DNA of 63,186 nucleotides, filler included, from Octopus bimaculoides (Eukaryota), in the NCBI RefSeq assembly GCF_001194135.2. It is 5 parts of 4 records of this genome, joined end to end, with 100 filler letters (N's around TTAATTAATTAA, not from the genome) between each part and the next. Parts side by side here need not be neighbours in the genome. Positions count along the whole stretch, not along the records: positions 20,542 to 31,881 come from NC_068996.1; 4 more parts are not named here. One strand, written 5' to 3'. This document shows positions 1-63,186 of the stretch, in pieces (the stretch's first letter is position 1; each line of letters opens with the position of its first letter). The position numbers and the translations under genes were made by a program. Under the pieces are notes generated by a model that ran no database searches, was not told the origin of the DNA, and saw only the letters and a program-made list of their open reading frames with translations.

Positions 1-254
1 ACACAGTCTAGGTATTTTGAGATAAGCTCGGTGGGGCAGTTGCAGGCGGAGACGATGGGGCGGCCAGGGTTGTTCGGTTTATGGATCTTGGGGAGGAAGT
101 AAATGGTGGGGGTGCGTGGGGTGCGAACAATAAGGTTGGAGGCGGTGGCAGGGAGACGGGAGGAGAGGATGAGGTCATGGATAGTGGAGGACACAGTCTG
201 TTGGTAGCTGGGCGTGGGGTCGGAGGGCAGAGGGCGGTAGAATGAGGTATCTCC

Positions 255-780
255 GCAATAGGGGCCTTAACTCCCACATTTTTCAGCTCCATGAGCTTTA
301 TTTTTCAGGAGCAAAATCCTTTTTACAGGGTGCATAACACTGGAATTTTGGAATGTGCACATAAATATCAGATATATAAAGATGAGAATGTGTGTCTGTG
401 TGAATCCCTAAAACTTGAGAACTACACAACCAATTTCATTCCAAAGTAACACATGCCTTACTTAGGGTCCATGTAGTGTCTTAGGCCAAAAAAATTTTTA
501 ACTTCTTGCATAGTTTGAGCCCACAGCAATATCATATCTCCTTCACTATTTCAGTATTACATGTCAAAAGTGAAACAATAACATCACTCTACTGTAATGT
601 CAGATAGTTTCACTTTAACACTGAAATTATTCCACTATTTCAGTATTATGTGTCAAAAATGAAACAATAACATGTCGCTACTGTAATTTCAAATACTTTC
701 ACTTTAATACTTTCAATTTCATACTGAAACTATTAAAGTGAGACTATACTCTCACATATATACAGGCATACTATAAGACC
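255..780 (+). mobile_element. Non-autonomous interspersed repeat, possibly DINE-1/Helentron-associated (HINE)-like
   Basis: About 375-640 recurs in inverted orientation at about 1250-1485 (GT microsatellite, then ...AAAACTYGAGAACTAC...CTTAGGGTCCATG). About 255-365 recurs at 840-950. Family assignment is by resemblance only. Confidence 0.4.
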
Positions 781-1130
781 CAAGTTAAAAACATTCCCAA
801 CAATTCAACTTCTCTGGTTGACATTAACACACCCACCTCCAATAGGGGCCTTCATTCCCACATTTTAGAGCTCCATGAGCTCCATTTTTCAGGAGCAAAA
901 TCCTTTTTACAGGTTCCAGAAGACTGAAATTTTGGAATATGCACATAAAGATCAAATAGTATGGGATATATGTCTCATGATTAGAATTTTTTTAGGGTAT
1001 GTAAAGAGGGAAAGAACCCTCATGTGCAATTTTGATGAAATTCAAATCATATGTATTCCAGTTCCTTACAGAAAATATAACAGAAAAGTCTCATTTTTCA
1101 ATTGCATGTAACACGGGCAANNNNNNNNNN

Positions 1131-1185
<55 letters not shown>

Positions 1186-1249
1186 CATATATATAATAGT
1201 TAAACTGTATATATTATTATATACATAGTGAAACTTATCTCACATTACA

Positions 1250-1485
1250 ATAGAGATGTTATTGTTCCACTTTTGACACATAATACCGAAACATTCTAAG
1301 AGATTGCTCAAGCTCACATTGGGCAGGAAGTTGAAAACTGTTTTGACCAATGACACTCCATGGACCCTAAGTAGTGCATGTGTGAAATTTGAATGAAATC
1401 AGTTGGGTAGTTCTCGAGTTTTAGTGATGCACACATACAGACACACACACACACACACATTCTCAGTTTTATATATATAGATGTC
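1250..1485 (-). mobile_element. Second, inverted copy of the 255-780 repeat
   Basis: Reverse-complement similarity to 375-640, with a (CA)n tract and a TTTTATATATATAGAT end. Confidence 0.5.
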
Positions 1486-1860
1486 AAAATACACCTAAAA
1501 TATAAATAAAATACTATTTTAAAATTGTGCTTCAAAATACAACTCTTAGAGAAGCCATTATTTTCGGAACAACCTAATAGTATCGTTTGCTTTCATCAAA
1601 GCTTACATAAGGTTTCCACTATCTGATATTAGCCTAAATTTTTTTTATTAGTTTTACAATGGTCCTTTTCCTTGTGTTTCACTTGTGGAAAAGAGGAGTC
1701 AAGAAAGATTTAAAATGATGTGGTGAAGGTTATCCTGAAGATGCTGCACTTATGGAGAAGATGACAAAGGACTGTACTGACTGGCAATATGCAGTACTAC
1801 AGAAGACACATCCACCAAAGGCAAAATGCAACTTAACACAAGGGTAGTGTCTAAAAAGCT

Positions 1861-1902
<42 letters not shown>

Positions 1903-1954
1903 TACATATACAAACACACACATAAATATACAAACACACACCACCACCACCACT

Positions 1955-2635
1955 GCCACCCATGTTTCACTGCCATGTAGCATGGCTGTTCTCACACAGA
2001 CATCATACAATCACCCTTTCAGTCTTAGGGAGAGGCCCTTCTTAACTAACAAAAGCAGAAGCTCTCTGAACCTTACCCAGCCCATTATTTTTCTAGCATT
2101 TATGCTTTTAGAGCATCCTCCTCCACCGCTGACTTGGTCACCTAGGTAATGGAAGCTATCTACTACTTCTGAGTAGCATTTGAGGAAGTCTATTTGAGCA
2201 AGCATTTGAGGAAGTCTATTTTCTGTACATTCCTAGTGTTTATTGTACCTGTACATCTTCCACACACAAAGGTTACTTTCTCTGTTAACCTTCTTATATC
2301 GCTGCACTTCTTATGTCTTTGCTAAATTAACTCTAAGGCCTTTTTGATTGCAGACCTTGCTGCCTCACCTGAAGTTTCTTCTATAGTTCTGGTAATGATT
2401 CAGCTATAAGAACAAAGTCATCATCATAGAGAAGCTCCCAAGGGCAGCCTATCTTAAATTCTTCTGTTATAGCCTGGAGGACTATGATGAACAAGATAGG
2501 GTTGAGAACTGATCCTTGGTAAATTCCTACCTGTACACTGAATTTATTGTTATACTCATTGCCGACTTTCACCTTACTGCTCTCACCAACCACTTATCTA
2601 TCCCTAGTTTCTACATCTCTTTGGCCCAGCTTTAC
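1955..2635 (-). mobile_element. RTE-clade LINE reverse transcriptase fragment, degenerate
   Basis: Broken frames read GIYQGSVLNPILFIIV, WELLYDDDFVLIAES, FHYLGD and AMLHGSETW (RT QG, YADD and HGSETW motifs). Confidence 0.85.
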
Positions 2636-2926
2636 CTTCAATACACTTAAAACTTAATACTATTTCTTTTTTAGCTAGCATAGTTATTGTCACCACACAT
2701 CATATTTTTATGATGTCCAATTTCTTACAATTCAGTTTCCAAAGCACTCAATAATGTTGAGTAAGTTTTAGTTTCATGTTGATATAACCTAAAGTTGAAA
2801 ACTAATATTTGAAATTTTATGTGGCTCAAATAGGTTTTTTTGAGATGCTTTATTCAAGCTGAATATTCTTCAAAATATTGTTTTTAACAAGTATTTGCAA
2901 AACAGAAATGTATTAAAGAGACTCAC

Positions 2927-3092
2927 TTTTTTGAAGATACGTTGGGAATTTTCAACAATATCTTGGAGACGGGATACCATTTGGTTGTTACAAATTTCAC
3001 TGAGTGTGTTATGGTCATGACCCTGTTTTTTTGTAATGTTGAGTAGATTTTGCCAGCAGGTGTACATTGAGAAAAATGGCCAATGTTCTCGT
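2927..3092 (-). CDS. srGAP: SLIT-ROBO Rho GTPase-activating protein, internal F-BAR exon (exon-3 equivalent)
   Basis: Acceptor TTTTATTTTTCAG and donor AAA|GTGAGT, 166 nt, phase 2 to 0. Reads REHWPFFSMYTCWQNLLNITKKQGHDHNTLSEICNNQMVSRLQDIVENSQRIFKK, alignable by eye to vertebrate SRGAP CWNLLLNQVKRESRDHTTLSDIYLNNIIPRFVQVSEDSGRLFKK with the same exon end. Confidence 0.85.
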
Positions 3093-4571
3093 CTGAAAAA
3101 TAAAAGTTATTGCAAATTTCAAACTTTTCCATCTGTAATTTTCATTGTGAATTTTTGTAGCTTACTTTCTGGAGGAATAAAATGTTTGTAACTAATCTCA
3201 GTGATATATTAGTCAAATGATCTTAAGACATGCATGAAGTTATCACTGTCTAAACAGGTTTTTGAAATCTGCAATGTGACAATACATAAATTGATTAAAT
3301 AATGAATTTTGAAGAGGTTCATGAAAAAATAATTTTAATATATGAAAATCTGATGCAATTTTACAAATAAAACTCAAAAGACAGAAGAAACAGAATATTG
3401 ATTGAGATACCTTTTGTACTCCTCTTACATATTAGGCCTTCCTGAAGGAAAAGATTGAGTTCCATAAAGTGAATGCAAAAAATTTTGTACTTGAAATGAC
3501 ACAGGTTAGAGGCAACATAATCTTCAACAGTGAAGAAGTCAAAGGGAGAGAAATGTAAGTCTAATGAAACAGATATAGATATAGAAAATAACTTTTGCTG
3601 GAAGAAGGTAGGTGAGAGTTAAGTTTCTTAGGTGTATGTGTGTGTGTGTGTGCACGTGCATGAGCATTTTACATGCCTTTTGGCTATAACGTAGGCAAAA
3701 CACGACAGGTTTTGATCCTTTATATCTCTGTTCTTTACAAGCTTGCAGACCGCTTCTTAAAAGGTATGTCTGGGTCATCCCTTATGAGTTTTGCCAAGTA
3801 TTGTCCAGTAAATGTAAGCTTGTGATATGTGTATGTCATGAACCCACTCTGTATGAGCTGATAGCATATTCAGGAAGGCCAGTTTATTGTCTTTTTTCTT
3901 TTCAGTTGAGAACCTTCTTAAAACTCTTTCGTGGTATAACAATATTTGTGCTTCATAGTATGAAGGAGTCATCTACACATATCAGACACATCATTAGTCC
4001 AAGTAGTATCATTCCTAAAATCATTTCCTTCAAGTATTCCATGTACATTGCATCACTTAAGATAATGGTAACCCTTAGATCATACTGTTGTCAATATAGG
4101 TCACACTCCAATTTGAAGTTTGTTGTTTATACACAAAATTTCAACCTTTCTATGAGGCTGTTCAACAGGATACTGTATTGATACAATTGGGTACTAAATA
4201 CCAAGTTGAAGAATTCAATTTCAGTTTATCTCTGATGACTGTCAACTAGATGAGTAGGGCAATTTTTTAAAATCATATAAATTGCTTGATTTTAACCTTA
4301 TTTTCATTATTTTTTAACCTTATTGACAGATTTTAAATTTATTATTATTAGTAATAAATCCATAAACATAGGAAGTTTACACTAGCTTTGATTACTTTAT
4401 GATATACAAGTATCATCAAAACAAGTTTAAAAAATAACTACTGTGGAAATTTATTGTAGTACAATATGATAAAATGCTTTATATTTGTAGGCAAAAAATT
4501 TGTCTTTTACAAGGAAATTTTTCATTATCAAAAAGCTGTGTTCTACAGTAGCTGATGTCACTTGGTATTGT

Positions 4572-5130
4572 ATCATCATCACCATTTAATGTCCATTTTC
4601 TATGCTGGTATGGGTTAGATGGTTTGACTAAGAACTGGTAATCTGGGGAGCTGCACTAGGTTCCAATCTGATTTGGATGCCCTTCCTAACAGCAACCACT
4701 CCAAGAGTGTAGTGGGTGCTTTTTATGTGCCACTGGCACAGGTGCCAGTTACGGGACACCAGCATTGGTCACAACTATGATCTCTCTTAGCTTGACACGT
4801 ATTCTCATGCACGGTGTATCACCAAATGTGTCGGTCACCTGTCATGGCTTCTGTGAGGCCGAATGTTTGAAGGATGCTTTTTATGTGCCAGTCACATGGC
4901 ACTGGCCATAACTATGATTTCCCTTGGCTTGACAGGTCTTCTCAAGCACAGCACATCACCAGGTGTTCAAAGGGTGCTTTTTACATGCTAATTATGTGAC
5001 ACTGGCAGCAGCCATGACTACAATCTCACTTGACTTGATGGGTCTTCTCAAGTACAGCATATTGCCAAAAGTCTCAATCACTTGCCATTGCCCATGTGAG
5101 GCCCAACATTTGAAGATCATACTTCATCAC
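4572..5130. repeat. (CAT)n-tailed interspersed repeat family, degenerate copy
   Basis: Shares CATCATC...TCCATGCT...GGATGCCCTTCCTAAC.CAACCACT with the copies at 28.6-29.9 kb and 31.6 kb. Confidence 0.7.
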
Positions 5131-5229
5131 CTCATCCCATGTCTTCCTGGGTCTGCCTCTTCCACAGATTCCCTCCATTGTTAGAATGCAGCACTTCTTT
5201 GCACAGCTGTCTACATCCATATCAGATCT

Positions 5230-6070
5230 GCATATTCCACAGGTGAAACTTTGGGGTTCATTAGTTGAATTGGTTTGGTTTTTATCGAATCAATGTAATT
5301 CATGATTGCAACATGGGTCTTTGTTGAATTTCAATTTCTTGAGGCCTTTTGGCAGTATCGTAGATAGTGAAGGCTGTTGACTCAGTTTTCAAAATCAACT
5401 CTGCAGATAGTTTGAATAGATTTGAGTAAAGTTCTGATCTCAGGATTTAGCACAGCTTCATTTGCTCTTTGCACCAACATGTCTTCGTCCTCAAAATTCT
5501 ACAATTTTTGTAACTTCTCCAAGGTTCTTGGCATAGTAATTTCAAGCATCCAACCAGCTGCCCACCTGGTCACAATTGACTGAGGAGGAGCATCTGACTG
5601 CTTTGAATTGCTCTCAATGGTGGTTTTTACAGTAGCAGCATTGGTGGCAGCAATCAGACAATCAACTGGAGGATAAAAAGTATTTATTTTTAGAGCACAG
5701 CTGTGCAGTAGGTGAAAGAAGCAGGTTACATGGAAGAGCTTAGGGTACAAAATTTGCAATGTTTCTTTAACAGCTGCCATATACCAAGCAGCATCAAATA
5801 ATAATAGGGGAAATTTGCTCTCGGAACCACCATACTTCTTAGTGAATCATCGATGATCTGAGCAATGACTATAACAGTTAGAGCCGATTTGAGTGGCAAA
5901 CATTCTATTAAGAATGTTTTTTGAGTATTTTTAGCTGAAACAATAAGTACATTAACAATTTTTTTGTCACTAATCTCACTTTCATCAACAATTAAAAATT
6001 GCATTTTGATCAGCCAGGGAGCTCTTGCAATTTTTAACTGTGCTTGTACTAAGCATATACTCTTACTCTT
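5230..6070 (-). mobile_element. hAT-like (CGGBP1-like) DNA transposase remnant, frameshifted
   Basis: IVDESEISDKKIVNVL...ETLQILYPKLFHVTCFFHLLH split over two frames (hAT DE motif and CxxH motif). Confidence 0.65.
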
Positions 6071-6074
6071 CACT

Positions 6075-6472
6075 TGTTTCAGTCATTTGATTGCGGCCAT
6101 GCTGGAGCACCACCTTTAGTCAAACAAATTGACCCTAGGACTTATTCTTTGTAAGCCTAGTACTTATTCTATCGGACTTTTTTGCTGTACTGCTAGGTTA
6201 CAGGGACATAAACACACCAACATTGGTTGTCAAGCGATGGTTGACACACACACAAATATATAGACACACACACAGATACACAAATATATACATATATACA
6301 CATATATATGATAGGCTTCTTTCAGTTTCCATCTACCAAATCCACTCACAAGGCTTTGGTCGGCCTGAGGCTATAGTAGAAGACACTTGCCCAAAGTGCC
6401 ACACAGTGGGACTGAACCTGGAACCATGTGGCTGGTAAGCAAACTTCTTACCACACGGCCATTCTTGCGCCT
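6075..6472 (-). mobile_element. tRNA-derived SINE with internal microsatellite
   Basis: Minus-strand head with A/B-box-like GTGTGGTAAG...GGTTCAGTCCC. Homologous to 32997-33390 and 62965-63150, with partial copies near 8860-8990, 21830-21955, 37270-37430, 42860-42960 and 55720-55830. Confidence 0.75.
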
Positions 6473-8169
6473 ATCAGTATATTTTCAGCATATGTAGATT
6501 GAGATGGCAGTGGCTTACTGATAGAATCAAAGAGACTTCTCAAACTTGGATTAGTGAGCTCAATAAAATTAATAAATTTTAAAAAAATCTCTGGATGGAA
6601 GTATAAAAAAAAACGTTAAAACATGCATGTATAGGTAAAAATATTGGAGAAAGTCTGAAGTGGTGATGGAAGCGAAGTAAAAAATACAATGAAAAGCAAA
6701 ATTAAAATTTGTGATTGTTAAAAGAAGTCCACAATCAACTAAAAATAGATCCAGCAATGCAACAGTGGGAGAAAATGACTCAATGCAATTAACCTTACAT
6801 AAAAATTTACATTATAGGTAACATCAAATTTAAATGGTACATAAATATATATCAAAATGTTATTGAGAAACAAGTAGTATACTGTACATTTATGTATAGT
6901 GAAAAGAATAGCAAGAAAAAAAATTTACTTTCGATGGTAAATTTAAAATTCCTAAAGAATAGGCATTAAGAATTAAAACTGTAAGGAGATACACTTACAA
7001 TTGGATGTTAATGGATAATTCTACTCTTAAAGAGGCCTGTTTCATGAATCAGAAAAAAATGCAAATAACCAATATTAGTGGTTAATATCAATCACCAATA
7101 ACTAATATTGGTAAAAGTACCTTGAAGTCAGAAATCTGTCTTACAGAAAAACTGTACAGACATGCTAGACTTTTGTTTATGTTCAAATGACTGAATGCAC
7201 ATGGTGTCAAATAATTTTCACATCAAAGGGCAAGAGAAGTGTTAAAAATAGCTCGAAAGAGGTAGTCCAATGCAATAGCTCTACAAGGTGAAAAACTAAC
7301 AGAAATATATATCAAATGTAGATTTAATCAATACATAAAAATATATATGAATGAATTTATTAACTTTAAAAAGTGATGAATTATGATGATCATTCATAAA
7401 AAAGATTTTTATCTTTAGTTTAACCTTAAAACAAACATTTTTATGAATTTTAACTTTTTGGCAAAAAACTGTTACTGATGAGTTTGTTGTTATCAGTGTG
7501 ATAGTAAATATAAAGAACAAATTATTATTCATAACTTGTTTTATATACTATACAAGAGTAATAGCTATTCTATGCCAGAGAACTTTGGAAGTATACTTTT
7601 TCCCCCATGAGCAATATCAGAAAGTATGGCATACTTTGCAATTATTATTTAACTATTATCAAATTTCTTGGAGCTTATACAAAATAATAAACTGAATACT
7701 TAAAACAAAAATATTTATTACCTTGAAATAAAATTAGATAAAACAAATGTCACATGTATATTTGCAATAAATGTCCCACTCATGCTAGCATGGAAGGCAA
7801 ATGTTAAATGATGATGATGATATGCTATGCTATTATTTTTCTAAATTTAATTAAGACAATAGCAATCTACTCCATCAAAAAACCTATTTCTGCAAAATTT
7901 CATTAAAAAAAACACTCACACAAAGGTTATATTAGAATGAGTACATGATTCACTGATGTTCTTGCAGAAACCGCTTGCTCCTTTGGCTGCTGGTTATTGA
8001 GATATTTCAATAGTTTGGTGAGTATGATCTTTGTAAGAGGCATGATAGTTTTTCTCTCATTCTTGACTCTCTAGCCAACCCTTCCTCCTTTCCTCTCTCC
8101 TTTTTATCGCTAACACGGATGATAGCTTCTTATATCTTCATCACCTTCTTATGAAGCAAGTATTCAACT

Positions 8170-8830
8170 CTTTCCATAGCAATACTATTTTACCCTCCTT
8201 CAGATAGCGGTTGATGTGTAGAACAAGGATTTACTAACAACATCTTCACCTCTGCTCCTTAACAGCTCTATTATTACACCATCTTTTCCTGGAGTTATGT
8301 TTCTTTTCATCAGCTTCAGGGTATTTTCAAGTTCACTGACTAGAATAGGTAGCACTTCTTCTAACACTTGTGATGATGGAGGATTGAACTTCCCTAATGA
8401 TTTAAAAGAGTTAGGGTAGAAGGTTTTGCATACCTTCTCCATCTCCCTTTGTCTGTCACTGTAGGCCCGTCCTTGTTCTCAAGAGCCTACTTCTAACTTA
8501 TAAAGTGCCAGCTCTCTCTTCCATCAGCTTCCTCAATCTATAATTCTCACTGTTATTTTTTGGATGATCTTCCATGTTCCTCCTTGTAGATTTCCATTTC
8601 TCTGTCATTTTCTTCCTCTCCTGCAAGATATGTCCATCAGGTTTCCACTGGTTTGCACTTCTTGTCTTCCACATACAACTTTTAATTTTCTGGACCAGTG
8701 AATTGTCACCTACATTAATCTCTTGAAGTAAACTCACCTGATAGCATCCTGTGATATGAAGCATTGATTTTTCACCGAGATGTGCAGAGTTTATTTTTTT
8801 AACTGATTTTCCCTCTCTGTTAGGGGGCAC
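8170..8830 (-). mobile_element. RTE-like LINE remnant (endonuclease-RT linker region)
   Basis: ELENTLKLMKRNITPGKDGVIIELLRSRGE resembles the LINE KAPGxDG motif; many stops. Confidence 0.6.
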
Positions 8831-10174
8831 AAGCACTTACACACATGACGATAACTTCTGCCTAACAAATTCAATCACAAGGCTTCGGTTGGCTTGAGGC
8901 TATAACAGAAGACATTTGCCCAAGGTGTCATGCAGTGGGACTGCACTCGAAGCCGTATGGCTGGGAAGCAAGCTTCCTAACCACACAATCTTCACCTGTA
9001 GACAGCAAAGATTGCTGCTATACTGAATGGCACAATCACTGAAATGTCTTGTAATATGTGCCATTTGTTAATCAGGATGCTGTCAATTTCATTTTTGTAC
9101 TGGGTGTTTGGAGTTATTTAGGTCCATCTCCTTCCAGGATTGTTTCCTAAATAGGCTGTTCCCAATGTAGTCTTCTTGCTTCTACCACAATAACCAAGTG
9201 TTCTCCGCTTTCATTTTTCTCCCCTCATCCAAACTTTCCAACATATTTCCCTCCCTGCCAACCTTTTCCAACCATTACATTGACATCTCACATCACTATG
9301 GTGTAAGTGGATTTAGTTAAAAAAAAATGGGTGAAGACAGAAAAGAATAGCACAATAAAGAAAGAATTGGAAGTGCATTGTGACCAGTAATGTATACCAA
9401 CATCTGATAGTCTGATCGATACTGTGATGTTTCTGTGTGTATGAGTGTGAGAGAAAGAGTGGTCACTCTTGAGCGCAACTAGTAACATTTAACCTAGTAC
9501 AATCTGTTGCATGACTAGGCTATTGACAACTGAACTGGCAATACTACCAAACCTGCTTGGTGAGTAGGATATTCGGACACCCTGCAAGATGAAAAACTAG
9601 ATCCATCAAAATGCAGAGTCAATGGCCATCCAATTCCATGATATATTAAAGATATACATGTATAAATTAATAAATTTTAAAAAATCTCCGGATGGAAGTA
9701 TAAAAACATTAAAACATGCATGTATAGGTTGAAGAAAGTCTGAAGGAAGCGAAGTAAAAGATACGATGAGAAGCAAAATTAAAATTCCTGATAGTTAAAA
9801 TTAAAGTAGGGTACCAATAGCCGTTTCTGGGGAATCATTGCGGGAAAATAAAGGGATATAGTACACAGTATTTAGCAATTCCTCCTTCTTCAGGGTAACT
9901 GGTTTTCCATGGTGAATGACAAATAGTAGAGGTTAGGTTATTTCTTTCAATAAAAAAAAAAAAACTATATATATATTTAATATGGTAATTAGACCTTCAT
10001 ATGTTAAAACCAATGGGAGAATCCACCATTTTTACACACACATGTAATTTGCAAATTGACAGTTTGTTTCAAAATATAAACCAAATATTATTCGAAAATT
10101 CATGAAAATGAAAATTTGAAATGCATCGCCAGTTTGAATATACAACCAGTCATGATAATTATAATGAGGACAGC

Positions 10175-11760
10175 AATAACAGTAGCAACATAAATGACTT
10201 CAACACTCATATTGCTTCTTGGCTCTTATATTCATCCCACTAGTGCAGAAATTGAATCTTTTGCAATGCTCAACTTTCCACAAACTAGTTTCATCTTCCT
10301 ACACGCCTCCCTAACTAACACACAGATACTCTAAATACCCTTGATCTCTTTCTCACCTCTAAGTCTATAATTATCTCAGTATCGTCTACAAAACTATTCC
10401 TCTCTACTCTACTAGGTTATTACCTTGCATACAAACTAAGTATGAAAGTACATCCAGTTGCTTCAAACCATCAAAGTTACTAACCTTGACAATGTTCCTT
10501 CCTACTTTCAAGTAATGTATCATACAGTTATCCGCTATCCTCACCAAATTATTTCACTTCTCTATCTTTCTACAGAGATATATTCTGATCTTTGGAAATA
10601 GACTACAGAGTGTCTCATTCCCACTGATCCTGCAAACTGCCATCCTATCACACATCCAATATATCAAAGACAATCATTAACCACATTCTCCAACACCACA
10701 ATCTTTCTTCCTCGTTAATGACCACCAGTATGGTTCATATAAAGTCATATCTTTTGTAGACCTACATTTCCAAGTTATTCACCACTAGACTCTCTTATTG
10801 AAAAAATTTGGTAAAAGCAATGTTGTTGCCTTTGATGCCAGGAAAGATTCTGACAACAGTTGGCATGCTAATTCAACAGCCTATAAAACCCTTGTTTCTT
10901 ATCTTTTGGATGGGTGGTTTTTCTGTCAGATCACACTAGTGTAGTGTATGCTCATGGAACTCCCCGCCCTCACCTATCAATTACAGTGTTTTTGGCTTTA
11001 TCTCCTAGACAATCTCTCCTGCATAAATTTGACATATTTACATTTTATCTCCAAAAGTTCCCACATGTATGCAAATGATACTACTTTTCATCCTTCTTTA
11101 TCTTTTTCATCATCCACAAGCAACCTAAGCATCCTATGCCAAGTCTGCAATAAGACTTGAAAACATCCTCCAATAGGGCTGTGCCAATCTTGTCTCCACT
11201 AATAGTAAAAAGACACAATTGTTGTGCATTTCAAGTAAACACTATCATACCTCATCTCCACTCTAAACATGACAAGCAAGCAATCTCTAACTGCTTCAAA
11301 TGCTAAGCTTCATCATTCCTAAGGATCTCTTCTAGCAACCAAGACTGCATCATAGGAAGCTCAAGTGAGACACATAATAGGATACTGTTCCTACAGCTGG
11401 AATAATGCTGCTGCTATACTGACAGTGTAGACTACATCCAAAGAATGGTTACTCAACTGATTGACATGAAGTTGCTCGAAACATGCTCCAACCTCTGTTG
11501 TCTTATTTCTTTGCTTTTTCTACCACAACCTTTGAACTAGCTTGTCTCATACTAACTCTACTCCTAACTCACTCATCTCTTCTTTAGTCAACCATGTTGT
11601 AGTACCTCTCATTTGTACCCAGGCTTTACTCCCTAAAATAGCAGCTCTTTGAAATGCCCACCACACACAAATTTTCCCTCTCATTATCCACTTATAACAG
11701 TTCAAGTGGATGGCATCAATCACAAGTCTCAGGGGTTCCTCAAAGGCTATGGGTGCAGCA
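10175..11760 (+). mobile_element. Old CR1/L2/Jockey-group LINE remnant
   Basis: Degenerate NDFNTH..WL (APE motif), VVAFDARKD...WH (LDISKAFDRVWH-like) and MYANDTTF (YADD-like). Confidence 0.6.
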
Positions 11761-13364
11761 TCTTCCTCCAAACCAAACCATGAAGGCTACTCTACTGAAA
11801 ACTATTTTCCTAAGAAAACTGAGCCTTTCTTATATATTAATAAACAATGTAATACTAAAATTTCTAAATTGCTGCAAATGCTAAGCTTTACAATTTCTAT
11901 TAAGCTACAATAGTGACCATACATCTATAGCAAGGCCAAAACTATATTGCAAAGATTAAGCTATTTCTCAGGCAAAGAAAATATGGCAGTCTTGACCAAT
12001 TTGCATAGCACATTTAACACCCACATTAAAGTACACTGTTCACATTCCTGGGACATTATTGCTGCTACACATACACACAAAAATCTTAAATCACAGCCCA
12101 CCACTGTAACCCTCACCAACATACTACAACCACTAAGCTACATATAGATGCACTATTTCTTCTTTTGTTTTTATAACTTATACTTCTTTGAACTATCAAG
12201 TTGCATACCACTTCCACCTAGACTCACACAATATAATAACTGCCTCCCTTCCTAGTCATTCAGGAGGAAGAGAAGCAGCAGCAGCATCACTGAACACATT
12301 GCTTTCTTATCCCAAACTTTCTTCATGTCCAAGTTTTATTACAAACATCAATCTGTATAAGTGCAATCAGATTCCACCATTTTAAAAGGGATTGCAAAGG
12401 TCCTCTAAGTTTTAAAAGATGCAAGGTAAATAATCATTCTTAAATATATTTATTTCTATAGGTCTCAAATAAATACTATGAACTAAATCCACAAGAAATC
12501 TAAAGAAATATCTCTGAGTATCTACTCAGAGACATTTAGATAAAATTACATTTATTTAGACACATTACAAGCATGAATCTAAGAAGCATCTTCAAATTAC
12601 ACAAATTAATAGTGACCATTGTATATTGGTTGCCTATTTTTCATGTTCTTGGAAAGGAAACATTTTGACAATTTTAAAAATATTTATATAAAGCCTATTT
12701 TGTTACATGAAACAGTCAATTTTGCAGTATTTTCAGACCTAGCTAAATCCAAAAGTACAAGCCATAGGAACTTGAGTTCAGGCACATTTATAGTAGGTAT
12801 AGAACTAAATAAATCCTGAGATTTTGGGACATGACAATATTTCAATAAAATTTTAATGGACTATTAATAATGGCAATAAATGGCAGAGCTTCAGATCAGG
12901 ATGCCCGTGTAAGTTGGATTTTCTCCATTTTGACAGGGACTTTTCCAATTTTTTTCATCATGGAAATGGGCCAATACTTTTGGCCAATTTTCTTTTGTAC
13001 CATGCACTTAAAAATGATTATTTTCAAATGAAAAAGTGTATGATCTTTGGGAGATTTAGCTGTTGTTTATAGCATATCCTATGACCACAGGTACCTTTCA
13101 CAGAATTGCATATAGACCTAGATTAACAAACAAACAAAATCTGAAAACCAATTCTTTGCTCTACCATTAAAAGCGTAACTTAAAATCATTAAAAACGTCT
13201 GTAACTTACAGCAAACTCATTAGTAGGAGAGAGAGAGAGAGAGAGAAAAAAAAACTCAAACAAATATGTAAACACTATCAAATTATCCGACTGTATTTAA
13301 AATCAGAAAACAAAAATACATCTGACTTTGATAGTTTACAAAATATTATTTATTGCACAATATA

Positions 13365-13594
13365 ATTTTTACATTATTTACATTTGATGGATATTTGTCT
13401 TCATTTTGTTCGTTGTTAACACAATGTTTTGGCTGATATACCCTCCCAGCCTTCGTCAGGTGTCTTGGGGAAATTTCGAACCTGGGTTCTCATTCTTAAG
13501 GTATTTTTCGATATTATTATTATTACTCAGGTCACTGCCTGAAATCAAACTTGGAATCTTGGGGTTAGTAGCTTGCGCTCTTAACCCCTATGCC
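13365..13594 (-). mobile_element. tRNA-headed SINE with decayed hammerhead motif (copy 1)
   Basis: Homologous to 17418-17660. Hammerhead core reads CTGACGA-A-GGCTG...CAGCC-AAAAC-ATT, with two C-to-T changes at plus-strand CpGs. Confidence 0.8.
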
Positions 13595-15187
13595 ATAAAC
13601 CTGTGGGCATATGGTGTGGTTTATTGGCGAAATTTGACCAACATTTCTAAAAGAAAAATGAAATTTACATGTACAAGAATATCCACTAGGTAAAATTCAG
13701 ATGTTGTTCTTCACCTGTTGTTCAAATAGCAAGAGGGAATAAACAACATTCCCAATTCAATGATTACCATGCTAATTTTTGGGTTCTAGAAGGCTTATGT
13801 AGCTCAATTTAGTGCATTTTTTCATAGAAATATGTTTACTTAGTAATTCGATCATTTCTTAAAATTCTGGCTTACACTCTATATTTGAAGCCTTGAATTT
13901 GTATTCTGTTTGACCTCTCATCATGTAGGAATACATCAATTTAACAAGTAGTGTCAGTATACCATCCTTTTTATTGACTTTGTGCCATATAGTGGCCAGA
14001 TTCAGCAATCCCTATATTAAGTCCATGAGAAATTTTTCTTTCTTATGATATAAAAATCTTGAAGATTACCAAAGTGATTGAGAGACCATGGCATGATAAA
14101 GGAAGTTCATATCTAGAACTTTCAAATTATATATAATTTTCCACAGAAAAAATGTATTTTGACATTAAAATGATCAAGCAAAAAAGGTGCTTTCACATGG
14201 TCAAACTGTACTTGTCTCCTACCTTTTAAAACGATTTTCAATTAAACTTAATTGAACACTCTACAAGCACAAAATCATATACAAGAATCAAATCACACTT
14301 CTGTCATAATCTAGACAATTGTGTGAACCATTACACTAAAGTGTCCCCAACACATTTCATCCATTCAAATTAGTGATTGAATAATGTTGAACCTTGCAGA
14401 TGGGATTATATGGCACCAAAATGCATAAAGAAAAACTATATTACAGAGCTGCCAGGTTTAAAACAAACAATATAAATAAATATATGAATTTTGTTGACTT
14501 TACATGTTCTACAGAAGATCTGGTGGGGTGGGTTCATTTGAAGTGACAAGATAAACCTGTTAAATAAAAATAAAAGGTATGAACAAACGTCACAATTTGG
14601 TAGTCTGAAATAATAATTAAAAAAATCTTTGTAATGTATAAGTTAAAGCAAACCTGGAATTGTGAGATTAACAAAGGTGCAAGAAGTACAACAGCAGCAT
14701 CAGAAGCAAATGAACAGATTTATTTAAAACATGTCAGAAGAAAAAAGATAACGAGAACAACAACACATTTATAGTGTGTATGAATGGTACCAGAGTACAT
14801 GTACAAAATATCAAACCATTTTATTTCAGATTTCAAAGTATCTTATATTGTGCTTGTGAAATAAAGCAAGTTTTTTTTATATAATAAAATTATAAAATTA
14901 TGCATCACCACTGCTAATAAGTACTAATAAAAGGTAGCAATAGTTTTTCGGTGGTGATTGGAAGGAATCAATAAAAAGGGAAAACAATCAATGTACTTGT
15001 TGTTCTGAAGCTCAGGATTAATAAGGAAATTACACTGAGTTTTTGCTGTATATGTTTTAACAATAGAAAATTATTTTTAATTTAGAATATTTCCTCAACC
15101 ATAGAAAATATTTTACATTCCAGACTAAAATCATACTGCATCAATTGTCAGGAATATATGCATTCTCCTTTAGATCCGACATATATA

Positions 15188-16414
15188 CACAGACGCGACA
15201 GAAGTAAATAGACACTCCATAAAACATTGTTTTATGTTTATTCTAACATGTAAAAGTTCATATCTTTTATTAATTGACATTTTTGTTTCAGGTTCTATAT
15301 GTGACTGTCTAATCAATGCCACGAACAAAAGAAGCCTTGGAACTGTCTGAATTTTGAATATTGTAAGTCATTCTGAAGGTGGACATAGCGTAAAATTGCA
15401 GAAAACCTTGGGATCTTGCTTTCTACCAAAGAGGGTAAGGAGTCCACATCACCTTGCCCAAATCAATTCACCAAAGAGAGTAAGGAGTCCACATCATCTT
15501 GCCCAGATCAACAAGGGCCCTCTGACAGGACCATTCTCTTTGTTAAGAGACGTGTAAAAGGCCACTAACATAGTAGAACAAGTTGATATCAAAATAGCTG
15601 TCAGGTATCTCCACAAACTTGGATACTATGGCAGGGCAACACGAAGGAAGCCACTTCTTCGACCAGCCAACATCAAGCGGAGAAATGATTGGGCCAATGT
15701 GATGGTGGAGAGGCTACTAGCATTTTGGGATAATGTCATATTCTCTGATGAATTCAGATTTGCTGTATTTCCTGACACTGGTCGAGTGTAGGTCTGGAGA
15801 CTGTGATCAAGAATCTGATGTGAAAAGATTGCAGCTAACAATGAAACATGGCAGCTATTCTGTGATGTGCAACTTGGAGCAATTGTTGATCAGAGCTGGT
15901 GGAGTGTGAGAGAAACAAACTCAGATAAATATGTGTCCATACTGCAGAAAGGACTCCTTCCAATCTTCTCCAGTGGTAAAATGATTAAAGAGGACTCTTT
16001 ATTTATGGAAGATGGTGCTCCTTGTCACACAGCTAAAATAACCCAAGATTTATTGGATGAGAATGGCATTAAAAAGCTTCCATGGCCAAGCCAGTCACCA
16101 GATATGAACCCTATTGAACACCTCTGGGATATAATGGACAGGGCACTTCATAAAACCAAAAAGAAAGCATCATCAAAGCCAAATCTTTTGAGCATACTGC
16201 ATGAAACTTGGCAAGAAATTCCGCAAGAGAATATTCGTCATCTGATCAGTAACATGCCTCATAGGGTCCTTGCATTGAAAAATGTAAAGGGCATGTCTAC
16301 TAAATATTAAATATTTACATTATAACAATTAATAAATAACTTGAATGTATAATTTCAGATTTAAATAAATTTTAATGGTTATAAGGGTATCTATTTACTT
16401 TTGTCATGTCTGTG
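15188..16414 (+). mobile_element. Tc1-type (DD34E) DNA transposon, full extent, transposase disrupted
   Basis: About 28-bp imperfect TIRs (CACAGACGCGACAGAAGTAAATAGACAC / GTATCTATTTACTTTTGTCATGTCTGTG), each flanked by TA. Motifs VIFSDE, FMEDGAPCH, WPSQSPDMNPIEHLW. Confidence 0.92.
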
Positions 16415-16559
16415 TACATAAGTATGAGAAACAAGCGGACTAGATTTGAAGCATAAAACAGTTTTGGCCAAGCACAAACATATGAGCATTCATATGTCAT
16501 GGCAACCAGAAGCTGTTCATTTGTTTCAACCCCCATCCCCATCAATCCTCCACAGCATG

Positions 16560-17400
16560 TACTGTGGCACACAGTCATGAGCCATTTTGAAGTTTACAAA
16601 GCAAATGTACAACTCTTGGCAATATTCCCACTACTTCTCAAAGATTTGCTGTAGAGTAAATATCTGGTTGGCTGCATCCAAAACAGAAGCTACACTATTC
16701 TTCAGCCAGTTTGAGCTCAACAGTTTCCTTACATCTCTTTTGTAGAAGCCTAGAGTAGACCTTACAAAAGAAGCTCAACAAGGAGATTCCTCATTAATTG
16801 GAGAACTCTCTCTTGTCTCCCGTTTAAAGAATTGGGATTATCACTTTGGATTGCTATTGCTTTGGTGTCTTTCCAGATGTTCAAGCCACCTAGCATACAT
16901 AAGTCAGCCAGAGAGTATCTCCCCTATTTAAGGTTGAATCTCGGGTTGAATTTCATCTCTAGTGGCCTTGCCACATCTGAATGCTTTAATTTTACCTATG
17001 ACTTCAGCCTCTATGCTAAGTCAAAATCTTTCAATGTGGGTGATGGACTTTAGCAGACATACATATTGTCACCTCTTCTTTTTATAATTTCCAGTGTGGA
17101 AGAGTGATATCACAATCAGTAGATGTAGGATCAATCAGCAGATATTTGCAGATGACATGGTGCTACTCAGCACATCAGAAAGTGATCTCCAGTATGCATT
17201 GAATGGGTTCACTGCTGAGTGCTGCAAGGCAGAAACGAGAATAAGTCTTGTAAAGACTGAAACATTGGCCCTCTCAAGAAAGTCTTCCCAATGCACCCTG
17301 CATGTTAATGGAGTATTACTAAGGCAAGTGGAGCACTTTCAGTCTCTCAGGGCTGTATTCATGAGTGATGGGAGACCAAATTGGATACTAGAATTGCAGG
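16560..17400. mobile_element. RTE LINE RT fragment in two oppositely oriented halves
   Basis: 16560-17018 on minus encodes GKAxGxDEI, IIPI, QIFTLQQIFEK and ICFVNF...DCVP. About 17010-17400 on plus encodes the following FNVGxGL, LSPLLFII and IFADDMVLL region. Confidence 0.8.
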
Positions 17401-17417
17401 TGTCAACTCCAGCATGA

Positions 17418-17660
17418 ATATTATTTACATTATTTACATTTGATGGATATTTGTCCTCATCTTGTTTGTTGTTAACACAACGTTTCGGCTGATATACCCT
17501 CCAGCCGTCATCAGGTGTCTTGAGGAAATTTCGAACATGGGTTCTCATTCCTAAGGTATTTTTCGATGTTGTTGTTGTTGTTATTATTATTATTCAGGTC
17601 ACTACCTGGAATTGAACTCGGAATCTTGGGGTTAGTAGCCCACGCTCTTAACCACTATGC
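17418..17660 (-). mobile_element. tRNA-headed SINE with Penelope-like, hammerhead-containing 3' part (copy 2)
   Basis: Head GCATAGTGGTTAAGAGCGTG...GAGTTCAATTCC (A/B boxes), then (AAT/AAC)n, the hammerhead fold and a (GTAAATAAT)n tail. Confidence 0.8.
17474..17519 (-). ncRNA. Minimal type I hammerhead ribozyme motif
   Basis: GACAC-CUGAUGA-C-GGCUG-(10 nt loop)-CAGCC-GAAA-CGUU/GUGUU. Helix I is 5 bp, helix II is 5 bp, helix III is the palindrome ACGU. Predicted cleavage between 17479 and 17478. Confidence 0.7.
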
Positions 17661-17664
17661 GAGA

Positions 17665-18128
17665 ATCCTCATCTCTTATATATAGAACTGTCCTGCATGA
17701 ATGTTGTTATGGAAGGTGAATCTTTTTGGCTGGATTTTGAACATAGAGCATCTGAATGGCAAGCAAATGAGCTTATCAAACAAGAGACACAATTCTCCAG
17801 ATGGGGAAAATGTAAATATTTCTTCCACATCAAATACTGACTTGGACAAGGCAAAAAAAAAAGGAACTTCAAAGTTGAACTGGAAATCATGTTTATGCAC
17901 AGATCTCCGACTAAGGACAACCTAAGATATCCAGAAAATGATTTTATACAAACAAAATGTTAAGTAACAAATTTGTAAAGCGAGACTTGTGGCAAGAGGT
18001 TTTCAAGATAGAGATATGAGTAATATTAAAAGTCACTCTCCTACATGTTCAAAGGAGAGTCTATGTATAGCACTAGGAATTCTGGCCTCTCAAGGTTGGA
18101 TATGCAAATCAATGGACATTAAGACAGC
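17665..18128 (+). mobile_element. Ty1/copia-like RT fragment, degenerate
   Basis: Reads (K)ARLVARGF...SHSPTCSKESLCIALGILASQGWICKSMDIKTA, the copia RT N-terminal motifs. Confidence 0.75.
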
Positions 18129-18613
18129 TGTAGCAAACTCATAAGAGGCGGAGAGAGAACGTAAGTTCGTTTGCCTGAACATGAGAAATTATGGCTTTCT
18201 CATTGGTTGAAAATTACTGTCCATATACGAATTCTGAACTTCGTTGAAGAAGTTTTTCACGTGGATTTGTGTATGAACAGTTATATAAACCCTGATTTTC
18301 GGCAAACTCTCCAGTGACCGTTGGATTTATTTCTGTATATCAATGAAACTGTATTTTTTTTATGTGTAATGGTCAAAAAAATCTAATCTGTATCTTCAAC
18401 ATACATGTACGTAGGAACGCACATTCAGCGTCTTGGTAGGTATACACCATAACCTTTACGCAGCCTAAACTAAGAGTTATGCTTAGTGATAAATACTTAT
18501 AATTAAGTTATAAGTAATGAGATTATCATTATAGCTTTTAATTAAGAAACAATAATATTTGTTATAATTTACAATTGAAAACATTGTAAATAAAGATATA
18601 GTATATCTAAACA
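18129..18613 (+). mobile_element. Possible solo LTR
   Basis: Begins TGT and ends ACA, with internal TATATAAA and AATAAA. No target-site duplication found. Confidence 0.3.
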
Positions 18614-19282
18614 CTCGTGCTTTTGAATAACCCTCTCTCTTTTAATCTTTCTCTTTCAATTTCACTCCCTCTCTGTTTTAATCTGTCTGTCTCTTCTGAT
18701 TATCTATTTCATTATGTCTATGTCGTTTTCACTCCCTCTCTATATATCTATTCTCCTCCCCTTTCGATTAACTCCTTGCCCCACGTAGGTTTGGGGCTAT
18801 ATAACTAGCATGCACGATCAATTCCTTCACTCACTCGCTCCTAAAATCTTTGCTGAATTAATACGACCATAAAAAGAATGACCAGATAAGTCTTTCTATG
18901 TCTTCTAGCCAGGCTTCTACTTGCTACTTATTTTTGCCTTTGATCTTACATACCTTACACACTGCTTATTTTCATGTTTTCAGTTGTATTTCCTCACACA
19001 GTCTCTTAACTTTATAACCTTGTCTTAGAATTAGCTGGCTGAATTTCTACCATTCTATATTTTACTGGATACAAACGATAAAAATCCCTAAACACTCGTG
19101 CTTTTGAATAACCCTCTCTCTTTTAATCTTTCTCTTTCAATTTCACTCCCTCTCTGTTTTAATCTGTCTGTCTCTCCCGATTATCTATTTCATTATGTCT
19201 ATGTCGTTTTCACTCCCTCTCTATATATCTATTCTCCTCCCTCTTCAATTAACNNNNNNNNNNCCGGTCCTCCCACCCCCTC

Positions 19283-19433
19283 CACCAGTACCGGAAGTTC
19301 CTATCTTCTACACCAGTACCGGAAGTTCCTATCTTCTACACCGGTACCGGAAATTTCTATCTTCTACACCGGTACCGGAAGTTCCTCTCTTCTACACCAG
19401 TACTGGAGGTTTCCTATCTTCCTCACCAGTACC
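19283..19433 (+). repeat. 28-bp tandem minisatellite, about 5.3 copies
   Basis: Unit CACCAGTACCGGAAGTTCCTATCTTCTA repeated head to tail without spacers, just upstream of the RTE ORF. Confidence 0.9.
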
Positions 19434-19649
19434 ATGACTATCCCCCATGAACACTTCTAAAGATTTCCCACCCCCACTTAGGGTTTATCCCCCTATGTAA
19501 GGTAGAGATCATATGGTGCATAATACGATAGTATAGTGGATGCTGGCTGAAACGAATGCTACTAATTGTTATGTTCACTCCAAAATAAGAGCTTTCTTTT
19601 CAGGTACATGACGCTGCCGTTCACCACCCCAAGTTCTCAAAGGTCCATA

Positions 19650-20441
19650 CCTCTCACACCCTCAGGGTTGGCACTCTTAACGTCAGCACACTGAAAGGTA
19701 GGTCTGGTGAGATTGTTGAGATGCTTGAACGGAGATGTGTCGATATCTGCTGCCTCCAAGAAGTAAGGTGGAGAGGTTGTTCCGCTAGGCTCCTCACAGG
19801 CAAAGAACACAGGTACAAGATTTTCTGGGCAGGAAACACAGACGGGGTCGGGGGCGTGGGTATACTTCTTACAGAGAAATGGGTGGATAAGGTAATCGAG
19901 GTAGTTAGAGTATGCGATAGAATACTTAAGATTAGATTAGTCCTACACCACGTGTTAGCAACCATTATCTCGGCCTATGCCCCTCAGCCCGGGCTACCCG
20001 ACGGACAGAAAAACCAATTTTATGACACCCTCATGCAGACTACCTCATCGACGAATGACAGGGACCTTCTCTTTGTGGCTGGTGACTTCAATGGTCATGT
20101 TGGACAACATTCATGGGGCTTCTATGGCATACATGGAGGCTATGGTTTTGGTTCCCGCAATGAGGAGGGAACCAGACTGCTGGAGTTCTGTGATGCAAAT
20201 GACCTTATGGTCTGCAATACTAACTTCAGGAAACCTGCCAGTCACCTACCGTTCTGGCAGGCACACAAGCCAAATTGATAACATCCTCGCCAAGAAAAGG
20301 GAAAGATGGCTGCTTAGAAATGCCAAAACATTCCCAGGCGAAGAATGTACCCCACAACATAGACTAGTAGTTAGTGACTTCAGGATCAGAGCTAAGTGGT
20401 GGCCCAGAAGACGACCAGCTTGGAGGAGAAGGGTATGGAAG
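19650..20441 (+). mobile_element. RTE-clade LINE, 5' part with APE endonuclease, young copy truncated at a gap
   Basis: LRVGTLNVSTL...DICCLQEVRW...IISAYAPQ...VAGDFNGHVG...NLMVCNT, then one frameshift near 20240 to SQIDNIL...QHRLVV. Confidence 0.95.
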
Positions 20442-20485
20442 NNNNNNNNNNNNNNNNNNNNNNNNNNNNNNNNNNNNNNNNNNNN

Positions 20486-20497
20486 TTAATTAATTAA
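20486..20497. other. Artificial scaffold linker TTAATTAATTAA inside a 100-bp N block (also 31926-31937, 47721-47732, 55646-55657)
   Basis: The same N44-TTAATTAATTAA-N44 structure occurs four times; the 12-mer has stops in all six frames. Confidence 0.95.
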
Positions 20498-20946
20498 NNN
20501 NNNNNNNNNNNNNNNNNNNNNNNNNNNNNNNNNNNNNNNNNAAGCATGATGTATCACAGAATTCTTCTTGGAATTTAGCAACGTTCTTGGACCTTTTTGA
20601 GAGAAATTATAGAAAAATAGGAAAAAAGAAGAATAAAAAAAAAAGTCTTACAAGCCACTACTTGTGATTCAAATATCAATTGTGCATTTCAAAAATTAAA
20701 AAAATATATATATAATCGTAATTATAATAGTTATAACAATATAAAATTTAGATTGTAAGGTTTATAAAATATAAGTTTTGTTATTTTTTGGTATAAAATG
20801 CATTATAGTTGTCTTGTTTTTTTTTCTCTCTCTCACTCTCCCTCTCTTTCTTGCTCACTCTCTCCCTCTATCATGAATAGGATTTATAACATTACTCATC
20901 ATATCATTTAATAGCCATGGTAATTTTTTAATTACATTTTATTTTA

Positions 20947-21780
20947 CAGTGTTTGGGCTAAATTTGATGATTTTTTAAGTCTACATTTTCAGAGACTGTT
21001 TGATGTTTAGAATGTTCTTCAGTGGCGTTGGAGAACATAGAGATGAAGGGTGAATTTGAGAAAATCTTAGCTGACATGGAGGACAAGAGCCATTTGAATG
21101 TGGGAAAAGCAGTTACCTATGCCATAATGATTTGCGCTGGGTATCAAAATACCAAAATCATGACTGCTACTCAATCGTTCAGTTGTAAGATGTGAAATGA
21201 ACAGCTGCAGTGGAGACTATGTGACGGTTTTTGGGTGAATCTCCAGTGAGGGTAACATCCTGCCACCCCACATCGTTAAACAGGGCCTTGGATCAATTCA
21301 GATGGCTACGTGAAACTGTTGGGGGACAGTGATCAACCACTGACTAATGAGATAATGCTGGAAGGCCATGTGTGGCAGCAGGAGTCGGATCCTTACCATA
21401 TCTCCAGAAAGAGTCAGAAGTGGTTATCAAAGAATTTCTACTTTACCAGCTCCAATTTGAGGCTTCCTAATTCCCCTGATTCAATTTCCATAGGTTACTA
21501 TGTATGGGGTACAACTGAGAAAGAAGACAACAACCTTTTTGCCTGGCGGCCAAGATCAAGGAGGTGTTTGAAGAACTTCCTAGGGACACAGTAAGGAACA
21601 TAAGCACCAGGTCCTGTAACTGTCTTGAAGGAAGCTACTTTGAGTAAATTGTTATGTCCTAGCCATGATCTAGTTTATATATATATATTTTTTTGATTTT
21701 CTAAAATACTTTTGTTTTTGGAATGGATATTCCCTTTTCTTTTCCTCTTATGCAAACAGTAAAATTTAGCCAGAACACCT
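20947..21780 (+). mobile_element. maT/DD37D-like Tc1-mariner remnant
   Basis: SSEGNILPPH, VWQQES.P.H.SRKSQKWL and PNSPD...GYYVWG motifs. Imperfect TIRs CAGTGTTTGGGCTAAATTT / AAATTTAGCCAGAACACC. Confidence 0.8.
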
Positions 21781-22631
21781 TATGTTTATAATTTTTCAGA
21801 GTCAACCAGCCTGAAAATGTTTCCCAATGGTTGTATGGTAAGAACTTTGCTTCTCACTACATAACACCTTAGCCAAGTGTCTTCTACTATAGCCCCAGGC
21901 TGACCAAAGCCTTGTGAGTGGACTTGGTAGTTGGAAACTGAAAGAAGCCCACTGTCTAACTACATATGAAAGTTTAAATTTAGATCATTTTAAAGCAGAA
22001 AGTTTGTATCGGTAACAAAATAAAGTACAGTACTTGACTGGTACTTTATTTTTAGTGTGATTTGAACTTGGAACATAGAGAGAGAGAGAGAGTCAGAATA
22101 CTACAAGGTATTTTTCCTTGAATGTTTAATGATCGAACCAGCTTACCCCCTTCATAATAATAATAATGTTCTTTTTCATTTATTATCTAATAAAACTAAT
22201 AAAAACAGTAACAATTTTTACATCTGTCAAAGGCCCACAACACATATGTATTGGATGTCTATATTTGATACACTTGAACCAGTATATAACTGGTATTCAT
22301 TAGTGGCGGCTCTAGATAATACTTGGTACAGTTTCATTTTGGGAGGGAGACACAAAAAGCATAGAAAGAGAGAATAACTAGAAAAAGAAATACTGAAAAG
22401 TATAAAAGAAGATCTCAATCCGTTTTAGTAGAGGAAATGTAGGAAGTCAGAGGAAGAATGGTGTCTGTGTGTATAGTTGAAATAGTTGCAATGTACAAAA
22501 AATCTCTCTCTCTCTCTCTCATGGAATAATAATAATAATAATAATAATAACAATAAAAGGCAGTCATAAGCTTCAACACTAACAATGAACTTTACACATT
22601 CTAATAGCAATGTTGTTCACACATATGCATG

Positions 22632-22669
<38 letters not shown>

Positions 22670-22761
22670 NNNNNNNNNNNNNNNNNNNNNNNNNNNNNNN
22701 NNNNNNNNNNNNNNNNNNNNNNNNNNNNNNNNNNNNNNNNNNNNNNNNNNNNNNNNNNNNG

Positions 22762-22793
<32 letters not shown>

Positions 22794-22838
22794 TGTATAT
22801 ATATATATTTATATGTATGTATATTATATATATATATA

Positions 22839-23755
22839 TATCAGATCATTCCATAAATAATGCAGTTTTTCCAATTCCATGAATTAAAGTTGGACAGGGA
22901 TGGGGTAAACTACCTGCATCAACTTGCTATAAAAGCAGGTAGAAATTTTACCTTAGACTTCTTCTTAGTGCAAATTTTGAAGAGTGCAGTTTGATTTTAA
23001 CAGTTATTTTTTCAATGCTATAATAGAAGTGACAAAGGAGTATATTTAGCATATTTTGCTTTATGAGTTCAATAAAGACAACAACACAATGAAAAATGTG
23101 AGGAAGATTGATACAGTATATATGGATTGGACAATAAGCATAAGCCAGTGTCAATAGTGGTTCCAGAAATTCCAAGCTGGAAACTACAGCTTAGAAGATG
23201 AGCCTTGTCCTGGAAGAGCTGTAGAGTGCAACGAGGACATCCTGTAAATCCTGGTGGAACAAAATGCCATCATAAGTGTTGAGAATCTACTTGAGAAGCT
23301 TGGATTTGGTTATTCAACCAATCATTCAAATCAGCACTAGAAGGAAAATGACCATCTTTGGTTTCAAGACAAAAGGTGTTCTTCCATCAGGATAATGCTT
23401 AGCCACATACAGTAAGGATGACATTCCAAAGTCTGGAAAAGTTTGAATGGGAAATGATGCTCCACCCACAATATTCGCCGCACATTTCCTCATCTGATTA
23501 TCATTTATTCTGCAGTCTTCAAAACAATTTGGACGGAAAAAATATGAATTCTGTAAATGAGGTCAGAACAGTATTGGAGGAGTATTTTTAGTCACAGACA
23601 AGTGAGTTTTGGAAGAGCGGCCTTGCACGTCTACCAGATAGATGGAAGAGCATTGTAGAAAATGAAGGAGAGTATATTTTAGATTAAAAAAACAACTTTG
23701 TTTATCTTAATTTTGAAAAACAAATGAACCACATTATTTATAGGATGACCCAATA
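22839..23755 (+). mobile_element. mariner (DD34D) remnant with internal deletion
   Basis: AGNYSLEDEP.PGR, VFFHQDNA and HPQYSP..SSDYHLF motifs. Imperfect TIRs TCAGATCATTCCATAAATAATG / CATTATTTATAGGATGACCCAATA. Confidence 0.85.
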
Positions 23756-24464
23756 TCATCATCATCATCGTTTGGGAAGCAAACATCTTACCATACAGCT
23801 ATAAACACAGCCACACCTGCACACACACACACACACACACATATATACATTGTGTGTGTGGGTATACATATGTGTATATGTATATATATATATATATGTG
23901 TATGTATATGTATGTTATGTAGACATATATAATATGTAATATATGCATATGTATATACATATATATATGTGTGTTTTTATATAAAATTATATGTATATAT
24001 CCTCATAGACACGCATACAAACATACATAAGTACATATATATATTAATATACATACAAACATACTCCTATGCACAGACACACACAAACATGTCCACAATG
24101 TTAGTTAGCTTTGGATGTTTGGAAATAACAATGTTCTGTAGCTTTGACGACAGTGAATATTCCTGCTGACCAATCAACAATATTCATTCTATTTTGATAT
24201 AAAAGACTTTGTATAACACAGTCAGGTATAACTAGTAATCTAATCCTTGAGAAGAATTGGATAAAAAAAAAAAANNNNNNNNNNATAAATTTGTTATAAA
24301 GTCCGGCTTTCTTTCTGTGTTTTGCTGTTGCGCTTGTTATTGTTCGGCAGTATTTGTTATTTAATTACTTTATTTTTTTCTTATATATTTGCTTTAAAAC
24401 ATATTTGTTATACGTCACACTTCATGTATACGTTATCATCTTGTAATACCTTGTGATATCATTT

Positions 24465-25636
24465 TTAGTACGCCCACGGTCGCCACACATTTTCTTCACT
24501 TATGTGTTGCATAACAAGAGGCTCCAGAGCGACTGGATTGTTGTTATTATTATTATTATTATTATTAGTAGCAGTAGTGGTAGTAGTATTAGTAGTAGTA
24601 GTAGTAATATTATTGTTATTATTGTTATTGTTATCCAAATTGTATATCGGGTGTTCACTTAATGATGGAAATGTCGTTACTTTGGATGAAGGAAATGGTG
24701 GGGACATTTTTGAAGGCAACGATATTGAACTGATGTTCGGTTCACTACAGATCTGTAAATGATCCGAAAGAGATGGAACAACTGTGGTTGTGGTAATCTG
24801 AGGGTTTGTTGCATTTGATAAAACTTGGGAAATATTGGACGTATTCTGAATTGGCGTTACTGCACAGGTTTTCAAACCACTGGTAGCTACTTGTGGTAAA
24901 AAGGCCATCACGCTTGGAGTTGAAGAGACTGTTGTCGTCAACGGACTTACTGCTGGAGGTGTCGAGGCATATATTGGAATGATATAGCTTGGTTGCTGGG
25001 TTTGTGTTCCAGCCATTACATTTGCTGGAAAGACAAGAGCGACCTCTCCGGACGGTAGTTTTGTAGGAATGAGCTGGACTCCGCTAACGAACTTGGCTGT
25101 TTGCAATGGTGAGTTTGAAGTAAACGACAAACTCCCGTTCAGTGTGTTTGATATTGTTGTAGTGTTGGTGCTAGACGTACATGTACCTATTGATGTTGTT
25201 GTCGTTGTTGATGACGCTGCTGCTAGGGATGCTACAGGTGTTGTTGTACAGGCTTCTGTTGTTAGTACAATGGGCTTTGATGGAGGCGTTGGTACTGATG
25301 GTGCAGCTGCTGCTACTGTCAAAACAACGGGAGATGAAGACTGAGCTTTGGGTATTGAGATCTGTGGTGTTGAGGCACTTTTGGGAGATAATGTCGGAAT
25401 ATTTGGTGAAAGACATGAAGAACTTTCAGATACTGAAGATGAAGAGCTTATAGAACTGTTTGGTGTTGACGATGATCCATAGTTTGTCATATAACAGGCT
25501 AAATGATTGAGAAGGCGAGCTCTGACTTCTATGTTGACTTCATCAACTGAATTTAGGTAGCGGCTTACTTCTGTTGCACATTCATTGAATCCAAGGCGAT
25601 ATTTATTTATAATCGTAGGATCTTCATTAGCAGAAA
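24465..25636 (-). CDS. hairy: hairy/HES bHLH-Orange repressor, last coding exon (Orange, HC domain, WRPW)
   Basis: Acceptor TTTTTCAG at 25637. Orange domain KYRLGFNECATEVSRYL...RARLLNHL; hairy/deadpan-type GVQLIPTKLPSGEVALVFP; ends VWRPWAY-TAA. Confidence 0.95.
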
Positions 25637-25869
25637 CTGAAAAATAAATATAAAAGGAGATAAGATAAAATGTTGCTTTGGTAATTAGAGCATAAAACAC
25701 AGCTGGTGGCATCAACAATATAGAAAATGGTATAATGGTAAATATTTTATAGTTAGAGTGTATTGGGACATTTCTATTCTATGATTATTTTTGGTTATAA
25801 ATTACATACACAGAATTGGAATCTGATGTTAAAAGATTCTTTAGGAAGCCAAATGAGACCCTGTCTTAC

Positions 25870-26408
25870 ATTAACATAATTTCCTGTCATCCATTCATTG
25901 TGTTCGGGAATCTGATGAAAGGAACTAGCAGAAGAATTTCCAACCTATCCTGCAACCAGCAATATTTAATCATTGGATTAGTTATATGCTAACCGTACCA
26001 AGAGAAAATGCCACTGGAAAATGTTATGGTTCACACCACACTTCTTCCTAGTGTAAAAACTTGTGTGAACAAGATTTTGTTTAATTTAGTGGATAAACAC
26101 TTTCCCCATATGAATAAGTTGTATAAACTATTTAACAGGCAAACTTTAAGAGTTTCTTTTAGCTGTGCACCTTGTATAAAGAAATTACATGTAGGTAGGT
26201 CCACACCTGAAACTGAGGCAGGATGCTGATGAAAATACAATGCCACATATCCCTTTAACAGCCAGTGCAATGCAGTAACAGTTGTACATTAGGTAGAGAT
26301 GAGGTCAAAGAACCTCAGCAGGGAGCCAAGTGTGTGGAATTGTATTGGGTGTGATAGTAGGTCCTGTCAGGACTAGATTTAACAACCATAATCCCTCTTT
26401 TAATATCC

Positions 26409-26450
<42 letters not shown>

Positions 26451-26680
26451 CAATGTCATAGCCCTAGCTGTCATGTATGGACATTGAAGGAAAGTGCCAT
26501 GGATTACAACATCAAGTGGAGAGTGACGGAGAACTGCAAGCAGAAGGTGCAGGCTATGCTTAGGTGAGAAAAGAGTTATTTTATAAAACCCTCTTCCCCC
26601 AGACTGCAAAACTAAACTGCAAAAGCAAGAGTTTTCACTCATGCCTACATGAAGGAAAATACATGATCACTTACCTATGG
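25870..26680 (+). mobile_element. Penelope-like element 3' remnant (RT thumb/linker and GIY-YIG region) in HES intron
   Basis: Degenerate SRRISNLS, VKT.V.KILFNLVDKHFP...KLFNRQTLRVSFSC, CP.NSQC, HVWTLKE and CRLCLGEK. Confidence 0.75.
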
Positions 26681-27211
26681 GCTTCACCCTACCTATAAAC
26701 ACTAGGATCTTAAGTCCCTTTACCATCACAACCTGAGAACACAGTAAAGTTCTGACCACACCAAAATATACACATATAGGTATACACACCCACACATGAT
26801 GTTAAATCTTTGGGTTTCACTCAATTCTCTCCTCCAAATCCCTTATGCATATCAACCCCACTTTTGCTGGCAGTCATCACTAACTCTTGTTTCGGGGCAA
26901 GTGACATAACTCCTGATAGATCCCATCTTTTTATTACCTCCTGTGGGTCCATTTCGTCTTTTTTCACATTACCAAAACACCAGATGTGACACTTCCTCAC
27001 CTCCAGTAGCAGAGAGCAGTCAGCCCATTTTTTTTTCCATACCAGCTAACTCTGATGAACATAGCAGGTAATTAGATAGCTATTTAATATCTATCTTCTG
27101 CAAAACCAATTGGTAAGACTGGCTATTATGGATTTATAATACTGTATAATTTGATTCATTATATGTATGTGTATATGAGTGTGTGCATGTGTGTGTGTGT
27201 GCATGTGTAGT

Positions 27212-27257
<46 letters not shown>

Positions 27258-27389
27258 GAGCAGTTAATGTGTGTGTATATTTATGTCTGTGCATGTACAA
27301 AATACTAAGAGCAGCAACCTTGTGATAGCTTCAACTCGGTGGAATCTGGAGTGATTATTGTTTAAGTACAAAGTAATAATGGTGCATAC

Positions 27390-27477
27390 CTGAAAAGTGT
27401 TGTCGCTGTAATTGCCGCACATGTTTCACTGTCATTTCAAGAATATCTGCTTTTTCCATTTTACTGTGTCTAGCTCC
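27390..27477 (-). CDS. hairy: hairy/HES loop-helix 2 exon
   Basis: TTTTGTAG acceptor, G|GTATGC donor, 88 nt, phase 0 to 1. Reads GARHSKMEKADILEMTVKHVRQLQRQHFS and joins both neighbours in frame. Confidence 0.95.
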
Positions 27478-27918
27478 CTACAAAATACATAATCAGTCTC
27501 TATTATATATATATATATACACACGCACACACATACTTTTTAATGCACAATATATGGATTTAAATAATCCCATGGTAATTACACAAAAACCCCTTTGGTG
27601 AACCAGGCTACAAACCACATAGTAACCCAATACATAGGAATGTAATGTAGAGTCTTACGCAGTTGAAATCCAGTTAATCTAATCAGTGAAGATTAATTCA
27701 TGTGGAGTATAGAGGAGTGTATAGAATATAAAAATATGTTATGAGATGAATATATTTAATACACCAGTTGGTATCCATAAGATTATGATCTTTTCACAGT
27801 TGGTTGCAAAATAACCATAACCTTATGGATATCAACTGGTGACATAAATGTATTCATCTCATACCTCCTGACTTTCTTTATATTTATATTCCATATATAT
27901 ATATATATATATAATATA

Positions 27919-28116
27919 GGGAGAATTCACAGAAAAAAAACAAAAAGACAAAGACAGGCGGTGTAAACAACAAACAGATCTGTTAGTATAATGCTTGGGA
28001 AGTGAAAAAGTCTTTAATGTTTTGAGCCTACGCTCTTCCACAGAAAAAAAACACAGAAAGAAACAAGGAGAGAAAATAAAGAATGTGTAGTGGCTAGCAA
28101 TCTATCATGGCGAATG
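27919..28116 (-). mobile_element. Penelope-like terminal repeat family with hammerhead-like fold (copies also 33849-33950 and 49056-49240)
   Basis: Three mutually similar copies next to (TA)n tracts. Minus strand reads CTGTGGA-A-GAGC-GTAG-GCTC-(G/A)AAAC. Confidence 0.6.
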
Positions 28117-28120
28117 TATA

Positions 28121-28156
<36 letters not shown>

Positions 28157-28619
28157 CATCATCATATGTGCCCACTTTCCATATGTCATCACAGTCAGAG
28201 TGGCAAATATTTAGAGACACAACCTGAAGACATATGTATATGTATATACAGATTGAGAGATAAATCTACAGATAGATATATGTGTGTGTAGTATGGATAA
28301 TTTTTTCCATTACTTCCCCTCCCCCAAACTGATGTTCAGAGCATCCAACTTAATGCCCCAGCTATAATCACCTCTCATGTTTCACACTATCATGCTAAAC
28401 AAAACCATCATGTTCAGTTCCTTAATCCCTGTTCCTTTTTTTTCTTTTTTGCATATTCACCTTATATCCTGATCTCACCTCTTTCTCTCCCTCTTTCCAG
28501 ATGAGGAAACTATGTGTTCACCCTCAACAAGACTCCAGCTCCTGTCACCCCTGTCTTTGTTTCATATCCCTCTATATGCGACCACATTCAATTGATTTGT
28601 CTTGTCATGTGGGTTCTTG

Positions 28620-29640
28620 GAGCCTTCATCAGAGCTGGTGCTCTGAAAAATGGTGTGAAGTAGTTGGCGTTAGGAAGGGCATCAAACTGTAGAAACCATG
28701 CCAAAGCAAAAATTGGAGCTCTCTGCCTTCTCAGTTCATATCAAACCACCCCACCCATGACAGTATAGGAAATGGAGTGTTAAATGATGATGATGAAAAT
28801 CGTGTGTGTGAGTGCCGCTGAACTGGCTCCTGTGCAGGTGGCACATAAAATACACCATTTTGAGCGTGGCCGTTGCCAGTACCACCTGACTGGCCTTCAT
28901 GCCAGTGGCACGTAAAAAGCACCCACTACACACTCGGAGTGGTTGGCATTAGAAGGGCATCCAGCTGTAGAAACTCTNNNNNNNNNNCTACACACTCGGA
29001 GTGGTTGGCATTAGAAGGGCATCCAGCTGTAGAAACTCTACCAGATCAGATTGGAGCCTGGTGTAGCCATCTGGTTTTACCAGTCCTCAGTCAAATCGTC
29101 CAACCCATGCTAGCATGGAAAGCGGATGTTAAACGACAATGATGATGATGATGACATGTATACTTTACTTATATATATAGATATTCTGCTATAAGGTACA
29201 CAGGAGAAGATGCTGGACATCACTTTTGTAAACAGGGAGAGTGACTACATTTGTAGGGGAGTAGGATTGCCTTTGAGAAGCAGACATGACCACATGGTCA
29301 TATGAAAGACATACTTTCCTGCCCTTTGTAGGAAAGGGTTCATGTATTCCATATATTTACCAGCACGTTTCAACACGGGGTATGCATGGGATACATCTTA
29401 ATCAGTTGCCTGACCATGTTGTACAAGACATTTTTCCTGAGTCTCAACATAGCTTTTGGTGAAATCAAGGTACAGCTGACATGATCTTTATCATCATCAT
29501 CATCGTTTAACGTCCGCTTTCCATGCTAGCATGGGTTGGACGATTTGACTGAGGACTGGTGAAACCGGATGGCAACACCAGGCTCCAGTCTGATTTGGCA
29601 GAGTTTCTACAGCTGGATGCCCTTCCTAACGCCAACCACT

Positions 29641-29687
<47 letters not shown>

Positions 29688-29941
29688 CTGTGAAGAGTCT
29701 GGCATTTAGAAGCACATCCAGCTGTAAAGACCTTACCAAAACTGACCTCACCTATTCTGGTTCCACGTAAAATGCATTCAGTCCACTCTGCAGGGTGGTT
29801 GGTGTTAGGAAGGGCATCCAGTCATAAAAAAACCATGTCAAAACAGACACAATAGCCTGGTGTAGTCTTCTACATGGCTGGCTCCTGTCAAACCGTCTAA
29901 CCCATGCCAGCATGGAAGGAGGACGTTAAATGATGATGATA
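28620..29941. repeat. Cluster of (CAT)n-tailed repeat copies in both orientations (28620-29155, 29490-29641, 29690-29941)
   Basis: 29490-29641 appears identical to about 31601-31752. 28990-29150 and 29806-29941 are reverse-complement copies. Confidence 0.85.
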
Positions 29942-30044
29942 TACTTACAAACAAACATATGAGAATTCACATCATGTTAAATAAAACAACAAAAATAGGA
30001 ACAATGAAGTTGTAAACAATTCCTCATTTTATAAAGACATTTAC

Positions 30045-30140
30045 CTCTTTTTTCATAACTTCTAATAGAAGAGCTTTCAATTCAGCTAAACTTGCATTCA
30101 TTCTCGCTCTTCTTCGCTTTTCCATGATTGGCTTGGAGCT
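30045..30140 (-). CDS. hairy: hairy/HES basic-helix 1 exon
   Basis: TTTTCACAG acceptor, GAG|GTAAAT donor, 96 nt, phase 0 to 0. Reads [32 protein letters not shown], with the HES-diagnostic proline in the basic region. Confidence 0.95.
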
Positions 30141-30166
30141 CTGTGAAAATAGGAGAGTAAATTATC

Positions 30167-30211
<45 letters not shown>

Positions 30212-30825
30212 TATAATGATAATAATAATAATGATAATGATAATGATGGTGTTTATGATTTCTTCTAGATAGTTATATATTTCNNNNNNNNNNNNNNNNN
30301 NNNNNNNNNNNNNNNNNNNNNNNNNNNNNNNNNNNNNNNNNNNNNNNNNNNNNNNNNNNNNNNNNNNNNNNNNNNNNNNNNNNNNNNNNNNNNNNNNNNN
30401 NNNNNNNNNNNNNNNNNNNNNNNNNNNNNNNNNNNNNNNNNNNNNNNNNNNNNNNNNNNNNNNNNNNNNNNNNNNNNNNNNNNNNNNNNNNNNNNNNNNN
30501 NNNNNNNNNNNNNNNNNNNNNNNNNNNNNNNNNNNNNNNNNNNNNNNNNNNNNNNNNNNNNNNNNNNNNNNNNNNNNNNNNNNNNNNNNNNNNNNNNNNN
30601 NNNNNNNNNNNNNNNNNNNNNNNNNNNNNNNNNNNNNNNNNNNNNNNNNNNNNNNNNNNNNNNNNNNNNNNNNNNNNNNNNNNNNNNNNNNNNNNNNNNN
30701 NNNNNNNNNNNNNNNNNNNNNNNNNNNNNNNNNNNNNNNNNNNNNNNNNNNNNNNNNNNNNNNNNNNNNNNNNNNNNNNNNNNNNNNNNNNNNNNNNNNN
30801 NNNNNNNNNNNNNNNNNNNNNNNNN

Positions 30826-31565
30826 TTAAATACATGTTTCACCTGTGAATTTGCGCGTGTAAACTGGGAATGCATACGAGTTTCTCTGCTCTAGGTGTAC
30901 GGAAAACACTTGGTGAGAAATGGAAGAAAATTTGAAGAAAGAAGAAAAAAAAACAACATAATAATAATAATAATATGTACAGACCAGACTATCAAAGCTG
31001 ATAAACCAGATATTGTTGTGAAAGACCAAAACAAATAAAATCTGTTTATTGATTGACATGAGCATATGTTGTGATCATAATATCTCGGCAAAAGAATTTG
31101 ATAAGCTCAGAAAGTATAAAGATTTGCTGTTTGAAATTGAAAAGATGTGCCATCTCAAGATGGTTACAATACCAGTGATTGTAGGAACATTTGGAATGAT
31201 CAATAAGAGGAACTGAAAATTATTTTAGAATGATCCCTGGCTCATGATCCATGCAGGAAGTGCAAAAGACTGTCTTAATCGGCAAGTCACACGTATTGAG
31301 AGGAGCATTGTCGCTGAGAATTCTCTTTCCTTTTTTCTTTTTCTTTTCTTTGTTTACTTTTACTATTTTTCCTCTTTTTTTTTCTTATTCCATTTCTTCT
31401 CTGTCTTTCTTCCCCTGTTTCCTTATCACATGACTTGGTAAATGAACAATCTGGTGTCTTTATTTTAATGGCTTACTGATGTATACAGTGAATTTCTCTG
31501 CCCTGGGTGTCAGGAAGACACTCAGCAAGAAATGGAAACAAAATTGAAAGAAGATGACAATGATT

Positions 31566-31597
<32 letters not shown>
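30826..31597 (+). mobile_element. R4/Dong-like non-LTR retrotransposon 3' ends (restriction-like endonuclease), two stacked copies with (TAA)n tails
   Basis: TDQTIKADKPDIVVKD...LLIDMS...KLRKYKDL..EIEK...IPVIVG (PD-D/ExK REL motif). The 3' UTR before the TAA run at 31558 resembles 30860-30973. Confidence 0.8.
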
Positions 31598-31881
31598 CAT
31601 CATCATCATCATCATCGTTTAACGTCCGCTTTCCATGCTAGCATGGGTTGGACGATTTGACTGAGGACTGGTGAAACCGGATGGCAACACCAGGCTCCAG
31701 TCTGATTTGGCAGAGTTTCTACAGCTGGATGCCCTTCCTAACGCCAACCACTCAGAGAGTGTAGTGGGTGCTTTTACGTGTCACCCGCACGAAAACGGCC
31801 ACGCTCGAAATGGTGTCTTTTATGTGCCACCCGCACAAGAGCCAGTCCAGGGGCACTGGCAACGATCTCGCTCGAAAACCC
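31598..31881. repeat. Young (CAT)n-tailed repeat copy truncated by a gap
   Basis: First about 150 bp match 29490-29641 with no visible mismatch. Confidence 0.85.
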
Positions 31882-31981
31882 NNNNNNNNNNNNNNNNNNN
31901 NNNNNNNNNNNNNNNNNNNNNNNNNTTAATTAATTAANNNNNNNNNNNNNNNNNNNNNNNNNNNNNNNNNNNNNNNNNNNN

Positions 31982-32033
<52 letters not shown>

Positions 32034-32327
32034 ATTTTAAGAAAAAGTAGTATCGAATAAAATTGAAATTGATTTGCATTTTCTAACAACAGAGAATCCC
32101 TGACAACTACAAGTCGGTAACACAACATTTAAAATAAAATAACATCTACTTAACCGGACACGGACACATATATAGATACATGGACACACTAACACGTATA
32201 CACATGTACATAACCGTATATCCTTTTAAAGAATTTCAGTCATTTAAGAGTCACAATATCAAGGTCACGCAGTGCCATCTAAAACATAATCGATTGTGTT
32301 AATTCCCAATATATATTTCATAGGCAT

Positions 32328-32335
32328 CGTGGGAA
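32328..32335 (+). promoter_or_regulatory. Single consensus Su(H)/CSL site CGTGGGAA
   Basis: Exact YGTGRGAA match about 2.2 kb upstream of the first located HES exon, near GGGGCGGGG (32351) and CACGTG (32501). It lies across a linker join. Confidence 0.3.
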
Positions 32336-32996
32336 GGAAAGATTTAGTGTGGGGCGGGGATATAAATCACATCATAAAGATAGTTAATCAGTTAACATAT
32401 ATATTTTGACCTATTCTGCTCAATCAAACCTTCATTCATTTTCTTTTCAATAAATATGTAATATTTGTAGAAAGAATGTACTAAACAAAACAGGAGGAGA
32501 CACGTGGGATGTAGAGTGTCTGAAAAGGTCACAGGATGTGTGACGAAAGATTACCACACAACAGTAATAAATCTGTGAAGAAGTGAAGAACATATATATA
32601 GTGCAGGTCTATCCTCAGCTGCATAAATAAATAAAAAGATTTTATTTAATCAGTTGGAGATGTTTGTATAATTTAACTTAAATCCTCTAAGAGGGTCAGA
32701 AGACAGACAAAGTCCATGCTGTTTTCACTTCAGCTTAGAAGCTTCTAAGACATCAGGAAAAAAATTTGTTAGTGTCAAAGCTTGTCACGGATATATAATG
32801 AAAAAGACATGAGCGCGACCAGTTTTAACAAATGCTATATAAGTTTATATATACATACATACATACATCATACATACATATATGTATACATATATATATA
32901 TATATCAATACATTTATTAATATATATGTGTGTGTGCATATGTGTATATATATATATGTATATATATATAATATATATATATATAATGCATATACT

Positions 32997-33390
32997 CTTT
33001 TACTTGTTTCAGTCTTTTAACTGCGGCCATGCTGGAGCACCGCCTTTAGTCGAGCAAATCGACCCCAGGACTTATTCTTTAGAAGCCTAGTACTTATTCT
33101 ATCGGTCTCTTTTGCCGAACCGCTAAGTTACGGGGACATAAACACACCAGCATCGGTTGTCAAGCGATGTTGGGGGGACAAACACAGACACACAAACACA
33201 TACATACATATATATATACATATATACGACGGGCTTCTTTCAGTTTCCGTCTACCAAATCCACTCACAAGGCTTTGGTCGGCCCGAGGCTATAGTAGAAG
33301 ACACTTGCCCAAGATGCCACGCAGTGGGACTGAACCCGGGACCATGTGGTTGGTAAGCAAGCTACTTACCACACAGCCACTCCTACGCCT
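32997..33390 (-). mobile_element. tRNA-derived SINE, well-preserved copy
   Basis: Head GTGGCTGTGTGGTAAGTAGCTTGCTTACCAACCACATGGTCCCGGGTTCAGTCCC; homologous to 6075-6472. Confidence 0.8.
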
Positions 33391-33421
33391 ATGTATATAT
33401 ATATAATTTATATATAATGTA

Positions 33422-33740
33422 TACCCTGCACCCGGATATGTCTCCGTAAACAATAACTCTCTACATGAGTGGACCATGGTGTCCGAATCCTGATTTGGAT
33501 GACATCGCCAGGTGGTTAGACATGATACCTTGATACTTTGATAGGTTTCGGCCAATGTTGACCCTGGCCATATCTAGCTTATAGCACCACCTGGCGAAGT
33601 CATTCAAATCAAGATTCTGACACCAAAGCCCACTCAAGTAGAGAGTTATTGTTTACAGAGACATATCCAGGTGTAGGAGGTTTATCCGGGATTTCTTGAA
33701 GAAATTTGTCCAAAGACTTCTTGAAATTTATGGGGTCTGT
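33422..33740. mobile_element. Two CR1-like LINE 3' ends arranged tail to tail
   Basis: 33428-33515 and 33587-33674 are imperfect reverse complements, and both match the LINE tail at 47330-47465. Confidence 0.8.
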
Positions 33741-33814
33741 TTCTGTTTTAATGTGTTTTGGTGTAATGTTAAAGAGAGCGGGTTCAATTGTGGTGAAATG
33801 ATTGTGCCGTATTG

Positions 33815-33850
<36 letters not shown>

Positions 33851-34038
33851 GAGAATTTACGAAGAAAACAACAAAAGACGAGGACAGGTGGTGTAAACAA
33901 CAAAAGGATGTATTAGTTTAACGCTCGGGAATAGAGAAAGTCTTTAACGTATATATACAAATTTATGTGTGTGTGTATGTATTATATATGTATGTATATA
34001 TAGAGATATAGACATTGATATATTTTCTTAGATATATA

Positions 34039-34284
34039 CAGGGTGGGCCAAAATTAGGTAAACACTCTTAAAATGAACTTATTTGTTTTTTACAGGTACC
34101 GTGAATAATGTGCTGTGTGTTACAGTGTTCTGGGACGTTTGATGAATGTTTCCATGTTGAAGGAAGACATTTCGACCATTTACGAGATTAAACTGTGTTT
34201 CATAAATGTAATTGTAATAAATGAGTGTAAAAGTAATAAAATGAAAGAATTTCAAAAGTGTATAGCTACTTTTGGCTCATCCTG
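34039..34284 (+). mobile_element. Tc1/mariner MITE (deletion derivative)
   Basis: TIRs CAGGGTGGGCCAAAATTAG / CTACTTTTGGCTCATCCTG with TA on both sides. The interior retains a VEGRHFDHL-like transposase end. Confidence 0.85.
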
Positions 34285-34289
34285 TACAT

Positions 34290-34487
34290 ACGCAAAAAAT
34301 ACATACAGACACAAACACCCAGATATGCACGTACACACAAATACACACACATACATATACACACATATACACACATATATACACATATACATACATGCAT
34401 ATACACACGTGCGCGCACACACACACACACATACACACATGTATATATACATGTATGTATGTGTGTATATATATGTGTGTATGTTCA

Positions 34488-34565
<78 letters not shown>

Positions 34566-34884
34566 GGTGCACGTGCATATATGCGTGTGTGAATAAGTGT
34601 GTGCGCGTGTGTATGTGTGTGAAAAACATAACCTCTACTTTTGTCATCTTTTTACCAAAGTATTTTCATGTTTTCGTATGGGGTTCATAGCAGTTTATTC
34701 GCAACGTTAAGTATTTTCTAAATTCCAGATTTTCCGACCTGAATAATCTTATGTCCAAGATGACATGGCGTTCAAGTATATTGTTTGCCTTTTATAGTAT
34801 GTAGGCCCAAGGTGATTCGTGTAGGCATTACCAGTAGAATTTTATTTTTGACGATAAATTTGAACATCATCAGTTACCTGTTAT

Positions 34885-34916
<32 letters not shown>

Positions 34917-35131
34917 GTAGATAGATAGATAGATAGATCAATAGATAAATAGATAGACAGACAGAGAGACAAATAGATGCACATACACACATATATGCAC
35001 ACGAGTTTTTAGATGTCTATACGTACACATGCAAGTACCTAAATATATATATGCGTGTCTATATATCCATGAGTGTATGTAAATAAATGTGTATGTATAT
35101 ATAAATGTAAAATTCATAGATACTTATAAAG

Positions 35132-35178
<47 letters not shown>

Positions 35179-36294
35179 TTAGTTGAATATCTATAATGTA
35201 TATATATATACATTAGTTGAATATCTATATATGTAATACTTATGTATATACATATATTAACTTGCATCCGTTTTAGTACGCGTGTATATTCGCATGTATA
35301 CACATAAACATCTAAATATGCTTGTGTGTGTACTCACATGCACATATGTAATTACAATATTATAAATTATAATCAAGATTTGTACGTATTTATATAATGT
35401 TAGTTACACACCCTTTAATTTCTGATTTAAAATCCAAGTGAGGTCGTCATTACCTCTAACATTCTAAAAATCTGTAAAGTATATAAAAATATATACTTCA
35501 GACAACATTATCGCCGATGTGACTATCCTAAACTTTGTGCCATTCATTCTGTTATAGAAATAAATAAAATATCGTCGTTGTTAAGGCAGTGAACGCCAGA
35601 ACGTCCGGTGAATGCTGAAAAATGCATTTTAGCATTTTGTTATTCGCCATGACTATCTTAATTTGAATTCCGATGTATCGATTCCAACTTTCGCTAAAAT
35701 ATTTACTATTCAAATAAGGTCCTGTTAGTACAACAGTTTTGACCTTGTTGTAGTGTTAGAAGGAGTTAATTTTATTTTATACCTGAATGTGTTGAGGAAT
35801 TATTATTGTGTTAGAGGATATGTTAATTAACAAATAGTATGTTTCTATTAGTATTAATAAAAATAATATATTACTAATATCTATTAGCAAGTTTAAATGA
35901 TATAATCATAAATATAATCACCGTTATTCAATATCTTACATATGAAATAATCCTACATTTGCTGAATTTTAAAAAAATTATTAGAAATAAACTATAAAAT
36001 TAATATGCATAAGTGATAAGTAAAAAAGAAAATTATCAAATATATTCACGGAATTTAATGCTTTTTAATCCTGAATTCTATGTACGTCTATAAGTATTTC
36101 TATCAATTCGTAATTAAATATTTTCTAATTACTTCTAAATTTCGATGTACATACACGCATAATTCTTTGAAATACTGTAATGATAAGTGAAAATAAAGAC
36201 AAATAAAAAGTGTTCTATAAATTTCTTCACAGTTTCTGTCATTCTGTTTCTGGCTAATTTTCTGTGCGTATGCATTTATGTGTGCATACGAATG

Positions 36295-36358
<64 letters not shown>

Positions 36359-36575
36359 TACATTCATACATACATAAATCAATACATATATGTGTATATA
36401 TATACTCCTATATATATGTGTGTGTGTATATCTCTATAAATATAAATATATATACATACATACATATGTATACATATGTTCATATATTTCTGAATGAATT
36501 TGCATGTATACATGTATATATGCATGTTTGATACTTGTAATTTTTATGTATATTCACACATACATACATGTACAC

Positions 36576-36611
<36 letters not shown>

Positions 36612-50506: not shown

Positions 50507-52335
50507 TTCGTTCTGCAATATTTCTGTTAATATATTTCATAAATAAAATGTATTCTGCAAATATGTATAGATTTGATAAGAAATTTAAAATATTTTCTTT
50601 CTCATTAGGTGCATTTAATTATTTTGTATTTTTAGGCGCTTCTTTCTGTATTAAACTACTTTTTATAGATAATACATCAACTGTTAGGCGCACATATATT
50701 TCGTACATTATTTTTCATGTGTTCGAATGTCGTCTCTAAAATAACACAAATGACGCCGTAAAATAGAGCATAATTGATGCTGCCTAATTAATCTATTGTA
50801 TATATATATGTTCATCGTCCTTATTATATGAAAGCCAACATTAATGATCTGCTATAAAATAAAACTATAAATATTATAAGATGTTTTGATCGCTTCTGAA
50901 TAGAAAAAGAAAAGCATTATGAGAACTTACTTCTATCTACTCAATGATCAATATATTAGTTTTTAAATAACTGCTTATTGATATAAGCTAAGTCAGTTTT
51001 CTTTGTCCTTAGCTGTAATATAGTAAATGACATTACAGTATATTAGAAGTTGTTTTGTTTTCATTGAAATATCAATAGAACCTGAATGAGATAGCTGTAG
51101 GAATCATCCTGAAATTTATGTAGAAATAAGATGAAATTAAATGATGATTATGTGTCAAGAAACACACCCATGCTTATATTATTTGTGAATATTTATTAAT
51201 CTCTATCAATTTTTATTCTCATACTCCATTTCGCATCCTCTCACCCTCTCCCTGCATATATATATATATATANNNNNNNNNNNNNNNNNNNNNNNNNNNN
51301 NNNNNNNNNNNNNNNNNNNNNNNNNNNNNNNNNNNNNNNNNNNNNNNNNNNNNNNNNNNNNNNNNNNNNNNNNNNNNNNNNNNNNNNNNNNNNNNNNNNN
51401 NNNNNNNNNNNNNNNNNNNNNNNNNNNNNNNNNNNNNNNNNNNNNNNNNNNNNNNNNNNNNNNNNNNNNNNNNNNNNNNNNNNNNNNNNNNNNNNNNNNN
51501 NNNNNNNNNNNNNNNNNNNNNNNNNNNNNNNNNNNNNNNNNNNNNNNNNNNNNNNNNNNNNNNNNNNNNNNNNNNNNNNNNNNNNNNNNNNNNNNNNNNN
51601 NNNNNNNNNNNNNNNNNNNNNNNNNNNNNNNNNNNNNNNNNNNNNNNNNNNNNNNNNNNNNNNNNNNNNNNNNNNNNNNNNNNNNNNNNNNNNNNNNNNN
51701 NNNNNNNNNNNNNNNNNNNNNNNNNNNNNNNNNNNNNNNNNNNNNNNNNNNNNNNNNNNNNNNNNNNNNNNNNNNNNNNNNNNNNNNNNNNNNNNNNNNN
51801 NNNNNNNNNNNNNNNNNNNNNNNNNNNNNNNNNNNNNNNNNNNNNNNNNNNNNNNNNNNNNNNNNNNNNNNNNNNNNNNNNNNNNNNNNNNNNNNNNNNN
51901 NNNNNNNNNNNNNNNNNNNNNNNNNNNNNNNNNNNNNNNNNNNNNNNNNNNNNNNNNNNNNNNNNNNNNNNNNNNNNNNNNNNNNNNNNNNNNNNNNNNN
52001 NNNNNNNNNNNNNNNNNNNNNNNNNNNNNNNNNNNNNNNNNNNNNNNNNNNNNNNNNNNNNNNNNNNNNNNNNNNNNNNNNNNNNNNNNNNNNNNNNNNN
52101 NNNNNNNNNNNNNNNNNNNNNNNNNNNNNNNNNNNNNNNNNNNNNNNNNNNNNNNNNNNNNNTATATATATATTGTTATGTCTCAAGCTATTGCTATCTA
52201 GCACTTTCGGATGATCTCTACTCAACCGCTACACAACTGCTCCTCGACTGCTACTCAACACTCCTACCACAGCCAGACGACCTCTATTTATATGTCTTGG
52301 AAGATCCTACTTCTTCGCCTGGGGGCGTCGACAAA

Positions 52336-52378
<43 letters not shown>

Positions 52379-52379
52379 C

Positions 52380-52410
<31 letters not shown>

Positions 52411-52489
52411 CAAATATATGAGAGAGAAATGGGGAGAGAATTTGTTGGTAGAAAAGAAAGATAATTTGATTGATAGCCATGTAGATAGT

Positions 52490-53150
52490 TACGAGATGGT
52501 ATTAAAGGGTTCCCAGACTAGTTTTTAGCTCGCCATCAGATGGCAGCACACGTTTGTACGCACATTGTGAGCTACCAGTGACGTTTGTAAGGCAGTTAGC
52601 TGAGTGACATCTCTATGTTTAATTTGCAAACTGTAAAATTTGAGTTATTCTGCTCACGTGGATGTTGTTGTCTGTGATTTTGTCATGGACAGGAATAAAG
52701 AGCCAACGTGAAATTTTGCTTTAAATATAGTAAGTCTGCTACAGCGACATTGAATATGCTTCGGCAAGCTTACGGCCCCGCGGCAATAGGTCGCACACAA
52801 TGTTTCGAATGACAATTGCGGAAGAACAGCCTTGGAAACAATGAACGATCTGGAAATCCTGTGACAAGCGTCCCCTCCAGAAATGTGGTATTGTGTACGG
52901 AGAATTCATCCTCCAAGGCCAAACAAACCCTCAGCCAAGAGTTCTACTGCGACGTTTTGAAGCCTTTGAGAGAGGATATTTGGCGAAAACAACCGGATCT
53001 GTGGAGCACAGAATTGGATTCTTCACGACAATACACCCTGTCACTGAGTGCTCCTTTCCTTACTAGTGAGTATCTTGACAAAGACATGGTATCGCTTCCA
53101 CGCCCGCCCTTTTCGCCAGGTTTAGCACCTGCGGATGGCAATCTGAAATA
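52490..53150 (+). mobile_element. mariner remnant
   Basis: QEFYCDVLK.LREDIWRKQPDLW and PPFSPGLAPAD (YSPDLAPxD motif); 5' TIR-like TACGAG start. Confidence 0.8.
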
Positions 53151-54813
53151 AATTCTCAGACAGTATGATATAGTCCTTAGAAGCTAAGAAAAACATATAT
53201 TCTTAATTTCTAAGCACAGGAGGCGTTAGTGCTTGTAATTAATGTCGTCGGCGCTTTGTGGACAGCTGAGTTAAAGCAGGAAACACGAATTGTAAAGCCA
53301 TTTGATGGCGCTGTCTCTGCGTCAGAGCCCAGAGTGGATCCTCGCAAAATTGAAAATCCTTTAAACTTGACCAATTACCAGGTACAGGTATGAAACCGAA
53401 TGATGGATAAAGTCTAGCAACCATGTGCAAATATGGTCAATTAGAAGGGCATCCATAATTTTTTAATAAAACCTAATTTGACCAATGGTTTTGGCATACA
53501 CCAATTTACCAATACCCCTCAAGAGATACATGTTTAAGAAATAATCTTTAGTAAACGGTTATAGATGAACTCATAGGCGTGTGAAATATTAATCCCACAA
53601 TATTAAAAATTATCACCAAAGACAGAATGTGATTTTAATCAAATTTTATTCATAAGTTGATTCAAAAGTTGTGAAAATACATGTCACAAATTTAATATGA
53701 TGCAGAAATACACTAGTCATTTAGAAGGAAGGATTTTGTCAGTTGACTAAATAATTAAATGTTTCTGTCTCATTCGTATGCTGTTGGTCTTTGCATTTTA
53801 TTTTCTTTCCTTTGTATTGATCATAACTTCANNNNNNNNNNNNNNNNNNNNNNNNNNNNNNNNNNNNNNNNNNNNNNNNNNNNNNNNNNNNNNNNNNNNN
53901 NNNNNNNNNNNNNNNNNNNNNNNNNNNNNNNNNNNNNNNNNNNNNNNNNNNNNNNNNNNNNNNNNNNNNNNNNNNNNNNNNNNNNNNNNNNNNNNNNNNN
54001 NNNNNNNNNNNNNNNNNNNNNNNNNNNNNNNNNNNNNNNNNNNNNNNNNNNNNNNNNNNNNNNNNNNNNNNNNNNNNNNNNNNNNNNNNNNNNNNNNNNN
54101 NNNNNNNNNNNNNNNNNNNNNNNNNNNNNNNNNNNNNNNNNNNNNNNNNNNNNNNNNNNNNNNNNNNNNNNNNNNNNNNNNTATATATATATATATTACA
54201 ATTACAGTTAGATGGGCCAATATAAATTTCTCTGTACTTATCCTAGGGTGTACCCTATTTTACGTTGTCTTTATTTGTCAACTGCAAATGAGTGAAAAGG
54301 ACTTCTAAAGTTCAAATGTCACATTCTACACATCCCAGAGCAAGTGAACGTCTCTGGCGTTTCGACAGAACTATCAGTTACAAATCGTCTACATTTTCTT
54401 CATATTGTGAATTGTATTTTGATTACATTTACTGCACTGTGATCATTTTCCTTTATGAGTAATCATGCCTACTCTGGGAAAGACTCTAAACTACATCTGT
54501 CAGCGGATTCCATCTCGGGCGTTGCAGAGCTTGGGGAAGTGTGAGGCTACTCGTTAGGTGCTACTAGTCTTGGGTTTGCCCTTGAATGGAATGAAACATC
54601 GTACCTATCAAGGTCTATTACCTCAGTAATGTATCAAATAGTAGTAGTCATTTTGTTGCTATAAGACACCGTCACAGGCTCACTTATATTTGGACACAGT
54701 TACTGTCACGTGAACTAGCTTCTCAACATAAATTTACATAGTCTCTATGCTTTAGTATAAAGTTCGCTGGTGACTCTCATAGATTAAGTGACAGTAAATC
54801 AACACGAACTCAC

Positions 54814-54887
54814 AGCTGTATCTTTGCCAGGAAAAAGAAAACAGTAAATCTTTAAACTTTGGCATGAAGTTTCGTAAACGCGGACAC
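54814..54887 (-). other. Candidate 74-nt exon of an unassigned gene
   Basis: CCTTCAG acceptor and CT|GTGAGT donor, with two open frames (GVRVYETS...KDTA or MPKFKDLLFSFSWQRYS). Confidence 0.3.
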
Positions 54888-55263
54888 CTGAAGGTAGTGC
54901 ACAGGAGAAGACAAATAGATTAAATATGCGTCTATGCGCTTATCAGAGAAGAAAGCAAAAATGCGTGGTCAATGATGTGTGTATTTGATTAATCTTTTTG
55001 ATGAACGAATGCACATGTCCTCATTGGCGGAATATTGCACTGATAAACATTAGAACGAAACGATTGCGCAATAATTAGAACGGAAATATTGAATAAATAT
55101 CCGTTTAAAGTTACAAAAAGTTACATATTGCAATTCTGAGCAGTCACAAAATATTTCTCGCGCTTGGTATCTCAGACAATGTTGTAATAACACATGATGG
55201 TGGTCGTTAAGCAACTAGCAATCTAGAGAAAAGAAAAAATGTGTTAGAAAAGCAATAATGTTT

Positions 55264-55322
<59 letters not shown>

Positions 55323-55424
55323 TAGGTGGACCCGTGAAAAAATTCAAGGAAAATATATTAAAAATGTAAGCATCTGTAAATTGTGAGCTGGTTTCATGAG
55401 AAATGTTTCTATATTATGACAGTT

Positions 55425-55601
55425 AAAGACGGCGAGCTGACAGAAACGTTAGCACACCGGGCGAAATGCTTAGCGGTGTTTCATCTGCTGTTACGTTCTG
55501 AGTTCAAATTCCGCCGAGGTTGACTTTGCCTTTCATCCTTTCGGGGTTGATAAATTAAGTACCAGTTACGCACTGGGGTCGATATAATCGACTTAATTCC
55601 T
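55425..55601 (+). mobile_element. tRNA-derived SINE, possibly MetaSINE type
   Basis: A/B-box head (GAGTTCAAATTCC) followed by GCCTTTCATCCTTTCGGGGTTGATAAATTAAGTACCAG. A decayed relative lies at about 44225-44370 on minus. Confidence 0.6.
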
Positions 55602-55934
55602 NNNNNNNNNNNNNNNNNNNNNNNNNNNNNNNNNNNNNNNNNNNNTTAATTAATTAANNNNNNNNNNNNNNNNNNNNNNNNNNNNNNNNNNNNNNNNNNN
55701 NCACACACAAACACACACACACACACAACGGGCTGCTTTCAGTTTCCATCTACGAAATCTACTCACAAGGATTTGGTCACCCCCAAGGCCATGTGGTTGG
55801 AAAGCAAGCTTCTTACCACAGAGCCACATATATGAAAAAAATATATAGTTCTATGTCTTAGTATGTTTGTCTTTGTGCATAAATATATAGATACTACGAC
55901 CCTCGTCCTTGGAGCAAAATGAGAGAATATGCTT

Positions 55935-55969
<35 letters not shown>

Positions 55970-55972
<3 letters not shown>

Positions 55973-56350
55973 AAGATCCTAGAGGGACTGTCACTGAACG
56001 TTGGTGTCGAGATATCCCAGAACGGGTTATCAAAGGTCCCATCTACCTTGTCTAGAGTAAGGACCAGGTTCTGCAACAGCTTTGGATTCAAAGCCCCACA
56101 GCTATGTAATATCTTGCCATAAAACCTGAGAGATTTACAGTGCGTGGGGGTAGATGTTATCAAGAAGCACCTTGACCTTCTGCTCTCGAAGATCCCAAAT
56201 GAGCCTGTCATGGCAATAAGCTCAAACGTACGCATCTATATCAAGCTTACTTACCAAAAAGCCAACTACACAAGAGTGGCAGTTGAAAGGTGATGATACT
56301 GGCGTTTCCCCAGCATGGCCATAAACATTAGGCTGAAACGCATGAGATCG
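55970..56350 (+). mobile_element. CR1-like LINE 3' end
   Basis: FGFKAPQLCNILP..LRDL.CVGVDVIKKHLDLLLSKIPNEP C-terminal LINE motif and a GGCTGAAACG tail. Confidence 0.75.
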
Positions 56351-56624
56351 TATGAGAGTGAATGTATGAGTATCGGAAAGTATTCAACAGTAGTATAGGA
56401 TGAAGCCGGTCGAAATGGTAAACACAGTTAAATTGCAGAAGAAACTCCGAGAATGATCGACTTGTATATAAACATACTGACGGATGTTCGCATGCATACT
56501 CGTACACGCGCATGAACATACACGCATATATATATATATATATTTATTTATTTATTTATGGGTTTCAGCCAAGTGGCTGCGGTCATGCTGGTGCACATGT
56601 ATGTATGGATGTATGTGTGTGTGT

Positions 56625-56663
<39 letters not shown>

Positions 56664-57536
56664 CTATATTTTGCAATCTATTTTCTACTAATATATTTAT
56701 GATACAAACTTTACATATTTTTCTTGTTTAGAGGTTTATGCATGATAGGAAAAAGAAAAAAGACACACAACCGCTCTCATTTTCTCCCCTCTACACTTGC
56801 ATGAATACATGCATAATATATATACATAAATATATACATATATATGTATACATATATATATATATGCATACATATATGTTTGTGTGTGTGTGTATGTGTG
56901 TGTATGTGTGTGTATATGTATATGTACTTATATACACACATGAAACAGAATTTACATAAGAGCAAGAGAAACAAGTATGTATGTACTATAGGTATGCGGG
57001 ATGATACAAACATATTTCATTCAGCAGCTTTTCACATCTACACAGTTTTATATATATATATATACATATATATAATCACAGCTTTCGTATGAATTGGTGT
57101 ACAGCAAAGGGATAAGAAATATAATTGAACTTGTACGTCAACGTTAGAACATTTATTGGAACTGTTTTAAATGAATTAAGATGAACGTTTGTTAACAGTG
57201 TAGAAGTACTTCTCAAATGAATGAAACTACTTGTCTGTTGTACATCCAATTAATAGACTAATAGATGAAATAACTACCGTAATAACTTTATAACTATGTA
57301 ACAAGTATTTTCAATTAATAAGAATGTGTGCAAATCAATGTACATATGGTTGGCTACAAATTAAAAGATTTAACGAAAATAAAAATTTAAGCATCGTTAT
57401 CTATTATTATACAGTTGTCAAAAATAAGCTTGAGAGATAAATAAATGATTTGCATGTTAAAACATTAAAAAAATATAATGAAAAACAGAAAAAAAGACTA
57501 TATTTTAAAATTGTAGATTTTTGACATGTTACTTAC

Positions 57537-57657
57537 CTTCAAGAAATTTAGTTCGTGTAATCATATTGTTAATGACAGGCCTCGGTCCAGGACTTGGAGG
57601 TCCGTTTGTTGGAAAGGCTTTTCCACAGCCAGTCGCAACTGCTAATTCAGATGTCAT
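57537..57657 (-). CDS. Candidate initial coding exon MTSELAVATGCGKAFPTNGPPSPGPRPVINNMITRTKFLE, gene unassigned (HES or srGAP)
   Basis: GC-richer island in AT-rich DNA, upstream in-frame stop, and a perfect donor AAG|GTAAGT at phase 1. Possible upstream acceptor at 58469 (TTCATCTTAG|G). Confidence 0.55.
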
Positions 57658-57813
57658 CGTCTTGAAATCCTTCCAATTGTGCAAATGTTTAGAAATATTT
57701 CATTTATTCTTTAACAGTACTTTTATTGTACTGCTCTTGGTATAGATTTCTCATTGAGTTATGTGTATGTATGTATTTATATATATGTATACATATATAT
57801 ATATGTGTGTATG

Positions 57814-57856
<43 letters not shown>

Positions 57857-59176
57857 ATATATATATCTGTGTAGGGGTGTATATATCTACATATATATAT
57901 ACATATATATATTAATTTACATATATAATTATGTATCAATATACGTGTGTATTTGTGCGTGTGAGTGTGTTTCGTGTGCGTTATTTGCAACTTTTGTTAA
58001 AATTTGTTATCAATTTACATTTCTTTCCTTTATATTTTTGTTTGCTGATGTATAAAATGTTCCTTTATGGATATAATAACGGATGCAGCATGTGTAGTTG
58101 TAGATGGAATGATGAAATAGGAAGATGAAGAGGATGAGGGCGTTGAAGTGGCTTAGACTTTGATATACTGCTGCAAGCAGAAGCTGACAACCGTTATCAA
58201 TTGAATCCGTGTTGACATTGGCCTGTTGGTAGCAGTGTCGGCCGATAACACACAGTCCTGATGTTCAATGCAGTAAGGTTGTTCTTCCTATCGTATATCG
58301 TATTCTTACTTGTTGTTGTTGTTGTTGTTGTTGTAGCTAGTCTGTTTTTTCTTCTTTTACATTTATTTCTTCTTATTTACTCTTCAGTGTTGGAAACGAA
58401 ACTGTGTAGTCTGATTTTTTTTTTGAGAGTTTGTATTGCTTTTAACATATATATTCAGTAATGACAACCTAAGATGAATTAAAATAATACAGAGAGCATG
58501 ATATTTTCTTCTTTTTCTCTCTGCCTTATTATTATTATTATTATTAATCGTATTATTATTATTATTAGTGGTAAGAGTGGTGGTAGCAGTGGTATCCTAT
58601 ATGTATGTGTTTATACATATGATAATATATATGTATATATGTATATACATATGTGTGGTATTTATTTATTTATATGGATATATCTTTTACTTTATGTTGT
58701 GGTATGATGACACATACGCAAATATATTCATATATATATAGAGAGAGAGGGGGGGGGGCTATTTTGGTTTGTGTGTCTGAATGTACGCATGTATCCACGT
58801 GAATGCATGCGTATACATGAGAGTCGCATGTATGTCAATCTGTAAATGTGTGTACAATTTTATATGAGTAAATGCATGTACAACTCACCTTGTGTGACTC
58901 TGCACGTGCAGATAGGAACGTGTAGGAATAAGATGCGTTTTTGTATCGTGTAACTCAGCGCGCGCACGCGCTCGCGCGTGTGTGTTTGCATACCACTGCA
59001 TGTTTCTGCAAGAAATTTGGAGAGAATTATTCTTAATGACAATACAAAGAAAACGAAGTACATTTGACCAACATACATACTAATTGGCATTAATTTATTG
59101 TTCATTGTAAATTTATGCATTCAATCTTCAAACATATACACATACGCATGTATGTATGTTTAAACAAGTGTATGTG

Positions 59177-59221
<45 letters not shown>

Positions 59222-59510
59222 AAACTCCGGAGTTTTAATGGTGGCAGCTGATGAAGGGGATGTTTCTATGTGTCCTGCTTGTTTGTTGCACCTTGTTTAC
59301 CATTTTGCCCATGTTATTTTGCCACGTCATGTACCCAGTTATGTATCTATATGTACATGTAGATGAACGTATATACATACACGTACATATATATGCATAT
59401 ACTCATATATTGTTTATATATATATACACATACACACAGAATATACAAATTGATTTCACTCGTCTATATTATAAATATGAGTACATTTTATTCTGTTAGA
59501 AAACATAATG

Positions 59511-59565
<55 letters not shown>

Positions 59566-60071
59566 ATACTAATATTACATTTATATTTAGATTACGTCGC
59601 CAGAATCTCTCATAACAACATCGTCATAGTACACAAGAATTCGTTTAAGTTAATTCCTTATTATTTGCAGATGCGTTGTCAAAGATAACAGTAAATCCGT
59701 AGCAAGCGTATATCCCCCTCGCTTTGTTGTTTTTATTAAATAACCTTGTCTTGTACAGTTATACACAAGTATCACCAAACTAACTCTACTCATCTCTCTC
59801 TCTCTCTCTCTTACTTTCTCGGTCTTTTTTTGCGTATATGCATGTATATTTATGTGTGGGAGAGTTGTATAATTTATCTACAAAATATAGACGAGCTCAA
59901 TACACAATTTTATGAGTAGTTAGTACATATCAATAAATATATGTTCATTTATATTTGAGGCACTCGCTTAAAATACGAATAAACAATTGACAAGTTGAAC
60001 GAAACCTTGGTTCGGTGTGTGGTGCTAAGTATCTTAGATATGAATAAACAAATACACGCACATACATATCC

Positions 60072-60135
<64 letters not shown>

Positions 60136-60505
60136 GTCTATCTGTCTGTCTGTATATACACAGTTACATAAGTATACATACACTATAAATATAGTAACGT
60201 GCATACATGCAGACACTCATATATAATATTTGTCATTATATTCGTTAAATAAGCATTTACTTATACGTGCTCATGTTTTATCACCGGTATAATATATTTA
60301 CAGCATTTCTATTTTACTTGTCACTGCCCTGAATGTAATTAGTCATATCATTTAATTCTGGTGTAAATAATAAAGAATCAAGACAGATTATTTATTAAAG
60401 ATATACATATGCAAATGAATGCATGTCAAGTGATAAACATAATCATACATACACACGCCCACACACAAATATTAGGGGGATACATACATATATATACACA
60501 CACGC

Positions 60506-60552
<47 letters not shown>

Positions 60553-60681
60553 CACACACACATCAATATGTATCTATACGAGCTATGAAATATTTACATC
60601 AATGTACTTTTTAGTGTTATTCATTACCGTTGTATTAGCGTAACGTTTGTTTATTTCTCCATTAACAGACGAAAAACTTAC

Positions 60682-61158
60682 CTTTATATGTTGAATAATT
60701 CACGATTCGATGGTAAATGTATTGATTCCTTTTTTGTAAATATAGTCTTTGTTGTCGGTTTACGGGGTCAATTGTACTTTTTTTCTCTGTTTACACTCCG
60801 CCTTTTGATCCATTTTCAGTATAAATCCTTTCTGTTTGTTTTCTCCTGGTATAATAAGTTTTGTAATTATTGCAGATATCATCACCGTTGTTTTCTCTTG
60901 TTATTATTTGCTTTGTCATTTTTTTAATATCTGGAAAATGTTAGGCCATTCTATTTTATTTTTTTTCCTTTTCTTTTAATAAATTATCGATTCTTCCACG
61001 CTGCGAGAATTTCGATATATTATTTCTATATTGTGTTTTTTCGGAAAGTGATTGATTTAGTCGCTGTCTGTTTGCAGTAGCCCCTCGCTTTTTCACACAC
61101 ATACACGCACACATCCACACACATGACTGTGCTGTGTCACCCAACACGACTGGCAACT
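60682..61158 (-). other. Candidate non-coding first exon with Inr-like start
   Basis: Perfect donor AAG|GTAAGT at 60681, A-rich leader, and TCAGTT initiator-like motif at 61160-61155 inside a CpG-enriched patch (61080-61300). Confidence 0.45.
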
Positions 61159-62824
61159 GACGCGGCCTTCGTTAAGAGTGGACCAGCGAACGCTGATCGT
61201 GAGCAAACTGCTTTGTAAGAAAGAGGGCGCCACTAAAGCAGACGCTATAAATGCTCTCTTTTTAGAAAAAATGAGCTCCTAATCAGCTTTTCTTCGTCGT
61301 CCTTCGTTTCTGTTTCATATTTAGCCATGCTTTCTTTCAGTCAGTACATAACGACTGTTGTACCGTACAAGTTTCCCTTTTCTTTCAGGGGGGAACAAAC
61401 AAAAATAAGTCGTGTGTGTGTGTGAATATTGGTGTATCTGTGTGGATATGCGTATATGTGCAGGATGTTGAATTGCCGACGGTAGTAGGAGTAGCGGTAG
61501 GAAATTGTGAAGGCAGCAGCGGCAGGAGTAGTGGGAGTAGTGCTAAGCTCTGCTAGAGCACTGACAATAACAAGAGTGTGCTACACGAAAAGTGATGGGG
61601 GTGGGGTGTAAAATAATTATTACGGATGCCTAACTGGACCTGTTCATCAGAATATACTTTGAATGTATCTTAGTCCAGTTTCTGGAGAGAGGCTGGCCAT
61701 GGTGAATTGTTGAATACCTTTTCTTTTTTCTTTCTTTCTTTCTTTTTACTTTCCCTCTCTATTTTTCACTATTTCTCTCTTTTTTCTTCTATATTTGACT
61801 CAAGCTATTTTACTTTCTTACACAAGGAAAAAATCGTATTCATACAGCTCCATAAATCTATATTACAGTAATAAATATAAAAAAAGAATGATTAATAAAG
61901 TAAATAAATTTGTGCAATATAACTTTTTCAGCTTTATCTCTGTATACACTTTCCGTGGCGATGTAATTAGAAAGAAAGTGAAATTTAAGGAACAAATTAA
62001 AGGTAAAAAATGAACTTAAGGTATGAAAAAATTCTACATTTTACAAATTTCGAATTTGTTTTTAAAAATGGATATTGAAATATATAGCATTATATATTTA
62101 TCTAAATAATAAAGTATATAGATGATTTGTTAAATGTTATTTGTTAATTGCTTAAAATAAATTGCCTTTATTTATCATTTCGATAATTTTTGTTTCCAGA
62201 TTCATTTTAATATTCAAAATTGTTTATATATCTTTTGAAAAAAAATAATTCTAAATTCTTATCTCATTTATCCAATAATTCTCAGTTCAATGAAATCAAT
62301 CCAATTCCTGTATTCCCTGAAGATATTGATTTCTATACAAATGTTTTACTCTCTCTCTATCAAGTATTATTCTCATATATTTCATTCATTTTACCTGGTT
62401 TATGGTATTAAGTAGAACATATTCGAAAGACCTATTCAGACCCTTAATCCGTTTATAATTCATCATGTACCTGTACGTAGAAAGTAAATCCATCGAATAA
62501 ATAATGAAATCCGTATCTAATAAACAGTCAGACATATAGTTGTGTAGATACGTGTATATATATATATATATATACACTGTTGTGGTTACACTTGTTGTTT
62601 AGTTCTAGATCAACATTAATTGAGCACAAAAACAAGATGAAATTCATTCCCGATATGGTTATACTCTCTTTTATTCAGATATAGTGCGTAAAAGACACCA
62701 TTTCAAAATATACATTTCCTTTTATAATTGTAAAAATAAGGTGTGAGATAATTGACTACCATTATTAGCAGGCCGAGAAAATGCAGAGAAGCTCTTCTCT
62801 ATGCATATATAAATATATATATAT

Positions 62825-62863
<39 letters not shown>

Positions 62864-62964
62864 ATGTATATATGTATGTATGTCTGTTAGTATGTATGTA
62901 TGTATGTATGTATGTATGTATGTATGTATGTGTGTATGTGCGTGTGACTGTGTTTCTCCCCACA

Positions 62965-63150
62965 CAATTGCTTGACACCCAATGTTGGTGCTTTTACGTC
63001 CCCGTAACCAAGTGGTTCGGCAAATGAAACCGATGGAATAAGTACTAGGCTTACAAGGAATAAGTTCTGGGGTCGATTTGTTCGACTAAAGGCGGTGCTC
63101 CAGCATGGCCGCAGTCAAATGACTGAAACAAATAAAAGAATAAAAAAGAA
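62965..63150 (+). mobile_element. tRNA-SINE family 3' module
   Basis: Reverse complement of the 32997-33170 module (...GGCGGTGCTCCAGCATGGCCGCAGTCAAATGACTGAAAC). Confidence 0.8.
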
Positions 63151-63186
63151 TATATATGTATATGTATATGTGCGTGTGTGTATATA

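What the first reader, a model, noticed from the sequence alone, without database searches (positions are those of the whole stretch)
24465..24485. HES protein ends WRPWAY: two residues added after the Groucho-binding WRPW
The codons read TGG CGA CCG TGG GCG TAC TAA. Hairy/E(spl) proteins canonically end exactly at WRPW, which docks in the Groucho/TLE WD40 pore. HEY proteins with an extended YRPW bind Groucho poorly, whereas some internal WRPW-like motifs (Ripply, Huckebein) do work. An otherwise canonical hairy-class factor with an extension may have altered co-repressor affinity and so tuned Notch output.
Basis: partly seen in the sequence, partly recalled or inferred. Interest (0 to 1): 0.7.

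Follow-up and report, generated by a model that had tools for sequence, protein, structure and literature searches.

The report
Octopus HES repressor ending WRPW-AY
The last exon of an octopus HES1/hairy-type Notch-pathway repressor gene really does encode two extra residues (Ala-Tyr) after the Groucho-binding WRPW motif, but such short tails recur across the HES family (human HES1 itself ends WRPW-RN), so this is an ordinary lineage-specific variant.

Summary
On the minus strand, 24485..24465 reads TGG CGA CCG TGG GCG TAC TAA (WRPWAY-stop). It closes the last exon of the Octopus bimaculoides HES1/hairy-like bHLH-Orange gene, already annotated as XP_014772623.1 'protein deadpan' and A0A0L8HFY6.

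It is not an assembly slip. An independent O. vulgaris genome reads WRPWAH-stop at the same place. The cuttlefish (Sepia esculenta) relative and nearly all other molluscan homologues stop straight after WRPW, so the tail is derived on the octopus side.

Of 129 motif-bearing family representatives, 17 (13%) carry residues after the motif. Mammalian HES1 ends WRPWRN and a mammalian HES-4 ends WRPWLR. HES1 is the textbook TLE-dependent repressor.

HEY fails to bind TLE because of its first Tyr, not its tail: a Y-to-W Hey1 binds TLE1. The last octopus residue differs between species (Y/H), and the 3'UTR is as conserved as the coding sequence, so nothing indicates selection on the tail.

The most likely reading is a near-neutral two-residue tail with Groucho recruitment retained. 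Binding was not tested. Interest is low.

The parts
24474..24485 (-). WRPW codons (TGG CGA CCG TGG), the Groucho/TLE-binding tetrapeptide
24468..24473 (-). Two extra codons GCG TAC (Ala-Tyr) after WRPW. O. vulgaris has GCA CAC (Ala-His). They are absent in Sepia esculenta and in a second cuttlefish/squid-like transcript, where TGG is followed directly by TAA.
24465..24467 (-). TAA stop codon, at the same position in O. vulgaris
24465..25636 (-). Exon 4, the terminal coding exon. It holds the Orange domain, a long S/T/N-rich linker containing the conserved block GVQLIPTKLPSGEVALVFPANV...PSYIIPIYA, then WRPWAY-stop. The acceptor is tttatttttcag|TT.
25488..25604 (-). Hairy Orange domain (PF07527, E=1e-14), residues KYRLGFNEC...LLNHLA
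   Evidence: coordinates derived
27390..27477 (-). Exon 3: GARHSKMEKADILEMTVKHVRQLQRQHFS (loop and helix 2 of the bHLH). Acceptor ttttgtag|, donor |gtatgc, phase 1.
30045..30140 (-). Exon 2: [32 protein letters not shown] (basic region with the HES-specific Pro, and helix 1). Acceptor ttttcacag|, donor |gtaaat.
24541..24636 (-). AAT/ACT trinucleotide-repeat tract inside exon 4 that encodes the poly-Asn/poly-Thr run just upstream of the C-terminal peptide. It differs by substitutions and one indel between O. bimaculoides and O. vulgaris.

Best explanation
The 21 bases are the last six codons plus the stop of the terminal exon of the Octopus bimaculoides HES1/hairy/deadpan-like bHLH-Orange repressor gene. 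The gene has four coding exons, and exon 1 lies 58-71 kb upstream, outside this piece. The protein has every HES hallmark and ends WRPW-Ala-Tyr.

The two-residue tail is real and arose on the octopus side after the split from cuttlefish and squid. Six extra bases sit between the last Trp codon and a TAA (octopus TGG GCG TAC TAA A..; Sepia TGG TAA A..). It is one more instance of a recurrent, short post-WRPW tail in this family.

Inferred mechanism: the protein binds N-/E-box DNA as a dimer through its bHLH-Orange region. It recruits Groucho/TLE through WRPW docking on the WD40 propeller. The Ala-Tyr/His tail simply projects from the complex with little or no functional consequence, as the Arg-Asn tail does in mammalian HES1.

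Shown here: sequence, gene structure, domains, conservation pattern, and frequency of tails. Inferred, not shown: Groucho binding and neutrality of the tail.
For: Sequence and splice structure.

Identity: 100% match to A0A0L8HFY6 / XP_014772623.1. Pfam HLH (E=1.3e-12) and Hairy_orange (E=1e-14).

O. vulgaris genome...EENVWRPWAH-stop at the homologous site. The Ala codon differs synonymously (GCG/GCA) and the last codon non-synonymously (TAC/CAC).

Sepia esculenta transcripts (10 contigs shown, from 24 read; runs SRR23936175 and SRR25097172 are named as S. esculenta in PMC10571815 and PMC10442824) and a second related transcript read TGG TAA. The Sepia protein is colinear with the octopus protein from Met1 to WRPW.

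Frequency of tails: 107 of the 120 best homologues end at WRPW and about 6 are extended. Of 150 representatives at 50% identity, 129 have the motif; 112 are terminal and 17 are extended. Named examples are HES-4 WRPWLR, lungfish WRPWYK, Owenia WRPWSR, crinoid WRPWY and tunicates WRPWS+6-10, plus abalone WRPWH and WRPWSHI.

Human HES1 = ...SMWRPWRN by exact look-up; 14 of the 15 listed members of its mammalian cluster end WRPWRN and one ends WRPWRS. Hes1 represses with Gro/TLE1 in a WRPW-dependent manner (PMC2779591). A HES1 WRPW-motif peptide is presented by TLE1 (PMC13308096).

A Y-to-W Hey1 gains TLE1 binding (PMC1950541). Ripply1 uses a WRPW near its N-terminus (PMC1955682).

Exon 4 of O. 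bimaculoides versus O. vulgaris: 322 identical codons, 50 synonymous and 18 non-synonymous differences. The terminal residue is one of the 18. The first ~180 nt of the 3'UTR are ~92% identical.
Against: No binding or repression data exist for any octopus HES protein.

The TLE1 co-crystal (2CE9) used SMWRPW without the native RN (PMC13043292). So the structural effect of residues after the last Trp is not documented in anything I could read.

The tail length, the stop position and the Ala are shared by two Octopus species. That is compatible with weak constraint as well as with recent common ancestry.

Only two octopus species and two decapodiform transcripts could be compared. The species of one of those transcripts (SRR27666084) is unknown.

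Orthology of the Sepia gene is inferred from colinearity, not from a phylogeny.
Confidence: 0.8

Rival explanations
1. One reading: the Ala-Tyr tail changes how well WRPW docks on the Groucho/TLE WD40 domain. By burying the otherwise free C-terminus or adding an aromatic contact, it would tune repression strength and Notch output in octopus.
For: Most HES proteins do stop at WRPW: 87% of motif-bearing representatives and 107 of the 120 best homologues. That suggests some preference for a terminal motif. The tail length, the stop and the Ala are shared by O. bimaculoides and O. vulgaris. WRPW-versus-WRPY differences at the last motif position have strong in-vivo effects in Runx proteins (PMC13043292), so this interface is sensitive.
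Against: Mammalian HES1 (WRPWRN) and a mammalian HES-4 (WRPWLR) carry tails of the same length, and HES1 is a fully TLE-dependent repressor. A Y-to-W Hey1 binds TLE1. An N-terminal WRPW in Ripply1 works. The terminal residue varies, Y versus H, within the genus. The neighbouring 3'UTR is as conserved as the tail.
Confidence: 0.12
2. The terminal Tyr, or recoding of the last codons, provides a regulatory switch. Options are phosphorylation of the C-terminal Tyr (by analogy with the terminal Tyr of Runx WRPY) or cephalopod A-to-I RNA editing of TAC or TAA that changes or lengthens the tail.
For: Phosphorylation of the terminal Tyr of Runx WRPY controls the TLE-dependent function (PMC13043292 abstract and text). 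Coleoid cephalopods edit many neural transcripts (general knowledge, not tested here). The final codons TAC TAA contain editable adenosines.
Against: O. vulgaris has His, not Tyr, at this position, so a Tyr switch is not conserved. No editing or phosphorylation data were available. The Tyr here lies outside the WRPW core, unlike in Runx.
Confidence: 0.04
3. Artefact: the two extra codons come from an assembly or base-calling error, or from a wrong gene model, and the true protein ends at WRPW.
For: The window is a draft assembly with gaps. One 10-N gap at 24275-24284 lies ~180 nt downstream of the stop. The later O. bimaculoides assembly belongs to the same accession series, so it is not independent.
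Against: The independent O. vulgaris chromosome assembly has the same six-base insertion relative to Sepia and the same stop, with two substitutions inside it. No indel or N lies within 180 nt of the site. The reading needs no splicing decision, because the tail is contiguous with 390 codons of open exon.
Confidence: 0.02

Closest known systems
Mammalian HES1 (human NP_005515.1, 280 aa, ends ...SMWRPWRN)
   Same: It is a bHLH with Pro in the basic region, an Orange domain, and the conserved block before the C-terminus (GGFQVVP...FAFLIP...VIPVYT versus GVQLIPTKLPSGEVALVFP...YIIPIYA). Its WRPW is followed by exactly two residues and a stop. HES1 and hairy-related proteins are the top named vertebrate homologues. 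It recruits Gro/TLE through WRPW.
   Different: The tail is Arg-Asn rather than Ala-Tyr/His, and it arose independently: fish, amphibian, reptile and bird HES1/her6 end at WRPW. The octopus protein is 466 aa, with a much longer Ser/Thr/Asn-rich linker.
Cuttlefish relative (Sepia esculenta transcripts, P0123/P0002, 415-417 aa) and a related decapodiform-like transcript (P0008)
   Same: It is colinear from MHSEK... through the bHLH, the Orange domain and the PTK(L/M)P...VA(L/F)V block to ...E(E/D)ENVWRPW. Identity is 39% over the full length.
   Different: It ends exactly at WRPW. The DNA reads TGG TAA ATT CAG TAA, against octopus TGG GCG TAC TAA AAA TGA.
Other HES proteins with short post-WRPW tails: HES-4 (Pipistrellus, WRPWLR), Protopterus HES-4-B-like (WRPWYK), Owenia (WRPWSR), Antedon (WRPWY), Haliotis (WRPWH, WRPWSHI), Lytechinus (WRPWSHRRE), tunicates (WRPWS+6-10)
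   Same: They have the same family and architecture and the same kind of tail: 17 of 129 motif-bearing representatives.
   Different: The residues and lineages differ, and each tail apparently arose independently. None of these tails has a documented function that I could find.
Drosophila Hairy / Deadpan / E(spl) (the RefSeq name of this gene is 'protein deadpan')
   Same: They share the bHLH-Orange-WRPW architecture and Groucho recruitment (PMC1950541).
   Different: The Drosophila proteins are described as ending in the tetrapeptide itself (literature). I did not re-examine their sequences.
HEY proteins (YRPW/YXXW followed by TE(I/V)GAF)
   Same: They are bHLH-Orange proteins with a related tetrapeptide that is not at the very end.
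   Different: HEY has Gly, not Pro, in the basic region and Tyr, not Trp, at motif position 1. That Tyr is the reason it cannot bind TLE. The octopus protein has Pro and a full WRPW, so it is not a HEY.
Ripply1 (non-bHLH, WRPW near the N-terminus)
   Same: It has a functional Groucho-binding WRPW that is not C-terminal (PMC1955682).
   Different: It is an unrelated protein with no DNA-binding domain.

Membership tests
HES (Hairy/Enhancer-of-split) bHLH-Orange repressors | bHLH domain with the invariant proline in the basic region | tested here: met
   Pfam HLH E=1.3e-12. The basic region reads [15 protein letters not shown] with the Pro. The criterion is stated in PMC1950541.
HES (Hairy/Enhancer-of-split) bHLH-Orange repressors | Orange domain (helix 3/4) after the bHLH | tested here: met
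   Pfam Hairy_orange PF07527, E=1e-14, 54.9 bits against a cut-off of 25.3, covering profile positions 1-39 of 40.
HES (Hairy/Enhancer-of-split) bHLH-Orange repressors | WRPW tetrapeptide at the carboxy-terminal end | tested here: met
   WRPW is present intact, followed by two residues. In this respect it matches mammalian HES1 and 13% of family representatives.
HES (Hairy/Enhancer-of-split) bHLH-Orange repressors | Conserved intron pattern: two introns inside the bHLH coding sequence and one between bHLH and Orange (Gazave et al. 2014) | tested here: met
   The introns lie before SSKPIMEK, after ...VMKKE, and after ...QRQHFS (phase 1), all with AG/GT boundaries. The pattern is described in PMC4172395. 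I did not verify position-by-position homology by alignment to the Platynereis genes.
HES (Hairy/Enhancer-of-split) bHLH-Orange repressors | Physical recruitment of Groucho/TLE through the motif | not testable with these tools
   This needs peptide-WD40 binding or reporter assays. It is inferred only by analogy with HES1.
HES (Hairy/Enhancer-of-split) bHLH-Orange repressors | Notch responsiveness (Su(H)/CSL sites in the promoter) | not tested
   Exon 1 and the promoter lie 58-71 kb upstream, outside the piece. Not all HES genes are Notch targets.
HEY (Hairy/E(spl)-related with YRPW) | Gly instead of Pro in the basic region; YRPW/YXXW followed by TE(I/V)GAF | tested here: not met
   The basic region has Pro. 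The motif is WRPW. The tail is AY, not ...TE(I/V)GAF. Criteria are from PMC1950541.

The most novel reading that the evidence does not exclude
The octopod-specific A[Y/H] tail measurably weakens or regulates WRPW-Groucho docking, or Groucho-dependent turnover of the repressor by an SCF-FBXL14-type pathway. That would change the half-life or strength of this HES factor and so the tempo of Notch-dependent neurogenesis in octopuses relative to squid and cuttlefish.
Probability: 0.06. Interest if true: 0.4.

Novelty: already known. Interest (0 to 1): 0.1.

Why it matters
It matters little. The gene and its WRPWAY end are already in RefSeq and UniProt, and the best-studied HES protein (mammalian HES1) has a tail of the same length. 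The useful outcomes are three corrections:
- 'HES proteins end exactly at WRPW' holds for roughly seven of every eight family clusters, not for all.
- HEY's failure to bind TLE is due to its first Tyr, not its extension.
- The O. vulgaris gene model for this locus is truncated.

If the tail did change Groucho binding, it would be a small lineage-specific tuning of a conserved repressor. That would interest cephalopod developmental biologists and few others.

Tried and rejected
- A homologue search with only the post-Orange C-terminal 176 aa (poly-N/T removed) returned nothing, not even the self-hit. The cause is probably composition or word-index limits, and one capped search was lost.
- An exon-4-only search found no additional octopod sequences, so the tail could not be dated within Octopodiformes.
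- The look-up of encoding contigs found no record of the exact UniProt model P0001. The RefSeq model P0122 and the O. vulgaris model P0121 did give loci.
- A full-text search for 'WRPWRN' found no paper. I confirmed the HES1 terminus by exact-sequence look-up instead.
- Fisher et al. 1996 (PMC231257) and Jennings et al. 2006 are not held. A search for 'WRPW' with 'carboxylate' gave nothing relevant. So I could not read what the TLE1-WRPW structure says about the free C-terminus.
- A stop-loss origin for the tail does not fit simply. In Sepia the next in-frame stop is three codons after the first, which would give a 3-residue tail, so a six-base insertion is the simpler reading. The event cannot be reconstructed from four sequences.
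- The mariner-like ORF at 23418-23591 gave no Pfam hit (one search failed on stop codons).

Full report
OBSERVATION. The + strand at 24465-24485 reads tta gta cgc cca cgg tcg cca. On the minus strand this is TGG CGA CCG TGG GCG TAC TAA, which translates to W-R-P-W-A-Y-stop. They close a 417-codon open frame (24465..25718). The real exon within it starts at 25636, after a canonical polypyrimidine/AG acceptor.

WHAT THE GENE IS. Six-frame translation of the piece found two upstream coding exons on the same strand.
- Exon 2, 30140..30045: [32 protein letters not shown].
- Exon 3, 27477..27390: GARHSKMEKADILEMTVKHVRQLQRQHFS.

Both have AG/GT boundaries and join in frame to exon 4. The 451-residue product hits Pfam HLH (E=1.3e-12) and Hairy_orange (E=1e-14). 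It is 100% identical to Octopus bimaculoides A0A0L8HFY6 and to RefSeq XP_014772623.1 'protein deadpan', 466 aa.

The first coding exon (MHSEKLSSTTGEGRK) lies about 71 kb upstream in the chromosome-level O. bimaculoides assembly and about 58 kb upstream in O. vulgaris. It is therefore outside this piece.

The basic-region proline, the Orange domain, WRPW and the intron pattern (two introns in the bHLH, one between bHLH and Orange; PMC4172395) all match the HES family and not HEY (PMC1950541). The best named homologues are molluscan, annelid, nemertean and vertebrate HES-1/HES-4/her6/her9 proteins.

IS THE TAIL REAL? I fetched the locus from the newer O. bimaculoides assembly (L002) and from the independent O. 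vulgaris assembly GCA_951406725.2 (L001).
- L002 is identical over 1416 nt.
- L001 is 93.4% identical and reads ...EENVWRPWAH-stop: TGG CGA CCT TGG GCA CAC TAA.

Two species therefore share a two-codon tail and the same TAA. The substitutions inside the tail show that these are separate sequences, not copies of one error. Reads and cDNA could not be examined.

WHERE DID IT COME FROM? Two Logan-derived protein clusters align to the octopus protein over its full length and end ...EDENVWRPW.

The contigs of one cluster come from runs that include SRR23936175 and SRR25097172. Two papers name these as Sepia esculenta larval transcriptomes (PMC10571815, PMC10442824). The species of the other run (SRR27666084) is unknown.

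Their DNA reads TGG TAA ATT CAG TAA and TGG TAA ATA CAA TAA. The octopus reads TGG GCG TAC TAA AAA TGA. The simplest description is six extra bases in the octopus lineage in front of a TAA.

The Sepia protein is colinear with the octopus protein from Met1 to WRPW, with 39% identity. Outside the conserved domains its alignment spans 105 aa, against 40-50 aa for non-cephalopods. This fits orthology, though I built no tree.

Nearly all other molluscan and lophotrochozoan homologues end at WRPW. The terminal motif is therefore ancestral and the tail derived.

HOW UNUSUAL IS A TAIL?
- Among the 120 best homologues, 107 end exactly at WRPW. Six carry short extensions: WRPWH, WRPWSHI, WRPWSHRRE, WRPWSMA, WRPW+10 and FRPWDK.
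- In the diversity-balanced search (one representative per 50%-identity cluster, 150 best), 129 have a recognisable motif. Of these, 112 end at it and 17 (13%) continue.

Named cases:

| Source | C-terminus |
|---|---|
| Bat HES-4 | WRPWLR |
| Lungfish HES-4-B-like | WRPWYK |
| Annelid Owenia | WRPWSR |
| Crinoid Antedon | WRPWY |
| Dimorphilus | WRPWQKNIM |
| Slug Arion | FRPWKE |
| Three tunicates | WRPWS plus 6-10 residues |

From memory I expected human HES1 to end WRPWRN. An exact-sequence look-up of the recalled 280-aa sequence returned NP_005515.1 / HES1_HUMAN. Of the 15 listed members of its mammalian cluster, 14 end WRPWRN and one ends WRPWRS. 'HES proteins end exactly at WRPW' is thus a majority pattern, and the best-studied member breaks it by exactly two residues.

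DOES A TAIL MATTER FOR GROUCHO?
- Hes1 represses with Gro/TLE1 in a WRPW-dependent way (PMC2779591).
- A HES1 WRPW-motif peptide is presented by the TLE1 WD40 domain to SCF-FBXL14 (PMC13308096).
- Fischer and Gessler (PMC1950541) state that HEY proteins cannot bind TLE because the first motif residue, Tyr, fits the hydrophobic pocket poorly. They also state that a Tyr-to-Trp exchange in Hey1 allows TLE1 binding. As I read it, that mutant keeps the TE(I/V)GAF residues after the motif, so a longer tail is tolerated.
- Ripply1 uses a WRPW near its N-terminus (PMC1955682).

One caveat applies. The TLE1 co-crystal 2CE9 used SMWRPW without the native RN (PMC13043292). I could not read Jennings et al. 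2006 or Fisher et al. 1996. A modest quantitative effect of post-motif residues is therefore not excluded.

IS THE TAIL UNDER SELECTION? Across exon 4 the two Octopus species have 322 identical codons, 50 synonymous differences, 18 non-synonymous differences and one indel, so the protein as a whole is constrained. The final residue (Y/H) is one of the 18 replacements, and the Ala differs only synonymously. The first ~180 nt of the 3'UTR are ~92% identical, about the same as the coding sequence. The shared stop position therefore follows from recent common ancestry and needs no selective explanation.

CONCLUSION. It is not supported as to rarity or likely functional impact. The best explanation (confidence about 0.8) is an ordinary, probably near-neutral, octopus-lineage two-residue tail on a canonical HES repressor that still recruits Groucho through WRPW. 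The rivals are an affinity-tuning tail (0.12), a Tyr or RNA-editing switch (0.04) and an artefact (0.02). The gene and its terminus are already in public annotation, so novelty is 'already known' and interest is low.

Noticed in passing
L001 10001-73310 (O. vulgaris OX597829.1) versus protein P0121 (CAI9734413.1): The deposited O. vulgaris gene model is only 111 aa and ends ...NECATEYLKVLHVFHQIF. It leaves exon 4 early. The genome nonetheless encodes the complete exon 4 (L001 72136-73310), 95% identical to O. bimaculoides and ending WRPWAH. The model looks mis-spliced or truncated.
   Followed up: partly
window 30140 upstream; L002 10001-10051 and L001 10001-10051: The first intron of this HES gene is very long: about 71 kb in O. 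bimaculoides and about 58 kb in O. vulgaris. Exon 1 (MHSEKLSSTTGEGRK) is conserved in both. The UniProt model A0A0L8HFY6 lacks it and starts at the internal Met of MEKRRR.
   Followed up: partly
window 29481-29642, 31593-31754 (direct, 98%), 29014-29154 (inverted, 92-94%); also 28811-28874 / 31794-31857: A dispersed repeat of ~140-160 nt occurs in at least three copies, in both orientations, within and upstream of the introns. It looks like a SINE-type interspersed element and was not classified.
   Followed up: no
window 23418-23591 (+): A short ORF (…HPQYSPHISSSDYHLFCSLQNNL…) about 0.9 kb downstream of the gene resembles, by eye, the C-terminal part of mariner/Tc1-type transposases. Pfam gave no hit for the 57-aa fragment, so this is unconfirmed.
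   Followed up: partly
window 24541-24636 (-), inside exon 4: A trinucleotide repeat (AAT/ACT) encodes a poly-Asn/poly-Thr run of ~35 residues just before the conserved C-terminal peptide PVALEPLVMQHISEENVWRPW. It differs between the two Octopus species and is absent from Sepia.
   Followed up: partly
proteins P0050, P0091/P0149, P0092, P0093, P0166, P0225, P0244, P0257: Among HES proteins with post-WRPW tails, Ser is strikingly frequent as the first extra residue. Examples are WRPWSH in an abalone, a sea urchin and Styela; WRPWSK/SE in other tunicates; WRPWSR in Owenia; and WRPWSMA in a mayfly. Within tunicates the longer tail appears conserved. This is unexplained.
   Followed up: no
window 22670-22760, 24275-24284, 28978-28987, 30284-30825: These are assembly gaps (runs of N) in the piece. 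The 542-N gap sits ~145 nt upstream of exon 2, and the 10-N gap ~180 nt downstream of the stop. Neither touches coding sequence. Extensive TA/CA microsatellites lie at 23800-24060.
   Followed up: yes
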